A stretch of DNA of 64,000 nucleotides from a virus: the IMG/VR virus record IMGVR_UViG_3300037419_001822, positions 49,440 through 113,439 of that record; one strand, given 5' to 3'. The notes under the pieces were generated by a model. The model ran no database searches and was not told the DNA's origin. It saw only the letters and a list, made by a program, of their open reading frames with translations. The position numbers and the translations under genes were made by a program. Positions 1-64,000 of this stretch are shown in pieces. Positions within the stretch are counted from its first letter, which is position 1, and every line of letters begins with the position of its first letter.

Positions 1-510
1 TACTCGGCCCGCAAGCCGCCCACCGAGCGGCCCCGGTGCGGCAGCCCCAACGGATACCGCGACCATCTCGCCGCCGGGGAGAACGCCTGCCTGCCCTGCG
101 CCGACGCCTGGCGGGACAAGCGCGCCGAGGAGCGCGCCGCCAAGCCCAAGACCGGCAAGCCCGGCCAGCCGCGCAAGGAGATCGAGCACGGCACCGAACG
201 CGGCCACGCCATGCACCGCCGCCGGGGCATCCCGCTGTGCGACGACTGCCGCGCCGCCGAGAAGGAGGCCCGGCGGATCCGGAAGGAGCGGAAGGTCGCA
301 GCCGGTGAGCTGCCCGCCCCGCCCCGGCGGATCGAGGAGCGGGAGTCCCCGATCGAGCACGGCACGAACGCGGGCTACATGAAGGAGCGCCGCCGGAAGC
401 TGCCGATCTGCGACCCGTGCCGCCGCGCCGCCACCCTGCACCGGGCCAAGAACAAGGCCGCCAGCCAGGAGCGGAAGAACACCCAGGCCCAGGAGGAGCG
501 AGCCGCATGA
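1..510 (+). CDS. Partial (5' end outside window) protein with three Cys/His repeats of type HGT-x-GY-x-HRR-x-C-x2-C
   Basis: Frame 1 open from base 1: CGSPNGYRDH..CLPC, HGTERGHAMHRR..CDDC, HGTNAGYMKERR..CDPC; motif common in actinophage Zn-binding proteins. Confidence 0.7.
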   Translation, partial: YSARKPPTERPRCGSPNGYRDHLAAGENACLPCADAWRDKRAEERAAKPKTGKPGQPRKEIEHGTERGHAMHRRRGIPLCDDCRAAEKEARRIRKERKVAAGELPAPPRRIEERESPIEHGTNAGYMKERRRKLPICDPCRRAATLHRAKNKAASQERKNTQAQEERAA

Positions 511-893
511 CCGGCATGGAACACACCGCGCACATCCACGGGCTGTGCGCGCTCAACGGGGACTGGCGCACCCGCACCCGCATCACCGAGCTGTCCAAGT
601 GGGTGGACGACGCCAACGCCGACCGGGGCGAGGCGCTGACCTGGTCCCGGGTGGCCAAGGTCGGCGAGGAGTCCGGCGAGGCCCTCTCGGCCCTGCTCGG
701 CTACGTCGGCCAGAACCCGCGCAAGGGCTACTACGCCGACGCCCAGGAGGTGGTCAAGGAGCTGCTCGACGTCGCCCTGGCCGCCCTCGGCGCGGTCGAG
801 CACATGACCGACAACAAGGGACACGCGCTGCGGCTGTTCCGCGAGCACGTCGAGGCCATCCACGCCCGCGCCGGTCTGGGGGCGACCGCATGA
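507..893 (+). CDS. MazG-like nucleotide pyrophosphohydrolase
   Basis: KVGEESGEA..GQNPRKG..KELLDV motif; ATGA overlap. Confidence 0.8.
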   Translation: MTGMEHTAHIHGLCALNGDWRTRTRITELSKWVDDANADRGEALTWSRVAKVGEESGEALSALLGYVGQNPRKGYYADAQEVVKELLDVALAALGAVEHMTDNKGHALRLFREHVEAIHARAGLGATA

Positions 894-1066
894 CCTGCCC
901 GGACGTTCTCAACGAGGACGGCGTCCGCGCCCGCTGCACCCGGCGGGTCGCCCACACCGACCCCGAGATGCACGCCGTCGAGGCCGGGGGGCGGGTGCTG
1001 CTCTCGTGGACCGGCCCCGCCTACCCGCCGCCGGTGCTGCCCGTCCCGGGGGAGGTTGTCGCGTGA
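890..1066 (+). CDS. Hypothetical protein
   Basis: ATGA/GTGA coupled ORF. Confidence 0.55.
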   Translation: MTCPDVLNEDGVRARCTRRVAHTDPEMHAVEAGGRVLLSWTGPAYPPPVLPVPGEVVA

Positions 1067-1416
1067 GCTTCCTCGACCGCGTCCAGGCCATCGTCGCCGA
1101 GATCGGCTACCGGGACGGCTACCGGTGGGACGTCGGCACCGAGCCCACCCACCCGTTCGGGCCGGTGTACATCGAGCTGCAGCACTGGCGGCCGGACGCC
1201 GTCACCGGCGAGATGGCCTGGGGATACGGCGGCAAGCGCTTCCTGCCGCCCACGGCGAACGACTCGGAGATCGTCCGCGCCCTCTTCTCCGCCGCCCTCT
1301 CCTACGAGGAACACGAGGTCCGCGAGTTCTTCACCTACAAGGGAGCCCGGATCTACGGCCCGCACATCTCGGTGGAAGCGCTCGCCGAGGTGGCCGACCG
1401 GGTGGACTTCCGGTGA
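1063..1416 (+). CDS. Hypothetical phage protein
   Basis: GGAGG RBS, GTGA overlap, typical codon bias. Confidence 0.7.
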   Translation: MSFLDRVQAIVAEIGYRDGYRWDVGTEPTHPFGPVYIELQHWRPDAVTGEMAWGYGGKRFLPPTANDSEIVRALFSAALSYEEHEVREFFTYKGARIYGPHISVEALAEVADRVDFR

Positions 1417-1532
1417 TCGGCACCGTCCTCCTTCTGGCCCTGGCGATGGTCCTCGCCGTCTTCGCCGCCGCCGCCGTCGTCGTCCGCCTGGACGACTTCC
1501 TCCACCGAGACCGCAAGGAGAAGCAGCGGTGA
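1413..1532 (+). CDS. Small membrane protein
   Basis: Hydrophobic stretch plus basic tail; coupled at both ends. Confidence 0.55.
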   Translation: MIGTVLLLALAMVLAVFAAAAVVVRLDDFLHRDRKEKQR

Positions 1533-1897
1533 TCACCGCCACCGTCACCGGCCGGATCAACGGCCAGGCCATCCTCGTCCGGTTCGACTACGACGTCGCC
1601 GACCCCTACGCCATCAAGGTCACCTTCGAGGGTGGCGTGGTGTGGCACATCGACCGCGAGCTGCTCAGCGGCGGGCTCCGGCACCGCGTCGGCGAGGGCG
1701 ACGTCCGGATCTGGCCCACCTCGGCGCTCGACTTCTGCATGGTCCTGCGCAACCCGAGGGCGGGGGACTGCTACATCTCGATGCCCCGCGCGCCGATCGA
1801 CAAGTTCTCCGCCCAGGTCCAGGCCACGGCCGCGTGGAGCACGCCGCAGGTGTCGATGGACGCCGAGCTGGACCGCCTGCTCGGCCGGAGCGCCTGA
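1529..1897 (+). CDS. SsgA-like protein (SALP; sporulation/cell-division regulator family)
   Basis: FDYDVADPYAIKVTF..W..RELL..GL...GEGDVRIWP..DAELDRLL matches SsgA-family pattern. Confidence 0.85.
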   Translation: MITATVTGRINGQAILVRFDYDVADPYAIKVTFEGGVVWHIDRELLSGGLRHRVGEGDVRIWPTSALDFCMVLRNPRAGDCYISMPRAPIDKFSAQVQATAAWSTPQVSMDAELDRLLGRSA

Positions 1898-2250
1898 TGC
1901 CCATCGAGTGTCAGCCGCTGGTCACCGAGAGCGGCACCGTCGTCGGCCACATCCAGGTCGCCGACCAGGTCTACCGCCGGTTCCTCGGCGACTGCGAGAT
2001 GTGCGACTGCCGCCGCCGCATGGTGCGCCGCTTCGACGGCATCCACTACGGCTACACCGAGCGCTGCACCGCCTGCGGCTCCTGCTACCAGGACGGCTGG
2101 CGCCTGCACCTCTACCCGGACGACCTGGCCATCGCCCGGAAGTGGTGGAACGAGGCCATCCCCGCCCGGGACTTCGACCGGCGCGTCCGCGACATCGAGC
2201 GCCGATGGGTCGAGGCCTGGGCCGAGGACGACGGGGAGGCTGACGAGTGA
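1897..2250 (+). CDS. Hypothetical Zn-ribbon protein
   Basis: TGATG overlap; CxxC pairs. Confidence 0.65.
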   Translation: MPIECQPLVTESGTVVGHIQVADQVYRRFLGDCEMCDCRRRMVRRFDGIHYGYTERCTACGSCYQDGWRLHLYPDDLAIARKWWNEAIPARDFDRRVRDIERRWVEAWAEDDGEADE

Positions 2251-2387
2251 TCCACCTGCTGCGGCTGGTCGACGCGGTGTGGCACCACGCCCACCTCGAC
2301 CTTCTCCTCGGGCTCTGCGACCGGCTGGCCCTGTGGGTGCACATCCACGTCTGCACCCCGGTCGCCAACTGGGAGATCGGCGAATGA
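2247..2387 (+). CDS. Small hypothetical protein
   Basis: GTGA/ATGA coupled 46-aa ORF. Confidence 0.45.
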   Translation: MIHLLRLVDAVWHHAHLDLLLGLCDRLALWVHIHVCTPVANWEIGE

Positions 2388-2683
2388 GCCCCCGCCCCGG
2401 CCCCGCCTTCTCCAACGGCACCGAGTTCGACATCTGGTCGGCCACGTGGTGCGACACCTGCCTGGCCGACCGGCCGTTCCGCAACGGCATCTCCGAGTGG
2501 GGCTGCCGCCTGATCGAGGTCGCCACCTTCGAGGGGATCCCCGACGAGTGGCTCGACACCGGCCACCCCGGTGACTACCGCTGCACCGCCTACAAGCCGC
2601 TCGGCTGGCGCAAGCCCGCCCCGGAACCCAGGCCCGAGCCGATCCCCGAGGGCCAGCTCCCCCTGTTCGGAGAGGACACATGA
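2384..2683 (+). CDS. Hypothetical Cys-rich phage protein
   Basis: FSNGTEF..WCDTC; coupled. Confidence 0.65.
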   Translation: MSPRPGPAFSNGTEFDIWSATWCDTCLADRPFRNGISEWGCRLIEVATFEGIPDEWLDTGHPGDYRCTAYKPLGWRKPAPEPRPEPIPEGQLPLFGEDT

Positions 2684-3129
2684 CGATCCCCGCGAAGATC
2701 CCCGACTGCACCACCCTGTACTGCCCGCGCCCCGGCACGGTGCCCGGCATCTTCCGCATGGAGATCGAGCGCGACGGCGAGATCCGCGACCACCACGTCA
2801 CCTACTGCCGGGAGTGCGCCCGCTCCATGCACGCCGACGGGCTGTTCTTCCCCGACAACGAGGACGACATCGCCGACACCCCGGAGCTGTCCGAGGAGGA
2901 GCTGGCGATCGTGGAGCGGTTCGAGACCGCCCCGCCGGTGTGCCTGTCCTGCGACGAGGCCGAGGACACGATCGCCCGGGTGCTCGCCCTGGCCGACTCC
3001 CTGGAGGAGCCGGTGTTTCGCGCGGCGGTCTACCGGGGCGAGCGCGACCAGGGCCGCCAGGAGGGCGAGGACGCCGAGCGCCTGCGCATCGCCATCCGGC
3101 TCCGCAAAGCCGTCAAGGGGGCGGCGTGA
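2680..3129 (+). CDS. Hypothetical protein
   Basis: GAGGA RBS; coupled. Confidence 0.65.
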   Translation: MTIPAKIPDCTTLYCPRPGTVPGIFRMEIERDGEIRDHHVTYCRECARSMHADGLFFPDNEDDIADTPELSEEELAIVERFETAPPVCLSCDEAEDTIARVLALADSLEEPVFRAAVYRGERDQGRQEGEDAERLRIAIRLRKAVKGAA

Positions 3130-3542
3130 CCGCGCAGCACAGGCTCGACCTGGCCGAGCCCGGCACCTTCTCCGGGGCCCGCGTCGTCTGCCTCGGCGAC
3201 GCCGACGACATCTGCCAGCAGTGGTGCGCAGAGGGCTGCGAGGAGGAGTGCTTCGAGGACGTCGTCTCGCCGCCCGATCCGGGGCTGATCGCGATGGCCC
3301 CGATCGCCGGGCACCGCTGGGGACCGTACGACGGCGGCTGCCGGGTTGCTGACTGGATCAACAACTGCGGCGTCGAGGACACCTACGCCGACGACATGGA
3401 CCCGGTCCTGTTCGCCTGGGACGACGACGGGGAGACCCAGCCCAACATCCGGGGCGGGCTCATCGAGGAGGAGTGGACCGGCGACGACTACATCTGGTCC
3501 TACGCCGAGCCCCACCCGGACACGGCCGAGGTGGCCGCGTGA
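3126..3542 (+). CDS. Hypothetical acidic Cys-containing protein
   Basis: GTGA overlap; codon bias. Confidence 0.6.
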   Translation: MTAQHRLDLAEPGTFSGARVVCLGDADDICQQWCAEGCEEECFEDVVSPPDPGLIAMAPIAGHRWGPYDGGCRVADWINNCGVEDTYADDMDPVLFAWDDDGETQPNIRGGLIEEEWTGDDYIWSYAEPHPDTAEVAA

Positions 3543-3799
3543 TCGGGCCCGAGGTGCAGGAGGTCGTGGACTTCCTGCACGACCGCATCGCCGAGGACCA
3601 GGAAGCCGCCCGCGCCCTGGCCGCCCGCAACGGCATGCACGGCTACTCGTCACCGGCCTGCGAGATCAAGCGCCGCATGATCGCCGACGTGCTGGCCCTG
3701 CCCCGCCCCGAGACCGAGGAGTGGGTGCTGCACATGCTCGCCAACGATTACAGAGGCCATCCCGGATGGCGGACCGAGTGGAACGGATGGCTTCGATGA
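3539..3799 (+). CDS. DUF6221-like protein
   Basis: FLHDRIAED..KRRMI..VLHMLANDYRGHPGWRTEW resembles DUF6221. Confidence 0.6.
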   Translation: MIGPEVQEVVDFLHDRIAEDQEAARALAARNGMHGYSSPACEIKRRMIADVLALPRPETEEWVLHMLANDYRGHPGWRTEWNGWLR

Positions 3800-4095
3800 C
3801 CCACGACCCCTGCTGCAGCTCCCACGGCATCGTCATGGACTGCGCCCGCTACCGGCGCACCCACTTCGTGGAGGTCCGGCCGTGCTGCACGGACGACACG
3901 CACACCACCTCCTACGCCGCCGAGATCGCCGACGCCGACTACGCGCTGCGCCAGACGGCCGCCTCCTACGGGATCGACCCGGACGTCGCCGTCCAGCGCG
4001 CCCAGACCATCGCCCGCGAGACCGTCCTCGGGCCGCTCATGGCCATGGACCGGGTCCGCTGGCAGATGTCGGAGGAGTGGCTCCGCCGTGGCTGA
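3796..4095 (+). CDS. Hypothetical protein
   Basis: ATGA overlap. Confidence 0.55.
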   Translation: MTHDPCCSSHGIVMDCARYRRTHFVEVRPCCTDDTHTTSYAAEIADADYALRQTAASYGIDPDVAVQRAQTIARETVLGPLMAMDRVRWQMSEEWLRRG

Positions 4096-4306
4096 CTACA
4101 CGTACAGCGTCAAGCACATTGAGGTGCACCGCTGGTCGCTGCCCACCCCCGCCAACGGGGTCGAGCTGAACAAGGCTGTCACCGCCGCCGCCACCGAGTT
4201 CCGCACCCAGCACGGCCGGGGGATCTCGTACGACGACGACCTGCAGATCGACGTCGAGGACGACGCCGTCATCGTCTGGTTCTCGTTGAAGGGGGACGGG
4301 GAGTGA
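4088..4306 (+). CDS. Hypothetical protein
   Basis: GGAGGAG RBS; coupled. Confidence 0.6.
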   Translation: MADYTYSVKHIEVHRWSLPTPANGVELNKAVTAAATEFRTQHGRGISYDDDLQIDVEDDAVIVWFSLKGDGE

Positions 4307-4515
4307 TCCACGCCTACGGCACCTACCGGTCCTTCCAGCGCAAGTCGGTCTCCGGCGAGACCCGGCACGCCCTGGACGACATCGCCCACCTGTGCGGGGC
4401 GCTGGACGCGCTGTGCGGCACCGGCGTCGCCGTCCGCATCGGCGAGTGGGATCCGGACGAGCCCCAGAACTGCTCGAAGTGCACCCGGATGCTGGCCCGG
4501 GAGGTGGCCGCGTGA
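4303..4515 (+). CDS. Hypothetical Zn-binding protein
   Basis: Coupled; H..ALCG..CSKC. Confidence 0.55.
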   Translation: MIHAYGTYRSFQRKSVSGETRHALDDIAHLCGALDALCGTGVAVRIGEWDPDEPQNCSKCTRMLAREVAA

Positions 4516-4814
4516 CCACCGACGCGGAGCGGCTGGCGGCGGAGCAGAAGGTGATCTCTCGGATGCTCTACTCGATCGGAGCTGACCGGCCGGACACCTA
4601 CGCCGAAGCCCTCCTGCCGGTGGTCGACGCCATCGCCGAGGGGCGCACACGGGCCGCTTTGCACAGCTTCTCGGTCGCCCAGGACGCAGCTTTCGCGGCC
4701 GAGTGGACCCTCGACCGGCTCCGCGCGCTGGTGCGGGAACACCCCGCCTCGGAGGTGCCCGTCATCGAGCTGGCCGAGCTGGCCCGCATCCTCGGCATGG
4801 AACCGCCGTCATGA
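4512..4814 (+). CDS. Hypothetical protein
   Basis: GGAGG RBS; GTGA overlap. Confidence 0.6.
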   Translation: MTTDAERLAAEQKVISRMLYSIGADRPDTYAEALLPVVDAIAEGRTRAALHSFSVAQDAAFAAEWTLDRLRALVREHPASEVPVIELAELARILGMEPPS

Positions 4815-5017
4815 GGAAGCCGCCCCGCAGCGCCGGGCACACCCTCGTGTACGCCGGGACCACCCCGGCCAGGTTCGACCCCGACGGGCAGCCCACGACC
4901 GGCCGGGGGAGTGGCCGGTGCTCATGCGGCGCGTCCTCCCCGCCCGACCTGGCCGTGTTCTCCATCTTCCAGTGGCACCGCGACCACCGGCTCGACGTGC
5001 TGGCAGGAGACGCCTGA
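4811..5017 (+). CDS. Hypothetical Zn-finger protein
   Basis: CSCG..WHRDH; coupled. Confidence 0.55.
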   Translation: MRKPPRSAGHTLVYAGTTPARFDPDGQPTTGRGSGRCSCGASSPPDLAVFSIFQWHRDHRLDVLAGDA

Positions 5018-5316
5018 TGGGCATGGCGTACCCCCAACCCGGGCCCGGCACCGCCCTGGGGCAGTGGGCAACGTTCTCCCGTCGCCCCCCGCCCCGGGTG
5101 GTCAAGATGCCCGCCAAGGCCCGCGTCTACTACGTCGAGCCCGAGGAGGCCTGGGATCTGGAGGTCTGGCACTGGTGCGTCCGGCACCACGAGGACGTCG
5201 CCGGGTCCGGCCGCAACGCCGTCGTCACCCGCTGGGGGCGCTGCACCCGCTGGGTCGACGCCCTGGCCGCCGGTCTGGCCGCCCTGGCCAACGAAGCCCG
5301 AGAGGAGGCCGCGTGA
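5017..5316 (+). CDS. Hypothetical protein
   Basis: TGATG overlap. Confidence 0.55.
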   Translation: MGMAYPQPGPGTALGQWATFSRRPPPRVVKMPAKARVYYVEPEEAWDLEVWHWCVRHHEDVAGSGRNAVVTRWGRCTRWVDALAAGLAALANEAREEAA

Positions 5317-5780
5317 CCCAGGTCGTGCTCACGCCCAGCGAGCTGCACATCGCCGCCCACGTCGGCGTCCTCCGGCAGATCGCCTCCCTCCGCGACCGCC
5401 GACGCGACCGGCACGGCTACAACGGCGACGGCTGGTCCGAGCACATCCAGGGCGCGGCGGGGGAGCAGGCCGTCGCCAAGGCCCTCGGCGTGTTCTGGGA
5501 CGGCTCCGTGGACACGTTCCGCACCGTCGCCGACGTCGCCGGGGTCGAGGTCCGCACCCGCTCCCGGCACGACTACGAGCTGCTGCACCGCCCCGACGAC
5601 GACCCCACCAAGGCCTACGTCCTCGTCACCGGCCGGGCTCCCTACCTGTGGGTGCGGGGCTGGATGCGGGGCGAGAACTGCCGCCGCGACGAGTGGTGGG
5701 CCGAGCACGGCGGCCGACCGGGCGCGTGGTTCGTGCCCACCGACGAGCTGCACCCGATCGCAGAACTGGAGGACCGATGA
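5313..5780 (+). CDS. Phage protein, possible PD-(D/E)XK nuclease fold
   Basis: GAAGEQAVAKAL..ADV..VEVRTR pattern; GGAGG RBS. Confidence 0.55.
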   Translation: MTQVVLTPSELHIAAHVGVLRQIASLRDRRRDRHGYNGDGWSEHIQGAAGEQAVAKALGVFWDGSVDTFRTVADVAGVEVRTRSRHDYELLHRPDDDPTKAYVLVTGRAPYLWVRGWMRGENCRRDEWWAEHGGRPGAWFVPTDELHPIAELEDR

Positions 5781-6016
5781 GCGACTCCCTAGACGACCTG
5801 TTCACCCCCGAGGAGCGGGCCGAGATCGAGGCGTGGGACGCCGACGCCTACATCATCTCGATCGAGGTGCCCACGTCGAAGATCACCGACGAGCAGCTCG
5901 ATGACCTGTTCGACCAGATCACCGACGTCGTCCGCAACTGGGAGGCACAGATCGAGCCCCGCGACTGGGACTCGTTCGTCTACGGCGACGGCCCCGCCCA
6001 CCGGAGGGCACCATGA
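5777..6016 (+). CDS. Hypothetical acidic protein
   Basis: GGAGG RBS; coupled. Confidence 0.6.
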   Translation: MSDSLDDLFTPEERAEIEAWDADAYIISIEVPTSKITDEQLDDLFDQITDVVRNWEAQIEPRDWDSFVYGDGPAHRRAP

Positions 6017-6453
6017 GCACCAGCTTACGGATCTTGATCACCGGGTCAAGGGACTGGAACGACCGGCGGCTGATCCGCAACGTCCTCGACTCGATCGGCT
6101 ACCGCTACGGGTTCGACGGCCTGGTCATCGTCCACGGCGCCTGCCCGACCGGCGCCGACGCGCTCGCCGACGAGTGGGCAGGCGACAACGCCGACCTCGG
6201 GGTCACCGTCGACCGGCACCCGGCCCAGTGGCAGCAGCACGGCAAGAAGGCCGGGCCGCTGCGCAACGCCGAGATGGTCGCCCTCGGCGCTGACGTGTGC
6301 CTGGCGTTCCTCAACCCGTGCACCAAGCACCCCGGGCAGCCCCTGCACGGCTCCCACGGCACCGACGGCTGCCTGCGGCTCGCCCGAGACGCCGGGATCC
6401 CCGTGCGCCGGTTCGGGGTCACCTGGGAGCCGGTCGGGGAGCGGGCGTCGTGA
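6013..6453 (+). CDS. SLOG-family (DUF2493/YspA-like) nucleotide-binding protein
   Basis: ILITGSRDW..VHGACPTGADALA..HPAQW..GKKAGPLRNAEMV..GT..AGIPV. Confidence 0.85.
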   Translation: MSTSLRILITGSRDWNDRRLIRNVLDSIGYRYGFDGLVIVHGACPTGADALADEWAGDNADLGVTVDRHPAQWQQHGKKAGPLRNAEMVALGADVCLAFLNPCTKHPGQPLHGSHGTDGCLRLARDAGIPVRRFGVTWEPVGERAS

Positions 6454-6644
6454 GGGTCTGGATCGTCTTCGGGGCGGTCGACTGGGGGGTCGAGAACGTC
6501 GTCGGCGTCTTCTCGACCGAGGAGAAGGCCAACGAGGTCTACGAGCGGCTCGACGCGACTCTCACGGAGTACCAGCGGGGGCGGCCGGAGTACGGCTTCG
6601 ACGTTAGGTCGTACGAGCTGGACGTCGAGGAGGACGGCTGGTGA
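6450..6644 (+). CDS. Small phage protein (VGVFSTEEKA motif)
   Basis: GTGA overlap; common phage motif. Confidence 0.6.
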   Translation: MRVWIVFGAVDWGVENVVGVFSTEEKANEVYERLDATLTEYQRGRPEYGFDVRSYELDVEEDGW

Positions 6645-6798
6645 GAACCGTCAGCATGGAGGTGTAGACAGCGGCGTAGTCTGTCTCACGAATCTTTAGA
6701 CGGCCGGGGGGCGGTGTGCCGCCGCCCTGGTCCCGGCCTGGCCCGAGAGAGGGGCTTGTATCCATGGTGCCATACGCGACTGCCCGCAGGCGGTCGTC

Positions 6799-7020
6799 AT
6801 GACCTTCCCGCACGACTCCGGCATCCCCGGCCTGGAGTGCATCGGCTGCGACACCCGGCTCAACAGCGCGATCGACGCTGCGGCCGGATTCGGCCTGGCG
6901 TGGAACCGCTTCGCCGCAAGCCTGCGCGCCGCCCGCAAGCACGGCTTCTCGATCGAGACGCTCGCCGAGGAGACCGGCTGGGACGAGCCCCTGATCCGCA
7001 TCCTCGCCGGGGAGGCGTGA
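6799..7020 (+). CDS. Small HTH-like DNA-binding protein
   Basis: ARKHGFSIETLAEETGWDEPLIRIL helix-turn-helix pattern. Confidence 0.5.
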   Translation: MTFPHDSGIPGLECIGCDTRLNSAIDAAAGFGLAWNRFAASLRAARKHGFSIETLAEETGWDEPLIRILAGEA

Positions 7021-7919
7021 TGGCCCGCCAGACCCCCGGCAACTACGTGCCGCTGGACGTCAACTACGCCCGAGACGTCGCGATCCGGAAGGCCGGACCG
7101 AACGCCGAGCTGCTCTACATCCGCTCGCTCGCCTACGCAAAAGGTTCCAGAACTGGCGGTTTCGTATCTGATTACGACCTCGACGTGGTTGGAATCGGAC
7201 TCCGTGGAATCAAGTTGAGTGCGAAACGACTCGTGGAAGTCGGCCTCTGGGAGCGCGTCGAGGACGGCTGGATGATCCGCTCGTGGGAGCGGTGGAACGC
7301 CAGCGAGAAGATCGTTTCCGCAGGTGGGAAGCTCGGTAACCACAAGAGGTGGCACGCCGACCGGGGCCAGTTCGACCCCGAGTGTGAGCACTGCGCGGAA
7401 CACCCCCCGATCGCACCCCGATCGCACCCCGATTCGCCCCCGACATCGCCCCCCGAATCGCAAGGGAAGGGAAGGGAAGTAAAGACCCCCCCGTGCCCCC
7501 CCAACGACACCTCCGCTCACCCGCAGACCGTGGTCGACCCCTCCTCGGCACAGGCCGTGGTCTCGGACTGGATCGACACCCTCAAGCGCCGCCCGCCCGG
7601 CTCGGTGATCGGCCAGGTCGCCAAGATCGTCAAGACCCTCCTCGGTGAGGGCTTCTCGCCCACCGAGATCGGCCAGGCCCTCGCCGTCATGAGCACCAAG
7701 GGACTCAACCCGTCGACCCTGCCAGCCCTGGTCAACGAGGTCGTCAACAAGTCCAACGTCCGCGCGATTCGCTCCGGCGTGGCCACCTCGGCCGACGGCA
7801 GCCGGGTCAAGTGGGTCAAGCCGACCGAGAAGAGCCGCTGGCGCGAGGCCTACTCCGACGAGGTCTGCGTCGGCATGTACAAGATCAAGTACATGAACGC
7901 CGGTGAGCAACCGGCATGA
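7020..7919 (+). CDS. Replication initiator (lambda O/RepA-like)
   Basis: AELLYIRSLAY..GFV..LVEVGLWE..GWMIRSW N-terminal domain; internal repeat linker; directly upstream of helicase. Confidence 0.7.
   Translation: MARQTPGNYVPLDVNYARDVAIRKAGPNAELLYIRSLAYAKGSRTGGFVSDYDLDVVGIGLRGIKLSAKRLVEVGLWERVEDGWMIRSWERWNASEKIVSAGGKLGNHKRWHADRGQFDPECEHCAEHPPIAPRSHPDSPPTSPPESQGKGREVKTPPCPPNDTSAHPQTVVDPSSAQAVVSDWIDTLKRRPPGSVIGQVAKIVKTLLGEGFSPTEIGQALAVMSTKGLNPSTLPALVNEVVNKSNVRAIRSGVATSADGSRVKWVKPTEKSRWREAYSDEVCVGMYKIKYMNAGEQPA
7403..7478 (+). repeat. Iteron-like repeats (about 5 x CCCCGA(T)CGC) followed by 3 x GGGAA; candidate replication origin
   Basis: Visible tandem imperfect 11-13 bp repeats inside the initiator gene. 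Confidence 0.55.
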
Positions 7920-9166
7920 GCGTCGACTGGACCGAGATCCGCAACGTCGCCGCCGAGCGGCAGGTGCTCGGCTCGCTGATGGCCCAGCCAGCCCTCGCCG
8001 AGAAGGTCTTCACCATCGTCACCCCCGACGAGTTCGGGGTGGCCGCGCACGCCCAGATCGCCCTGCTGCTACACCGCATGCACCTGGCCGGGGAGTCGCT
8101 GAACGCGACCAACGTGATGACCACCGCGCGCAACGAGGGCATCCTCGGCAAGATCGGCGGCGGGCCCTACCTGTTCGAGCTGATCCAGCAGGTCGAGGTC
8201 GCCATGACCGCGCCCAAGCTGGCCGAGGAGATCCACCGCTGCGCCACCCGGCGGGCCATGTGCGAGCTGGCCACCCGCCTGGAGCAGCGCGCGGCCAACC
8301 CCGAGGCCGAGCCGATCGCCATCCTCAGCGAGACCCGGGCAGCCCTCGCCGACCTGCACGAAGCCGAGCTGACCACCAGCACGGTCGAGGTCGCCAGCCT
8401 CACCGACTTCCTCAGCCAGCAGGACGACGAGGTCGACTGGGTCATCCCCGACCTGCTGGCCCGCGAGGACCGGTTCATCCTGACCGGCGTCGAGGGTGCC
8501 GGGAAGATGATGATGCTGCGGCAGATCGCCATCTGCGCCGCCGCCGGGATCCACCCGTTCACCCACCAGCGCATGCCCCGGCAGACGGTGCTGCTGGTCG
8601 ACCTGGAGAACCCGGCGGCCGAGATGCGCCGCACCATGCGCAAGATGGTGACCTCCGCGCAGTCCGAGTCCCGGCTGGTCGACGTCACCGAGCGGGTGTT
8701 CGTGGAGCGGCGGCCCGAGGGCATCAACCTGGCCGACCCGGGCAACATCGCCTGGCTGATGAAGCGGATCACCGTCACCCGGCCGGACATCCTGATCATC
8801 GGCCCGCTGTACAAGGCGATGAACGACAACCCGAACGACGAGCAGGTCGCCCGCGCCGTGTCCGTCGCCCTCGACCTGGTCCGCACCCAGGGCAACTGTG
8901 CGCTGATGATCGAGGCCCACTCCGGGCACAGCAACGGCGTCAACGAGCGGCCCATCCGGCCCATCGGGTCGTCGCTGTGGCTGCGCTGGCCCGAGTTCGG
9001 CTACGGGCTGCGCTACGCCAAGACCGAGGACGCCGAGGAGCGGCGGCGCATGGAGCTGCTCACCTGGCGCGGCTCCCGGGGTGAACGCGAATGGCCCAAG
9101 CACCTGATCATGGATCCGCGCTACGCGTTCCAGGAGGCCGTCGAGGGCGACCAGGAAGTCGCCTGA
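7916..9166 (+). CDS. Replicative helicase: DnaB-like N-terminus plus AAA_25/RecA-like ATPase
   Basis: AERQVLGSLM..GGGPYLFEL DnaB-N; GVEGAGK Walker A; VDLEN; PIGSSLW. Confidence 0.85.
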   Translation: MSVDWTEIRNVAAERQVLGSLMAQPALAEKVFTIVTPDEFGVAAHAQIALLLHRMHLAGESLNATNVMTTARNEGILGKIGGGPYLFELIQQVEVAMTAPKLAEEIHRCATRRAMCELATRLEQRAANPEAEPIAILSETRAALADLHEAELTTSTVEVASLTDFLSQQDDEVDWVIPDLLAREDRFILTGVEGAGKMMMLRQIAICAAAGIHPFTHQRMPRQTVLLVDLENPAAEMRRTMRKMVTSAQSESRLVDVTERVFVERRPEGINLADPGNIAWLMKRITVTRPDILIIGPLYKAMNDNPNDEQVARAVSVALDLVRTQGNCALMIEAHSGHSNGVNERPIRPIGSSLWLRWPEFGYGLRYAKTEDAEERRRMELLTWRGSRGEREWPKHLIMDPRYAFQEAVEGDQEVA

Positions 9167-9248
9167 CCCCCTGGACATTCGCAGGGCGCGGGTGTCTAAT
9201 GGCTCAAGACACGCGGTGAACCACAACTCATCATTCGGGGAGTCCCGC

Positions 9249-9473
9249 ATGCTCACGCACCCCCTGACCGGCGAAACGGTCGAGCTGTTCGACCCGGACC
9301 TGCACACCGACGCGTGCTGGAAGGCCGTGCGCTGCGGCCGGTGCGGACGCGAGTACGTGTGCGCCCCCTGGGACGACTTCATGACCCCCGCCGCTGAGCT
9401 GCAGTGGCAGGGCGACGGCGTCTGCGAACCCTGCCTGCTCCGCCTGGCCCGCGACATGAACCTGGTGAAGTGA
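9249..9473 (+). CDS. Hypothetical Zn-ribbon protein
   Basis: GGGGAG RBS; CGRC..CEPC. Confidence 0.6.
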   Translation: MLTHPLTGETVELFDPDLHTDACWKAVRCGRCGREYVCAPWDDFMTPAAELQWQGDGVCEPCLLRLARDMNLVK

Positions 9474-9865
9474 TGACCACCGCCGAATCGTTCGACCCCG
9501 GCCGCCGCGAGGAGCCCGCCTACCTGCGGGTCGTGCAGGACGGCGAACGCGCCCCCGCCATCGACATCGACGCCGACGGTCGCGCGTCGTTCGCCCGCGT
9601 CCTGCCCGACGCCCGGGGCTACGACGAGCTGCCCGCCAACGACTACCCGATCGAGCTGACCCACGCCGACCTGTGGGCGCGCATCGCCCGGCTCGAAGAG
9701 GACCGCGAGACCCTGGCGGGCCGCTGCGACGAACTCGGCGACCGGGTCGAACGGCTCGAAGAGGTCGCGCTGCGGATGCGCCGGATCCTCGCCCCCGCCG
9801 AGTACGACCGCGACAACTGGCACCTGCGGGCCGTCGTCGCCCAACTCCGCGACCTGCTGCGGTGA
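9473..9865 (+). CDS. Hypothetical coiled-coil protein
   Basis: TGATG overlap; heptad pattern. Confidence 0.6.
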   Translation: MTTAESFDPGRREEPAYLRVVQDGERAPAIDIDADGRASFARVLPDARGYDELPANDYPIELTHADLWARIARLEEDRETLAGRCDELGDRVERLEEVALRMRRILAPAEYDRDNWHLRAVVAQLRDLLR

Positions 9866-10032
9866 GACGCGTGTTCTTCGAGATCGACGGGCAGCCCGTG
9901 CCCGGCTGGATGATCTGGGCGTTCCTGCACCTGCCGACCTGGATGTTCCGGCCGATGTGGCACCTCGTCGGCGTCGCCGAGTACGTCACCGGCCAGAACG
10001 ACGCGGAGGACCCCGATGTCCGGGCGGCATGA
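9862..10032 (+). CDS. Hypothetical protein
   Basis: GTGA overlap. Confidence 0.45.
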   Translation: MRRVFFEIDGQPVPGWMIWAFLHLPTWMFRPMWHLVGVAEYVTGQNDAEDPDVRAA

Positions 10033-10282
10033 GGACATGGCCCGGCTGGTCTGGGACGCGGCCTACCCGCACATCCCGTGGAACTCCCGGCACCGGGGCT
10101 GGACGATGGCCGACGTCCACTCCGCCGCCGCCACTGTGCTGCACATCCTCGACCGAGGCGACGGCAAGATCGACCGGCTGGAGCTGATCCTGCAGGACGT
10201 GCTGTACCGGGCCGGGGTGAACAACCCGCTGTCCGGTGCCGCCCGGCTCGTGGACGGCCCGCTGCGGGACCGGGTCGCATGA
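10016..10282 (+). CDS. Hypothetical protein (start uncertain)
   Basis: ORF coupled to next gene. Confidence 0.55.
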   Translation: MSGRHEDMARLVWDAAYPHIPWNSRHRGWTMADVHSAAATVLHILDRGDGKIDRLELILQDVLYRAGVNNPLSGAARLVDGPLRDRVA

Positions 10283-10770
10283 GCCGCCACCTGCCCACCG
10301 ACCCCGAGGTGCTCATCCTCGCCGGGCTGGCCGTCCTCTGGCTGGCTACTGCCGTTCTGGCGTGGCTGTCGATCCGCAAGCTGCGCCGGGAACTGGCCGT
10401 CGTCGCCGCCAAGGCCGCCGGATCCGTGGACGACCTCGGCGACGTGTTCGAGCACATCGACAGCCTCGGCGGGATGCTGCAGGCCCACGACGACGCCCTG
10501 TACCGGCAGAAGCCCATCACCGCGCCCGTGCCGGTCACCGTCGCCGCCACCAACCCCGGCCTCGACTGGATCGACCAGGCCACCACCGGCGAGCAGCCCG
10601 CCCTCGGGCCGCAGACCAACCTCATCCCCCGGGCCACGCCGCCCGCGCCCAAGACCGAGCTGATCCCCCTCGCCGCTCCCGACCCGAAGCCCACGACCGG
10701 CCCCATCGACGCCTACGCCCTCATCGCCCGTCTCCGGGCCGAGCAGAAGCAGCGCGAGGAGAGCAAGTGA
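10279..10770 (+). CDS. Membrane-anchored protein with Pro-rich tail
   Basis: N-terminal TM helix; coupled. Confidence 0.6.
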   Translation: MSRHLPTDPEVLILAGLAVLWLATAVLAWLSIRKLRRELAVVAAKAAGSVDDLGDVFEHIDSLGGMLQAHDDALYRQKPITAPVPVTVAATNPGLDWIDQATTGEQPALGPQTNLIPRATPPAPKTELIPLAAPDPKPTTGPIDAYALIARLRAEQKQREESK

Positions 10771-11060
10771 TCGACACCGGCCGCGTCTGCGCCCTGTGCG
10801 GGGAGCCGCCCGGCCACCTGTACGGCACCTTCTTCGGGGCCAGCGTCGGCAACCTAGACCTGCACCACGACTGGGATCGGATCACCGTCGGCGAGCGCGA
10901 CAACGGCACCCCGATCAAGGTCACCTGCTACGAGGCTTTCACCACCTACGGGGTGCGCCGGTCGATCACGATCAAACTCGACCCCGAGGACGTGCCCGGC
11001 GTCGCCAACCTGCTGCGCTCCCTGCGCGACGACGCCGACGAGCTGGACTGCGGCGCATGA
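10767..11060 (+). CDS. Hypothetical protein
   Basis: GTGA overlap; CALC. Confidence 0.6.
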   Translation: MIDTGRVCALCGEPPGHLYGTFFGASVGNLDLHHDWDRITVGERDNGTPIKVTCYEAFTTYGVRRSITIKLDPEDVPGVANLLRSLRDDADELDCGA

Positions 11061-11947
11061 GCTTCGGCGACAACCACGAGCCCGAGGTCACCGAACCCTG
11101 CGCCCTGATCAAGCACTACCACCCGGCCACCGACGGGCGCGGCAAGCCCACCGGCCACCGGCTGTGCGCCCGCCACCTCAAGCAGATCCACACCGACCTG
11201 CGCACCATCCAGAACGAGGCCCGCAACCTCGACCCCCGCCCGTCCATGGCGCTCAACCTCGACGGACGGGGCGGCGGCAAGTCCACCCCGGCCTTTCAGC
11301 AGACCCCCGCCCGGCTCGACCCGATCGTGCTGCGCGACCACCGCACCGGCCAGGGCTGGTCCGAGGACCCCGACGACGTCCTCGCCGCCGGGAACACCAC
11401 CTCCGTCGTCGCCAAGCTCAACCACTACGCCAACCTGGTGCGCGCCGGGCGCGACATCGAGATCCCGCTCGTCTGGGTGGTCGACCTCATCCCCGGCCGC
11501 CCCGCACCCGACTTCCTGATCTGCCCCACCCCGTGCACCCACAAGCAGTGCCGGGCCTACGCCTGGTGGCGCTCGGCCCCCGTGCCGCCCGACATCGCCG
11601 GGGAAGCGCAGCTCCTCGCCCGGCACGCCGAGTGGATCGCCACCCGGGACTGGGTCGCCGACTTCCACCACGACGTCCGCGCCCTGCGCGCCCAGCTCCA
11701 GCAGGCCAACGGCACCAGCCAGCCCAAGCCCATCCCCGGCAAGTGCCCGCACCAGCCCAGCCCCGGCCAGGAGTGCGGCGGCCCGCTGTGGCCCGCCAAG
11801 CCCAAGCACACCTCCGGCGAGGACGTGTGGACCGGGGCCGCGCCGTCGGCGATCCGCTGTGGCGCCTGCGAGACCCGCTGGGACGGCCCCGGGGCCATCG
11901 CCCGGCTCGCCCTCATCCTCGAAGCGCAACGAAAGGCCAGGTCATGA
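11057..11947 (+). CDS. Zn-finger phage protein, possible late-transcription regulator
   Basis: LCARH..PARLDPIVL..GKCP..CGGPL..CGACETRW architecture common in actinophages. Confidence 0.6.
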   Translation: MSFGDNHEPEVTEPCALIKHYHPATDGRGKPTGHRLCARHLKQIHTDLRTIQNEARNLDPRPSMALNLDGRGGGKSTPAFQQTPARLDPIVLRDHRTGQGWSEDPDDVLAAGNTTSVVAKLNHYANLVRAGRDIEIPLVWVVDLIPGRPAPDFLICPTPCTHKQCRAYAWWRSAPVPPDIAGEAQLLARHAEWIATRDWVADFHHDVRALRAQLQQANGTSQPKPIPGKCPHQPSPGQECGGPLWPAKPKHTSGEDVWTGAAPSAIRCGACETRWDGPGAIARLALILEAQRKARS

Positions 11948-12162
11948 GCCTCACAGTCGCCAGCATGGGGCTGACGTCCTATCACCACCCGGAGGCCGAC
12001 GACTGGGAGGTGGACGACAAGGGCTACCTGACGATCTACAAGACCGGCGAGGTCGAGGTGCCGATGGGCGGGCTCAAGGTCAAGCAGTCCACGTCCGAGC
12101 CGCTCGCCCTCTACGCGCCCGCCGCCTGGGCCTACGTCGTCGTGGAGGAGGAGGGCGAGTGA
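11944..12162 (+). CDS. Hypothetical protein
   Basis: ATGA overlap. Confidence 0.6.
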   Translation: MSLTVASMGLTSYHHPEADDWEVDDKGYLTIYKTGEVEVPMGGLKVKQSTSEPLALYAPAAWAYVVVEEEGE

Positions 12163-12680
12163 GACTGATCGGCCCCCCCACCGCCGCCGCCACCGACGTG
12201 CTGGCCCGGCTGTCCGACCCGTCGCTGTTCCGCGACACCCGGTTCCTCGCCGAAATGTTCTGGCCGCTGTGGAACGCCGCCGTGGACCACACCATCGACC
12301 CCGTCGGCGTGGTCGCCCAGAGCTACCACGAGACCGGCGGCGGCAGCTTCACCGGCCGGGTGCCCGCCTGGTTCCACAACACCTGCGGGCTCAAGGTCAC
12401 CGACCTGCCCGCCCAGCAGGCCCTGATCGGCACCACCGACGCCGACCACCCGCTGTGCCACTCCCAGTTCGCCACCTGGGAGGCCGGGGCCACCGCCCAC
12501 GTCCAGCACCTGCGGGCCTACGCCGGATGGCCGGTCAGCGGCCGGATCCTCGACCCGCGCTACGCCCTGGTCACCGGCAAGCAGTGCGAGACGTTCGAGC
12601 AGCTCGGCGGCAACTGGGCCCCGGCCGCCGACTACGGCACCCAGATCGTGGCCCTGGCCAACCGTTTGAGGGGACTGTGA
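12159..12680 (+). CDS. GH73-like glucosaminidase (peptidoglycan hydrolase)
   Basis: IDPVGVVAQSYHETG..HNTCGLK..FATWEAGATAHVQHL..WAPAADYG. Confidence 0.8.
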   Translation: MRLIGPPTAAATDVLARLSDPSLFRDTRFLAEMFWPLWNAAVDHTIDPVGVVAQSYHETGGGSFTGRVPAWFHNTCGLKVTDLPAQQALIGTTDADHPLCHSQFATWEAGATAHVQHLRAYAGWPVSGRILDPRYALVTGKQCETFEQLGGNWAPAADYGTQIVALANRLRGL

Positions 12681-12823
12681 TGACCGGCTACATCAAGCTC
12701 ATCGCCACCGAGATCGCCGTCACCACCAGCGTGCTGCTGGCCCGCTGGCTGGGGGAGAAGCTCGCCGTCGCGATCGTCAACGCCTTCGACGTCGAGCCCG
12801 ACCTGTACGACGAGGACGACTGA
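12680..12823 (+). CDS. Small hypothetical protein
   Basis: Coupled ORF. Confidence 0.5.
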   Translation: MTGYIKLIATEIAVTTSVLLARWLGEKLAVAIVNAFDVEPDLYDEDD

Positions 12824-12893
12824 CGCACGCCCGTACTGTCTGAACGGTTCATCCGTTCGGTGAGTCATACTGACCACGGTGAGGTGATCCTGC

Positions 12894-13121
12894 ATGACCA
12901 CGAAGAAGCCGCTGCCCTGTGACGGCTCGGCCGAGCAGTGGGCGTTCATCGCGGTGCTCGCCTGCGGGCTCATCGACGTGATCGAGCTGATGGTGCACCA
13001 CGGCACCGACTGGCTCACCTACACCGTCGTCGTCGTCTCGCTCGGCCTGCTGTGGCGGCACCACCGCACGTTCCACCAGCACCAGCCCGTCGAGGCCCCG
13101 GAGCGGGAGAAGATCCGATGA
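12894..13121 (+). CDS. Small two-TM membrane protein
   Basis: GAGGTG RBS; two hydrophobic segments. Confidence 0.6.
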   Translation: MTTKKPLPCDGSAEQWAFIAVLACGLIDVIELMVHHGTDWLTYTVVVVSLGLLWRHHRTFHQHQPVEAPEREKIR

Positions 13122-13411
13122 CCTGGCCCGTCACTCCTGAGCCCACCTACCGGGTGGAGCATCAGGACTGGTGCTACTCCGAGGCCCACGCCCGCTGCTG
13201 CAACCTCAACAAGGTCGACATCGAGGACTGCACCTGCGGCGCCGCCGAGGCGCAGGCCGAGATCGACTCCCTCGCCGACACCGTCCGGGTGCAACGGCAG
13301 GCGCTCGACCGCATCGAGCAGTACGTCACCGACTGCGCCAACACGATCGGCGGTCAGCAGGTCAAGGCGATGGCCGCGTTCGTGCGCGACATCATCCGGA
13401 CCGCCCGATGA
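13118..13411 (+). CDS. Hypothetical protein
   Basis: ATGA overlap. Confidence 0.55.
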   Translation: MTWPVTPEPTYRVEHQDWCYSEAHARCCNLNKVDIEDCTCGAAEAQAEIDSLADTVRVQRQALDRIEQYVTDCANTIGGQQVKAMAAFVRDIIRTAR

Positions 13412-13554
13412 CCGAGGCCCCGCCCCGACCCGACCCCGAGATCGCGGACGTCGTGCCGCTGCCCGAGCTGTGCGCCACCGGCTGCAGCCACGCCTGGCAC
13501 GGCATGCGCTGCCACTGCGGCTGCGCCAGCTCCTGGACGCCGTCCGGTGACTGA
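13408..13554 (+). CDS. Small Cys/His-rich protein
   Basis: CSHAWHGMRCHCGC; coupled. Confidence 0.5.
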   Translation: MTEAPPRPDPEIADVVPLPELCATGCSHAWHGMRCHCGCASSWTPSGD

Positions 13555-13921
13555 CATGCTCAAGCCCGACCCCGCCGTGCTCGCCTGGATCGAGGAGTGC
13601 TACGACAAGGGCGAGCCGCCCAAGGCGATGTGGCAGCGGCCGTCCTACGCCCAGCTCCCCAACTGCAACTGGTGCATCCACCGCGAGCACGACTTCCAGT
13701 GCGTCGACTGCGAATGCATGTGCAACAGCTCCCACCAGCGGCTCGATGACACCTGGCGGCCCACCAACCAGTACACGCAGGCCTGGCAGATCGCCAAGGC
13801 CATGGATGTCCTCGGCTGCGACGGCTGGGTCGCCCGGTTCATCCACGGCGTCGGCATCCAGCTCAAGCCCTACGGCCGCAAGTCCGACATCAAGAAAGTC
13901 CTCTACGGGGAGGCGTCATGA
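13547..13921 (+). CDS. Hypothetical Cys-rich protein
   Basis: Codon bias; coupled. Confidence 0.6.
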   Translation: MTDMLKPDPAVLAWIEECYDKGEPPKAMWQRPSYAQLPNCNWCIHREHDFQCVDCECMCNSSHQRLDDTWRPTNQYTQAWQIAKAMDVLGCDGWVARFIHGVGIQLKPYGRKSDIKKVLYGEAS

Positions 13922-14205
13922 CCACCCACCGGCCCGGCATCTTCCAGATCGGCCGGGTCACCGACGACGGCGCCACGGTGACCATCTCCGGCTGGGGTGT
14001 CGGCCTGTGCGCGGCCAAGTGCACCTGCCACCGCGACCCCGCCTTCCCCAACCACGGCCTCCGGCTGCACGAGGGTGATGACGGCAGCCTCGGCCTGGCC
14101 AAGCACCGCACCTGCGACTGCTGCGAGCCCTGGCAGGCCGAGGAGCTGATGGCCGTCGTCGCCGACCTGGCCGAGATCCAGGCCGCCCCGGAGGTGTCCC
14201 GATGA
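13918..14205 (+). CDS. Hypothetical protein
   Basis: GGAGG RBS; coupled. Confidence 0.6.
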   Translation: MTTHRPGIFQIGRVTDDGATVTISGWGVGLCAAKCTCHRDPAFPNHGLRLHEGDDGSLGLAKHRTCDCCEPWQAEELMAVVADLAEIQAAPEVSR

Positions 14206-14393
14206 CCAGCACGATCGGCTCGATCCTCGGCGTCCCGGTGATCGAGTCCCGCTACCTGCCGCCCGGCGTGAGTCTGCTGCTGGCCCACAACCGGGCCGTC
14301 ACCGCCGACCCGCAGGCGCTGCGGAACCGGATCGAGCTGCGCAACTGGCTGGCCGACCGGGTCGCCGAGATCGAGCGGAGGTGGTTCGGGTGA
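14202..14393 (+). CDS. Hypothetical protein
   Basis: GGAGG RBS; coupled. Confidence 0.55.
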   Translation: MTSTIGSILGVPVIESRYLPPGVSLLLAHNRAVTADPQALRNRIELRNWLADRVAEIERRWFG

Positions 14394-14661
14394 CCGGCTG
14401 CACCTGTCACCGCTGCCAGGACCACCGTGATCGTCAGCTCAACAGCGAGGCGTGGCGCGCCCTGAACGCGGCCACCCGGAGGTAGTTCGTGCAGGGATCC
14501 CCGGCCCACTACTGGGCCCGGTGCGCCAACTACGACGAGCTGCGGCTGCGGCCCTGCCCGGGGTGGATCGAGTACCACCCCGGGGATCTCGACGCCGCCT
14601 GCGACACCTGCCGAGGCCGGTGCGGGTGGCAGGTGTCCGGCCCCGGGTGGCTCGATCGGGA

Positions 14662-14945
14662 CACCCTCCCCGGGTGGTTCAGCGAGCCCCCCCCGGGAGT
14701 GGTTCGTCGGATAGCCCCCCGGCGGTGGCGGACAGGCCCGCCCCCGGTGTCGGCGAGACCCCCCGGAGGTGCCGACAACCCGCCCCCCGGGTGGCAACAA
14801 GACCACCCCCCGGTAGTTCGAACCCCACCCCCCGGTGGCGAAGACCCCCCCGGGGTGGTTCGAAGACCCCCCGGGGTGGCAACAAGACCCCCCGGGGTGG
14901 CAAACGGGCCCCCCGGGGGTGCCGACGACCCCACCCCCCTCCACC
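14662..14945. repeat. Array of about 12-13 imperfect 20-28 bp units (C5-8 tract + GG(G)GTGG/GTGCC + short A-rich spacer)
   Basis: For example CCCCCCCGGGGTGGTTCGAAGA, CCCCCCGGGGTGGCAACAAGA, CCCCCCGGGGTGGCAAACGGG. Confidence 0.85.
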
Positions 14946-15086
14946 GACTGTCTGAGATTCGTTCAGACACGTCGGGGAACCGGCCCAGCTTCGCTCAGGC
15001 CAGCCTGGGAGCCCTTCCCGGGTGTCCCGGCATGGCCCGTTTTGTCCACGGGGCGCTCAGGGGGTCGGCGGTGGTCTCGTACTGTA

Positions 15087-15115
15087 TTGCTTCCTGTATG
15101 GACACAGTGTAGAAT
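15087..15115 (+). promoter_or_regulatory. Housekeeping-sigma promoter TTGCTT-17 bp-TAGAAT with GACAC in the spacer
   Basis: Near-consensus -35/-10, 17-bp spacer, upstream of AAGGAG RBS of the 15152 gene. Confidence 0.7.
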
Positions 15116-15151
15116 CGAGGTAGACACCAGCCCGAAACGAAGGAGAGCACC

Positions 15152-15436
15152 GTGACCGCCGCCGCGACCGAGATCCGCTTCGAGATCCACATCTGCGCCG
15201 AGCGCCGCTCCTACTACGCGACGTTCTCCACCGAGGCGCAGGCCCTGGCCTTCCTGGAGCCGCGCGGCTGGACCCACGCCTACTGGCCCGCCACGGACGC
15301 CGACACCGACCTGGTCGAGCAGAACTGGCCGACCCTGGCCGACCGGCTCTGGCCGATCTGCGAGCACGGGCTCTCGCTCCAGCTCTGCTCCGGCCCCAAC
15401 CACTTCGGCGAGCCGTACGACGACTGGGCGAACTGA
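15152..15436 (+). CDS. Early hypothetical protein
   Basis: AAGGAG RBS; CEHGLS..C motif. Confidence 0.7.
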   Translation: MTAAATEIRFEIHICAERRSYYATFSTEAQALAFLEPRGWTHAYWPATDADTDLVEQNWPTLADRLWPICEHGLSLQLCSGPNHFGEPYDDWAN

Positions 15437-15624
15437 TGACCGAGACCTTCACCGTCCTGGTCGGCTTCACCACGGTGCGGCCGATCATCCCCGACCAGCA
15501 CCACTCGATCGTGCTGGTGGCCACCGATCGCGGCCCGATCGACGCCCAGCTCGTCGCCGCCCAGATGGTCGGCAGTCACAGCGTCATGCCGACGTCGACC
15601 GAGATCCTGTTCGTGGAAATCTGA
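15436..15624 (+). CDS. Early hypothetical protein
   Basis: TGATG overlap. Confidence 0.65.
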   Translation: MTETFTVLVGFTTVRPIIPDQHHSIVLVATDRGPIDAQLVAAQMVGSHSVMPTSTEILFVEI

Positions 15625-15639
15625 GCTTCCAACGATGAA

Positions 15640-15676
15640 GCGCCGGAGCTGATGAAAGCTCCGGCGCGATTTTGTT
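15640..15676 (+). terminator. Intrinsic terminator
   Basis: GCGCCGGAGCT-GATGAA-AGCTCCGGCGC stem then GATTTTGTT. Confidence 0.75.
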
Positions 15677-15866
15677 CTGGGACGTTTTCGCAGGTCAAAC
15701 GCGGACTTCGCGGATCTTCCGCGCGATTTTCGCTCTGAAACGGTATTGTTTTTTCGCGATTTTGAAAGCTCGCGCGCGATTTTAGCTCTGGCGCGGTATT
15801 AGCTCTGGCGCGGTATTGCCGCCGCGCCGCCGCGCGCGCGCGATATTAGCTCTGAGACGGTATTGT
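15665..15866. repeat. Array of CGCGATTTT / CGGTATT / AGCTCTG modules
   Basis: About 4 CGCGATTTT, 4 CGGTATT and 3-4 (A/C)GCTCTG copies in 200 bp of non-coding DNA. Confidence 0.75.
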
Positions 15867-16152
15867 AAAACGGCACCGGCCGGTTCACGTACAGGCCTTC
15901 TGGTACGGACCCGTTCCGTTCCGACTCGACTCGGACCGGAACGCGCGGTTCCGAGGCGGAACGGTCTCGTCCGTATGAGCTGAGACCAGCGAAACGGTCC
16001 GTTATCGCAACCGTGCTGGCAGCGTCCATGATCTTGATTCTGCGCCTCCCTGCCTCGCTCCTGTGCCGACACCCCATTCTAGCAGGGCAGATATACGGAC
16101 TCTTATGTACGCTAACGATCGGCGAGCCTCTGACCAGGCCTTATGCCGATCC

Positions 16153-16279
16153 GACACGCCCGACCGCGTGGACGCGGGACACGCCCGAGGCGTGTTGTCT
16201 AAAGCGTTGCGACACGCCGCGATTTACCTGCAGGTTTGGTTAGACACGGCGTGTCGTGCGTATCGACACGCGCAGTGTC
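16153..16279. promoter_or_regulatory. Cluster of seven GACAC/GTGTC boxes (WhiA-type motif)
   Basis: GACAC at 16153, 16178, 16211, 16243, 16265; GTGTC at 16251, 16275. Confidence 0.55.
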
Positions 16280-16337
16280 ACACGTGCGCGCGGTTCCTCA
16301 TCCGGCAGGAACCGGCCGACCAGGAAGGTTCAAGATC

Positions 16338-17369
16338 ATGACTGAGGCCTACCCATTCCGCCCGGTTATCGCCATTCGCAAGGGTCGGAACGCCATTCAC
16401 CTTTCTCAGCAGTCGGGAACGTGGCTCGGCGCAGCGCTATTCACGTCGACACTGTGCGGCCGCGAGATCACGACTGCGGCCGGATGGGTAGAGGTGCAGG
16501 AATCCGCTACCTGTGCCCGGTGCGAGAGGGAATGCGCGAACATTGACAGTGACCGCGCCTATGTGATCGAGACCGATCACGCGGCCGCAATTGCAGAGGA
16601 CGCGGAACGCTTCCCGGTCGCCTCGGCGGAATTCCGCATCGGCGAGCGAGTCGGCATCGTGCGCGGCCTGCAATCCGTGAACGGTCCGCAGGTCTACATG
16701 TACGGCACCGTCGTCCGTCACGTCACGTCGTGGAACGACAGCACGGAATATGTCGTGCTCGGCGAGGACGGAGAGGAGCTGGTCTACGGCGCATATCTCC
16801 TGCGGCACGTTCCCGAGAGAATCGCGCCGAGCGTCTGGCAGTCTGCCGCACAGGAGAACGCCAGTGCACAGAATCGGCGCGCTGCAGAAACCGCCGCTGT
16901 CCATGCCGCAGACACTGCCTCGGATGACTTAGCGGACCTGTGCCTCTCCGCCATGTACGAAGGCCTAGAAGCCTCTCAGTGCCCGCAGGACGCGCCAGAG
17001 GATGAGGCGCGCCAGGACAGTACGGAAGGCATCCCCTCGGACGACTCAGAGGCCTACGCGCACTCCTGCCCAGTCTGTGGCGCTCCTGCGCACTTTCCCT
17101 GTGAAGATCCGTCCTGCTCCTATGCCGTGCCGATGCACCCTGAGCGCGCGCTAGCCGATGCGTACGACTCCGTCACATTCGGCACGATTGACGACACTCC
17201 CGCCACGCGCGAATTCACGGAACAGGAATTCGACACGGTCTCGGAGGAAATTCTGGCCGCTGTGCGTGGAATCGCAAAGGCACACGGTCTCGCTGCCTCC
17301 GTTCTCGACATGGCGCGCGCCTCCGATGACGCCGCTAACGCTCTGTCCCGCTACGGCATCACCCGATAA
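16338..17369 (+). CDS. Multidomain island protein (Zn-finger segments, SH3-like segment, acidic region)
   Basis: GGAAGG RBS; TLCG..TCARC, FRIGERVGI, CPVCGAPAHFPC; atypical codons. Confidence 0.7.
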   Translation: MTEAYPFRPVIAIRKGRNAIHLSQQSGTWLGAALFTSTLCGREITTAAGWVEVQESATCARCERECANIDSDRAYVIETDHAAAIAEDAERFPVASAEFRIGERVGIVRGLQSVNGPQVYMYGTVVRHVTSWNDSTEYVVLGEDGEELVYGAYLLRHVPERIAPSVWQSAAQENASAQNRRAAETAAVHAADTASDDLADLCLSAMYEGLEASQCPQDAPEDEARQDSTEGIPSDDSEAYAHSCPVCGAPAHFPCEDPSCSYAVPMHPERALADAYDSVTFGTIDDTPATREFTEQEFDTVSEEILAAVRGIAKAHGLAASVLDMARASDDAANALSRYGITR

Positions 17370-17402
17370 CACTTCCCACGAATCGGAACCGGAGATCCTG
17401 AC

Positions 17403-17609
17403 ATGTCTGCAGTCATCGGAATTGTCGGAATCGTCGCACTCGCAGGAATCTACGTCTGGGCAGAAATCTACTGCCACATTCGAGACCGTCACACGGTCGG
17501 CCCGCGTCCTCTCATCCGTACCGACATTGACGACACCCTCCGCGCAATTCCGGGTGTCTACGTTCTGCACTCCGAATCCGCTAACGACCTCCAGCTCACC
17601 CTCTTCTGA
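17403..17609 (+). CDS. Small membrane protein
   Basis: GGAGA RBS; N-terminal TM. Confidence 0.6.
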   Translation: MSAVIGIVGIVALAGIYVWAEIYCHIRDRHTVGPRPLIRTDIDDTLRAIPGVYVLHSESANDLQLTLF

Positions 17610-17629
17610 TTCCGGAAGGATTCCCTGTC

Positions 17630-17779
17630 ATGTTCGCGATCGTCGCTCAGATTCTGGTCTACCTCACCCTTGCTGCATTGGTTCCATTGACGATTGTCAC
17701 CGGACACCAGGCAGCACAGGCGCACGCGGAAGGCGCAGCCTCCCCCGATGCGGACACCCTTACTCCGACCCTTTACTGA
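17630..17779 (+). CDS. Small membrane/secreted peptide (49 aa, below ORF-track cutoff)
   Basis: GGAAGGA RBS; MFAIVAQILVYLTLAALVPLTIV... Confidence 0.5.
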   Translation: MFAIVAQILVYLTLAALVPLTIVTGHQAAQAHAEGAASPDADTLTPTLY

Positions 17780-17794
17780 GAGAGGCAAACGGCC

Positions 17795-18082
17795 GTGCGA
17801 ATCCGAACCGCTCAGGCAGCCTGTGCCGCTGTGCTGTGCGCCTCCCTGCTCCTAGTCCCTACTGCAGGCTCCGAGAGGCCTAGCGGCGTTTCTGGGGCCT
17901 CTGGCGACGCTGCCAGTAGTGAGGCCTCCTGGCGCGTCGACACGGCGGAGCGCGCCACGTGCATTCCGTACCTGTGGGAATCGTCCGACGACGGAATAGG
18001 CGTGGCGGAAATGCTCTCCCATGGCTGGCACACAAGCGGAGAGGACGGACGCGCTTTCGCACTCTATCCGCCGAATTGCTGA
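17795..18082 (+). CDS. Hypothetical secreted protein
   Basis: GAGAGG RBS; signal-peptide-like N-terminus. Confidence 0.5.
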   Translation: MRIRTAQAACAAVLCASLLLVPTAGSERPSGVSGASGDAASSEASWRVDTAERATCIPYLWESSDDGIGVAEMLSHGWHTSGEDGRAFALYPPNC

Positions 18083-18140
18083 CAGCCTTGGTCGCGGCCG
18101 GAATTCCGGCCGCGCGCCATGGATGCCAGAGAGGCACCCT
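18079..18140 (+). repeat. 62-bp structured intergenic element, copy 1
   Basis: CTGAC..TTGGTC-[GCGGCCGG AATT CCGGCCGC]-GCGCCATGGATGCCAGAGAGGCACCCT. Confidence 0.85.
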
Positions 18141-18162
18141 GCCGAATAGGGAGGCACACACA

Positions 18163-18369
18163 ATGCGCAATCTCTGCCACGTCTGCCGGAGGCTCCGTCC
18201 CGCGCGCGCATTCCGATTCTCTGTCCATGTCTGTGATGACTGCGAGCGTGCGCCGCAGTACGTCACTGGCGACGGCGTTTCTCATTACACGCGCGAGGCA
18301 GCGTTCCGGCATGCCGATTCGGTAGCGGCACGCACCGGTCAGATTATCGCGATTGAGAGTGCTCTCTGA
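18163..18369 (+). CDS. Small Zn-ribbon protein
   Basis: GGGAGG RBS; CHVC..CDDC. Confidence 0.6.
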   Translation: MRNLCHVCRRLRPARAFRFSVHVCDDCERAPQYVTGDGVSHYTREAAFRHADSVAARTGQIIAIESAL

Positions 18370-18427
18370 CCGCTTTGGTCGGGCCCGACCACTCGGGCCC
18401 GCGCCATGGATGCCAGAGAGGCACCCT
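18366..18427 (+). repeat. 62-bp structured intergenic element, copy 2
   Basis: CTGAC..TTGGTC-[GGGCCCGA CCAC TCGGGCCC]-GCGCCATGGATGCCAGAGAGGCACCCT. Confidence 0.85.
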
Positions 18428-18450
18428 CACAGAGAGAGAGGCGCAGGACA

Positions 18451-19221
18451 ATGCTCAGCACACAAGCACTCGGAACGGAACTAGCTACCCGCGTCCGGTC
18501 CGCCGTCTCCGCCGTTGCCTTCCTCACTGGACAGAGCGAGGCGCACGCGGAAACGGAATTAGCGTCCCTCGCGGGTGTCGTCGTCAATCCTGTGCGACAG
18601 GACAGAATCGCACAGGCATATGACACCATGCCACGCATTCCCCACGGAATGCGTGAGCTGCGCGAGGCCTGCCACGCATGGACAGTGTTCGCTCTGGAGA
18701 TCCGCGCGCAATGGGATGCGCTGCACTCCCTCGGATTCTCGCTCACTGTCGAGTCATTCGACCCATATGCCGGACCGGCCGAAATGTTCGGCGACGTCGC
18801 CGACTACAGAATCCGCGTCCTGGCGACCGATGTGTGCGGAGAACATCCCTACCTATCGAATGAGGATAACGACCTATTCCGCGCCGTTCACGACATTCTG
18901 GGCCACGCTGCCACAGGACGCGGATTCGACAGGCACGGTGAGGAAGCCGCGTACCAATCGCACTGCCGCATGTTCTCACCCGTCGCGCGCCTCGCATTGG
19001 CAACGGAGACGCGCGGACAGAATGCCTCCCTGCACAGCAATGGTCGATTCCCTGTGCAACGTCTCGGCATCCTCCCCGGATGGGCCCGCGAGACGGACGC
19101 ACTCGCATTCGGCCTGCCGATCACATTCGACGACATGCGGGCCGAGGCAGCGGCACACCAGGACGCGCACACCTACGCACTCCGAGAGGGAATCGCACAG
19201 CGACCCTCTCAGAGCCTCTGA
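18451..19221 (+). CDS. Zincin-like metalloprotein (NDLFRAVHDxxGH / TETRGQN family)
   Basis: NDLFRAVHDILGH..GEEAAY..H..MFS..ATETRGQN motif seen in phage and polyvalent proteins. Confidence 0.7.
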   Translation: MLSTQALGTELATRVRSAVSAVAFLTGQSEAHAETELASLAGVVVNPVRQDRIAQAYDTMPRIPHGMRELREACHAWTVFALEIRAQWDALHSLGFSLTVESFDPYAGPAEMFGDVADYRIRVLATDVCGEHPYLSNEDNDLFRAVHDILGHAATGRGFDRHGEEAAYQSHCRMFSPVARLALATETRGQNASLHSNGRFPVQRLGILPGWARETDALAFGLPITFDDMRAEAAAHQDAHTYALREGIAQRPSQSL

Positions 19222-19247
19222 GAGACCACAGGAGACATCGCCATGAC
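19218..19247 (+). repeat. Stop-RBS-start junction repeat, copy 1 (copy 2 at 19458-19487)
   Basis: CTGAGAGACCACAGGAGACAT identical in both copies, 240 bp apart. Confidence 0.85.
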
Positions 19248-19461
19248 GTGCCGCACTCGCACTAGCGGGAACCGTGCCCACCGTTGCTCTCGGGCCCATT
19301 GGGAACTAGTCGAGTCATACCGGCTCTGGCGAGAGACCGAACTACTCGCGGCAGAGGCTGCCACGAATGGATATGAGACCGAACTAGCGGAGTACTGGCA
19401 GACACATACGCGGCCCACGTTCCGCGCCTACCTAATCGGAGTCGGGCGCACTGCCCGCTGA
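19243..19461 (+). CDS. Small hypothetical protein
   Basis: AGGAG RBS; flanked by junction repeats. Confidence 0.65.
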   Translation: MTCRTRTSGNRAHRCSRAHWELVESYRLWRETELLAAEAATNGYETELAEYWQTHTRPTFRAYLIGVGRTAR

Positions 19462-19482
19462 GAGACCACAGGAGACATTGTC

Positions 19483-20127
19483 ATGACTGACCTAGTGCCC
19501 AGTGCCCGGAACATCCTCTCCGTTTGGCACAGTGCCACTCCGGCCGATGTGAACGCGGGGAGGGAGTGGTACCGACGCGCACGCGCTTTCGCGGCAGAGC
19601 TAGATCCTGCCGACCCTGAGCGCGCGGCGGCCGTTATCGCTGTGCTCTCTCCGCAATTGTCCTGGCCGCGAAACGCACAGCATGCCCGGCACGCGTACGA
19701 ATTGCGGGCCGAGGGTGCGACCGTGGATGAGATCACAGCCGCACTGCCGATGCTCAAGCGCAATGCCCGGAAGGCGGCCGCAATTCTGTGGGGTGCCGAT
19801 CCGGACGCCGTCGTGAGTGGCCCTAAGGTCCGGGCATTCTGGCATTCCATCGCTCGGCCCGATGATGCCCGCTCCGTCGTCATCGATCGGCACGCCGTGG
19901 ATGTGTCACTCGGAATGGTCACCGATGACGCTACCCGCTCCCGTCTCATTGGGCGGAAGGGTGGATATGCCACCGTCGCCGATGCCTACATTCGTGCGGC
20001 CCGCATTCTGTCAGAACAACTCGGCGACACAATCACAGCAACAGAATTGCAAGGTGTGACGTGGACAGCATGGCGACACACTCACGCACTGGCATTCCAT
20101 GGCGACACTGAGAGGAAAGCAAACTGA
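19483..20127 (+). CDS. DUF7178-like protein, possible HhH-GPD/DNA-glycosylase fold
   Basis: G.EWY..AAVIAVLSPQLSWPRN..GPKVRAF..VVIDRHA..LQGVTW. Confidence 0.7.
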   Translation: MTDLVPSARNILSVWHSATPADVNAGREWYRRARAFAAELDPADPERAAAVIAVLSPQLSWPRNAQHARHAYELRAEGATVDEITAALPMLKRNARKAAAILWGADPDAVVSGPKVRAFWHSIARPDDARSVVIDRHAVDVSLGMVTDDATRSRLIGRKGGYATVADAYIRAARILSEQLGDTITATELQGVTWTAWRHTHALAFHGDTERKAN

Positions 20128-20537
20128 TGAGCACAATGGCAACGCTTGACGCTGCTATCCGTTTCGACGTGCTGCCCGCACTTGTGTCAGAGGGTGGATT
20201 CACATTCGACGTAGCGAGTGCGTCACTGGTCGGCATCGGCGAGAGGCGCGGATACGCTATCGCTATCCCTGACAGTGAGCGCATTCTAGGCAGTGAGGAC
20301 GTCACTACCGAGGATCTCGTATCAGCCATTGCTGATCTCATCATGGAATATGCCGACGCACTGAGCACTGGCGCAATGGTAGGTGGCTGGCACTCGACAG
20401 AGCGCAATGTGTATATGGTCGAGATCAGCGACGTGATCACATGTGATCGAACCAACGCTATTGCCATCGGTCGAATGAGAGGACAGGAAAGCGTATTCGA
20501 CCTGAGCAATGGTGAATGCGTGAGCTGCCGCACATAG
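20127..20537 (+). CDS. Phage protein with possible SAM-lyase-like motifs
   Basis: GGFTFD..GY..GGW..EIS..AIAIGRMRGQESVFDL. Confidence 0.55.
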   Translation: MSTMATLDAAIRFDVLPALVSEGGFTFDVASASLVGIGERRGYAIAIPDSERILGSEDVTTEDLVSAIADLIMEYADALSTGAMVGGWHSTERNVYMVEISDVITCDRTNAIAIGRMRGQESVFDLSNGECVSCRT

Positions 20538-20562
20538 CGGGCACAGCACATTCCCGACTAAT

Positions 20563-20597
20563 CGGGCCGCAACCTTAGGGTTGCGGCCCGCTTTGTT
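20563..20597 (+). terminator. Intrinsic terminator closing the island
   Basis: CGGGCCGCAACC-TTAG-GGTTGCGGCCCG then CTTTGTT. Confidence 0.85.
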
Positions 20598-20828
20598 GTG
20601 CCCAACGGAAACCATGCGTGCTCGGAACTAGATCGTGCGCTTCGTGCCAGCATGGTTGCGCAGACTGTCGAGTCTCAGCGCAGAACATGCGATTGCTGAG
20701 CCTGTGAGACGCGCTGAGCGACGATCGTAGGGTCACGGGTATAGACACACCAGCCTAGGATCTCCCGTCGGCAGAGAGGCACTGAGCGGGTCGACGTTGG
20801 GTCCTACTCCATTGCGCACAACTAAATA

Positions 20829-20900
20829 GGGGGGGGCCATCTAGAAGTTCAGACGATCGGGGGCCGCCGACTCCGCGCCGGTAGGCGAAATCCCTCCCCG
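20829..20900. other. Candidate cos/packaging-initiation region
   Basis: G8 run..GACTCCGCGCCGGTAGGCGAAATCCCTCCCC layout resembles 3'-cos regions of HK97-type phages; marks the compositional boundary. Confidence 0.35.
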
Positions 20901-20981
20901 GCGGTCTTGAGGGGGTTCGCGCGCGCGGTGTATGCGCGCGCGTATTGCGGCCTGTCGGCCCCCTGTCTAAACTGTTGATCT

Positions 20982-22088
20982 ATGGGGTCAAGCGTGTCCT
21001 GCGCTACGTGTGGTGAAGCGACGACCCGACGGATGTACTGCTCCGTCCAGTGCAACTCGAAGGCCAAGGCCGAGCGGCAAAAGCGGCCGTGCGCTGGTGG
21101 ATGCGGCCGGTTGGTCCACCGTCCTGGTCACGGCTCGTCGGGCGACGCGCCCCGTATGTGCAACCCCTGTCGCCGCGCCAGGCGCTGCTCGGAGCCAGGC
21201 TGTGCGGAGCGGCCCGAGGCCAGGGGGGTTTGTCGCCGCCACTACCATCTCGCCTGGAAGTCCCGCGCCTTCGGCAACCCCGAGTGCTCGGTAGTGGGCT
21301 GCTCTCGCGGCGCGCGCAGCCACGGCCTCTGTCAGGTCCATGCGATGCGGAAGCGGCGCGATGAGGGTTACGTCGACCCGCCGCGTACCCGGCTGGTCGA
21401 CAGAACGTGCAGGCGTTGCGACCTGGCGTTTAGGGGCTACTGCGGCACGAAGTACTGCTGGACCTGCCGATCGGCAGTACTGGCCGAGCGCAACCGTGCG
21501 AGCGCTCGCCCCGCGAAGACCGGGCCGTGCAGCCACTTCTCGATCAACGACTGCCGGGCGTGTGGCCGCCTCTTCGTTGACAAGGGTAAGCGTGGTCGAG
21601 TCGCATGCTCGGCCGAATGCCGTGGGCAATTGGCCCGGGACCGGGCGAATCGACAGCGCGTCTGCGCCGGTTGTGGGGTGCCGGTGCCGAAGGGGTCGTA
21701 TCAGCGTCGGTGTGAGCCTTGCCGGGTAGCCCGGCGCGAGGCGGTCCGCCGGGCGGCCTCGAAGGTGGCCGGGAAGCATCGCGCGCGGGCACGGCGCTTC
21801 GGGCGTCGCTACGAGCCCGGGTTGACCTGGCGGACGATCGCCAAGCGCGACGGGCTGCTCTGCTGGCTCTGCGGCCAGTGGACCGACCCCGATGACTTCG
21901 ACCTGGTCGAGGGGAGGGATCGGCGCAGCGCCGTCGCCTGCGGCCCGACCTACCCGACGCTCGATCACGTCGTCGCGCTGTCCCGGGGCGGTGATCACGT
22001 CGGCGACAATGTCCGCCTGGCCTGTCACGCCTGCAACGCACGGAAGGGCGATCGAGATCCGGCCGAGTACCTCACCTGCCTGGGATGA
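20982..22088 (+). CDS. HNH endonuclease with multiple N-terminal Zn-finger repeats
   Basis: RDGLLCWLCG..PTLDHVVALSRGGDH..NVRLACHACNARKG. Confidence 0.85.
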   Translation: MGSSVSCATCGEATTRRMYCSVQCNSKAKAERQKRPCAGGCGRLVHRPGHGSSGDAPRMCNPCRRARRCSEPGCAERPEARGVCRRHYHLAWKSRAFGNPECSVVGCSRGARSHGLCQVHAMRKRRDEGYVDPPRTRLVDRTCRRCDLAFRGYCGTKYCWTCRSAVLAERNRASARPAKTGPCSHFSINDCRACGRLFVDKGKRGRVACSAECRGQLARDRANRQRVCAGCGVPVPKGSYQRRCEPCRVARREAVRRAASKVAGKHRARARRFGRRYEPGLTWRTIAKRDGLLCWLCGQWTDPDDFDLVEGRDRRSAVACGPTYPTLDHVVALSRGGDHVGDNVRLACHACNARKGDRDPAEYLTCLG

Positions 22089-22317
22089 CATGGAGTTCGT
22101 GCAGCGGGGCTGGACGCCGTGACCGGATAGGATGGGCCGTGGTCCCCGCCAGGGCCATGGTCACCATCCTCAGTCGCAGCGGCCCCGGACTCGTCGCGCA
22201 GGAGCTGTCACTCCTGACGAGTCCGGGGCCGCTGTGTGCGTCGGTTACCCTGTCCGACCAGGTGTTCAGCCCGGGTTCAGCGTCGAACTCGACCGAGAAC
22301 GGCGCGCAGGGGAGTCC

Positions 22318-22503
22318 ATGAGGGCCACGGCGAGGCAAGTCCGCGAAATTCTGGGGATCGACGGCGCAACGCTGCGCAAGTGGGTGGAACGGGGTCACAT
22401 CCGCCGCTATGGGCGGAATTCCTACGACTGGGACGACGTGGTGGCGCGGGGGCTGCCGTTGGCTGCAGGGCGGCCGGATCCGGACGAGAACGAGGCCGCC
22501 TGA
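22318..22503 (+). CDS. MerR/Xis-like HTH DNA-binding protein
   Basis: GGGGAG RBS; ARQVREILGIDGATLRKWVERGHI..YDWDDV. Confidence 0.75.
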   Translation: MRATARQVREILGIDGATLRKWVERGHIRRYGRNSYDWDDVVARGLPLAAGRPDPDENEAA

Positions 22504-22566
22504 CGTCTCACGCGTCCATGCGCTTGCATAAACGCTTAAGACATGTCACGCTTTCCGACGGGACAC

Positions 22567-22768
22567 CTGTATCCATCTACGGGTGGTCGCCGACCACTGA
22601 CATCCCCCGCCGCTTGGGGTCCTGCCCGTGAAGCAGTAGATGCGGTACGGAGCGCCACCGTCCTCAAGGCGTACAGACACCCCGCCGACGCACCTTCGTC
22701 CCAGACGTCAACATGGACGCCGGGGGGAGCGCGAGGGTGCGCGGCCGGGGTTGACCCTGGGGGTGTCC
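22567..22768 (+). ncRNA. Putative structured late-operon leader (two multibranch domains)
   Basis: Manual pairing: CATCTAC/GTAGATG encloses three hairpins; GACACCCC/GGGGTGTC encloses a long hairpin and overlaps the RBS region. Confidence 0.4.
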
Positions 22769-22769
22769 C

Positions 22770-22982
22770 ATGTCTGCTCCAACCGCTCCGGCCCCGGTTC
22801 GCACGGTCGAGCAGATCGACCGGGAGCTGCAGGCCCTGGTGAAGGGCCGCTCGTCCAACCGGGCCAGCGTGCAGACGCTGATGGGCCGGATCGTGGAGTC
22901 CACCGGCCTGATCGACAAGCTGCTGGCCGAGCGGTCGACGCTGACCAACGCCTGCCCGCCCACCCTCGAAGGTCTCGCCTGA
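22770..22982 (+). CDS. Small coiled-coil protein
   Basis: Codon bias; first ORF after the leader. Confidence 0.6.
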   Translation: MSAPTAPAPVRTVEQIDRELQALVKGRSSNRASVQTLMGRIVESTGLIDKLLAERSTLTNACPPTLEGLA

Positions 22983-22984
22983 GC

Positions 22985-23275
22985 ATGGCCCACGTCGAAG
23001 GCACCCTCTGCCTGGTCAACACGCACGGCCCCTGGTTCCGCGTGCAGGGCCGCCACCTGGCCAAGCCCGGCCTGCGGGTCCGGCTCTCGCCGCAGGAGGG
23101 CGTCATCATCGACGCCGTCTTCGGCCGCCAGGTGTGGGTGACGCTGGGCTGGTACCCGCGCCACCTCGCCTGCCGTGAGGTGCGCGGTGTCGGCGGGCTG
23201 CCGTCGCTGCGGCACCGCTGCTGGGCGAAGAGCCTGCGGGCCCGCACGATCATCTTCCCGGCCGTCGCCTCATGA
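22985..23275 (+). CDS. Hypothetical protein
   Basis: ORF coupled to HNH gene. Confidence 0.55.
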   Translation: MAHVEGTLCLVNTHGPWFRVQGRHLAKPGLRVRLSPQEGVIIDAVFGRQVWVTLGWYPRHLACREVRGVGGLPSLRHRCWAKSLRARTIIFPAVAS

Positions 23276-23565
23276 CGACCCGCCCGGGTCGCAACACGGG
23301 CAACTGGCAGCGCCTGTCGAAGGCGTTCAAGGCCGACTGCACGCGCACTCGCAGGCCGTGCTGGCTGTGTTCGCAGCCGATCGACTACTCGCTGCCCTAC
23401 GACGACCCGGGCGCCTTCTCGATCGACCACTTCTACCCGGTGAGCACGCACCCGGATCTGGCCGAGGTTCCCGCGAACTTCCGGGCCAGCCACTTGGACT
23501 GCAACAAGCGACGGGGGAACCGTCCCCCGCGCCCGTCGCTGGGTGTGACGTCGTTCCGCTGGTAG
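23272..23565 (+). CDS. Small HNH endonuclease (HK97 gp74-like terminase cofactor)
   Basis: CWLCSQPIDY..SIDHFYP..NFRASHLDCNKRRG. Confidence 0.85.
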   Translation: MTTRPGRNTGNWQRLSKAFKADCTRTRRPCWLCSQPIDYSLPYDDPGAFSIDHFYPVSTHPDLAEVPANFRASHLDCNKRRGNRPPRPSLGVTSFRW

Positions 23566-23669
23566 CTGTTCCGCTCGACCCCTTTGACGTCCACCCGCGC
23601 TCAGTCCCTGGGAGGGGATCGCTGATGGACGTCCACGTTCCCCGAGGCACGACCGGCCGGGTCTGAGGC

Positions 23670-24863
23670 ATGAGCCTGGACGATGCGCTGCGCAAGCCGA
23701 CCCCGGGCCCGGTGCCCGACCGGCCGCCCTCGCCGCCCTCGACCGAGTTCCGCGTCGAGGGCACCTCGGCCGAGGTGCTGGTGAACAACGCCCGCAGCCG
23801 CTCCGACGCGGGCGGCGACGAGGTGCTGCGCGCCAACGGCCTGGACCCCGAGGAGTGGATCGCCACCGCGTTCCGCACGTCGGAGTGGACCATGCACGGC
23901 GGCGAGCAGGGCCTGTCGACGCGCTGGAACTTCACCCGCAAGCCCGACGAGCGGCCGTCCCCGCCGGGCCCGCCGCTGGATGACCTGTTCGCCGCCATCG
24001 AGCACCGGCCGGTGCCCGCCCGCTCGGTCGAGCACGGGTCGCACGGTTTCGTCGTCGCGCTGGGGGACATGCAGTTCGGCAAGATCGACGGCGACGGCGC
24101 GGCCGGAACCCTGGACCGGGTCCTGTACTGCCTGGACGCCGCGCGGGCCGCGCTGGACTCGTACCGGAACCGGTACGACATCGGCCACGTGCACCTGGGC
24201 TGGCTCGGTGACCACATCGAGGGCTTCCAGTCCCAGGGCGGCGCCAACGTGTGGCGCACCCCCTTGACCTTGAACGAGCAGATCCGGCTGACCCGCCGGG
24301 TCATGCTGCACGGGCTGCAGTTGTTCGCCGAGTCCGGCGTGCCGCTGATGAGCATGGCGGCCGTCCCCGGCAACCACGGGGAGACGACCCGCTTCGCCGG
24401 GCACGGCGTGACCCGCTACGACGACTCGCACGACACCGAGTCCTTGATCTCGGTGTCCGATGCTGCCGCGCTGGACCCGAACCGGTTCGGCCACTGCCGC
24501 TTCTACGTACCGGAGACCGACGAGCTGACCCTCGCCGTCGATGTCGCCGGGACGCGCATCGCGCACGCCCACGGCCACCAGTGGAAGACCAACCGCCACT
24601 GGGAGTGGTGGTCCGGCCAGGACTTCGGTCGCTCCCCGATCCGGGGGGCGCACATGCTGCTGTCCGGGCATCTGCACACGTTCCACGCCCACGCCGACGG
24701 CGGGCGCCTGTTCGTGCAGGTGCCGTCGCTGGAGGCGGAGTCGACGTGGTGGCGGCACAAGACCGGCACCGGCGGCGACCCGGGCCTGGTGGTCGCGGTG
24801 ACCAAGGACGGTGTGACGCCGGTCCTGGAGCAGATCCGCCCACCGATCCCGAGGAACTCATGA
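23670..24863 (+). CDS. Calcineurin-like metallophosphoesterase
   Basis: GDMQ, GDHIEG, PGNHGE, HGH, GHLH motifs. Confidence 0.85.
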   Translation: MSLDDALRKPTPGPVPDRPPSPPSTEFRVEGTSAEVLVNNARSRSDAGGDEVLRANGLDPEEWIATAFRTSEWTMHGGEQGLSTRWNFTRKPDERPSPPGPPLDDLFAAIEHRPVPARSVEHGSHGFVVALGDMQFGKIDGDGAAGTLDRVLYCLDAARAALDSYRNRYDIGHVHLGWLGDHIEGFQSQGGANVWRTPLTLNEQIRLTRRVMLHGLQLFAESGVPLMSMAAVPGNHGETTRFAGHGVTRYDDSHDTESLISVSDAAALDPNRFGHCRFYVPETDELTLAVDVAGTRIAHAHGHQWKTNRHWEWWSGQDFGRSPIRGAHMLLSGHLHTFHAHADGGRLFVQVPSLEAESTWWRHKTGTGGDPGLVVAVTKDGVTPVLEQIRPPIPRNS

Positions 24864-25054
24864 CCGTCGCCGCGCGTCTGCGCCTGTTCGTCGTCCTGCT
24901 GCTGGCCCTGGCCGTTGTCGCGGCCGGTGCCGTGTCCGCCGCCGCGCACCGGGCCGAGCAGCCGCAGGCGTCGGTCTGCTACTGGGTGCTGGCCACCAAC
25001 CCGTACCCGCACTGGGTCTGGTTCTGCAACAGCGGAGGCGGCGGCTCCTGGTGA
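24860..25054 (+). CDS. Small secreted peptide
   Basis: Signal peptide; CYWV..WVWFC. Confidence 0.5.
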   Translation: MTVAARLRLFVVLLLALAVVAAGAVSAAAHRAEQPQASVCYWVLATNPYPHWVWFCNSGGGGSW

Positions 25055-25716
25055 GAGCCGACACCGAGCCGATACCGGCCGTCCGCGTCCGCAGCCCAGA
25101 GCCCCCGCCGCGCCGGATGGGCGGCAAGGAGCGCGTCGGCATCGGCGTGCTGATCGCGCTCGGGTCGCTCGGTGTGGTCGCGATCGGGTTCGGCATCGCC
25201 CTGCGCCTGTCGCCGCCCCCGGCGGAGCACCCGGCCGCCCACTCGGCGGTCGCCGCGCCGGTCACCCATCCCACCGCGACGACCGTGCTGGCACCGCCGC
25301 CGGTGCAGACGACCTCGGCCCGCCGGGTCGCGCCGGACGTCAGCGCCACGCACCCCGGCGACCTGGACTGCAAGGACTTCCCGTTCCAGGAGGACGCCCA
25401 GGCGGTCCTCGACGGCAACCGGGCCGACCCCAACGGGCTCGACGCCGACCACAACGGTGTCGCCTGCGAGAACAACAAGCATCGGCCGACCACCCCGCCC
25501 CCGGCGCCGCCGGTCACCACCGCGCCGCCCGCGACGACCACGACGCAGGCCCCGCCGACCACGACCTCCCCGCCGCCGGTCACGACGACGTCGCAGCCGC
25601 CCGTGACCACGAGCCAGCCGCCGGTCACGACGACCAGCGCCCCGGCCACGACCACCTCGGCTCCGGCGACGACGACCACGGCCGCGCCGACAACCTCCGC
25701 CGGGGTGGGACACTAG
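25051..25716 (+). CDS. Membrane protein with Excalibur-like Ca-binding domain and Pro/Thr-rich tail
   Basis: TM helix; DLDCKDF..QEDAQ..DPNGLDADHNGVACE; PPVTTT repeats. Confidence 0.8.
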   Translation: MRADTEPIPAVRVRSPEPPPRRMGGKERVGIGVLIALGSLGVVAIGFGIALRLSPPPAEHPAAHSAVAAPVTHPTATTVLAPPPVQTTSARRVAPDVSATHPGDLDCKDFPFQEDAQAVLDGNRADPNGLDADHNGVACENNKHRPTTPPPAPPVTTAPPATTTTQAPPTTTSPPPVTTTSQPPVTTSQPPVTTTSAPATTTSAPATTTTAAPTTSAGVGH

Positions 25717-25789
25717 ACGCACGGATCGCTCGATAAGTCTTCTGGCGAGCCCGTTCAGACACACCCCCCCCACCGAAAGGCGCACCCAC

Positions 25790-26113
25790 ATGCGCGAAAT
25801 CGGCCTTACCGAGCTTGCCGTCAACGTCAAGGCGGGCGACCACTACTTCGTCAGCTTCCCCCGGCTGCTGGCCGAGGACGCCATCGTCCGGATCCGCGTC
25901 GGCGACAACCTGAACGACCCGGAGATGCCGGTGTGGGGCATGATGGCCCACCCCGATTGGCAGGACGTCGTCATCCCCTGGACGCCGGAGTTCACCGGCA
26001 AGCAGTCGCTGCTGCTGACCCGGGAGGCCGAGGAGCCGTGGCCCGGAGACGTCCGCCTGGAGGTCTGCGCGGCCCAGGGCGGCATGCTCGCCACCTCCTG
26101 GGTGTTCGCCTGA
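25790..26113 (+). CDS. Hypothetical protein
   Basis: GAAAGG RBS; coupled to glycosyltransferase. Confidence 0.65.
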   Translation: MREIGLTELAVNVKAGDHYFVSFPRLLAEDAIVRIRVGDNLNDPEMPVWGMMAHPDWQDVVIPWTPEFTGKQSLLLTREAEEPWPGDVRLEVCAAQGGMLATSWVFA

Positions 26114-27153
26114 TGAAGATCCTCATGCACCCGGTCGACCGGGACGGCTGCGGCTTCCACCGCATGACCGAACCGGCCCGCGCCGTGACCGAGCAGTTCG
26201 GCGACGACGTCGAGATCGAGATCCGCTACTCGATGGACATCGTGCCCAACGGCGCGGGCGGCATGGACAAGGCCGACCTGCGCGGCGCCGACGTCGTCGT
26301 CATCCAGCGCCCCGAGCACGTCGAGTGGCTGCCGTACATGCGCCTCGCCCAGCACCAGGGTGTGGCCGTGGTGATCGAGGTGGACGACCTGCTGTCCGCC
26401 GTGCCGCCCGGCCACGCGGGCTACGCCGAGATCCAGCGCTACAAGCTGGACCAGCTACTGACCCAGGCCTGCCGCGAGGCCGACCTGGTCACCGTCGCCA
26501 CCCCGGCGCTGCTGCCCGAGTACGCCCGGCACGGACGCGGTGTCGTTATCCCCAACGCCATCCACAGGCGGTTCACGGAGCTGCCCCCCGCCTACGAGCG
26601 GGAGCCCGATCTGGTGAGCGTCGGCTGGACCGGCGCGGTGAGCACGCACCCCTACGACCTGCTGGAGATCGGCACCGGCCTGGCCACCGCGCTGCAGCAG
26701 ACCGGCGGGCACGCCCTGTTCAAGGTGTGGTCGCCGCGCGGCGTCGCCGACCAGCTCGGCGTCGGCTCGCTGCAGCGGCTGACCTGGGACCGCGATCCGG
26801 CCAGCTTCCTGACTGGCCTCGGCATGGAGCTAGACGTGGGCCTTGCCCCGCTGCGCGACGACCGGTTCAACCGGTGCAAGTCGTGGCTCAAGCCGATCGA
26901 GTACGCGGCACGCGGCGTGCTGCCGATCCACTCCGGCGTCGGCCAGTACGCCCTCGCCGGGGTCGGGCTGCCCGCCCGCCGTGCCCGCGACTGGGCGAGG
27001 CTGATCACCCGGGCCATCGAGGACCCGGACTGGCGGCGCGAGCAGGCCGCGATCGACCACCGCCGGGTAATCGCCCGGCACCTCACCGAGCACACCGCCG
27101 AACGCTGGCTGGCTGCCTGGCGCGCCGCCGCCGACGCCCGGGTGGCCGCATGA
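26113..27153 (+). CDS. Glycosyltransferase (GT-B, GT4-like)
   Basis: GCGFHRM..VVIQR..EVDDL..IPNAI..VGWTG..DVGLAPL..FNRCKSWLKPIEY. Confidence 0.85.
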   Translation: MKILMHPVDRDGCGFHRMTEPARAVTEQFGDDVEIEIRYSMDIVPNGAGGMDKADLRGADVVVIQRPEHVEWLPYMRLAQHQGVAVVIEVDDLLSAVPPGHAGYAEIQRYKLDQLLTQACREADLVTVATPALLPEYARHGRGVVIPNAIHRRFTELPPAYEREPDLVSVGWTGAVSTHPYDLLEIGTGLATALQQTGGHALFKVWSPRGVADQLGVGSLQRLTWDRDPASFLTGLGMELDVGLAPLRDDRFNRCKSWLKPIEYAARGVLPIHSGVGQYALAGVGLPARRARDWARLITRAIEDPDWRREQAAIDHRRVIARHLTEHTAERWLAAWRAAADARVAA

Positions 27154-27647
27154 ACATCAACCTCGGCTGCGGCGAGTTCCTGGCGCCCGGCTACCGCAAC
27201 GTGGACCGCACCCACTCCGGCGCGGACTACAACTACGACATCACCCAGGGCCTGCCCGCCTACGAGCCGGTCGAGCGGATCTACGCCGGGCACGTCCTGG
27301 AGCACCTGTACCTGCCGGAGCTGACCGGCATCCTCACCCGCTGGCGCACCAACCGATTCGTCACCCCGGACACGCAGATGGCCGTGGTCGGCCCCGACTG
27401 CGACCGCGCCGACGCCCTGTACGCCGACGGCGACCTCGATGACGAGGACATGGAGCTGATCGTGGACGGTGGGCACCGCTGGGAGGGCGACGCCCACCTG
27501 TGGCGCTCGACGGAGAAGCAGACCCTCGGCGTGCTGCTGGCCGCCGGGTGGAAGGCGCGGCCGGTGACGCCGATCGCGCTGGCCTGCGCCGGGTGGCCGA
27601 TCGTGAGCCTGGCCGCCTGGCAGTTCGCCATCCTCGCCACCCCCTGA
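27150..27647 (+). CDS. Class I SAM-dependent methyltransferase
   Basis: INLGCG..GYRNVD..IYAGHVLEH. Confidence 0.8.
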   Translation: MNINLGCGEFLAPGYRNVDRTHSGADYNYDITQGLPAYEPVERIYAGHVLEHLYLPELTGILTRWRTNRFVTPDTQMAVVGPDCDRADALYADGDLDDEDMELIVDGGHRWEGDAHLWRSTEKQTLGVLLAAGWKARPVTPIALACAGWPIVSLAAWQFAILATP

Positions 27648-27688
27648 CCGAGGGAAACGTCTACAGATCGAGCGACCTGTAGACGCAA

Positions 27689-27759
27689 TCCGGGCTCGTC
27701 CAATGGCAAGACGCCGCGCTCTGGACGCGGAAATTGAGGTTCGACCCCTTGGCCCGGAG
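27689..27759 (+). tRNA. tRNA-Gln(CTG)
   Basis: Acceptor TCCGGGC/GCCCGGA; anticodon arm CCGCG-CTCTGGA-CGCGG; T-loop TTCGACC. Confidence 0.9.
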
Positions 27760-27761
27760 CT

Positions 27762-27846
27762 GGAGAGCGGCCCGGACGGCAAGGGCTGCGGCTGCTATCC
27801 GCAAGGCCGGGGCGACCCGGAGCAGGTTCGACTCCTGCGCTCTCCG
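27762..27846 (+). tRNA. tRNA-Ser(GCT), long variable arm
   Basis: Acceptor GGAGAGC/GCTCTCC; anticodon arm TGCGG-CTGCTAT-CCGCA; variable stem CCGGG/CCCGG; TTCGACT; discriminator G. Confidence 0.88.
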
Positions 27847-27916
27847 CAGCCGCACAAATAGCACGTCAGCGTGCCATTTGTGCCAACACCCCATCCCAAT
27901 AGGAAGGCGCACCCAC

Positions 27917-28312
27917 ATGCGCTCTCTCGACGAAGCACTCAACCTGTTCGCCTACCACCCGGCCACGCCGGAGGTGGCGGCCAAGTACGCCAAGCTGCGC
28001 GGCCTGGTGATGGAGCTGGCCCAGGACTCCTGGGACCTGATCCCGCCCGGCGCGGAGAAGACCCTGGCCTACCGGGGGCTGCAGGACTTCCTGCTGCACG
28101 CCAACTGCGCGGTCGCGATGACCACCGAGGCCGACCTGGTCACCCCGCACGTCGCCCGCGTCCTGCCGACGCCCGCCGAGGCGGCGCAGGCGGGCATGGA
28201 CTACATCAAGGCCCGCTACGGCGACCAGGACCAGGCGGGGCGGGTCCGCGACTGCATCGGCGGCACCTGCACCTGCCAGCCCAATGGCCGGGGCGACCTG
28301 GAGAACCGGTGA
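27917..28312 (+). CDS. Acb2/Tad1-like helical hairpin protein (possible immune-signal sponge) with C-terminal extension
   Basis: NLFAYHPAT..Y..LR..ELA..LIPPGAEKTLA..LQ..HANCAVA resembles the FTYH..P..REKSLA..MWANAAIA family. Confidence 0.65.
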   Translation: MRSLDEALNLFAYHPATPEVAAKYAKLRGLVMELAQDSWDLIPPGAEKTLAYRGLQDFLLHANCAVAMTTEADLVTPHVARVLPTPAEAAQAGMDYIKARYGDQDQAGRVRDCIGGTCTCQPNGRGDLENR

Positions 28313-28545
28313 AGGACGCCGAGCAGCTCTCCGCCGACCTGGACGACAAGCTCAGCGACGTCCTCGCCGGTGAAGGAGAGATGGTCACCCGCTGGGGCGC
28401 CGTCGCCGAGGTGATCGCCCCGGACGGCAAGCGCTACCTGCGCACCTTCTGGTCGGACGACCTGAGCCGCTGGGACGGCATCGGCATGCTCACGGCCGCG
28501 ATGGACGACCTGCGCGCGATGCGGGACCGCGAGGTCACCGAGTGA
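28309..28545 (+). CDS. Hypothetical protein
   Basis: GTGA overlap; GGAGA RBS. Confidence 0.6.
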   Translation: MKDAEQLSADLDDKLSDVLAGEGEMVTRWGAVAEVIAPDGKRYLRTFWSDDLSRWDGIGMLTAAMDDLRAMRDREVTE

Positions 28546-28883
28546 ACCGCTACATGATCGCCGGGATCCTCGCCGACATGCGCGACGGCAAGGAAGTGCT
28601 CCTGCTGTCCGAGTCCTCCGTGGCCGCCCGCGACGCCTTCGAGAACATGGCCGCCTGCATCGAGCCCGGCGAGGTCACCGTCCGCACCGTCGGCAAGGAG
28701 CGCATCCACGCCTACGGCAAGGGCGCTGTCCGCTTCCGCTCCATCCGCAGCCACCTCGACAACAACGTCGCAGCGGATGTGGTCGTCGCCGACGTCGATG
28801 CCCGGGATCACCAGGAGCAGATCGAGCGGCTCTGGTTCCACTTCGCCCGCCTGGGCAAGTCCGTCGAGCTGGTCCAGCACTGA
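28542..28883 (+). CDS. Hypothetical protein
   Basis: Coupled ORF. Confidence 0.6.
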   Translation: MNRYMIAGILADMRDGKEVLLLSESSVAARDAFENMAACIEPGEVTVRTVGKERIHAYGKGAVRFRSIRSHLDNNVAADVVVADVDARDHQEQIERLWFHFARLGKSVELVQH

Positions 28884-29047
28884 TGCGCTGCACCTGCCAA
28901 CGCTCCGAGGGCCCGCACCACCACCGCTTCGGCGGCACCTACCCGTGCCCCGCGCCCGGCCCGTGCCGCGACTGCGGCAACGTTGCCCCGGTCGAGTTCG
29001 TCCCGCCCGACTGGGACGAGGACGACGAGGACCCGCGCAACCGATGA
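28883..29047 (+). CDS. Small Cys/His-rich protein
   Basis: TGATG and ATGA coupling. Confidence 0.45.
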   Translation: MRCTCQRSEGPHHHRFGGTYPCPAPGPCRDCGNVAPVEFVPPDWDEDDEDPRNR

Positions 29048-29175
29048 TCATCCGCTGGCTGCACCGTCGTTACGGGCACACGCAGACGGTCACGCGCGTC
29101 TCGGTGCCCGGCTGGGATCCCTTCGCTCGCGGTGAGCTGATCCGCTGCTCCTGCGGTGAGGTCTGGGCGCGATGA
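29044..29175 (+). CDS. Small hypothetical protein
   Basis: Coupled; CSCG. Confidence 0.45.
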   Translation: MIIRWLHRRYGHTQTVTRVSVPGWDPFARGELIRCSCGEVWAR

Positions 29176-29297
29176 CCGGCGGCGAGCCACGGGAGTTCCC
29201 ACCGGCGCGGGAAACCGAACCGGCCTGGCCGATGTGGCTGTACTGGTGCGTCGTTGCCCTGCTCGTCGCCATCCCCGTCGTGGTGATGTTCACATGA
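29172..29297 (+). CDS. Small membrane peptide
   Basis: Coupled; C-terminal TM. Confidence 0.45.
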   Translation: MTGGEPREFPPARETEPAWPMWLYWCVVALLVAIPVVVMFT

Positions 29298-29485
29298 CCG
29301 GCGGCCCGGACGACGGCCGCGAGCTGTACCGGCTCGGCGACGAGCCCTGCCTGATCTGCGGCGAGACCATCCCCATCGACTGGGACGGCCTGCTCGTCTG
29401 GCACTACAAGGGCAAGACCCTCGGCCAGCTCTCCTGGTGCTCCGGCTCCCGGCAGCGCCTGCACCCGGACTACCTCGGTGCCTGA
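29294..29485 (+). CDS. Small Zn-binding protein
   Basis: CLICG..H..CSGS. Confidence 0.5.
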   Translation: MTGGPDDGRELYRLGDEPCLICGETIPIDWDGLLVWHYKGKTLGQLSWCSGSRQRLHPDYLGA

Positions 29486-29642
29486 GCACACCTGCGTGCA
29501 CCACCTCGTGGCCCAATCGGGCCAGAACCTCTACTACCAGTGCCGCTGCGGCTCCCGCCGCCACGGTGTCGCGAACTACGCGAAGCGGCACGTCCCCGTC
29601 GACCGGAGCTGGCTGGCGGGGGAGAAGGACAACCCGTCATGA
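29478..29642 (+). CDS. Small hypothetical protein
   Basis: Fills gap; coupled to TerS. Confidence 0.4.
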   Translation: MPEHTCVHHLVAQSGQNLYYQCRCGSRRHGVANYAKRHVPVDRSWLAGEKDNPS

Positions 29643-30265
29643 CCGCTGAACGAGACCAGCAGAAGGCGTACGCCCTCAGGCTGCACCTGGCAGGCAACTC
29701 CCTCAAGGAGATCGCCGAGGCCCTGGAGCTGACCGAGGTGCGCGCACGCAAGCTGCTGACGGACGCCCTGGACGAGAAGGTGCCTCGCGACCTGCCGGAG
29801 CGGGCGCGCACCGAGATCGCCCGGATCGACCGGATCATCGCGGGCATCTGGAACGCCGTCGAGGGCGGCGACCTGGAGTCGATCGACCGCTACCTGCGGC
29901 TGTCGGAGCGCCGCGACAAGCTCGCCGCGCCGAAGCCGAACACGCAGGAGCTGGAGAAGGCGTTCAAGCGGACCGCCGCCGCGTCGAAGGCGCTGATCGA
30001 CGGCGTGGACGACGCGATCGTGGAGCTGGGCCGCAAGACCGCCGAGCAGATCGACTACGTCACCGCCACCGGCAACCCGACCGACGTCACCAAGGCGCTG
30101 TACCTGCAGACGTACGTGCACAAGGCGCTGCGGGAGATGCTGGCCACTCCGGCGGCGCGCGCCGACGCGGAGGCGAAGAAGCCCGGCGGCGCGACCGGCG
30201 GGGAGACGCAGAAGGCCTCGAAGTTGACGCAGCTCCGCTCGGTGACGGGCAGCAAGCGCGCCTGA
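29639..30265 (+). CDS. terS: Terminase small subunit with N-terminal HTH
   Basis: ALRLHLAGNSLKEIAEAL HTH; LATPAAR..SKLTQLR; directly before TerL. Confidence 0.75.
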   Translation: MTAERDQQKAYALRLHLAGNSLKEIAEALELTEVRARKLLTDALDEKVPRDLPERARTEIARIDRIIAGIWNAVEGGDLESIDRYLRLSERRDKLAAPKPNTQELEKAFKRTAAASKALIDGVDDAIVELGRKTAEQIDYVTATGNPTDVTKALYLQTYVHKALREMLATPAARADAEAKKPGGATGGETQKASKLTQLRSVTGSKRA

Positions 30266-30266
30266 G

Positions 30267-31964
30267 GTGGCCGCGAAGGTCAGCGAGCACGACCGCGTCG
30301 TCTACGGCGACCTCGACTACAAGCCGGGGGTTCGGTACGGCTGCATCGAGCCGCGTGTCTGGACGCCGCCGCTTCGGGAGCTGACGCCGGAGACGTCGCT
30401 GGGGTTCGCCGCGATCGAGTTCTCGATCGACGTGCTCGGCCTCAAGCCGTTCCCGTGGCAGAAATGGCTGCTGATCCACGCCCTGGAAATTGTGGGCGAC
30501 CTGGACGGCGAATGGCATTTCCGATTCCGCAATGTCTGCGTTCTGATTGCCCGTCAGAATGGCAAGTCGACGCTCGGGCAGATCCTGTCCCTGTTCTTCC
30601 TCTACGTTCTCGCCGTTCCGCTGATTCTCGGCACCGCCCAAGACCTCGACACCGCCGAAGAGGTCTGGGAAGGCGCCCTCGACATCATCGAGGGCAACGA
30701 GGAATTGGCCGCAATGGCCGACAAGCCCATCAAGGTCAACGGCAAGAAGACGATTCGGCTGCTGACCGGCGAACGCTACAAGGTCAAGGCCGCCTCCCGG
30801 CGCGCCGGTCGTGGTCTCTCCGGCGACCTGATCCTCCTGGACGAGCTGCGCGAGCACACGTCCTGGGAGGCCTGGGGCGCGATCACGAAGACGACCATGG
30901 CGCGCGCCAACGCCATGGTGTGGTCCCTGTCCAACGCTGGGGACGTCGCCTCGATCGTCCTGAGCTACCTGCGCAAGATGGCGCACAAGGCGCTCGGCGA
31001 CCCGGACGGCATCAACGCCGCCGACGACCCGTCGTCGCTGCTGGACGAGAGCGTCGCCGACGACGCCGCCATCGAGGCCGACGACTCCCTCGGCATCTTC
31101 GAGTGGTCCGCGCCGCCCGGCTGCGCCACCGACGACCCCGACGGCTGGGCGCAGGCCAACCCGTCCATGGGCCACGGCATCACCGAGCGGGCCATCAAGT
31201 CCGCGCAGCGCACCGACCCGGAGTGGACGTTCCGCACCGAGGTGCTGTGCCAGTGGGCCCCCGGCGCCCTGGAGGGCGCGTTCCCCGCCGGAACGTGGGA
31301 GGCCGGACACGACGGCCCGTGCACCGGGTCCAGCGACTGCGGCGGATGCGCAGACGACAAGCACGAGCCCGGCTACGCGGGCTCGCAGATCGCCCCCGGC
31401 TCCGCGCTGGGCCTGTGCGTGGACGTCTCCTGGGACCGCACGATGGCGCACATCGCCATCGCGGGCCTCCGCGAGGACGGCCTGCCGCACGTGGAGATCA
31501 CCGCCTCCCGGGCGGGCACCGAGTGGGTCAAGCTGTGGTTCCAAGACGCCGAGTTCGGGGCCGCCCGCCGCAAGATCAAGGTGCTCATCCAGCCCACCGC
31601 ACCGGCCGGGGCGCTCTCGGAGGAGCTGCGCTCCATCGGGGTCGACGTCCAGGACTGGAAGGGCACCGAACTCGGCCAGTCCTGCGGCCGGTTCTACGAC
31701 CTGGTCGTCCAGAACGAGCTGCGCCACCTGCCGCAGCCGCTGCTCGACGTCGCCGCCGCCGTCGCGACCACCCGCCCCCTGCCCGGTGACTCCTGGGCCT
31801 GGGACCGCCGCAAGTCACCACTCGACATTGCCCCCCTCGTCGCCGCCACCGGTGCTGTCTGGCTGATCAGTCCGCGCGCCGTGGAGGTCAAGGAAGCCCA
31901 GGTCCACGAATGGCCGACCGACGAGGAGATCGCCGCATGGGAACAGGAGGAACTGAGTCTGTGA
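30267..31964 (+). CDS. terL: Terminase large subunit
   Basis: IARQNGKS Walker A; LLDELRE Walker B; QANPSMG; VDVS nuclease; DIAPLVA. Confidence 0.95.
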   Translation: MAAKVSEHDRVVYGDLDYKPGVRYGCIEPRVWTPPLRELTPETSLGFAAIEFSIDVLGLKPFPWQKWLLIHALEIVGDLDGEWHFRFRNVCVLIARQNGKSTLGQILSLFFLYVLAVPLILGTAQDLDTAEEVWEGALDIIEGNEELAAMADKPIKVNGKKTIRLLTGERYKVKAASRRAGRGLSGDLILLDELREHTSWEAWGAITKTTMARANAMVWSLSNAGDVASIVLSYLRKMAHKALGDPDGINAADDPSSLLDESVADDAAIEADDSLGIFEWSAPPGCATDDPDGWAQANPSMGHGITERAIKSAQRTDPEWTFRTEVLCQWAPGALEGAFPAGTWEAGHDGPCTGSSDCGGCADDKHEPGYAGSQIAPGSALGLCVDVSWDRTMAHIAIAGLREDGLPHVEITASRAGTEWVKLWFQDAEFGAARRKIKVLIQPTAPAGALSEELRSIGVDVQDWKGTELGQSCGRFYDLVVQNELRHLPQPLLDVAAAVATTRPLPGDSWAWDRRKSPLDIAPLVAATGAVWLISPRAVEVKEAQVHEWPTDEEIAAWEQEELSL

Positions 31965-32143
31965 CGCCTCGCGACGTCCTTCGGGACCTCCTCACCACGG
32001 TCATCGAGCTGCTCGGCCTCGCCGCGATCGTCTTCGGCGTCTACCTGTACGACCCGCGCGCAGCGTGGATCGTCGGCGGCCTGCTCGCCGTCGGGCTCGG
32101 CTACGTCCTGGCCCCGCCGTCCGCCAAGGGTCCTGACCGGTGA
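31961..32143 (+). CDS. Small two-TM protein preceding portal
   Basis: GTGA overlaps; typical pre-portal membrane gene. Confidence 0.7.
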   Translation: MTPRDVLRDLLTTVIELLGLAAIVFGVYLYDPRAAWIVGGLLAVGLGYVLAPPSAKGPDR

Positions 32144-33426
32144 GCCTGGTCCGCCGGGCGCGCGAACGGCGCGCCGCCCAGCCGTTCGTGCTGCCCACCG
32201 GGCAGCCCGGCTGGTACGCGACCACCGACGGGTCCATCCCCACCAACGGGTCGCTGCTGACCAACCACTCCGGTGTGCCGGTCACCGAGCACAACTCGCT
32301 GCAGCAGTCCACGTTCTACGCCTGCACCCGGCTGCTCGCCGACTCCATCGGCATCCTGCCGTGGGACAACTTCCGCACCATCGACGGCTTCCCCCGGATC
32401 GTCGCCCCGCAGTCGCCGCTGCTGGCCGACCCCGACCCGCTGTTCTCCACGTCGCAGTTCGACTTCAAGCACATGCTGGTCACCAGCCTGGCGGTGCGGG
32501 GCAACTTCTTCGGCCTGGTCACCTCCCGTGACCGGCTGGAGTACCCGCAGAGCCTGCTGCCGCTGCACCCCGACTGGGTGCGCCTCGACCGAGACCCCAA
32601 CACCTGGCGGCTGCGGACCTGGGTGATGGGGGAGCAGGTCGACAACGCCGACATCTTCCACATCCCGTACATGCGGATGCCCGGCTACGACTACGGCCTG
32701 TCCCCGGTGACGGTGTTCGCCGAGTCGATCGGCCTCGCGCTGGCGGCCGAGCAGTACGGCGCGAAGTGGTTCCGCGACGGCGCCAGCCCCAGCTCCGTGC
32801 TGGAGACCGACCTGCCGCAGGACGACGACCAGGTCAAGCGGGTCCAGCGCAACTGGGTCTCCTCGCACGGCGGCAGGCGGCTCCCGGCCGTGCTGTCCGG
32901 CGGCTTCAAGTGGAAGCCGATCACCATCACGCCGGAAGAGTCCCAGTTCCTGGAGACCCGCCAGTTCCAGGTCGCCGAGATCGCCCGCATGTTCGGCGTC
33001 CCGCCGCACATGGTCGGCGACGTCGAGCGCTCCACCTCGTGGGGCACCGGCATCGAGCAGCAGAACATCGGCTTCGTCACGCACACCCTGCTGCCCTGGC
33101 TGACCCGCATCGAGTCCGCGTTCAACCGGATCACCCCGCGCGGTCAGCACATGAAGTTCAACGTCAATGCGCTGCTGCGGGGCGACCTCAAGAGCCGCTA
33201 CGAGTCCTACCAGCTCGCCATCGACTCCGGGTTCATGAACCCCGACGAGGCCCGTGGGCTGGAGGAGATGCCGCCGATCCCCGGCGGCCTGGGCCAGAAG
33301 TTCCGGCAGCCGCTGAACATGGCCCCGCTCGGCTACGAGCCGCCGGACCCCGCCCCGGCCCCCAAGACCACCCCGTCGTCCGGCGCGACCGCGCCGACGC
33401 CAAGCTCCGACAACTCAGGAGACTGA
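32140..33426 (+). CDS. Portal protein (HK97 family)
   Basis: GLSPV..QFLETRQFQVAEIARMFGVPPHMVG..GFMNPDEAR. Confidence 0.95.
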   Translation: MSLVRRARERRAAQPFVLPTGQPGWYATTDGSIPTNGSLLTNHSGVPVTEHNSLQQSTFYACTRLLADSIGILPWDNFRTIDGFPRIVAPQSPLLADPDPLFSTSQFDFKHMLVTSLAVRGNFFGLVTSRDRLEYPQSLLPLHPDWVRLDRDPNTWRLRTWVMGEQVDNADIFHIPYMRMPGYDYGLSPVTVFAESIGLALAAEQYGAKWFRDGASPSSVLETDLPQDDDQVKRVQRNWVSSHGGRRLPAVLSGGFKWKPITITPEESQFLETRQFQVAEIARMFGVPPHMVGDVERSTSWGTGIEQQNIGFVTHTLLPWLTRIESAFNRITPRGQHMKFNVNALLRGDLKSRYESYQLAIDSGFMNPDEARGLEEMPPIPGGLGQKFRQPLNMAPLGYEPPDPAPAPKTTPSSGATAPTPSSDNSGD

Positions 33427-33427
33427 C

Positions 33428-33784
33428 ATGTCCTTCCGTCAGGCCAACGCTGCGGTCGCCCTCTCCGGTGCGATCACCGCCACCACCAACGGTCCCGCCC
33501 TGCGCGTCCCCGGCGGCGAGGGCGGCTCGCACGTCGTCGTCGCCGTCCACGTCTCGGCCGTCTCCGGCACCACGCCGTCGCTGACCCCCAAGCTGCAGGA
33601 CTCCGCCGACGGCAGCACCGGCTGGGCCGACGTCACCGGCGCGGCCGGGACGGCGCTGACCGCCGCCGGGAACGTGCTGTTCAACGGCCACACGACCAAG
33701 AAGTTCGTGCGCGTTGTCGCCACCGTCTCCGGCACCACGCCGAGCCTCACCACCACCGCGACCGTCTTCGGCGCGAAGGCCTGA
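33428..33784 (+). CDS. Probable capsid decoration/cement beta-sandwich protein
   Basis: VSGTTPSLT..LQDSADG..WADV..FVRV pattern; location in head module. Confidence 0.55.
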   Translation: MSFRQANAAVALSGAITATTNGPALRVPGGEGGSHVVVAVHVSAVSGTTPSLTPKLQDSADGSTGWADVTGAAGTALTAAGNVLFNGHTTKKFVRVVATVSGTTPSLTTTATVFGAKA

Positions 33785-33844
33785 TCCCACCCCTCCTCGG
33801 CCAGCCGCCCACGCGAGGACGACCCGTGAAGGGAACCACCCCCC

Positions 33845-34828
33845 ATGGATGAAAAGCGCGCAGCGATGCTGCTCGGCACCCTGGAGCGCCGCACCCGGCC
33901 CGCCGAGGTCGAGATCCGCTCCGACGGCGACAGCAACAGCTTCACGGTGCGCGGCTACGCCAGCGTGGTCGAGCACGCCTACGACGTGTACGGCGGCCCC
34001 GAGAAGGGTGGCTGGACGGAGACGATCGCACGTGACGCGTTCGCCAAGACGCTGGCCGACAACCCGGACGTGGCGTTCCTCATCAACCACGACGGCATCC
34101 CGCTGGCCCGCACCCGGTCCGGCACGCTGACGCTGTCCGCCGACAACACCGGCCTGGCGTCGGAGGCTTCGATCGATGGGGCCTCCCCGCTCGGCCAGAC
34201 CTTGCGGTCGGCGATGGGGCGCGGCGACCTCGACCAGATGAGCTTCGGCTTCCGGGTCACCCGTCAGGAGTGGAACGAGGAGTACACCGAGCGGCGCATC
34301 ACCGAGGTCAGCCTCGACCACGGCGACGTCTCGATCGTCACCTACCCGGCGAACCCGGCCACGTCGATGAGCATCGTGTCGGCCCGCTCGGCGGTGAACT
34401 TCCTCCGCGAGAGCGAGCTGGCCGAGATCCGCGCCGAGGTCACCCCCGACGAGCTGCGCGAGGCCCGCGAGCGTCTCGACGGCCTCCTGTCCGGGCTCAT
34501 GACGCCGGACGAGGTCCGCGCGGCCGACGCCGAGGACGACGCCGAGGAGCGTGAGGAGACCGCCGCCGGGACCGTCACGGTCGACGTCGAGCTGGGCACC
34601 ATCAACGCCGACGGCCTCCGCGAGCTGGTCGAGCGCATGGTCGCCGACGCTCTCCGCGCCGCCGCCCCGGCCGCCGAGGACGAGCAGCCCCCGGCCGAGG
34701 ACGAGGAGCGCACCGAGGACTCGACCGAGACCGAGGAGCGTGCCGAGGAGGCCCCGGCCGAGACCGAGGTCCGCAGCGGTGGCCTGTCACTGGCCCACGC
34801 TCGCCGCCTCGCCCTGCTCGACATCTGA
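33845..34828 (+). CDS. HK97-type prohead protease with acidic C-terminal tail
   Basis: GYASV..FLINHD..LART..MSFGF..DVSIVTYPANP. Confidence 0.92.
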   Translation: MDEKRAAMLLGTLERRTRPAEVEIRSDGDSNSFTVRGYASVVEHAYDVYGGPEKGGWTETIARDAFAKTLADNPDVAFLINHDGIPLARTRSGTLTLSADNTGLASEASIDGASPLGQTLRSAMGRGDLDQMSFGFRVTRQEWNEEYTERRITEVSLDHGDVSIVTYPANPATSMSIVSARSAVNFLRESELAEIRAEVTPDELREARERLDGLLSGLMTPDEVRAADAEDDAEEREETAAGTVTVDVELGTINADGLRELVERMVADALRAAAPAAEDEQPPAEDEERTEDSTETEERAEEAPAETEVRSGGLSLAHARRLALLDI

Positions 34829-34899
34829 TCCCGGGCGGCCCCAGAGCCGCCCGTCTACCGCGCCCCGCTCTGGGAGCGCGGATCCCCCGATGCCCGTCA

Positions 34900-34986
34900 C
34901 GCCGCAGCACCTGAGCCCCGCGCCGCAGCACCCGACCGACTGATCCTCGGCCGCGCCGCTGCACCCGAGGCCCACGCCGCTGCACC
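34900..34986 (+). repeat. Four copies of CGCCGC(A/T)GCACC in the capsid-gene leader
   Basis: Copies at 34900, 34921, 34954, 34975. Confidence 0.8.
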
Positions 34987-35032
34987 TGGCTGGCTAACCA
35001 ACTGATCCAACTGCCGAAAGGAGTCATCCGCG

Positions 35033-36409
35033 ATGAGCGAGATGATCAAGCGGCTGATGGCCAAGCTGGACGCCGCCGACGAGCGCCGTTCCGAGGTCAT
35101 CACCGCCCGTAAGGCCCTGCTGGACACCGCCGAGGCGGAGCAGCGGGCTGACCTGACCGAGGTCGAGGCCACGGAGTTCCGGGCCAAGACCGACGAGATC
35201 AAGGCCATCGACGCCGAGATCGCCGAGCTGCGCGAGCGCGTGGCCGACCTGGAGGCCGAGGAGGCCCGCACCGCCGAGGCCGCCAAGCGCGCCGCCGAGC
35301 GGAAGCTGCCCGTGGGTGGCGCTCAGGTCACCTCCGAGGAGCTGACCTACCGCAAGAACAACGGCCAGTCCTACATCAAGGACCTGGCGCAGGGCACGAT
35401 CATGAACGACTGGGAGGCCCGCGAGCGCCTCGCCCGTCACGCCAACGAGGTCAAGAAGGCCCCCGAGTTCCAGGAGCTTCGTGCCCTGGACCGGACCGAC
35501 GGCAACGGTGGCTACTTCGTGCCCCCGGCGTGGCTGATGAACGAGTGGATCGAGCTGGCCCGCCCGGGTCGCCCGACCGCGAACCTCGTCAAGACGCTGG
35601 CCCTGCCGCCCGGCACGGACTCGATCAACATCCCGCGTGTCACCAGCGGGACGTCGACCGCGATCCAGACCGCCGACGGCCAGACCGTCAGCGAGACCGA
35701 CCTGAACGACGACTCGATCAACGTGCCGGTCCGCACCATCGCCGGTACGCAGACGATGAGCCAGCAGCTCCTCGACCAGTCGCCGCTCAACTTCGACCAG
35801 ATCGTCTTCGCGGACCTCCTGGCCGACTACGCGGTCAAGCTGGACCTGCAGGTGCTCAACGGTTCGGGTTCCACGGGTCAGATGCTCGGCCTGCTCCAGA
35901 CGGGCAGCATCGGCTCGGTCGCCGTCACCACGGTCGACGCGAACGGCATCTACAACGCGTTCGCGAACGCCGGTCAGGGCATGCACACCAGCCGGTTCCG
36001 CTCGCCCGAGGTCGCCGTCATGCACCCGCGCCGCTGGGCGTGGCTGCTGGCGCAGGTCGACTCCGCCGGTCGTCCGCTGGTCGTGCCCCGCTCGCAGGCC
36101 CCGTCCAACTCGATGGGCACCGGTGGCCTCCTGACCCCCGAGGGCCCGGTCGGCGACTTCCTGGGCGTGCCGGTCGTGCTCGACGCCTCGGTGCCGACCA
36201 ACGTCAACAGCACCGAGGACGTCATCCTGCTGCTCCGTCCGAGCGACTACCTGCTCTACGAGTCGTCCATCCGGACGCGGACGCTGCCGGAGATCAAGTC
36301 CAACACCCTGCAGGTCGTCGTGCAGTGCTACGGGTACACGGCGTTCTCCGCCGAGCGCTACCCGGCGTCGACCTACAAGGTCACCGGCCTCACGGCCCCG
36401 ACGTTCTGA
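35033..36409 (+). CDS. Major capsid protein (HK97 fold, N-terminal delta domain)
   Basis: Coiled-coil N-terminus; GGYFVPP; SQQLLDQS; NGSG; MHPRRW; LGVPVV. Confidence 0.95.
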   Translation: MSEMIKRLMAKLDAADERRSEVITARKALLDTAEAEQRADLTEVEATEFRAKTDEIKAIDAEIAELRERVADLEAEEARTAEAAKRAAERKLPVGGAQVTSEELTYRKNNGQSYIKDLAQGTIMNDWEARERLARHANEVKKAPEFQELRALDRTDGNGGYFVPPAWLMNEWIELARPGRPTANLVKTLALPPGTDSINIPRVTSGTSTAIQTADGQTVSETDLNDDSINVPVRTIAGTQTMSQQLLDQSPLNFDQIVFADLLADYAVKLDLQVLNGSGSTGQMLGLLQTGSIGSVAVTTVDANGIYNAFANAGQGMHTSRFRSPEVAVMHPRRWAWLLAQVDSAGRPLVVPRSQAPSNSMGTGGLLTPEGPVGDFLGVPVVLDASVPTNVNSTEDVILLLRPSDYLLYESSIRTRTLPEIKSNTLQVVVQCYGYTAFSAERYPASTYKVTGLTAPTF

Positions 36410-36425
36410 CCTTGGTCTGAACGTC

Positions 36426-36473
36426 TGACTGCCCCCGGGGCGTCGTCTACCACAGGCGCTCCGGGGGCAGTCA
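36426..36473 (+). terminator. Stem-loop after capsid gene
   Basis: TGACTGCCCCCGG / CCGGGGGCAGTCA 13-bp inverted repeat. Confidence 0.7.
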
Positions 36474-36497
36474 CCCCCATGCAGTAAGGTTGACCAC

Positions 36498-38038
<1,541 letters not shown>

Positions 38039-38133
38039 TCGGTGCCGAGCGCCCCCGAGCCCGCGCCCGAGCCTGCGCCGGATCCTGACCGGTCCAAGCC
38101 ACCCGTTCGCCGCCCGCCTCGGAGGAGACTGCC

Positions 38134-38673
38134 ATGTCCTGGCCCCCGCTGACCTCCGACGGCGATCTGGCCGCGTTCCCCGGCGCGCCGTACGCCGACT
38201 CGATCGTGCGCTCGGCCGAGGCGTCGGTGCGCCGCGACTGCGGCAACTGGCACATCGCGCCGGAGTTCCGCGAGACCGTCGTCGTGGAGTGCGACAACCC
38301 GTGCTGGCTGGTGCTGCCGACCCGCAGGGTGGTCACGCTGCACACGGTCACCGAGGACGACACCTCGACGGCGATCACCGGGGCCCGGGTCCGCGAGGGC
38401 GGCACGCTGCTGCCGCCGGTCGGCGGCCCCCGCTTCGTGGTCGGCTACACGTACTCGATCGACATGACGCACGGCTACGCGGCGGCCGAGGATCTGCTGC
38501 CGACGGTCGCGGCCCGCTGCCAGCGCGCCCAGGTCGACGCGGTGCTCACCCAGCGGTCGGAGACCGTCGGGCAGCGCACCTCCTCGGAGTCGTACAACAT
38601 CAACCGGCTGCAGTTGGAGGCCGGGGCCGACGCGCTGTCGCAGTTCCGGCTGCCGCCGAGGTTCGGTGCCTGA
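38134..38673 (+). CDS. Head-to-tail adaptor
   Basis: AEASVRRDCGNWHIAP..MTHGY; GGAGG RBS; synteny. Confidence 0.75.
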   Translation: MSWPPLTSDGDLAAFPGAPYADSIVRSAEASVRRDCGNWHIAPEFRETVVVECDNPCWLVLPTRRVVTLHTVTEDDTSTAITGARVREGGTLLPPVGGPRFVVGYTYSIDMTHGYAAAEDLLPTVAARCQRAQVDAVLTQRSETVGQRTSSESYNINRLQLEAGADALSQFRLPPRFGA

Positions 38674-39035
38674 TGCCGCAGCTCGGGCAGGAGTTCTACC
38701 TCACCCAGTCGGTGACGCAGCGGAAGGTGCGGCTGGCCGACCCGCCGCAGACCGACTCGCGGGGCAACGACGTGTACACGACGTCCACGGTGACGCTGAC
38801 CGGCGTGTTCTGGGAGCCCCGGCTGTCCACGGGGGTCGAGGACACCGACCGGCAGCAGCACGTCGAGGAGGGCATGGACCTGTTCTGCGCCGACCCGGCC
38901 GCCGACATCGAGGAGACCGACGAGTTCTCGATCGACGGGCAGTGGTTCAAGGTGTCCGCCCCGGTGCGCCGCTACACGAACACCCGCATGGACAACGACT
39001 ACTGCCAGGCCATCCTGAGGCTGGTGAAGGGCTGA
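38673..39035 (+). CDS. Head-to-tail stopper/closure protein
   Basis: DSRGN..DEFSIDGQWFKV..LRLVKG. Confidence 0.75.
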   Translation: MPQLGQEFYLTQSVTQRKVRLADPPQTDSRGNDVYTTSTVTLTGVFWEPRLSTGVEDTDRQQHVEEGMDLFCADPAADIEETDEFSIDGQWFKVSAPVRRYTNTRMDNDYCQAILRLVKG

Positions 39036-39328
39036 TGGCCGACGTCCCGCCGGTCTACGACCAGCTCGGCAAGATCATCGTGAGCAGCAAGCGGGTGCGC
39101 CAGGCCATCGACGCCAAGCGGGCCCGGGTGCAGGCCGAGGCCGAGCGGATCGCCGCCGCCGAGGCCCCCGAGGTCCACATCGGCACCGCCGACGGGGTCC
39201 GGCCCGGCGTGCACGCCGACGACCGCGCGCCGCGCATGTTCGCCCGCGTCGAGGCCCCCATGGACCAGGAGTTCGGCACCAGGTTCGTGGAGATCCGCCG
39301 CATCCTCGGCCGGTCGAGGGACGCCTGA
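39035..39328 (+). CDS. Neck/minor tail protein
   Basis: EFGT..RRILGR; synteny. Confidence 0.65.
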   Translation: MADVPPVYDQLGKIIVSSKRVRQAIDAKRARVQAEAERIAAAEAPEVHIGTADGVRPGVHADDRAPRMFARVEAPMDQEFGTRFVEIRRILGRSRDA

Positions 39329-39723
39329 TGGCCTTCACCTCCCGCGTCGGCAACCCGACCAACGCCACCATGCTCGTGCTGCAGTGGCTGACCGGGTTCG
39401 ACCCGAACGTCCGCGTCGTCACCAAGCTGCCCACCCCGATCCCGGCCGACGGGGTCGTGTGGGTCAAGAGCGTCGGCGGGTTCGCCGACTGGGACGAGGC
39501 CCGCATCCGGGTCGACGTCCAGGTGCTCATCCCCGGCGACGACGGGGCGACCGATCCGATCTGCGCGAACGTGCACATCCGGATGGGCCAGCTCGGCGGG
39601 CAGACCGTCAACGGGCAGGGCGTGCACCTCGTGCGCTGCATGAGCCCGTTCACCCAGCACTTCTGGGCCGAAGACGTGGACCGCCAGCTCGCCACGTACG
39701 AGCTGACGCTGCCCGTCCTCTAA
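39328..39723 (+). CDS. Tail terminator protein
   Basis: VWVKSVGG..RVDVQV..ATYEL; synteny. Confidence 0.7.
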   Translation: MAFTSRVGNPTNATMLVLQWLTGFDPNVRVVTKLPTPIPADGVVWVKSVGGFADWDEARIRVDVQVLIPGDDGATDPICANVHIRMGQLGGQTVNGQGVHLVRCMSPFTQHFWAEDVDRQLATYELTLPVL

Positions 39724-39807
39724 ATCCGTCCACCCACGCCCAACCGCTACCCGCCAGGGGACGCGGATCCGACCCATGCCCTTTCCCCTGAGTAAAGGAG
39801 TACAGCG

Positions 39808-40470
39808 GTGGCAGTCGTCACTGGTACTGACATCTCGACCTTCGAGGGCGGCGACGCCTCGATCGTCCTCCGGCCCACCAAGATGGCCATCCTCATCGCC
39901 CCGCCCGGCACCGCCGCGCTGACGACGATCGTGGACGCCACCGACGGCACGCACCTCTCCCTGCCGGGCGAGTTCAAGTCCGTCGGCTACCTGGAGAAGT
40001 CCGACGGTCTCGGCCTCGCGCCGAAGATCGACACCTCCCCGTCGGAGGCCTACGGCCAGACCCAGCCGATCAACTACTACATCACGGGCTCGACGTTCAC
40101 GGCGAGCTTCACGATGAAGGAGACCAGCAAGGCCGTCCTCGACGCCTACCTGGCGATGGACCTGTCCGGCGTCTCGGCCAGCGGCACCACCAAGGAGGTG
40201 AAGATCACCACCCCGGACGTGCCGAGTGTGCGCTACCCGGCGCTGCTGGCGGTCGGCCAGCACAAGCAGGGCGCCGACGCGATCTGGGTGGCTCACTACA
40301 TGCCCCGCGTGATGATCACGGACATGAAGGAGCAGGGCTGGAAGGACGACGCCGACATGACGTACGGCGTCACCTACACCGCCCTGGTGGACGACACCCT
40401 CGGCACCGCGCGTGACATCTTCATCGCCGGTCCGGGCATGGTCGCCGGTTCCACCGCGATGGGCTTCTGA
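39808..40470 (+). CDS. Major tail protein
   Basis: AAAGGAG RBS; SVGYLEKSDG..EAYG..FTMKET; synteny. Confidence 0.85.
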   Translation: MAVVTGTDISTFEGGDASIVLRPTKMAILIAPPGTAALTTIVDATDGTHLSLPGEFKSVGYLEKSDGLGLAPKIDTSPSEAYGQTQPINYYITGSTFTASFTMKETSKAVLDAYLAMDLSGVSASGTTKEVKITTPDVPSVRYPALLAVGQHKQGADAIWVAHYMPRVMITDMKEQGWKDDADMTYGVTYTALVDDTLGTARDIFIAGPGMVAGSTAMGF

Positions 40471-40485
40471 CCCGTCGCTCAGTCG

Positions 40486-40529
40486 GCGGCGGCGGGCCCG
40501 TTTATGTGGGTGGACCGGCCCGCCGCCGC
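40486..40529 (+). terminator. Stem-loop after major tail gene
   Basis: GCGGCGGCGGGCC / GGCCCGCCGCCGC. Confidence 0.6.
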
Positions 40530-40589
40530 TCCCTTCTGAACCTCCCGTCCACACCCACGCCTCTCCCACTGGACGGAAGGAACTTCGTC

Positions 40590-40796
40590 ATGCCCTTCTC
40601 CCTGATCGCCCCCGACGGCCGCCAGGTCACCGTCGAGAAGCCCGCGCTGGCCGTCCGGCTGCGCGCCCAGGGCTACCGCGACGCCGACCCGGAGCCGGAG
40701 CTGTCGGCCACCGAGCCGCTGCACGACGAGCCGGTCGTCACCGAGCACGTCTTCGTGGAGCTGCACGACTCCGCGACCGCGCACGACGACTTCTGA
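40590..40796 (+). CDS. Small hypothetical protein
   Basis: GGAAGGA RBS; APDG..LRAQGY. Confidence 0.6.
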   Translation: MPFSLIAPDGRQVTVEKPALAVRLRAQGYRDADPEPELSATEPLHDEPVVTEHVFVELHDSATAHDDF

Positions 40797-40836
40797 CCCC
40801 CGCACCACCCAACCCACACAGAAGGACAGCACACCC

Positions 40837-41241
40837 ATGCCTCCGTCCGCCCGCCGCACCCCCGCCAAGAAGACCCCGTCCAAGCCGCAGCACGGCCTGT
40901 TCGAGCGCCTGCGCGCCGAGGCCATGGACGAGGTGCCGGAGATCGAGCCGTACGTCATCCGCGACGTCGACCCGCCGATCGTCATCGAGTCCCCGGACTC
41001 GGCCGAGCAGCAGCTCGCGCTGGCCGCGATGTTCGACAACCAGGGCAACTTCGCCCTCGCCGACGCCCGGCTGATCCTGCAGACCGTCTGCGGCGGCGCG
41101 TTCCCGGCCGTCTGGGAGCTGGTCCGGCACGAGAAGCTGCCGGTGCTGCTGGCCCTGATCCGCGACATGGGCGAGCACTTCAAGGAGCAGGGCGCGCTGG
41201 CCTCCGGCGTCGAGGAGGACGACTTCCCGGGGGGCTCGTAG
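40837..41241 (+). CDS. Tail assembly chaperone (G)
   Basis: Position before TMP; slippery run at 3' end. Confidence 0.8.
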   Translation: MPPSARRTPAKKTPSKPQHGLFERLRAEAMDEVPEIEPYVIRDVDPPIVIESPDSAEQQLALAAMFDNQGNFALADARLILQTVCGGAFPAVWELVRHEKLPVLLALIRDMGEHFKEQGALASGVEEDDFPGGS

Positions 41242-41732
41242 GCCTTGTCGTCCAGCTCGACCGGTACGGCAAGGCCATCGAGCTTGACCTGTGGGAGCGC
41301 CAGGACGACCTGCGGGACTATCTGAACGGCCGTAAGCCGCTGCGTCGGCTGGCCAACATCCTGCAGCACCTGCCCGTCGCCTCGCACTACGTCACCGCCA
41401 AGCGCAACGACCCGGTGCTGGCCGAGGCGACGGTCGCCGCCGCCCCGCAGGACAAGGGGCGGCGGCCCAAGGTCACCCCGCCGCCCACCGAGTGGGACAC
41501 CCCCACCGAGGTGATGGCGGCGATCTTCGACCGGATCGGCGCGCTGATCGTCGCCGTCCAGAACGGCTACGCGGCCGAGCCGATCCGCGAGGCCCCGCCG
41601 CCGTACCCGCGCCCGGTCACCGAGACCGAGCGGGCGAAGAAGCGGGCCGACGACGCCGAGGACCACGCCCTGAACGACCTGATCGCGCAGGCCCACGAGA
41701 CGCATCGCAGACAACTCAACAGGGAGGGGTGA
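41226..41732 (+). CDS. Tail assembly chaperone C-terminal (T) part reached by -1 frameshift
   Basis: CCCGGGGGGC at 41226-41235; -1 frame reads GLVGLVVQLDRYGKAIELDL..LANILQHLP to 41732. Confidence 0.75.
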   Translation, partial: PGGLVGLVVQLDRYGKAIELDLWERQDDLRDYLNGRKPLRRLANILQHLPVASHYVTAKRNDPVLAEATVAAAPQDKGRRPKVTPPPTEWDTPTEVMAAIFDRIGALIVAVQNGYAAEPIREAPPPYPRPVTETERAKKRADDAEDHALNDLIAQAHETHRRQLNREG

Positions 41733-41736
41733 CCCC

Positions 41737-44700
41737 GTGGCGAACGAGGATGTCGTCTGGGTCGATGTACTACCTTCCCTGCAGAGCTTCACCTCGAACC
41801 TCAAGAAGGGGCTGAGCGCCGCCCTCGGCACGGCCCGGTCCTCCGGTTCCGAGGCGGGCCAGGCGTACGGCGAGGGGTTCGCCGGGCGGGCCGAGGCGGC
41901 GCTGTCGGCGGCCCAGTCGAAGGTGCAGGCGGTCACCAAGCGGCTGGCCGACGCCCAGGGCACGCTCACCGTCGCGCAGACCCGGCTCGCCGAGGCCCAG
42001 GCCAAGGGAACCACCTCGGCCACGCAGCTCGCCGCCGCCCACGAGGCGGTCCAGAAGGCGGAGCGCAACGTCGAGCTGCAGACCGGCAACCTGACCCGCG
42101 CGCAGGCGGCGCAGAAGTCGGCCGTCGACCTGGTCGCCTCGGCGAACCGGTCGGCCAAGGACGCGCAGGACAGCCACACCGCGTCGATCCAGGCCAGCAA
42201 CAAGGAGACCGAGAAGGCCCCCGGCCTGATCGAGAAGTTCTCCACCGGCTGGATCAAGACCGCCGCCGTGCTGGGCACCGTCACCTACGCCGCCTACGGC
42301 ATCAAGACCGCGTTCGGTGCGCTGTTCTCCACGATCGACGTCGCCTCCTCCCTGAACGAGGAGGTCAACAAGAGCCGCGTCGTGTTCGGCGACGCCTCCC
42401 AGTCGGTCATCGACTTCGCCGCCAACGCCGCCAAGGGCATGGGCGAGTCCCGGCTGGAGGCGCTGCAGTCCACCGGCATCTTCGGCAACCTGTTCCGCGC
42501 CGTCGGGCTGACCACCGACCAGTCGGCCGTCATGTCGACCAAGCTGGTGCAGCTCGCGTCGGACCTGGCGTCGTTCAACAACGCCGACCCGTCCGAGGTG
42601 CTGCTCGCCATGCGCGCGGGCCTGGTCGGCGAGTCCGAGCCGATGCGCCGCTTCGGTGTCGACCTGTCCGACCTGGCGCTGCGCCAGGAGGCGATGAACC
42701 TCGGCATCTACGACGGCACCGGCGTCCTCAACCAGGCGCAGAAGGCGCAGGCCGCCTACTCGCTGCTGCTCAAGCAGACCACCCTGGCCCAGGGCGACTT
42801 CGTCCGGACCAGCGCCGGGCTCGCGAACTCCACCCGCATCCTCAAGGCCGAGTGGACCGATCTCCAGGGAGCGTTGGGCGGGCTGCTGCTCGGCCCGGCG
42901 ACCGGGGTCGTGCACTGGCTCAACGACCTGCTGCCGCGCATGCAGTCCGGCATCGAGGGCCTGCACAAGTTCGGGCAGGCCTTCGCCGACGGCTTCTCCC
43001 AGGCCGACGGCGCGGCCCGCTCCACCGGCGTCGCCGGTGTGTTCGAGGCGATCGGCCAGCAGGCCCGCAACACCTTCGACTGGGTCAAGTCGCTCACCGA
43101 CCAGATCGCGGGCGCGTTCCGCGCGGGCCTGCACGACGCCGGGCCGGAACTGGCCGGGCTGGGCGGGGCCTTCTCCAACCTGATCCCGGTCCTGAGCAAC
43201 GTCGTCTCCGCCTGGCACGGGCTGATCACCGGCGTCGTGCAGGCGTTCCTGCCGGTGATCCGCGACCTGATCCCGGTGATCGCCCAGCTCGCCACCAGCT
43301 TCGCGACGATCCTCAACTCCGCGCTGCAGAACATCCTGCCGGTCCTGTCCGTGGTCGCCCACGCGCTCGGCCAGGTCGCCCAGGTCGTCGCCGACGTGCT
43401 GGTCAAGGTGCTCGGGCAGGTGTCGGAAATTCTGCCCGGCCTGACCGAGGCCTTCTCCGACGTGGCCACCACCCTGGGCCGGGGCCTGCTGTCGGTGGTC
43501 CAGACGCTGGCTCCGGCCCTGGCCACGCTGGCGCAGACGTTCGGCGGGGTCGTGCAGATCCTGGCCGGGGCGTTCCTGGACGTGGTCAAGGCGCTGGAGC
43601 CGGTGCTGCCGGTGCTGGCGAAGGCGCTGAGCGACATCGCGTCCGCCCTCGCCGGGGCTCTCGCCGACGCGGTCAAGGCCATCTCCCCGGTCCTGCCGGT
43701 GCTGGCGAAGGCGTTCGCCGACATCGCGACCGCCGTCGGCGGTGCGCTGGCGCAGGCGGTCCAGACCCTCGCGCCGCTGCTGCCGCCGCTGGTGGAGGCC
43801 TTCGTCCGGCTGTTCCAGGCCGCGATGCAGCCGCTGTTGCCGATCCTGCCGGTCATCGCCAAGATTTTCACCGACATCGTCGGCGCGCTGGCCCCGCTGG
43901 TGCCCGCCGCCGCCGGGGTGGTTGGCGCGTTCGCGCAGCTCGCCACCAATGTGCTGCCCGCGCTGGCCCCGGTGCTGGGCGCGGTCGCCACCACGGTGCG
44001 GATCCTGGCGCAGGCGTTCGAGGCGCTGCCCGGCCCGCTGCAGGCCCTCGTCGCCGGGTTCGTCATCCTCAAGGCGACCCTCGGCGTCAACATCTTCGAG
44101 AAGGCCGCCAGCTTCCTGTCCGGCTGGGTCGGCGTCGTCCGCTCCAGCACAGGGGCCGTCAGCGGCGCGTTCTCCGGCATGACCGGCGCGGTCAAGGGTG
44201 AGCTGGCCACCCTGGGCGGGGCGTTCACCGCCGCGAAGGTCGCGCAACAGGAGCTGGTCGCCTCCAACTTCGGGCTGGGCACCCAGGCCATCCCGCGCGC
44301 CGTCGGCGACCTCAAGGGCCTGGAGGCCGCCGCCGGTCACGTCGCCTCCCAGGGCTTCGGCGCGATGAAGGGTGCCGCGTCCGGTCTGGTCGGCTTCCTC
44401 GGCGGGCCGTGGGGCCTCGCCATTGCCGGGGCCACCCTCGGCCTGGCCCTGATCATCGAGAAGGTCCAGCGGCACAACGAGGAGGTCCAGAAGGCCACCC
44501 AGGACGTCACCGACTGGTACAAGGCCATGGCCGAGGGCGGCCCGAAGGCGGTCCAGGCGCAGGAGAACCTGCGGGAGAAGCAGGAGGAGCTGGCCCAGGC
44601 CGAGCGGGACCTGGCCGATCTGCAGGCCCACCATATCCAGGACACCGGCCGGGCGGCCGGGGCCACCACCGACTACTCGACCAAGACCCAGGCCCTCAAG

Positions 44701-47700
44701 GACAAGATCGCCGACCTGAAGGGGGAGCTGGACCGGGGCTCGAAGGCCTACCAGGACTACTACAACTCGCTGACGCCGAACCAGAAGCGCACCGAGGATC
44801 TCACCCAGGCGCAGAACGACCTAGACCTGGCCTTCGAGAAGTACGGGGCCAACTCGCCGCAGGTGGCGGCGGCGTCCGAGGCGGTGCGCCAGGCGCAGGA
44901 GAAGCTCAACCAGACCGAGCGCGACCAGAAGTCGGCGGTCGAGGGGGCCACCGGCGCGTTCCGCGACTACGTGACCGCCCAGCTCGGCGCGGCCAATGCC
45001 TCGCTGGGGCTGCAGTCCGGCCTGCTGAGCGCCTCGGGGGCGATCGACCAGTACAACAAGGGCGTCGCCGACGGCACCCTGAAGGGCAACGAGCGGGCGC
45101 AGGCCGAGAACTCGCTGTCGCAGAGCATCGTCTCCACGGTCGAGGCGGCCGGTCGCGCCGCCGCGCAGGCGCTGGGCCCGTCCGCGTCGGCGGCCGACCA
45201 GTCCATCGCCTCCGCGCACGCCCAGCGGGCGGCGTTCGAGACGCTGGTCGGGCAGCTCGGCTTCATCCCGCCGTCCCTGCAGGGCGTCGCCGACAGCCTG
45301 GGCATCACCAGCCAGTCGATGGACGGCGTCCGCACCAACGGGATCGACCCGCTGGACCAGAAGTTCTACGACCTGGCGCAGGGCACCCTGCAGGGCACCG
45401 TCGCCGACACGTTCCGCAACGTCCTGCCCGACGCCATCGGCACCACCGACGAGTCGCTGAACCGGCAGGCCGCGCTCGGCGGCCCGATCGACCAGAACAG
45501 CCAGGCCTGGAAGGACTACCTGAAGTCGCTGTCCGGCTGGGGCACCACCTACGACGCCGAGACCGGGCAGTGGATCGGCGCGACCAGCACCGGGCTGCAG
45601 ACCCAGGCGGCCCCCGGCGGGCCGCTGGACCAGAACAGCGCGGCCTGGCAGACCTATCTGAAGTCGCTGTCCGGCTGGGGCACGTCGTACGACGCGGAGA
45701 CCGGCCAGTGGATCGGGGCCGTCGACAGCGCGCTGAACAACCAGGCCGGGACCGGTGGGACGCTGGCCCGCAACCAGCAGTCCTGGCACGACTACGTGGC
45801 CGGGATCGCCGCCGACATCGGCGGCCTGTTCGGCTTCGGCGGCGGCGCGGGCGCGCTGCCCGGCGCGGTCGCGCACGCCAACGCCTCGCTGGACGGGCAG
45901 GCCGCGCCCGGCGGCCCGATCTGGGGCAACGAGAACGCCTGGCACGGGGCCACCGACAACATCGGCGGCTACAGCTCCGGCCTGTGGGGCTCCGGCGGCA
46001 CCGTGCCCTCCGCGCTGGACAACACCAACACCTGGCTGGGCAAGCAGGCCACCCAGGATCTGCCCGCCAGCCAGAAGTCCTGGCACGACTACGTCTCCGG
46101 GCTGACCGCCGACATCCTCGGCCTGTTCGGGTTCAAGGGCGGCTCCGGTGCGCTGCCCGGCGCGCTGGCCAACGGCTCGGTGCAGCTCGACGCGTTCCAG
46201 ACCCACGCCACCGGCCAGCTCGACATCGTCAACGCCGACTTCACCACGACGGCGTCCACGGCGCAGACCCAGATGGGGCTGATCGAGGCCCACATCGCCG
46301 GGCCGATGACCACGTCGCTGATCAACTTCTCCACGACGGCGACCACGCACACCGGCATCATCAACGCCGCCTTCACGACCATGCAGCAGACCAGCAGCGC
46401 CCGCATGGTCGACGTGGAGAACCACATCTACGGGCCGATGACGGCCGCGCTGGTCGCGTTCTCCACCAACTCGGCGAACACCCGCGACTCGATCGACAAC
46501 TCCTACACCGTGATGCGCGACGTCACCTCCGGCCGGATGGTCGACGTCGAGAACCACATCTACGGCCCGATGACCAACTCGCTGGTCACCCTGGCCAACA
46601 ACTCCTGGAACATGTCCGGGCAGGTCCAGAACTCCTTCTGGGCCATGTCCAACGGGGCGATCAACGCCTCCAACGTCGCCGCCTCGGGCATCAACGCCGC
46701 CTGGGACCGGATCAAGGCCGGGGTCGCCGGGCCGGTCAACTTCGTCATCGTCAACGCCATCGGCGGCGCGCTGATCCCCGCGTTCAACAACGTGGCGGCG
46801 GCGGTCGGCATCGCCGGGATCGGCGTCGGCCTGCCCAGCGTGAAGCTCGCCGAGGGCGGGCAGGTGCCCGGCCTCGCCGACGGCGGGCAGATCGGCGGGG
46901 CGTACATCGGCCCCAAGGTCGACAACGTCCCCGGCATCATCCAGTTCGGCAACGGCGGCGCCGCCCCGGTGCGGCTCAACCCCCGCGAGTACGTCCAGCC
47001 CGTCTCCTCGGTCAACCAGTACGGCGTCGGGTTCATGGAGGCCGTGCGGACCGGCGCGTTCCCCACCGCCATCGCCCGCGCGTTCGCCGACGGCGGGCTG
47101 ATCCCCGGCCTGGCCACCGGCGGCATGACCTACCCGGCGCTGGAGGCGTGGGTCCGGGCCAACCTGCCCGGCGCGGTCATCACCTCGGCCTACCGGCCGG
47201 GCGCGAACGACTACCACGGCGCCGGGGACGCCGTGGACATCTCCTACCCGGGCAACCCGCAGTCGCTGAACATGCCCGCCGCCGCGAAGATCGCCGCCTC
47301 GTTCGGCGGGATCACCGAGCTGATCCACAACCCGAACGAGTCGATCAAGAACGGGCAGGTCGTGCCCCCGTCGTTCTGGGGCGCGGCGACCTGGGCCGAG
47401 CACGCCAACCACGTGCACTGGGCGATGACACCGCAGGCGTTGACCGGCGGCGGCGCGATCGTCGGCGGCGGCGGCCCGCCGGTCGGCATCATGGTCAACG
47501 GGCAGCTCATGACCTCCTCCGGGCAGGTCGGCTCGTACCTGACGTCGGCCGTGGACGGCGCGCTCGGGCAGCTTCCCGGCCGCTACGGCAACACGCAGCT
47601 CACCCGCTACCTGACCGACTTCACGCACTCGCTGACCAACCGGGTGTTCGGGCACGTCCAGGGCCGCATCGACTCGGCCATCGCCGCCACCGCCGCGCTG

Positions 47701-48309
47701 TCCGGCGGCACCGGCACCGGCCCGGTCGCCGACCAGGTGCGGTCGGTGTTCGACCTGCGCGGCTGGGGGTCCGGCGCGCAGTGGGCCGCGACCGACTACA
47801 TCGTGTCCCACGAGTCCGGGTGGAACCCGGGCGCGCAGAACCCGGTGTCTAGCGCGTCGGGCCTGTTCCAGGAGATCGACGGCACCTGGGCCGCCTACCG
47901 GCGCAGGAGCGCGGCCGGGTTCCCGCACATGCGCAACGCGCCGGTCATCGAGCAGGCCTGGGCCGGGCTGAACTACATCGCCGCCCGCTACGGCTCCCCG
48001 GCGGCGGCGCAGGCCTTCTGGGCGGGGCACCACTACTACGACGACGGCGGCATCCTCGGCCACGGCATGACCGGGTCGAACGCCTCCGGGTTCGACGAGC
48101 GGGTGCTGTCCCCGCGCCAGACGGTCGCCTTCGAGCGGCTGGTCAACGTCCTCGACCGGGGCCACGGCGCCGCCGTGGGCGGGCCGGTCCACATGACCGG
48201 CGACCTCTACCTCGACTCCGGAGAGTTCATGGGCCACGTGCAGGGCACCGTCACCGCCCTCCTTGACCGGCAGGACCGGATCGACGCCCTCTCGGTGCGG
48301 AGCGCCTGA
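41737..48309 (+). CDS. Tape measure protein (2190 aa) with C-terminal M15-like peptidase and lytic transglycosylase domains
   Basis: Ala-rich amphipathic repeats; TSAYRPG..YHGAGDAVDI..HANHVH; SHESGWNPGAQNPVSSASGLFQ. Confidence 0.93.
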   Translation: MANEDVVWVDVLPSLQSFTSNLKKGLSAALGTARSSGSEAGQAYGEGFAGRAEAALSAAQSKVQAVTKRLADAQGTLTVAQTRLAEAQAKGTTSATQLAAAHEAVQKAERNVELQTGNLTRAQAAQKSAVDLVASANRSAKDAQDSHTASIQASNKETEKAPGLIEKFSTGWIKTAAVLGTVTYAAYGIKTAFGALFSTIDVASSLNEEVNKSRVVFGDASQSVIDFAANAAKGMGESRLEALQSTGIFGNLFRAVGLTTDQSAVMSTKLVQLASDLASFNNADPSEVLLAMRAGLVGESEPMRRFGVDLSDLALRQEAMNLGIYDGTGVLNQAQKAQAAYSLLLKQTTLAQGDFVRTSAGLANSTRILKAEWTDLQGALGGLLLGPATGVVHWLNDLLPRMQSGIEGLHKFGQAFADGFSQADGAARSTGVAGVFEAIGQQARNTFDWVKSLTDQIAGAFRAGLHDAGPELAGLGGAFSNLIPVLSNVVSAWHGLITGVVQAFLPVIRDLIPVIAQLATSFATILNSALQNILPVLSVVAHALGQVAQVVADVLVKVLGQVSEILPGLTEAFSDVATTLGRGLLSVVQTLAPALATLAQTFGGVVQILAGAFLDVVKALEPVLPVLAKALSDIASALAGALADAVKAISPVLPVLAKAFADIATAVGGALAQAVQTLAPLLPPLVEAFVRLFQAAMQPLLPILPVIAKIFTDIVGALAPLVPAAAGVVGAFAQLATNVLPALAPVLGAVATTVRILAQAFEALPGPLQALVAGFVILKATLGVNIFEKAASFLSGWVGVVRSSTGAVSGAFSGMTGAVKGELATLGGAFTAAKVAQQELVASNFGLGTQAIPRAVGDLKGLEAAAGHVASQGFGAMKGAASGLVGFLGGPWGLAIAGATLGLALIIEKVQRHNEEVQKATQDVTDWYKAMAEGGPKAVQAQENLREKQEELAQAERDLADLQAHHIQDTGRAAGATTDYSTKTQALKDKIADLKGELDRGSKAYQDYYNSLTPNQKRTEDLTQAQNDLDLAFEKYGANSPQVAAASEAVRQAQEKLNQTERDQKSAVEGATGAFRDYVTAQLGAANASLGLQSGLLSASGAIDQYNKGVADGTLKGNERAQAENSLSQSIVSTVEAAGRAAAQALGPSASAADQSIASAHAQRAAFETLVGQLGFIPPSLQGVADSLGITSQSMDGVRTNGIDPLDQKFYDLAQGTLQGTVADTFRNVLPDAIGTTDESLNRQAALGGPIDQNSQAWKDYLKSLSGWGTTYDAETGQWIGATSTGLQTQAAPGGPLDQNSAAWQTYLKSLSGWGTSYDAETGQWIGAVDSALNNQAGTGGTLARNQQSWHDYVAGIAADIGGLFGFGGGAGALPGAVAHANASLDGQAAPGGPIWGNENAWHGATDNIGGYSSGLWGSGGTVPSALDNTNTWLGKQATQDLPASQKSWHDYVSGLTADILGLFGFKGGSGALPGALANGSVQLDAFQTHATGQLDIVNADFTTTASTAQTQMGLIEAHIAGPMTTSLINFSTTATTHTGIINAAFTTMQQTSSARMVDVENHIYGPMTAALVAFSTNSANTRDSIDNSYTVMRDVTSGRMVDVENHIYGPMTNSLVTLANNSWNMSGQVQNSFWAMSNGAINASNVAASGINAAWDRIKAGVAGPVNFVIVNAIGGALIPAFNNVAAAVGIAGIGVGLPSVKLAEGGQVPGLADGGQIGGAYIGPKVDNVPGIIQFGNGGAAPVRLNPREYVQPVSSVNQYGVGFMEAVRTGAFPTAIARAFADGGLIPGLATGGMTYPALEAWVRANLPGAVITSAYRPGANDYHGAGDAVDISYPGNPQSLNMPAAAKIAASFGGITELIHNPNESIKNGQVVPPSFWGAATWAEHANHVHWAMTPQALTGGGAIVGGGGPPVGIMVNGQLMTSSGQVGSYLTSAVDGALGQLPGRYGNTQLTRYLTDFTHSLTNRVFGHVQGRIDSAIAATAALSGGTGTGPVADQVRSVFDLRGWGSGAQWAATDYIVSHESGWNPGAQNPVSSASGLFQEIDGTWAAYRRRSAAGFPHMRNAPVIEQAWAGLNYIAARYGSPAAAQAFWAGHHYYDDGGILGHGMTGSNASGFDERVLSPRQTVAFERLVNVLDRGHGAAVGGPVHMTGDLYLDSGEFMGHVQGTVTALLDRQDRIDALSVRSA

Positions 48310-50498
48310 TGGTGTCCACCAGCCCCACCGTGGTCGATGTCGACGTCAACCCGGCCGACACCGACCAGCGGTACGTGCTGTGGTCCAACGGCTACGTCCA
48401 GGCCTACGGCGGGGCCCCGGCGATCACGTCCGGGCCGAACTGGTTCGACCGGGTCGACCAGCCGGTCGGGGTGGCGTTCCACATCACCGACTGGGCCACC
48501 GGCGCGGGCTACGTCCTGGACTACACGGGCAAGTTCTGGCCGCTCAACGGGGCCACGCCGATGGGCACCAACGGCTACGTCTCCGGCGTCCCGCAGTCCG
48601 ATCAGCGCAAGTACTGCGACTGGGCGTGGGATCCGGACAACCCGACCCGGGGCGCGGTGCTGGACGAGTGGGGGCAGGTCTACGTGTTCGGCGGGCTGAC
48701 CGCCTGCCCCCGCGCCGGGCGCCGCTGGTCGCATCCGAGGGCGAAGAAGTGCAAGGCGCGCTTCACCCCGGACCTGCGGCTGATCACCCTGGACATGTAC
48801 GGCGGCCTGCACGGGGACTACAACTCGGCCGGGTTCGATGACGACGACCGGTGGCCGGGCTGGGACGCCGGGCGGGACTTCTGCGTCACCGACTGGGACA
48901 ACCACAAGGGCTACGTCCTGGACCTGTACGGCGGGCACTCCGACTTCGGCGGCGCCAAGAAGGTCTACGGCTACCGGTTCAAGGAGGGCGTCGACTGCGG
49001 TCGCCGCCACCACTGCCTGGACCCGGTCAAGCTCAAGTTCTGGGTGATCTGGGACGGCGGCATCGAGTACGAGTTCACCTCCGCGCAGCCGCCGACCGTG
49101 GCCGCCGGGGGCGGCACCAACGAGCAGCAGCAGGTCACCATCACCGGCGCCCCGACCGGCGGCGGGTTCCGGCTGACCTACTCCGGGCAGACCACCGCAG
49201 CGGGCGCGCTGCTGTGGGACTCCACCGGCGACGACGTGCAGGCCGCGCTGGAGGCCCTGTCCAACATCGCCGTCGGCGACGTGGAGGCGTGGGGCGACCC
49301 GGGCGGCCCGTACACGATCGAGTTCACCGGCGCGCTGGGCTCCACCGACTTCGCGCAGATGACCGTGTCCAACACGTTCACCGGCGGCACCAGCCCCACG
49401 GCCACGGTCACCACGCTGACCAACGGCTCCGGGCAGCTCTCCCCGAGCGCCACGGTCACCACCACCTCCCGGCCGACGCTGTCCTGGTCCTACGGCGACC
49501 CGGACCACTCCGCGCAGAACGCGTGGGAGCTGTACGTGTTCACCCAGACCTACGCCTCCGGGCACGACATGAGCGACCCGTCCTCGCACGCGTCCAGCGC
49601 GGTCGCCTCGGCGGTGGGCTACCAGCCGTCCCAGCGCGGCGTCCGCCTGGCCCACGACTTCGCCAACGACGCCTACCGCTTCTTCATCCGGGTGCAGAAC
49701 AAGATCGGCCTGTGGTCGTCCTGGTCGTCGTGCGCCTGGGTGCAGAACGTGCCGCCGCCGCCCACCCCGTTCGGGCTGACCGCCGCCGTCAGCGGGTTCT
49801 CGGTCGACCTGCACGTCTCGTGCACGATCGACGGCACCGCCGACTCGGTCATCTTCGAGTACTCCGACGACGGCGGCGACACCTGGAACGCGGTGCGTGG
49901 CGCGGAGGCGGTGCCGATCGCCACCTCGGTGTCCGCGACGGACTACGACATCCCGCTCGGGGTGACCCGCACCTACCGGTCCTACATCTACAAGGCGTTC
50001 CCGCGCTACCTCTCCTCGCTGTCCAACACCCGCACCGCCACCGTCACCACGTTGAAGTACGTGCTCACCAGCGTGGACGACCCGTCGCTGGGCGGGGAGA
50101 TCCGGGTGGTCGAGGCCCCGGAGTTCACCAGCGACTCCGACGCGGGGGTGTTCAAGGGCATCGGCGCGAAGTACCCGGTCGTCGTCTCCGACGGCGTCCC
50201 GAAGGCCCGCAAGGAGACCGTCGTGGTGGAGACCAACTCCGCCGCCGAGTACGCGACGCTGATGGCGCTGGTCAACTCCAACACCACGCTGGTCTACCGC
50301 AACCCGTTCGGTGAGGTCGTCTACTGCCGCGTCGTCGGCACCGTGTCCCGCAAGCAGATCAAGCGGTTCCCGCAGGCCGACGAGCTGACCCCGCTGATGC
50401 ACTCGCACCAGGTGTCGATCCCGCTGGTCGAGATCGAGCCGCCGCTGCTGCTCGACGTCGGCTTCACCGTGCCGCCGGGACCGACCGGGCCGCAGTGA
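48309..50498 (+). CDS. Minor tail protein (Dit-like position) with propeller-like repeats and FN3-like domains
   Basis: Follows TMP; GYVLD..GG repeats; EYSDDGG; DYDIPLG; LVYRNPFG. Confidence 0.7.
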   Translation: MVSTSPTVVDVDVNPADTDQRYVLWSNGYVQAYGGAPAITSGPNWFDRVDQPVGVAFHITDWATGAGYVLDYTGKFWPLNGATPMGTNGYVSGVPQSDQRKYCDWAWDPDNPTRGAVLDEWGQVYVFGGLTACPRAGRRWSHPRAKKCKARFTPDLRLITLDMYGGLHGDYNSAGFDDDDRWPGWDAGRDFCVTDWDNHKGYVLDLYGGHSDFGGAKKVYGYRFKEGVDCGRRHHCLDPVKLKFWVIWDGGIEYEFTSAQPPTVAAGGGTNEQQQVTITGAPTGGGFRLTYSGQTTAAGALLWDSTGDDVQAALEALSNIAVGDVEAWGDPGGPYTIEFTGALGSTDFAQMTVSNTFTGGTSPTATVTTLTNGSGQLSPSATVTTTSRPTLSWSYGDPDHSAQNAWELYVFTQTYASGHDMSDPSSHASSAVASAVGYQPSQRGVRLAHDFANDAYRFFIRVQNKIGLWSSWSSCAWVQNVPPPPTPFGLTAAVSGFSVDLHVSCTIDGTADSVIFEYSDDGGDTWNAVRGAEAVPIATSVSATDYDIPLGVTRTYRSYIYKAFPRYLSSLSNTRTATVTTLKYVLTSVDDPSLGGEIRVVEAPEFTSDSDAGVFKGIGAKYPVVVSDGVPKARKETVVVETNSAAEYATLMALVNSNTTLVYRNPFGEVVYCRVVGTVSRKQIKRFPQADELTPLMHSHQVSIPLVEIEPPLLLDVGFTVPPGPTGPQ

Positions 50499-51640
50499 TG
50501 TGGCCCACCTTCGGCATCACCCGGCAGGCGCTGGGCCAGTCGCACACGATCACCGCCAAGCTCGACGTGATCCAGAACGGCCAGACCGTGTACACGCTGA
50601 CCCCCAACGACGGGTCGGTGTCCGCGTCGGCCGGGCGCGCGGTGATGCGCAACCTGGGCTGCACCGTGTCCGACCCGACCGGCGCGCTGTCCGGCTCCGA
50701 GGTGGACGACCTCCTCTCGCCGTATGACTGCGAGGTCGCCCCGTACCGGGGGATCGTCACCACGGCCGGAACCGAGTGGGTGCCGCTGGGCATCTTCGGG
50801 CTGACCGGCCGCGAGGTCACCGGCGACGGGCAGGTCACGCTGACCGGCCAGGACCGGGCGATGGTCTACCAGGGCGGCATGACCAAGCAGCTCGTGATCG
50901 GCGAGAACACGTCGATCGAGAACGCGATCCGCAAGCTGCTGAACACCCGCAAGCCCGGCATCCACTTCTACTCCTGGACGTCCGGCTACGGCTGCGGGCC
51001 GCTGATCTTCCAGCCCGACATCAACGTGTGGGCCGAGGCGCAGAAGCTGGCCCAGTCGATCGGCGGGTTCCTCTACCACGACCGCAAGGGCCGCCTGCAC
51101 CTGGCGCCGCTGGCGTCGACCTCCACCCAGATCGTGGCCCGCTACGCCGAGGGCGACGGGCTGCTGCTCGCCGCCGACCGCAAGGAAGACAGCGACACGA
51201 TCTCCAACGTCGTCGTCGTCCAGAACTCCAACCAGCAGACCTCCGGCGACGCCAACACCTACATCTCCGCCGTCGCGCAGGACACCGACCCCACCTCGGC
51301 CACCTACTACCGGGGCCGCTACGGCAAGCGGGTCAAGGTGATCACCAACCAGGGCATCACCACCGTCCAGCAGGCCCAGCAGGCCGCCGCCGCGCAGCTC
51401 GTCATCGAGCTGGGCCGCTCGGAGACCGCGCACATCCAGATCGTGCCCGACCCCACCCTCGACCTCCTCGACATGGTCTGCGTCCACCGGCCCCGGGTCG
51501 GCCTGACCGAACGCACCTTGGTGATCGAGGAGACGACCACGCCCCTCACCGCCAAGGACCCGATGGACGTGAAGTTCCGCAAGTACCTGCTCACCGAGGA
51601 CGGCCAGACGATCGAGACCAACCTGCAGGTCAACACATGA
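50498..51640 (+). CDS. Minor tail/baseplate hub protein (DUF5047/Tal-like)
   Basis: LLSPY..RGI..EWVPLGIF..GQDR..NVVVV..DTDPTSATY. Confidence 0.75.
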   Translation: MWPTFGITRQALGQSHTITAKLDVIQNGQTVYTLTPNDGSVSASAGRAVMRNLGCTVSDPTGALSGSEVDDLLSPYDCEVAPYRGIVTTAGTEWVPLGIFGLTGREVTGDGQVTLTGQDRAMVYQGGMTKQLVIGENTSIENAIRKLLNTRKPGIHFYSWTSGYGCGPLIFQPDINVWAEAQKLAQSIGGFLYHDRKGRLHLAPLASTSTQIVARYAEGDGLLLAADRKEDSDTISNVVVVQNSNQQTSGDANTYISAVAQDTDPTSATYYRGRYGKRVKVITNQGITTVQQAQQAAAAQLVIELGRSETAHIQIVPDPTLDLLDMVCVHRPRVGLTERTLVIEETTTPLTAKDPMDVKFRKYLLTEDGQTIETNLQVNT

Positions 51641-54606
51641 CGTCGGCGTCCTACATGGCCCAGGAGATCGCCGCGCTGCGCGCGGAGATCGCCGAACTCA
51701 AGGGCCAGCGCGTCACCTACATGCAGGTCGAGGTCACCTCCGTGAACGTGGGGGAGTCCACGTTCGGCGCGGCCATCCCCGACATCGAGACCGGCGGCAC
51801 GGTCACCCTGACCGGCATCGCCTCCCCGGCGCAGTTCCTGCCGCACGTCGGCGACACGGTCACCCTCGCCCTGTCCGGGGCGCAGCTCGTCTACCAGCCG
51901 CTGCGGATCGCCGACGGCACCGTCGACTCCGGGCAGATCGCCCCCGGCGGGGTGGACACCGGCAACATCGCCGACGGCGCCGTGGACGGCGACAAGATCA
52001 GCCCGGCGTCGATCACCAACATCCACCTCGGCACCGGCTCGGTCGGCGAGGACAACATCGCGTTCAACCTGTGGGACTTCTCCGGGTCCTACGTGTACCT
52101 GTCGCCGACCGCGCCGACGGTGCCCAACGGCGACGACTTCCACAGCGGCGACCTGTGGTTGCAGGACACCGGCGACACCGGCGCCACCGGGCAGCCGCTG
52201 TACCTGACCTACCGGTGGGACGGCCTGGCCTGGGTGCTGCTGCAGGATCAGGGCATCTCCCAGGCGCTGGCCGACGCGTTCGCCGCGCAGGGCACCGCCG
52301 ACACGGCGCTGACCACCGCCCAGTCGAAGATCACCACCTACTACCAGACGTCGGCGCCGGTGTCGGCCAACGTCGGCGACCTGTGGATCGACACCGACAA
52401 CGGCAACCAGCTCTACCGCTACTCCGGCTCTTCCTGGGACAGCGTGCAGGACGCGCTGATCCAGGCCGCGTACGTCGCCGCCGGGGACGCGCAGGCCACC
52501 GCCGACGGCAAGATCCAGACCTTCGCCCAGACCGACCCACCGGCCAACCCGGCCGACAACCTCGGCCTCGGTGACCTGTGGGTGGACACCGACGACTCGA
52601 ACAAGCTGTACCGGTGGTCCGGCACGAGCTGGGTGCTGGTCCGCGACGGCGGCATCACCACCGCCCAGGCCGACGCCGCCTCCGCACTCGCCGCCGCCGA
52701 GTCCGCGCAGGCCGCCGCCGACGGCAAGGTCACCGCGTTCTTCCAGACCACCGCCCCCACCTCCGGCATGGCCGACGGCGACCTGTGGTTCGACACCGAC
52801 GACTCGAACAAGATGTACCGCTTCGACGGCGGCACCTCGACCTGGGTGCTGTCGGCCGACACCCGGATCTCCTCGGCCGTCACCGCCGCCGCCAACGCGC
52901 AGGCCACCGCCGACGGCAAGATCGTCACCTTCTACCAGACCGGCCCCCCGTCGGCGACGGCGGTCGGCGACCTGTGGGTGGACACCGACGACAACAACAA
53001 GCTGTACCGGGCCTCCGCCGCCGGGACGGGCAGTTGGGTCAGCGTCCAGGACGGGCTGATCGGCACCGCCATCTCCAACGCGGCCCTCGCGCAGACCACC
53101 GCCGACGGGAAGGTCACCTACTTCGTCCAGTCCACCACCCCGACCTACACGGGCGCGGCCAACACCGCCGTGTGGATCAACACCGGCAACGACAACCTGC
53201 GGCTGACCTGGTCCGGCTCGGCGTGGGTGGCCCGCACCATCTCCACCGGCGCGCTCACCCCCAACGCGATCATCGCCTCCGACGTGATCGCCACCGGCAC
53301 GGTCACGGCCGCCCTGCTGGAGGCCACCCTGGTGCTGGCCGACCAGGCGGTCGTCGCCGGGGTGCTCACCGGCGACCACTCGGTGCTCGACCAGAACGGC
53401 TTCCACGTCTTCCAGCTCGACCCCGACGGCCAGGTCACCGAGGTCGGGCGGCTGGGCACCGGCGCCGACGACTTCCTCGGCATCGGCAACGCCAGCGGCC
53501 AGCTCGTCGCCGCCATCGACTCCAACGGCGTCGGCAGCTTCACCGGCCTGGTGGTCGACGGCGACCCGTTCTTCCAGGGCGACCGGCTGTCCTACCAGCT
53601 CTCTCTCAAGGGCGGCGCGATGGTCGCCTCCTCCTACAACAACGGCATGAACATCGCCTCGATCACCTCCCGGGTGGGGCTGGGCGAGGTGTCGTTCATC
53701 CACGACGCGAACCGGTCGTACGTCATCCACTGGAGCATCCCGCACATCTTCTCCAACGCCGCCGGGACGCGGGCGCTGATGAGCCTGCGCTGGACCGGCG
53801 ACGGCGGCTCGCCGCTGACCACCAGCGGCGTCATCGACTCCCGGTTCTTCGAGTGCAAGAACGGCTCGGACTACGTCTACAGCCCGCCCGACCTGTACGC
53901 CTACGGCAACTTTCCCGTCGCCACCGGCTCCAAGATCCGCGTGCTGGCCTGCATTGAGGCGTACGACGGGCCCGGCGACATCACGGTCTGGTCCGGGGAT
54001 GTCGACTTCCAGCGGGCGTTCCGGATGACCGTGTCCGACATGGGGCCCAACATCCCCGACACCTACATCGCCAACACCGGCGCGGGCGGGGTCACCTCCA
54101 AGACCACCTACGACACCGGCGAGCTGGCCCCGGCCGGGCACTGGTCGTACAAGAACGGCACCGGCGGCGCGCTGCGCACCGACACCACCGACGTGGTGCA
54201 GGGCCTGGACCCGTCCGGGTTCAACGGCGACGGGCACGGTGGCTGGAACTTCACCATCCCCAACATCTCCTCGGGCGCCACGGTCAACGGGGTGTGGCTG
54301 TTCCTCTACGCCAACCACACCTACTTCGACTCCGGCGGCCAGCTCCTGCTGCGGCTGGTGTCCAACGCCAACACGGCGAACCCGACGGTGCTGCAGACCG
54401 TCTACAACCCGGGCATCAACTGGCCCAAGCCGGGCGGCATCGCCATCCAGTTGCCGTCGAGCTGGAACAACAGCTTCAAGAGCAAGACCTCCATCGGCCT
54501 GTACGTCGGCCCCGGCAGCCTCGTCACCGGCGGCGGCACCAACGAGCTGTACTACGTCCGCTGGGACGGGCCGAGCGCCAGACTCAGAATCAGCTACACG
54601 CAGTGA
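51637..54606 (+). CDS. Tail tip/fibre protein with about 55-60-aa GDLW(I/V/F)DTD repeats
   Basis: Repeats of ADGKI..P..GDLWxDTD..N..YR..W; C-terminal beta domain. Confidence 0.75.
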   Translation: MTSASYMAQEIAALRAEIAELKGQRVTYMQVEVTSVNVGESTFGAAIPDIETGGTVTLTGIASPAQFLPHVGDTVTLALSGAQLVYQPLRIADGTVDSGQIAPGGVDTGNIADGAVDGDKISPASITNIHLGTGSVGEDNIAFNLWDFSGSYVYLSPTAPTVPNGDDFHSGDLWLQDTGDTGATGQPLYLTYRWDGLAWVLLQDQGISQALADAFAAQGTADTALTTAQSKITTYYQTSAPVSANVGDLWIDTDNGNQLYRYSGSSWDSVQDALIQAAYVAAGDAQATADGKIQTFAQTDPPANPADNLGLGDLWVDTDDSNKLYRWSGTSWVLVRDGGITTAQADAASALAAAESAQAAADGKVTAFFQTTAPTSGMADGDLWFDTDDSNKMYRFDGGTSTWVLSADTRISSAVTAAANAQATADGKIVTFYQTGPPSATAVGDLWVDTDDNNKLYRASAAGTGSWVSVQDGLIGTAISNAALAQTTADGKVTYFVQSTTPTYTGAANTAVWINTGNDNLRLTWSGSAWVARTISTGALTPNAIIASDVIATGTVTAALLEATLVLADQAVVAGVLTGDHSVLDQNGFHVFQLDPDGQVTEVGRLGTGADDFLGIGNASGQLVAAIDSNGVGSFTGLVVDGDPFFQGDRLSYQLSLKGGAMVASSYNNGMNIASITSRVGLGEVSFIHDANRSYVIHWSIPHIFSNAAGTRALMSLRWTGDGGSPLTTSGVIDSRFFECKNGSDYVYSPPDLYAYGNFPVATGSKIRVLACIEAYDGPGDITVWSGDVDFQRAFRMTVSDMGPNIPDTYIANTGAGGVTSKTTYDTGELAPAGHWSYKNGTGGALRTDTTDVVQGLDPSGFNGDGHGGWNFTIPNISSGATVNGVWLFLYANHTYFDSGGQLLLRLVSNANTANPTVLQTVYNPGINWPKPGGIAIQLPSSWNNSFKSKTSIGLYVGPGSLVTGGGTNELYYVRWDGPSARLRISYTQ

Positions 54607-54648
54607 AACGCTCTAGTCTCGTATCCCACGAGGAGTAAAACCCAGGGC

Positions 54649-54753
54649 GTGGCGAACCCTCCGTCCTGCATCGGCCAACTCGGCCACGACATCGACCGAC
54701 TGCGGTCCGCCGTCGCCTACCTGGAGCGGTGGGAGGGCCGCCACACCCAATAG
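54649..54753 (+). pseudogene. Remnant of an EndoVII-type endonuclease (C-terminal helix only)
   Basis: AGGAG RBS; VANPPSCIGQLGHDIDRLRSAVAYLERW resembles the EndoVII C-terminus. Confidence 0.5.
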
Positions 54754-54769
54754 AACAGGTAGGTAGATC

Positions 54770-55090
54770 GTGGGCGCTGTCGCCAATGCCGCCGCACTGG
54801 CCGTCGACCAGCAGTTCCGCAACATGGCGCTGGCCGGGCTGGTGTACACGGCGCGGACCGTGCTCACCGAGGACCCGCTGACGAACAACCACACCCGCCG
54901 GATATGGCTGGCCACCCGGGTGATCAACGCGCCGACCAGCTACGCCGACATGATCGCCTGGACGATGGCCGCCGATCCGACGATCGCCCAGGCCACCGAC
55001 GTCACCGGGGTGGACGAGACGGTGCTGCTCAACCGCATCGCGGCCACCTGGGACTACCTCGCCGGTCTGCGCGCCATCAACCTCGGCTGA
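54770..55090 (+). CDS. Hypothetical virion-associated protein
   Basis: LAVDQQFR..VDETVLLNRIAATWDYLAG; codon bias. Confidence 0.7.
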   Translation: MGAVANAAALAVDQQFRNMALAGLVYTARTVLTEDPLTNNHTRRIWLATRVINAPTSYADMIAWTMAADPTIAQATDVTGVDETVLLNRIAATWDYLAGLRAINLG

Positions 55091-55161
55091 CCCCGGCCTT
55101 CCGCTCACCCCGCGCCCCCCGGGCGGCGGGGCCCGACCCACGCCCCCTGGAGGGATCCCTC

Positions 55162-56088
55162 ATGGCCAACATCGTCCCCGGGGCGATCTGGTCGCCGATC
55201 GACGTCGGCAACCGCGCCGCCCGCCGCAAGGGGAGGGGCCTGATCGGGCACGTCGCCGTGTCCAACTCGGTCAAGCTCGTGCCCGGCCCGCTCGCCTCCC
55301 GAGCCGCCGACTGGCACTTCTACCTGCCCAAGGACCCGCAGCCCGGCGGCCGGTTCTACCAGTTCATCGACCTGGACAAGCAGTGCTGGTCCTCGGCGGC
55401 CGGGAACGCCACCTGCCCGGCGTTCGAGTCCCAGGGCGGCATGGGCACCTCGGCGCAGGTCAACGCCGAGCCGTGGACCGACAACCAGGTCGAGTCCGCC
55501 GCGATGATCCTCGCCCACCTGCACCGCACCGAAGGCGTGCCGCTGCAGGACATGGTCAACAGCCTGCCCACCAGCCGTGGGTTCGGCGTGCACCGCTACG
55601 GCATCAACCCCTGGCGGGTCGCAGGCGGCGAGGTGTGGTCCTCGTCCACCGGGAAGCTCTGCCCCGGCGACGCGAAGGTCCGCCAGGTCGGCCAGATCGT
55701 GGCCCGCGCCCAGCAACTCGTGAATGGAGAAGACGACATGCCCCTGTCCGACGACGACCTGCGGAAGGTCTACGAGGCGGTGTGGTTCGGCATCGCCGGT
55801 GCCCGCCTGATCCCCAACCTGCGCCGCGACCCGAACGGCACGCAGGGGGAGTGGCCCTACACCACCCTGGGCGCGATGGACGGCCGGATCCAGAACGAGA
55901 TCCTGCCCGCCGCGCTCGCGCCGATCATCGCCGCGCTGGCCGACCGGCCCGACGTGCAGGTCCAGCAGCAGCCCGCCACCGTCGACCCGGAGGCGCTGGC
56001 CGCCGCGCTGCTCGCCGACGACACCGCCGTGCAGAAGCTGGGCGACGCCATCGCCGCCGGGCTGGCCCGGCGCGTGTCCAACGGCTGA
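55162..56088 (+). CDS. Endolysin, N-acetylmuramoyl-L-alanine amidase type
   Basis: LIGHVAV..WHFY..YQFID..FESQG..GVHR..KLCPGD; upstream of holin. Confidence 0.85.
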   Translation: MANIVPGAIWSPIDVGNRAARRKGRGLIGHVAVSNSVKLVPGPLASRAADWHFYLPKDPQPGGRFYQFIDLDKQCWSSAAGNATCPAFESQGGMGTSAQVNAEPWTDNQVESAAMILAHLHRTEGVPLQDMVNSLPTSRGFGVHRYGINPWRVAGGEVWSSSTGKLCPGDAKVRQVGQIVARAQQLVNGEDDMPLSDDDLRKVYEAVWFGIAGARLIPNLRRDPNGTQGEWPYTTLGAMDGRIQNEILPAALAPIIAALADRPDVQVQQQPATVDPEALAAALLADDTAVQKLGDAIAAGLARRVSNG

Positions 56089-56163
56089 TCCAGGCCGATG
56101 AGTTCCGCCCCGCAGCCTCCGAGAGTGCCGCACGACAGGGGCACCAACGGGGAAGGCACGTCC

Positions 56164-56496
56164 ATGGAGACCTCCGTCCTGTCGATGCTGGTCGACGAGG
56201 TACGCGCGGTGCGGGAGACCGTCGCCCAGCTCTCCCGGGATCTCACCGAGCAGATGTCCCGACTGCCCAACGCCTACGTGCCGCGCCAGGAGGTCCGGCA
56301 GTGGGTGGACGACCTGATCATCGACATCGGCAGGGAAGAGGCCGACCGGCGCGCCGAGATCGCCGCACTGCAGGCCCAGCTCGCCGCCGTCGAGGAACGC
56401 CGCCGCGCCGACCGCTGGCAGGCCATCACCGCCGCCCTGGTCCTCGCCGGGCTCGGGCTCACCCTCCTCACCCTCGTCATCTCGCACTGGAAGTAG
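56164..56496 (+). CDS. Lysis-module membrane protein (coiled coil + C-terminal TM)
   Basis: GGAAGG RBS; YVPRQE; C-terminal TM. Confidence 0.65.
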   Translation: METSVLSMLVDEVRAVRETVAQLSRDLTEQMSRLPNAYVPRQEVRQWVDDLIIDIGREEADRRAEIAALQAQLAAVEERRRADRWQAITAALVLAGLGLTLLTLVISHWK

Positions 56497-56503
56497 GCAC
56501 GCC

Positions 56504-56755
56504 ATGGACCCCAAGCAGTTCGCCCTCGACACCGCCGAACGCGCCGCCAAGACGTTCATCCAGGCCCTCGTCGGCTTCTTCACCGCCGGGTCGCTGATCA
56601 CCCACGTCGACTGGAAGCAGGCGCTGCTCGTCGCCGCCTCCGCCGCCCTGTACTCCGTCCTGTCCTCGGTCGCCTCGCTGACCGTCGGCGACGGTGACGC
56701 CTCCCTCGTGCGGGCCCGCAAGGCCGACGAGCCCGGGGCGCACGAGGCCGTCTGA
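56504..56755 (+). CDS. Holin (r1t-like)
   Basis: DTAERAAKTFIQAL..VDW..SVLSSVAS. Confidence 0.85.
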   Translation: MDPKQFALDTAERAAKTFIQALVGFFTAGSLITHVDWKQALLVAASAALYSVLSSVASLTVGDGDASLVRARKADEPGAHEAV

Positions 56756-56783
56756 GCCCCGCCCCGACCGGAGGCGCTGACCG

Positions 56784-57071
56784 ATGACAGCCCTGGTGGC
56801 CTCCGGTGCCGACACCCTGGCGGGCACCGACCAGCCCACCTGGCAACTGCAGGCCCGCTCCGCCCCGTCATCCGGAACCTCGGTCACCACCCCGCTGGTG
56901 GACATCGTGCTCGGCCACCTGCCCGGCACGGTCACCCTCGCCGCGCCCTCCCTCGGCACCGCCGTGCTCGTGACCGCCTCCCTCGGCACCGCCGAGCTGG
57001 CCACCCCGGGCGGCGGCAGCGCCGTCCTCGTCTCCACCGACGTCGCCACGGCCGTCGTCGTCACCACCTGA
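56784..57071 (+). CDS. Hypothetical virion protein
   Basis: GGAGG RBS; Thr/Ala-rich. Confidence 0.5.
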   Translation: MTALVASGADTLAGTDQPTWQLQARSAPSSGTSVTTPLVDIVLGHLPGTVTLAAPSLGTAVLVTASLGTAELATPGGGSAVLVSTDVATAVVVTT

Positions 57072-57087
57072 GCCAGAAAGGACGACC

Positions 57088-57420
57088 GTGCCGGACTTCA
57101 CCATCAAGCAGCACGACACCAGACCGATCATCCAGGTCAACCTGGCCGTGGGCGGCAGCCTCGTGAACCTGACCACCGCCACCAGCGTCAGCTTCATCAT
57201 GGCCCCGGCACTCGGCGGGGCGGCCACCATCGACGCGGCGGCCACCATCGATGACGCCGCCACCGGCCTGGTCTCCTACACCTGGGCTGCCGGGGATACC
57301 GACACCGTCGGCAGCTTCGACGCCGAGTGGGAAGTGCTCTGGAGCGACGGCTCCAAGCAGACCTTCCCTACCGACTCCTACCTCTCCATCGAGATCGTCG
57401 CCGACCTGGACGGCTCCTGA
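57088..57420 (+). CDS. BppU-N-like adaptor domain protein
   Basis: FTIKQHDTRP..VNLT..GLVSYTW..DT..G.F.AEWEV..QTFPT. Confidence 0.75.
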   Translation: MPDFTIKQHDTRPIIQVNLAVGGSLVNLTTATSVSFIMAPALGGAATIDAAATIDDAATGLVSYTWAAGDTDTVGSFDAEWEVLWSDGSKQTFPTDSYLSIEIVADLDGS

Positions 57421-57722
57421 TGCCCACCCCCGCGCGCCCGTTCCCGCGCGACCGGGGCCACGACCGGGTGCCCTACCACCGGCGCTACCTCGACCAGCTC
57501 GGCCGCCCGCTGACCGGCAAGGTCACCATCACCCGCCGCGACCACCACGCCACCGGCGAGGTCGTCGTCCCCGCCGGGTCGGTCCCGGTCGAGCTGGTCG
57601 ACGGCCACCTCAACGTCCGGCTCGCTCCCGGTGAGTACGAGCTGACGGCGCAACTGCGCACCCGCGACAACGTCGGCGTCCTCCACCGGGACGTCGTCAC
57701 CGTCGCCGCCCCCGACGCCTGA
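57420..57722 (+). CDS. Hypothetical Ig-like protein
   Basis: TGATG overlap; GRPLTGKV..PGEYEL. Confidence 0.6.
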   Translation: MPTPARPFPRDRGHDRVPYHRRYLDQLGRPLTGKVTITRRDHHATGEVVVPAGSVPVELVDGHLNVRLAPGEYELTAQLRTRDNVGVLHRDVVTVAAPDA

Positions 57723-57736
57723 GAGGAGAACCCCTT

Positions 57737-57847
57737 ATGACCACCGACGGCAGCGGCATCACCGGCGAGGTGACCTGGGTCCTGACCGGACCCGACGGCA
57801 AGGTCAAGTCGTCTGGCGGAGATACGCCGCGAGAGCCTCGGCCCTAG
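57737..57847 (+). pseudogene. Orphaned 5' stub of the tail gene at 58292
   Basis: GAGGAG RBS; MTTDGSGITGEVTWVLTGPDGKVKSSG aligns with MLDNTEGLHGFVTWELRAADGTLKATG. Confidence 0.7.
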
Positions 57848-58262
57848 CGGGGTCGTCGGCGAGCATCCCGGCTGCTGCGTTGCAGCCATGACACAGCCAG
57901 CCACGGTAGACGTTCCGGTCGTGGCAGTGATCGACATCGGTGGCTGTCTCCTCACCGCAGGAGTCGCATAGTCCACCGGACATGACGTGGGCGATCTGCT
58001 CCTCCGTCATGCCGTACTTCGTCCGGTAGCGGTGTCTGAGGACGCTCACTCTCCGGCGATCGGGGTTCTCTTCTCGCCAGCGGCGAGCGGCCTCCCGACC
58101 CATGGATCGGATCTTCTCTAGCTCAACGGGATCCTTTCTGCGCTCGGCCACCCGAGCAGCCTGCTTGGCCCGGTTCTCGGGCTTGGCGTACCACTCGCGG
58201 GCTCGCTGTCTCGCACGTTCCCGCTCCTCTTCATCCATCTCGCGGCGTGGCGTCTTCGTCAT
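57804..58262 (-). mobile_element. Free-standing EndoVII-family (His-Cys) homing endonuclease
   Basis: KYGMT..CDSCG..VDHCH..RGWLCHGCN..GMLADD..AYL; only credible minus-strand gene. Confidence 0.85.
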
Positions 58263-58291
58263 GTCTCAAACATTACGACACAGGAGTGACA

Positions 58292-58819
58292 ATGTTGGAC
58301 AACACCGAGGGTCTGCACGGCTTCGTCACCTGGGAGCTGCGCGCGGCGGACGGGACGCTCAAGGCGACCGGCGAGTCTCGGAATATCATTACGGACGTCG
58401 GCGACACCCTGTACGCCCAGCGCGGCTCCGGCGTCGGCACCCCGGCCCAGCCGACCGGCATGAAGCTGGGCACCGGCTCCACCACGGCCGGGAACGCCCC
58501 GGCCAAGAACGGCACCGGTGCCGCGCTGGCCACCTACCTGTCCGGGTCGAACAAGGCGTTCGACGCCACCTTCCCGTCCGGTGCGCTGGCGGCCGGGCTC
58601 GGCTACACGGTCACCTACAAGCGGACCTACGCCGCCGGGGAGGCCACGAGCGCGAGCAACGCGATCACCGAGGCGGTCATCGTCACCGACACGATCGCCA
58701 CCGACGCCACCTCGACGGCGGCGAACACGATCAGCCGGGTCGCGCTGACCGGCATCGCATCCAAGCAGAGCACGGACACGCTGACCGTCACCTGGACGCA
58801 CAAGCTGCTCGGGGCGTAG
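58292..58819 (+). CDS. Virion/tail accessory protein
   Basis: AGGAG RBS; NIITDVG..GTGST..ITEA..DTLTVTW. Confidence 0.75.
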   Translation: MLDNTEGLHGFVTWELRAADGTLKATGESRNIITDVGDTLYAQRGSGVGTPAQPTGMKLGTGSTTAGNAPAKNGTGAALATYLSGSNKAFDATFPSGALAAGLGYTVTYKRTYAAGEATSASNAITEAVIVTDTIATDATSTAANTISRVALTGIASKQSTDTLTVTWTHKLLGA

Positions 58820-58837
58820 CCCTTCCCGACCAGCACT

Positions 58838-58872
58838 CCGGCCCCGTCCCGCCTCGCGCGGGGCGGGGCCGG
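58838..58872 (+). terminator. GC-rich stem-loop
   Basis: CCGGCCCCGTCCCGC / GCGGGGCGGGGCCGG (one G-T pair). Confidence 0.5.
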
Positions 58873-58908
58873 GCCATGTCCGCGCCCAGATGAGGGGGTG
58901 TCGCCGCG

Positions 58909-60222
58909 ATGGCGATCAGCCGCGTCGACACCGTCACGACGACCACGTCCAGCACGGCCACCACGATCACCCCGACGGCGGCGACCGGGGTGGCCTCCGG
59001 GGACCTGCTGATCGTGGTGTGCACCGCGTCCCGGGCCGCCGCCGTGTTCAGCGCGGCCTCCTACACCGGCTGGACGATCCTGCACGACCAGAACTCCGAC
59101 TCCTACAACACCCGGGTGCTGACCCGCATCGCCGACGGCTCGGCCGCCGACGCGCCGCCGCAGATGGACTACACGGGGGCCACCGCCGCCGCCATCGCCA
59201 TCGCCGCCGCCTACCGGGGGGTGGACACCACCACCCCGTTCATCGCCGAGAGCCTGGTCAACTACACCACGGCGGGCACGCTGGTGAACGGGCCGTCGCT
59301 GACCAACACCGACGCCGCCGCCTGGGGGGTGTTCTGGGCCGGGGCCCGCTCCACCATCCCGACCGCCCCGCCGGTGTCGTGGACGCCGGGCAGCGGGCTG
59401 CTGGAGCTGGAGGACTCTGACACCGGGCTGACCAACGCCAACGACTGCCCGAACACCTGGTGTGACTCGAACGGCACGGTGGCCACCGGCAGTGTCACCT
59501 ACTCGGCGACCCTGTCGGAGTCCGAGGCCCGCTCCCGGGCCTGGTCGGGGCTGCTGAAACCGGCCGTCGTCGGCGGCGGCACCGACTACACCGCGTCCCC
59601 GGCCGACACCGTGGGGCTCACCGATTCGGCGAGCACCACGCTGGGCGATCAGACCTGGGTCTCCGCGCGGGACTGGGTCGGCACCGACCCGTGGCCGGTC
59701 GGAGACAGCGCGACCGGCGCGGCGGTGAGCCCGGCCGACACCGTGCACGGTACCGACGCGGTCAGCGGCCTCCTCACTGTGGCCCGGTCGGCCGCCGATA
59801 CCGCCGGGCTCACCGACTCGGTGACCGCCACGATCGGCAACGTCGCCAACCCGGCCAGCACCCTCGGGCTCACCGACACGGTGACCGTCACCAAGAACCT
59901 GGTCCGCGCCCTCGCCGACACTGCCGGGCTGTCCGACGCGGTGACCGTCACCAAGAACCTCGCCCGCAGCGCCGCCGATTCCCTCGGGCTCACCGACCGA
60001 CTGCCGCTGCTGCCGCCGAGCACGGTGACGGCCGTGCCGGTCTCCACCACCCGGGTCGACCTGTCCTGGGACGTGGTGGCCGGGGCGACCGGCTACGACG
60101 TGCTGCGCGACGGCGTGGCGCTGGTCTCCGACCAGCCGGGCCACACCTACACCGACACCGGCGTCGCGGCGGGCCAGACCTACGTCTACACCGTGGTCGC
60201 CGTCCGGACCACGACCGGCTGA
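58909..60222 (+). CDS. Tail accessory protein with ADTxGLTD repeats and C-terminal FN3 domain
   Basis: GVASGDLLIV N-domain; repeats; VDLSWD..GYDVLRDG..YTDTG..YVYTVVA. Confidence 0.75.
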   Translation: MAISRVDTVTTTTSSTATTITPTAATGVASGDLLIVVCTASRAAAVFSAASYTGWTILHDQNSDSYNTRVLTRIADGSAADAPPQMDYTGATAAAIAIAAAYRGVDTTTPFIAESLVNYTTAGTLVNGPSLTNTDAAAWGVFWAGARSTIPTAPPVSWTPGSGLLELEDSDTGLTNANDCPNTWCDSNGTVATGSVTYSATLSESEARSRAWSGLLKPAVVGGGTDYTASPADTVGLTDSASTTLGDQTWVSARDWVGTDPWPVGDSATGAAVSPADTVHGTDAVSGLLTVARSAADTAGLTDSVTATIGNVANPASTLGLTDTVTVTKNLVRALADTAGLSDAVTVTKNLARSAADSLGLTDRLPLLPPSTVTAVPVSTTRVDLSWDVVAGATGYDVLRDGVALVSDQPGHTYTDTGVAAGQTYVYTVVAVRTTTG

Positions 60223-60253
60223 CCGCCGCCCACCCCAACCCGAGAGGACGGCC

Positions 60254-60619
60254 ATGGCCTGGCCCCCCGCGATCCACCAGGACGTCGAGGACAAGATCGA
60301 CGCCCTCGTGGCCCCGACCAAGAACACGATCAGCGGCAACTACACGCTGGTCGCCGCCGACGCGGCCGAGACGGTGCTGCACTCCACCGCCGCCTCGGCG
60401 GTCACGATCACCCTGCCGCAGGACTCGGCCGCCACCATCGCCCAGGAGGTGGCCATCCCGTGGCGGCAGTACGGCGCGGGGGTCATCACCTTCGCCGCCG
60501 GAACCGGGGCCACCGTGGTGTCCCGGGGCGCGGCGCTGTCCTCGGCCGGGCAGTACGCCGAGGGCCTGATCACCAAGGTTGCGGCCAACACCTGGCTGGT
60601 GAGCGGGGACCTGGCGTGA
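60254..60619 (+). CDS. Tail fibre-associated protein
   Basis: YTLVAADA..ITLP..QYGAG..NTWLVSGDLA. Confidence 0.7.
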   Translation: MAWPPAIHQDVEDKIDALVAPTKNTISGNYTLVAADAAETVLHSTAASAVTITLPQDSAATIAQEVAIPWRQYGAGVITFAAGTGATVVSRGAALSSAGQYAEGLITKVAANTWLVSGDLA

Positions 60620-61701
60620 CCCGGTCGGCGTTGCGGCGGGCCACGGCCAGCCGCCGACGCGGCGGTGGTGGGGGCGGGGGCCCGGTGCAGGGCATCCTGC
60701 TGTCCCCGGCCGAGATCGCCGCGCTGCCCGCCTCCGGCACCGAGTGGACCGCCATCGCCGACCGCTACGCCGCCCCCTACGGCGGCGCGTATGCGCTGGG
60801 CATCCGCGACGACTCGAACAAGGACGCGCTGGTCGCAGCCCTGTACGGGGCGCGGATGAGCGACTCGACGGCCAAGGGCACGGCCCGCGACATGATCAAC
60901 ACGATGATGGGCAACGGCCGCGACGACACCGACGTGCTGGCCACGCTGCGCAACATCTCGGCCTACATCCTGGCCGCCGACCTGATCGACCTGGCCACCT
61001 TCGACGCCACCACGGACGCCGCGTTCCGGTCCTGGCTGACCACCGAGCTGAGCCACCCCTACACCGGCGGTGGCGGCGGCGGATCGATCCTGTCGATCGC
61101 CGACTACAAGGCCAACAACTTCGGCACGCACGCCAACTGCGACCGGCTGATCGCCGGGCTGTATCTGGACGACCCGACGATGTACACCGACGCCCGCAAC
61201 GTCTGGTACGGCTGGCTGACCGGCGATCCGGCGTTCATCCCGGACCCGCGCAACTGGACGGGCACCAACTGGCAGGCCGACTACCTGGGCACCGCCCGGT
61301 ATGGCATCAATCCGGCCGGGGCCACCCGCGACACGCACGACTTCGGCGGGATCATCCCCGAAGACATGACCCGCCAGGGCGAGTACACCGGCGCGTGGCC
61401 GCCCTACACCGGCTCGTGGCCGCCGCCGACCGGCGGCGGGCAGAACTACATCCACGGCGCGACCGACGGGGCGACGCTGGCCTGCTGGATTATGCACCGG
61501 CAGGGCGAGGACGCCTGGAACTGGGGCGATCAGGCGATGCTCCGCCAGATGCAGTTCAAGTACTCGGTGTCGCAGACCCCCTACTCGGGGTTCATGTGGC
61601 AGACGTCGGTGATCAACAACGTGTACGGGCAGACGTTCGCCGACGTGGATCCGACGGCGACGTCGACCAATGTCGGCTACGGCGCGTGGTGGTCGATGTA
61701 G
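60616..61701 (+). CDS. Alginate-lyase-like polysaccharide depolymerase, probable virion form
   Basis: YILAADLI..KANNFGTHA..GIIPEDMTR..NYIHGA; coupled to the fibre-associated gene; no signal peptide. Confidence 0.65.
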   Translation: MTRSALRRATASRRRGGGGGGGPVQGILLSPAEIAALPASGTEWTAIADRYAAPYGGAYALGIRDDSNKDALVAALYGARMSDSTAKGTARDMINTMMGNGRDDTDVLATLRNISAYILAADLIDLATFDATTDAAFRSWLTTELSHPYTGGGGGGSILSIADYKANNFGTHANCDRLIAGLYLDDPTMYTDARNVWYGWLTGDPAFIPDPRNWTGTNWQADYLGTARYGINPAGATRDTHDFGGIIPEDMTRQGEYTGAWPPYTGSWPPPTGGGQNYIHGATDGATLACWIMHRQGEDAWNWGDQAMLRQMQFKYSVSQTPYSGFMWQTSVINNVYGQTFADVDPTATSTNVGYGAWWSM

Positions 61702-61734
61702 CCGTCCGCCGAGCCCGGGGTGTCTCAACATATC

Positions 61735-61790
61735 ACACGCCGGTCTCATCATATGAGACGAGTGTATAAACTCCTCATCCTGAGGCTCAA
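61735..61790 (+). promoter_or_regulatory. Operator-like palindrome and AT-rich promoter upstream of the secreted lyase
   Basis: GTCTCAT-CAT-ATGAGAC (61743-61759) flanked by ACAC/GTGT; TATAAACT downstream. Confidence 0.5.
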
Positions 61791-61838
61791 ACCGTTTCGG
61801 CGCGGCCTTCCTGCTACCCCCCTCGGAAGGGGACCGGT

Positions 61839-63854
61839 GTGATCACTGCACGACCGGCCAGGACCGCCATCGCGGTCGCCCTGGCCTTCCTCATGGCGAT
61901 CCTGGGGGTGGCCGTCGCGGCCAGCGCCCAGGCCGCCGACGACCCCCGCCTGGGCGACGCGCAGGCGCAGACCCAGGCCGCGCTGGACGCGCTCAACGCG
62001 GCCCCGGCCGACCTGTCCAGCGCGCACGACCAGCTCACCGCCGCGCTCGCCACGGTCGATGACATGATCGCCAACCCGCCGGTCACGGCCACCCCGGCCA
62101 CGCTGGCCCCGACCGCCGACACCTTCGTCAACGGCAACGCCCCGACCACCAGCTACGGGACCGACACCACGATGAAGGTGGACGACGGGTACCCCAAGAT
62201 CGCCTACGTCAAGTTCCCGGCCCCCTCGGGCACCGTCAACGACGCCACGCTGCGCCTGTACGGAGACGGCGCGCAGGACGACCTGCCGTTCGAGGTGTAC
62301 GAGGTCAGCTCGACCTGGCCCACCCCGATGACCTACAACAACCGGCCCACCCTGGGCACGCTGGTGGGCTCGGGCACGGTCGTGGCCAACGGTTACACCG
62401 AGGTCGCCGTCTCCGGGGTCAGCGACGGGGTCGTCCCGGCGTTCGCCATCGTCCGCTCCGGCACCGGCACCGACAGCATCTTCGCCACGAAGGAGTCGGC
62501 CAACGGCCCGCAGCTCGTCGTCAACGGCGGCGGGCAGCCCGGCCCGTTGAACACGGCCCCGACCGTCTCCGCCGGGGCCGACGGCTCGGTCACCCTGCCC
62601 GCCACGTACAGCCTGGACGGCACCGTCTCCGACGATGGCAACCCGCCCGGCGGCACGGTGACCACCGCCTGGACCACCGTGTCCGGGCCGGGCACCGTCA
62701 CCTTCGCCGACGCCACGGCGGTCGACACCACCGCCACCTTCTCCACGGCGGGCACCTACGTGCTGCGGCTGACCGCCGACGACACCGAGCTGGCCACCTC
62801 CGACGACATCACCGTCACCGTCAGCCCCGAGGTGGTCTCCCCGCCGCCGACCGGCGATGGCATCCTGCTCTCGGCCTCGGAGATCGCCGCGCTGCCCACC
62901 ACGGGCTCCGGCTGGCAGGCCATCGTGGACCGGGTCAACAGCCCCTACGGCGGCTGCTACTGCCTCGGGCAGCGGGACAAGTCCGACCTGGACGTCCTCG
63001 CCCACGCCCTGTACGGGGCGCGGGAGGGCGACACCACGGCCAAGAACTTCGTCCGCGACAAGATCAGCCACGTCATGACGGCGGGCCGGACCGACTCCGA
63101 CGTGCTGGCCACGCTGCGCAACTTCTCGTCCTACATCGTCTCGGCCGACCTGATCGACCTGAAGTCCTACGCCCCGACGGTGGACGCGAAGTTCCGCACC
63201 TGGATCTCGGCGGAGCTGAAGCACCAGTACTCCGGCGGTGGCGGCGGCGGATCGATCCTGTCGATCGCCGACTACAAGGCGAACAACTTCGGTACCCACG
63301 CCAACGCCGACCGGCTGATCGCGGGCCTGTACCTGGGTGACGACGCCATGTACACCGCCGCCCGCGACGTGTGGTACGGCTGGGCCACCGGGGACTCCTC
63401 CTACATCCCCAGCCCGCGCAACTGGACCGGCACGAACTGGCAGTGCGACTACCTCGGCTCGGCCCGCTACGGCATCAACCCGCAGGGCTGCACCCGGGAC
63501 GGGCACTCGTTCGACGGGATCATCCCCGAGGACATGACCCGGCAGGGCGAGTACAGCTCGACCTCGTGGCCGCCGCCGGGGGGTGCCGGGGACAACTACA
63601 TCCACGGCGCCATGGACGGTGCGACCCTGTCCTTCTGGGTGATCAGCCACCACGGGGCGGAGAGCGCCTGGGCGTGGGGCAACAACGCCGCGCTGCGCCA
63701 GATGCAGTGGAAGTACAACAACGGGCAGGCCCCCTACTCCGGGTTCAAGTGGCAGATTCCGGTGATCGAGAAGGCCTACGGGGTCTCCTTCGCCGGGAAC
63801 GACCCGACCGCCACGTCCACCAACTTCGGCTTCGCCGACTGGTGGGCCCAGTGA
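61839..63854 (+). CDS. Secreted multidomain protein: signal peptide + CBM96/DNRLRE-like + PKD-like + alginate-lyase-like domain
   Basis: Signal ending AQA; PTADTFV..YVKF..ATLRLY..SANGPQL; NTAPTVSAGAD..GTYVLRLTADD; C-terminal paralog of the 60616 protein. Confidence 0.75.
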   Translation: MITARPARTAIAVALAFLMAILGVAVAASAQAADDPRLGDAQAQTQAALDALNAAPADLSSAHDQLTAALATVDDMIANPPVTATPATLAPTADTFVNGNAPTTSYGTDTTMKVDDGYPKIAYVKFPAPSGTVNDATLRLYGDGAQDDLPFEVYEVSSTWPTPMTYNNRPTLGTLVGSGTVVANGYTEVAVSGVSDGVVPAFAIVRSGTGTDSIFATKESANGPQLVVNGGGQPGPLNTAPTVSAGADGSVTLPATYSLDGTVSDDGNPPGGTVTTAWTTVSGPGTVTFADATAVDTTATFSTAGTYVLRLTADDTELATSDDITVTVSPEVVSPPPTGDGILLSASEIAALPTTGSGWQAIVDRVNSPYGGCYCLGQRDKSDLDVLAHALYGAREGDTTAKNFVRDKISHVMTAGRTDSDVLATLRNFSSYIVSADLIDLKSYAPTVDAKFRTWISAELKHQYSGGGGGGSILSIADYKANNFGTHANADRLIAGLYLGDDAMYTAARDVWYGWATGDSSYIPSPRNWTGTNWQCDYLGSARYGINPQGCTRDGHSFDGIIPEDMTRQGEYSSTSWPPPGGAGDNYIHGAMDGATLSFWVISHHGAESAWAWGNNAALRQMQWKYNNGQAPYSGFKWQIPVIEKAYGVSFAGNDPTATSTNFGFADWWAQ

Positions 63855-63917
63855 CCCGCTGACCAGCCCCTCATCCGGGCCCGGCCCTTTTCCGACCGGC
63901 GAGGAGCGAGCTGAGCC

Positions 63918-64000
63918 GTGGCGATCAGCCTGGTGGGCACCACCAGCAAACCCGAGACGACCAGCGTCGCCAGCACCACCCCCACCCCGGTCACCGGGGT
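63918..64000 (+). CDS. Start of gene paralogous to 58909 (truncated by window end)
   Basis: GAGGAG RBS; VAISLVGTT..TTPTPVTG versus MAISRVDTV..TITPTAATG. Confidence 0.55.
   Translation, partial: MAISLVGTTSKPETTSVASTTPTPVTG

Follow-up and report, generated by a model that had tools for sequence, protein, structure and literature searches.

A structured, lineage-specific intergenic module at two gene junctions in an accessory operon of a soil actinophage

What is an intergenic element that recurs at two neighboring junctions of a phage operon, with a stem that differs in sequence between the copies and is nevertheless paired in both? We addressed this question for two copies, E1 and E2, that lie in a window of 64,000 nt. 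This window, the whole stretch of DNA analyzed, is the 3′-terminal part of an IMG/VR virus record of 113,439 nt (IMGVR_UViG_3300037419_001822) and has a G+C content of ∼71%, with an island of 63% G+C at ∼16 to 22 kb. Since the large terminase is 52 to 54% identical to Arthrobacter phage terminases (almost all of its 1,505 matches came from actinobacteriophages), and since a tyrosine recombinase/integrase is encoded elsewhere in the record (a single match, G000:35780-36271, ∼30 kb upstream of the element), the source is a soil actinophage that is uncultured and probably temperate. Both copies are situated in an operon of small same-strand genes, which code for a 377-amino-acid zinc finger protein, two small hydrophobic proteins that are likely membrane proteins, the products of gA, gB, gC, and gD, a DUF7178 protein, and the product of gF. 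The operon is closed by a canonical intrinsic terminator with a 12-bp stem and a T-run (20563 to 20600), which was detected by a terminator scan and by folding; this and all other features described below with coordinates in the operon are on the plus strand. Seven of the nine proteins encoded in the island (17403 to 20537) do not contain a single lysine, the 377-amino-acid protein having 3 and the DUF7178 protein 5, which is unusual for a segment of lower G+C content. Speculatively, this might be linked to escape from lysine-targeted modification, e.g., pupylation. Left of the island, an apparently noncoding stretch (14557 to 14940) is densely packed with degenerate C-run/G-run units, each of which is locally self-complementary. 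A terminator composed of a stem and a T-run (15640 to 15667) is followed by iteron-like direct repeats of 17 to 33 nt (to 15865), and the segment from 15640 to 15865 may represent an origin or a regulatory region. Genes for tRNA-Gln(CTG) and tRNA-Ser(GCT) are located side by side at 27689 to 27847, ∼2.5 kb upstream of the large terminase gene.

Two 62-nt copies, each opening at the stop codon of the preceding gene, had been described in the initial annotation, and both were recovered: E1 at 18079 to 18140 (TGA at 18080 to 18082; 93.3 bits with covariance model R1) and E2 at 18366 to 18427 (TGA at 18367 to 18369; 91.3 bits with the same model). Both cores have the same layout of stop codon, head, hairpin 1, and invariant tail. 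The homology between the copies is in fact longer than 62 nt: it takes in the whole junction between the stop codon of one gene and the start codon of the next, being weaker through the spacer, which gives a repeated unit of ∼85 nt. Identity by segment was 8/10 in the head, 11/11 in the lower stem, 10/16 in the upper stem, 0/4 in the loop, and 21/21 in the tail. The head common to E1 and E2 comprises 15 nt with two differences. As first noticed, a 27-nt tail (18114 to 18140 in E1 and 18401 to 18427 in E2) is identical in both copies; it occurs twice in the window, was matched in 0 of 100 shuffles, and is also found just twice in the complete record. The tail contains a second hairpin with an SD-like (Shine-Dalgarno-like) purine loop (hairpin 2; 18121 to 18139 in E1 and 18408 to 18426 in E2). 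It ends 23 to 24 nt before the downstream ATG, and a separate SD site lies in between, within a variable spacer at 18141 to 18162 (working SD site of gB) or 18428 to 18450 (SD site of gC). The sequences upstream of the two element stop codons are unrelated to each other.

The copies were said to bracket exactly one gene, which is indeed the case. This gene, gB (18163 to 18369), codes for a 68-amino-acid protein with a zinc-ribbon-like CxxC...CxxC arrangement that is known from four near-identical sequences only. No Pfam or PHROG family was matched by gB. Its structure matches in the Atlas scored <0.9, with TM values of ∼0.5 to 0.6 to SPOR-like folds, and we regard this similarity as a lead only. 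It is conceivable, though unsupported, that gB acts as a small zinc-ribbon nucleic acid binder at the flanking elements. Upstream of E1, gA (17795 to 18082) encodes 95 amino acids without a family match, and its N-terminal hydrophobic stretch looks, by eye, like a signal peptide. Downstream of E2, gC (18451 to 19221; 256 amino acids, phrog_3170) has ∼45% identical homologues, nearly all of them in Mycobacterium phages of ∼153 to 161 kb. Tandem gene duplication was excluded, since the flanking genes are not paralogues. The E1-gB-E2 layout is mirrored by a 33-nt junction repeat (stop codon, SD site, and start codon) that is unrelated to the element: its copies J1 (19215 to 19247) and J2 (19455 to 19487; 91% identical to J1) likewise bracket exactly one small gene, gD (19243 to 19461).

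Hairpin 1 opens six bases past the upstream stop codon. In E1 (18089 to 18119), it comprises 13 bp with one bulged C and a 4-nt loop (−24.9 kcal/mol), and in E2 (18376 to 18406), the same architecture is built with three compensated pair changes and an unrelated loop (−23.5 kcal/mol); these energies are for the 31-nt hairpins, with a z value of about −4. Thus, the three compensated changes and the unrelated 4-nt loops had been recognized correctly in the initial annotation, whereas the stem is longer than the 8 bp given there. Its statement that structure rather than sequence is conserved applies to the upper stem but not to the head and the tail, which are conserved in sequence. All 19 proposed pairs were standard in both copies, three having changed at both positions and none at a single position, and pairing fell to 35 to 45% when the partner columns were slid. 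The chance of six independent substitutions landing in three pairs that are still complementary is ∼5 × 10−5. A column-shuffle control reached the observed value in 71 of 500 cases; with two sequences, its floor is ∼1/8, so formal significance is impossible. The covariation comes from one comparison, between two copies. Moreover, template-switch (quasipalindrome) mutation can give rise to compensated changes wherever DNA forms a perfect palindrome, without selection on an RNA, and such changes are therefore not proof.

The second hairpin, which had been read from the tail by inspection, was predicted by folding as well. In addition, each copy forms a 51-nt quasi-palindrome, with an interrupted stem of ∼20 bp that includes the stop codon in E1 (18079 to 18129) and of ∼19 bp in E2 (18366 to 18416). 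Because the 3′ strand of this quasi-palindrome overlaps hairpin 2, the 51-nt fold and hairpin 2 compete and are mutually exclusive. Evidence for the strand on which the element would act was mixed. The plus strand is hinted at by a U-G pair that both copies have in the lower stem and by the C-to-U change at position 9, where pairing is retained only in plus-strand RNA; hairpin 2 pairs better on the minus strand, with G-U in place of A-C.

The motif AGAGAGGCA, reported to recur at 17779 and 20773, was found at these positions too, giving 4 matches versus 0.34 expected. At 17776 to 17787, we observed a plain 12-nt junction of stop codon and SD site that equals the element minus its 46-nt palindrome: excision of 18083 to 18128 from E1, or of 18370 to 18415 from E2, yields the same 12 nt. 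The other junctions of the island follow the same grammar of a stop codon and a purine-rich SD site. The fourth AGAGAGGCA marks a noncoding stretch past the operon terminator (20773 to 20960), which also contains a G-run and a 9-bp GC palindrome (20918 to 20942) and is directly followed by a gene for an HNH endonuclease (20982 to 22088).

An ATG is present in the tail and was considered as a start codon. In E2, it shares the frame of the downstream gene, but in E1 of this genome it does not; it is preceded by no SD site, and the products predicted by the gene caller start at the SD-preceded ATG. Since the frame of the tail ATG relative to the downstream gene differs between the copies and no SD site precedes it, we consider the element to be noncoding. 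In all three other strains covering the site, 2 nt of the CA-repeat spacer before gB (18155 to 18156) are missing. Without these 2 nt, the tail ATG of E1 is in frame with gB, as that of E2 is with gC; the chance of both frames agreeing by accident is one in nine, and no SD site precedes the ATG.

Gain or loss at the element in relatives had been proposed as a check, and it was observed. The stretch is contained in eleven soil and rhizosphere runs, with no RNA run listed among those that contain it, and four of the eleven were compared over 17400 to 19300. Runs X2 and X9 contained two strains that are ∼1% diverged and have kept both elements. The only variant listed within their 62-nt cores was at head position 6 of copy 2, a comparison of low power (one variant in 124 nt versus about three expected), and the spacer just past the E1 tail showed two single-nucleotide polymorphisms (SNPs) and a 2-nt indel among the related strains. 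Run X10 contained a second, dominant strain (strain B; depth, ∼50), in which copy 2 is absent, spacer included. In one of the strain B contigs, the stop codon of gB is followed by 24 letters that match the start of gC (18452 to 18475) with three mismatches, and the two genes overlap as TGATG. Because the two X10 strains are identical downstream of 18466, the differences between them form a mosaic block with its right edge at the gB/gC junction.

Strain B also differs upstream of gB. Here, a 382-nt block (17734 to 18115) is replaced by ∼80 other letters, and similarity is back at 18116, two bases into the E1 tail. A variant of the upstream 49-amino-acid gene in the protein database has equal length and changes in residues 36 to 42 that match strain B; it shares a 35,112-nt JGI contig with a gB variant whose R10M exchange fits the strain B substitution at 18191. 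Given this protein variant on a strain B-like contig, ∼46 of the ∼80 replacement letters are the 3′ end of the 49-amino-acid gene, which leaves ∼34 letters between its stop codon and the tail, versus 33 in both copies of the genome studied here. We infer that strain B has no gA and that the element probably follows the 49-amino-acid gene directly, with a hairpin too diverged to align. A further variant, seen in contigs of runs X10 and X11, has a 231-nt in-frame deletion inside gA (17826 to 18056). As gA is internally deleted in two soil runs and missing in another strain, it looks dispensable. In strain B, breakpoints are found at element edges. Contigs that join E1 to E2 with gB deleted were absent from the four runs compared, in assemblies whose contigs drop rare forms.

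The search for further homologues that had been suggested at the outset recovered none outside this lineage in Rfam, IMG/VR, metagenome, or GTDB contigs. Covariance model R1 detected nothing beyond E1 and E2 in the entire record. With curated Rfam models at the gathering threshold, only tRNAs were matched in the whole window and the element was not, and in a local Rfam scan at E ≤ 10, the best match was the dauA motif (21.6 bits versus a cutoff of 45; E value, 0.37). A 20-mer of the tail in IMG/VR and an 18-mer in metagenome (JGI) and GTDB contigs gave chance matches only, with no hairpin upstream, and the head/tail flank pattern with 20 free bases gave 39 matches in IMG/VR, none with a hairpin; exact-word searches of this kind would miss diverged relatives. 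Searches of GenBank phages with the island (megablast and blastn) returned no meaningful DNA similarity, and locus searches guided by gB and gC returned no relatives in IMG/VR or metagenome contigs. A terminase search identified a 99% relative on a contig that ends 5 kb short of the element. The only relative of the island that was found, a distant one with a 51% identical DUF7178 protein, had no element according to model R1. Within reach of these searches, the element appears to be lineage specific.

Several known classes were compared with the element and were either rejected or left without support. A canonical intrinsic terminator has the GC-rich stem that is present here (13 bp, −24 to −25 kcal/mol), but a U-tract is missing, with a single T among the 10 nt that follow the stem; the terminator scan did not report the elements, though it did report those at 20563 and 15640. 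Strong GC hairpins without T-runs were also seen directly 3′ of stop codons at 34832 to 34853, 40470 to 40530, and 58819 to 58880, i.e., after three genes, two of which encode the prohead protease and the tail tube protein. These hairpins resemble those of the element, and given their occurrence after several genes, U-less post-stop hairpins look like a general expression device in this phage. A hairpin promoter, put forward among the initial candidates, was not borne out: no sigma-70-like promoter was detected in 18000 to 18500, and copy 2 is free of any TA dinucleotide between the tail and the ATG. An N4-type hairpin promoter, which would depend on a single-subunit or virion RNA polymerase of the phage, was likewise without support: PF00940 gave no match in the record, a weak negative because it gave none in control genomes either. 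A cassette recombination site, another of these candidates, failed in its strict form, that of an integron-type attC. The conserved ends, the variable center kept paired, and the position after a cassette gene are reminiscent of attC, but both cores (GTTRRRY/RYYYAAC) are lacking, the two 62-nt copies being free of GTT and of AAC, and there is no adjacent integron integrase or attI, the sole tyrosine recombinase match being ∼30 kb away. The looser idea of a boundary survives, as strain breakpoints coincide with the edges of the element. REP or IS200-IS605-type hairpins were dismissed, with PF01797 (Y1, RAYT/TnpA) not found in the record and two copies only. The same applied to a hairpin of a diversity-generating retroelement (PF00078 is absent, and with unrelated sequences upstream of the two stops there is no template/variable repeat [TR/VR] pair) and to CRISPR-like solitary repeats, given the spacing of 287 nt and the lack of a match to CRISPR-DR in Rfam.

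Among systems with partial likeness, the early genes of phage T7 are separated by RNase III sites, ∼50-nt interrupted intercistronic hairpins at about ten sites, from which the upstream mRNA presumably retains a 3′ hairpin that protects it. The element shares with these the interrupted hairpin of ∼50 nt between cistrons of one transcript and a base that is partly conserved in sequence; it differs in having two copies versus about ten, and as a cleavage site it is a candidate. REP/BIME extragenic palindromes are 3′ stabilizers of mRNA; they are host elements, present in hundreds of copies and tied to RAYT transposases. The element resembles them as a stable GC palindrome that lies in an operon, only a few bases from a stop codon; it differs in having two copies, with no RAYT encoded, versus hundreds. 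PeSLs (promoter-early stem-loops) are mobile regulatory cassettes of T4-type phages (PMC2839356, PMC4122927) for which recombination joints have been shown experimentally (PMC2839356). Like the element, they are repeated composite intergenic motifs with a GC stem-loop, located among small nonessential genes, with copies flanking single ORFans, and close relatives have gained, lost, or exchanged sequence at breakpoints within the motif (here, the E2 loss and the 382-nt block). PeSLs have a strong sigma-70 promoter, of which none was detected in the element, and dozens of copies per genome, versus two here; recombination between flanking PeSLs forms mini-circles. The sequences of PeSLs and of the element are unrelated. 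Cluster-specific intergenic motifs, some of them combining an inverted repeat with an adjacent conserved motif, are well documented in actinophages. SAS/ESAS motifs are found in Cluster K mycobacteriophages, where ESAS consists of imperfectly inverted repeats that are separated by a variable spacer and lie directly 5′ of the conserved motif (PMC3203893), and analogous intergenic motifs exist in Microbacterium phage clusters EC, EF, EG, and EI (PMC7302621). These too are actinophage motifs that are cluster specific, have one orientation, and occupy short intergenic gaps upstream of start codons, often of right-arm genes. The 13-bp SAS motif, however, overlaps the ribosome-binding site 3 to 8 nt from the start, whereas the element tail ends farther upstream, as given above; SAS/ESAS have 5 to 19 copies with conserved arms, versus two copies with covarying arms, and there is no sequence similarity.

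We tentatively favor, with a probability of roughly 0.45, the reading that the element is a lineage-specific intercistronic RNA stem-loop, i.e., a 3′-end barrier or processing site joined to a conserved downstream leader, and a marker of recombination joints as well. It would be transcribed within the polycistronic mRNA of the codirectional accessory-gene operon; both copies lie between same-strand genes, from stop codon to next start codon. Past the upstream stop codon, the RNA would fold into the very stable 13-bp hairpin, extendable to ∼20 bp, which would act as a 3′-end barrier or as an endonucleolytic processing site. The cut could be made by an RNase III-type enzyme within the long interrupted stem or by RNase E/J next to it. 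The feature expected of an RNase III-type site is present, namely, a 51-nt intercistronic interrupted helix of 19 to 20 pairs, or about two turns, in both copies. No RNase III gene was found in the phage, so a host enzyme would be needed. After the cut, the upstream cistron would retain a protective 3′ hairpin, and the invariant tail would then refold into a small 5′ stem-loop leader of the downstream cistron. In this way, the module would uncouple stability and translation of neighboring genes that are otherwise tightly coupled. Head and tail, being identical between the copies according to this proposal, might in addition serve as short homology patches, at which recombination would add, remove, or swap genes and elements. 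The anatomy of the module, its compensated stem, its distribution in two copies, and its presence or absence in related strains are directly established; transcription, cleavage or stabilization, and the role of the tail we infer. Identity of the tails could also reflect recent recombination or conversion instead of function, and strain B, being without E2, shows that the module is not needed for expression of gC.

The same anatomy can be read with recombination rather than RNA at its center. According to this rival, which is compatible with an RNA role and which we judge rather unlikely to be the principal explanation, the element is a PeSL-like linker whose head and tail are homology patches between cassettes, so that genes together with their 3′ hairpins are inserted, deleted, and exchanged by homologous recombination. 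Tails would be identical because crossovers need identity, and hairpins would differ because they arrived with different upstream genes. Such a linker would account for the single gene between the copies and for the unrelated J1 and J2 around the next small gene, since Campbell-type insertion of a circle of gene plus junction would yield this pattern, as for PeSLs (PMC2839356); tandem gene duplication is excluded by flanking genes that are not paralogous. The end of the replaced block of strain B in the first bases of the tail and the absence or internal deletion of gA are in line with it as well. However, a patch of 27 nt is barely long enough for homologous exchange to be efficient, a promoter as in PeSLs is lacking, no E1-E2 contig with gB deleted was seen among contigs that drop rare forms, and strain B has kept gB beside gC with only the element gone, which makes the element, and not a gene cassette, the varying unit. 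An extension, which we hold to be unlikely, is that the ∼82-nt stop-to-start module is itself mobile, a junction cassette inserted precisely where the stop and start codons of tightly coupled phage genes overlap as TGATG. With every copy, a hairpin of its own, a conserved leader, and a ribosome-binding site would arrive and rewire operon expression, and the strain-specific hairpins would be kept paired by selection. If true, actinophages would have an equivalent of mobile regulatory cassettes that lacks both a promoter and a dedicated recombinase.

The remaining explanations each take up a part of the element. Hairpin 1 might be a U-less attenuator or terminator that stops or pauses some RNA polymerases after gA and gB and thus grades operon expression, leaving the tail without a separate role. 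The strong GC hairpin directly 3′ of stop codons fits this, as do the similar hairpins after highly expressed structural genes of the same phage, and U-less, “I-shaped” terminators have been proposed for actinobacteria. Yet mycobacterial RNA polymerase reportedly needs a U-tract in vitro, no T-run is present 3′ of the stem, the same operon is closed by a classical stem-plus-T-run terminator, and the invariant 27-nt tail would be left unexplained; overall, we find an attenuator quite unlikely. Restoration of the plain junction at 17776 to 17787 upon removal of the palindrome, together with the precise boundaries of the presence/absence polymorphism, could instead point to a selfish, MITE- or REP-like palindrome of 46 nt that entered such a junction between stop codon and SD site and was later copied or transferred, with no function for the phage. 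This seems very unlikely to us: there are two copies only, target site duplication is lacking, terminal inverted repeats are confined to the hairpin, neither a Y1/RAYT transposase nor a reverse transcriptase is encoded, and no copies were found in any public collection searched. Furthermore, copies of an active element should agree in the center, which here is the most divergent part. Finally, the invariant and partly dyad-symmetric tail (7-nt arms, 5-nt spacer), or else the palindromic stem, might be bound as DNA, serving as an operator for a phage regulator, possibly the small CxxC...CxxC protein gB encoded between the sites. Against such an operator, which we consider highly improbable, stand the absence of a nearby promoter to regulate, the occurrence of the dyad pattern elsewhere at chance level (4 matches versus 3.9 expected), the different stem sequences of the two copies, which argue against sequence-specific duplex recognition there, and the lack of any match of gB to a DNA-binding family.

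Taken together, the element is a real and structured junction module, specific to one lineage, that is best placed among the familiar intergenic stem-loop and regulatory junction motifs of phages, and on present evidence, it opens no new class of RNA or mobile element. It extends the list of cluster-specific intergenic motifs of actinophages. The gB/gC pair, which exists both tightly coupled as TGATG and split by a structured spacer, constitutes a natural experiment on intercistronic hairpins. If the stem-loop reading is right, the locus would provide a compact, naturally polymorphic example of how accessory-gene operons of actinophages are partitioned and reshuffled.

Follow-up and report, generated by a model that had tools for sequence, protein, structure and literature searches.

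Phage T4 SegF and SegG are free-standing endonucleases that reportedly home without introns and co-convert flanking markers, and in Aeromonas phage Aeh1 the nrdA gene is said to be split by the mobE homing endonuclease gene into halves that are both expressed and that assemble. In phage T6, SegB drives a segmental amplification in which a microhomology junction truncates the 3' end of segB (PMC13096335). Finally, the mORFs of fungal mitochondria are endonuclease ORFs that bring along a substitute for one end of a gene, the native end persisting as a remnant, in the order inserted C-terminus, endonuclease ORF and native C-terminal remnant; the described cases are atp6 of Allomyces macrogynus and atp6, atp9, cox2 and nad3 of Glomus sp. 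(PMC3630166).

The locus described here lies in a 64-kb window (the whole stretch of DNA that was analyzed, 64,000 nucleotides, GC 70%) forming the right-hand part of a 113-kb linear IMG/VR viral contig that is 88% complete (CheckV). An initial annotation had proposed that a tail gene is cut off here by an inverted EndoVII gene and restarted from a new 5' end, and the anatomy it described is borne out: a dead homologous stub led by a ribosome-binding site is followed by an intact antisense EndoVII-type gene whose stop codon lies inside the stub, and then by a short divergent spacer and a complete second 5' end with its own ribosome-binding site. The features are as follows, in window coordinates.

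56504-56755: r1t-type holin (Pfam), upstream of the locus and followed by three small ORFs before the stub
57722-57727, plus strand: ribosome-binding site of the stub, GAGGAG, overlapping the stop of an upstream 100-aa ORF
57737-57817, plus strand: stub of 27 codons, ATG at 57737, homologous to the N-terminus of a ~170-aa protein family
57737-57847, plus strand: stub ORF as now read, 36 aa, its last 9 codons being antisense nuclease sequence; stop codon TAG at 57845-57847
57804-58262, minus strand: EndoVII/HNH-type (beta-beta-alpha-metal) nuclease gene, 152 aa, intact ORF, PF02945
57815-57818: left junction, GGCG microhomology, comprising the stub G27 codon plus one nucleotide and, on the opposite strand, the nuclease R149 codon
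58263-58291: divergent spacer, 29 bp, 45% GC, separating the start of the nuclease gene from the restarted gene
58282-58286, plus strand: ribosome-binding site of the restart, AGGAG, within the spacer
58292-58372, plus strand: second 5' end, 27 codons, 26/27 GC-ending, called functional
58292-58819, plus strand: complete 175-aa virion gene, ATG at 58292, phrog_5417
58370-58373: right-hand GGCG, closing codon 27 of the restarted copy
58376-58390, plus strand: A/T-ending codon cluster TCT CGG AAT ATC ATT, codons 29-33, in the conserved N-[IL]-[IV]-T motif

Like the mORFs, the locus has an endonuclease ORF in a coding gene with a diverged foreign terminus in frame with the gene core, and it involves neither an intron nor an intein. 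The duplicated, diverged terminus flanks the nuclease, the inserted copy being continuous with the 175-aa ORF and the native copy displaced. It differs from the mORFs in that the 5' end rather than the 3' end is concerned, so that a ribosome-binding site and a start codon are also brought, and in that the nuclease is EndoVII/HNH-type and antisense rather than an in-phase LAGLIDADG or GIY-YIG ORF. The host gene, in addition, is a bacteriophage virion gene, and there is one instance only. The locus resembles T4 SegF and SegG in that a free-standing nuclease gene stands beside a conserved gene, with a donor flank that would replace that of the recipient and a resident allele expected to be resistant, whereas insertions of the SegF/SegG type lie between genes, with both junctions homologous and no stub, and the locus here has one non-homologous junction within a coding region. 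With Aeh1 nrdA/mobE it shares a free-standing nuclease gene inside a phage coding region, without intron or intein and with gene function apparently retained, but its upstream piece is redundant since a full replacement N-terminus is supplied. In the T6 SegB event, too, a rearrangement is associated with a nuclease, and its microhomology junction costs the nuclease gene its 3' end, but there a tRNA-segB unit is amplified in tandem under defence selection and no 5' end is replaced.

The phage is probably an uncultured actinobacterial one, because the relatives of the 175-aa gene come from viral contigs of soil and from MAG contigs of Arthrobacter and Jiangellaceae. DNA of the locus is present in 11 soil and rhizosphere runs (X1-X11). 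Cultured phages gave no match to the locus region at either the DNA or the protein level, and the viral contigs hold no relative of the upstream 100-aa or the downstream 437-aa protein, and hence no close relative of the phage. Upstream of the stub, a 110-aa ORF (57088-57420) matches BppU_N (baseplate upper protein) weakly (E 0.0017, below the cut-off), which fits a tail-fibre/baseplate module placed 3' of the lysis genes. Downstream, the 437-aa gene (58909-60222) has a second contig variant with ~20 differences over 58968-59079 in all four runs that were assembled, together with a joint skipping 125 nt (59079 to 59205) in the same four. The depth of the second variant is near that of the main contig (160 vs 180 in X1), and there is a depth spike of 450-1500 at 59127-59227; these features could reflect two co-existing haplotypes of the Thr/Ala-rich N-terminal region or a repeat common to other organisms. 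Elsewhere in the phage genome there are three further HNH-type matches (two to PF01844, one to PF13392), of which G000:C1:71396-71494 and 72798-72962 correspond to window positions ~21957-22055 and ~23359-23523 and G000:C1:8028-8156 lies outside the window.

Judged by its homology, the stub is a genuine N-terminus of the family, beyond chance expectation. It is matched by 78 of 120 family N-termini (tblastn), most closely by that of P0057 (21/24 identical, 87.5% over 24 aa), and its 27 codons align to family N-termini without a gap. With whole family proteins as tblastn queries, the stub homology ends exactly at 57817. The stub is without decay, its start and ribosome-binding site being kept and 25 of its 27 codons ending in G or C, while everything past codon 27 is gone. 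Stub and restarted N-terminus are identical at 11 of 27 residues (41%) and at 58% of nucleotides, in keeping with the earlier description of a homologous but diverged restart. The stub peptide TWVLTGPDGKVK, expressed as a degenerate DNA pattern, has no match in the viral contigs.

The antisense ORF that cuts off the stub matches Pfam Endonuclease_7 (PF02945) over residues 77-149 with an E value of 2e-13 (50.5 bits against a cut-off of 23.6), is the only PF02945 match in the 113-kb genome, and also matches several PHROGs 'endonuclease VII' families. In an alignment with its five nearest homologues the pattern CxxC…DHCH…CxxCN is invariant (C99, C102, D111, H112, H114, C124, C127 and N128); following T4 endonuclease VII, we take the Cys, Asp/His and Asn residues to have zinc and catalytic roles. 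Among sequences of solved structure the closest is that of the Hpy99I restriction enzyme, to whose nuclease domain the C-terminal 44 residues align. The closest homologues are P0122 (67% identical) and P0123 (57%), and matches in cultured phages are distant only, in Synechococcus and Pseudomonas phages; actinophages commonly have members of the EndoVII family. By composition the nuclease gene is foreign, with a GC3 of 75% against 96% in the flanks (93-97% in neighboring genes). It forms a separate ORF outside any intron or intein. Its stop codon (57804-57806) falls inside stub codons 23-24, and stub codons 23-26 provide, on their antisense strand, its last three codons (QTT) and this stop. No sigma-70-like promoter was found for the antisense gene, and the one terminator-like site at the locus is at chance level. 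The N-terminal half (58040-58230, residues ~11-75) contains two similar basic helical modules, …REWYAKPENR… and …RRWREENPDR…, which may be tandem DNA-binding repeats; their copy number varies among homologues.

The homologies of stub and nuclease meet within 2 nt, at GGCG. The nuclease family has a conserved end, …YLR, of which R149 corresponds here to 57816-57818, and relatives stop 1-6 residues further; the junction therefore abuts both homologies. As the initial annotation had noticed, AAG-x-x-GGCG is common to the two junctions, within the strings AAGTCGTCTGGCG (57806-57818) and AAGGCGACCGGCG (58361-58373). Deletion of 57819-58373 (555 nt, with GGCG on either side) joins stub codon 27 in frame to codon 28 of the restarted gene. 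The inserted unit is thus minimal, consisting of the nuclease ORF minus its last codon(s), 29 bp and 27 codons, and is an exact multiple of three.

The heptamer CATTACG occurs in only two copies in the 64 kb, at 58271-58277 in the spacer and at 58387-58393 in the A/T-ending codon patch, 116 bp apart and each preceded by GTCTC. The pair may be a fossil of codons 29-35 beside the nuclease or a shared protein-binding site. We do not rely on the fossil reading, since in a local-alignment control, with the spacer compared with the entire window, the patch came only joint third to fourth and the match did not become significant.

Secondly, the restarted gene is full length relative to its family, which comprises 741 homologues of mostly ~165-195 aa. 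Its N-terminus is typical of the family but of another lineage than the stub, with best matches to P0114 and P0031. An AlphaFold (AF2) model built on 50 homologues has a pLDDT of 87.9, and its top structural match is a tail chain of Haloferax virus HFTV1 (Foldseek E 2e-4; VIA Z 11.5, 135 residues aligned, rmsd 3.2), followed by the Klebsiella phage KP1 baseplate (Z 7.9), the GP4 fibre adaptor (Z 7.4) and the phi812 baseplate (Z 7.0). All of the best fold matches belong to phage tails, baseplates or fibres, and a tail-type component is a reasonable assignment from the model. The label 'tail gene' used earlier is in this respect upheld by fold, while annotation does not provide it: the protein has no Pfam domain, and phrog_5417 has no function assigned in PHROGs. 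In the model, residues 8-17 and 23-33 form confident strands, placing the first 27 residues within the fold; a gene without them could therefore not be expected to work, and a replacement start would be needed. Across the family, mean identity is ~33% in the N-terminal part vs ~70% for the remainder. Longer family members (243-262 aa; L009 3557-4345, with similar forms in L010, L011 and L086-L088, and L093 and L104 3001-3729) have an extra domain of ~70-90 residues after ~residue 55, which has no Pfam match in the 262-aa form.

Finally, the codons just past the restarted 5' end depart from the usage of the gene. Codons 29, 31 and 33 are TCT, AAT and ATT despite a GC3 of 96%, and the interval 58373-58393 is 43% GC in the 70% GC window, in agreement with the AT-rich codons that had been pointed out beside the junction. 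Only ~6 independent clusters of this kind (at least 3 A/T-ending codons in 5, with 25 high-GC3, stop-free codons required on each side) occur over ~16,000 positions of the whole 64-kb window. The present one lies a single codon from the position equivalent to the breakpoint, and the chance of such a cluster within ten codons of that position is, by a rough estimate, 0.004. The patch covers the most conserved DNA motif of the family. The codon AAC, here AAT, is kept in 13/13 relatives in one comparison and in 16/18 in another; ATC, here ATT, is kept in 13/13 and in 5/7, respectively, with ATC or GTC nearly everywhere. No relative has both AAT and ATT, and each occurs singly in a few. These substitutions hint that codons 29-33 may be a candidate nuclease site made resistant by synonymous change.

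In all 52 related loci surveyed the family gene is a single uninterrupted copy within 3-4 kb, and these loci show no stub-like second N-terminus above noise and no EndoVII gene nearby; they are distant (at most 68% protein identity) and are not true empty alleles. Conversely, none of 54 loci with nuclease relatives of at most 46% identity (viral and metagenome matches listed, P0123 not among them) has the family gene. No nuclease-free allele of this phage was found, and the Logan contigs of four runs, which drop rare variants, show no joint skipping the insert. The combination of stub, nuclease and new start is one known instance among the loci surveyed.

We favor as the probable origin the entry of a homing-endonuclease-type gene by recombination with a phage bearing a diverged allele, which would have brought the foreign 5' end. 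The donor would have been another phage with a diverged allele of the same tail-associated gene, and the incoming segment would have comprised the antisense nuclease ORF, the 29-bp spacer with its ribosome-binding site and at least the first 27 codons of the donor. On the side of the gene body the exchange would have been resolved by homology, while on the 3' side of the nuclease the segment would have been joined at the GGCG microhomology directly past resident codon 27. The resident 5' end and its ribosome-binding site would thereby survive as a dead 27-codon stub, the nuclease ORF would have lost its own last codon(s) so as to end in the antisense strand of the stub, and the tail-type gene would be expressed from the imported start. 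The stub end probably marks the cut point in the resident allele, and the A/T-ending synonymous codons 29-33 of the imported allele probably render the resident copy uncuttable. What we infer in this route is that the nuclease is active, where it cuts, that the resident copy is immune and which way the transfer went.

This origin is favored because the stub homology stops at 57817, because the junction abuts the end of the nuclease with GGCG, and because excision restores the frame. It is favored further because the GC3 of the nuclease is foreign and its motifs are intact, while a stub, second copy or EndoVII gene is found in 0/52 related loci, and because a rare A/T cluster lies near the breakpoint and the first 27 residues are needed for the fold. 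The recovery of an identical contig from three runs and the precedents (PMC3630166, PMC13096335) point the same way. Counting against it are the single instance, the absence of a close phage relative and of an empty allele among the sequences searched, the nuclease relatives (at most 46% identical) that never lie beside the family gene in the listed loci, and the occurrence of AAT or ATT singly in a few relatives. The nuclease also has no promoter-like site, and to our knowledge no member of the EndoVII family has been proven to be a homing enzyme. Furthermore, neither segment-wise identity nor rank correlation over 119 homologues tied either N-terminus to the gene body, the N-terminus vs gene-body correlations not being significant.

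A more far-reaching version, which we put forward tentatively, is that the unit is a self-sufficient homing cassette, with its own ribosome-binding site, start and cleavage-resistant copy of the first 27-34 codons, in which the stub would serve as left homology arm in the next round. Such a cassette would silently swap tail N-termini between actinophages and would represent a third way, besides introns/inteins and intergenic sites, into essential coding sequence. The earlier suggestion of a unit that moves as a cassette finds no second example in the 52 family loci or the 54 listed loci of nuclease relatives.

The main rival, which we regard as rather unlikely, is ordinary mosaic (illegitimate) recombination, in which the nuclease was a bystander upstream of the allele of one parent and a random crossover fell in codon 27 of the other, with no nuclease cut. 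Gene order around the family gene is indeed highly fluid: the gene lies directly after an r1t-type holin gene in L003, L067, L081 and L082, after a lambda-E-type major capsid gene in L009 (neighborhoods at L003 3730-4519, L009 2293-4345, and L081 and L082 2700-6014), and after three extra small ORFs here, and it behaves like a movable module. A junction microhomology of 4 nt only and a single example of the arrangement would also suit such an event. Random crossover does not, however, account for a junction within 1-2 codons of the natural end of the nuclease ORF, for a rare A/T cluster at the homologous position of the other copy at the low chance estimated above, or for an inserted piece that is both minimal and in phase.

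We consider it improbable that transfer went in the opposite direction, with the nuclease and the 175-aa gene native and a left block (the small ORFs and 27 codons of the other allele) brought in from elsewhere and fused to the 3' end of the nuclease gene. Relatives do not have the three ORFs between holin and stub at this place, and in L081 and L082 a homologue of the 110-aa ORF is found on the downstream side of the family gene; composition is alike on both sides (~96% GC3), as this direction would allow. It nevertheless leaves unexplained the foreign composition of the nuclease gene alone, and why the left block should end in a family gene start at a position matching the A/T cluster. In addition P0004, which has a stub-like N-terminus, is also the best match to residues 28-60 of the 175-aa gene (82%), weakly tying the stub to the gene body.

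If a tandem paralogue had decayed, the first of two ancestral copies being largely deleted or replaced by the nuclease gene, two homologous 5' ends would stand in tandem, each with a ribosome-binding site. We judge such decay very unlikely, since 0/52 related loci have two copies within 3-4 kb on either side, and since the stub is undecayed and yet nothing remains past codon 27, the break falling precisely where the nuclease ends. Lastly, it is hardly credible that two strain variants were fused into a chimera during assembly, or that an intron interrupts the gene and the stub is its first exon. The DNA does come from a metagenome assembly, and short N-terminal exons in phage genes are easily overlooked (PMC10448857), but one 3692-nt Logan contig spans 56400-59234 with zero differences in three runs (depths 180, 55 and 15; the samples may share one campaign), no Rfam family, introns included, matches across 57000-59200 even at E up to 1, and the downstream ORF needs no splicing, as it begins with a start codon of its own and a full family N-terminus.

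Should the favored origin by nuclease-associated recombination fail, the locus would be a recombination scar beside a selfish gene. If it is true, homing endonucleases can invade a structural coding region of a phage by carrying a replacement start, with no splicing device. The locus would in that case also provide a natural pointer to the target of an EndoVII-type enzyme, the stub end and the recoded codons together naming a candidate site of ~30 bp, and it would supply a concrete mechanism for the N-terminal mosaicism of the 175-aa protein family.
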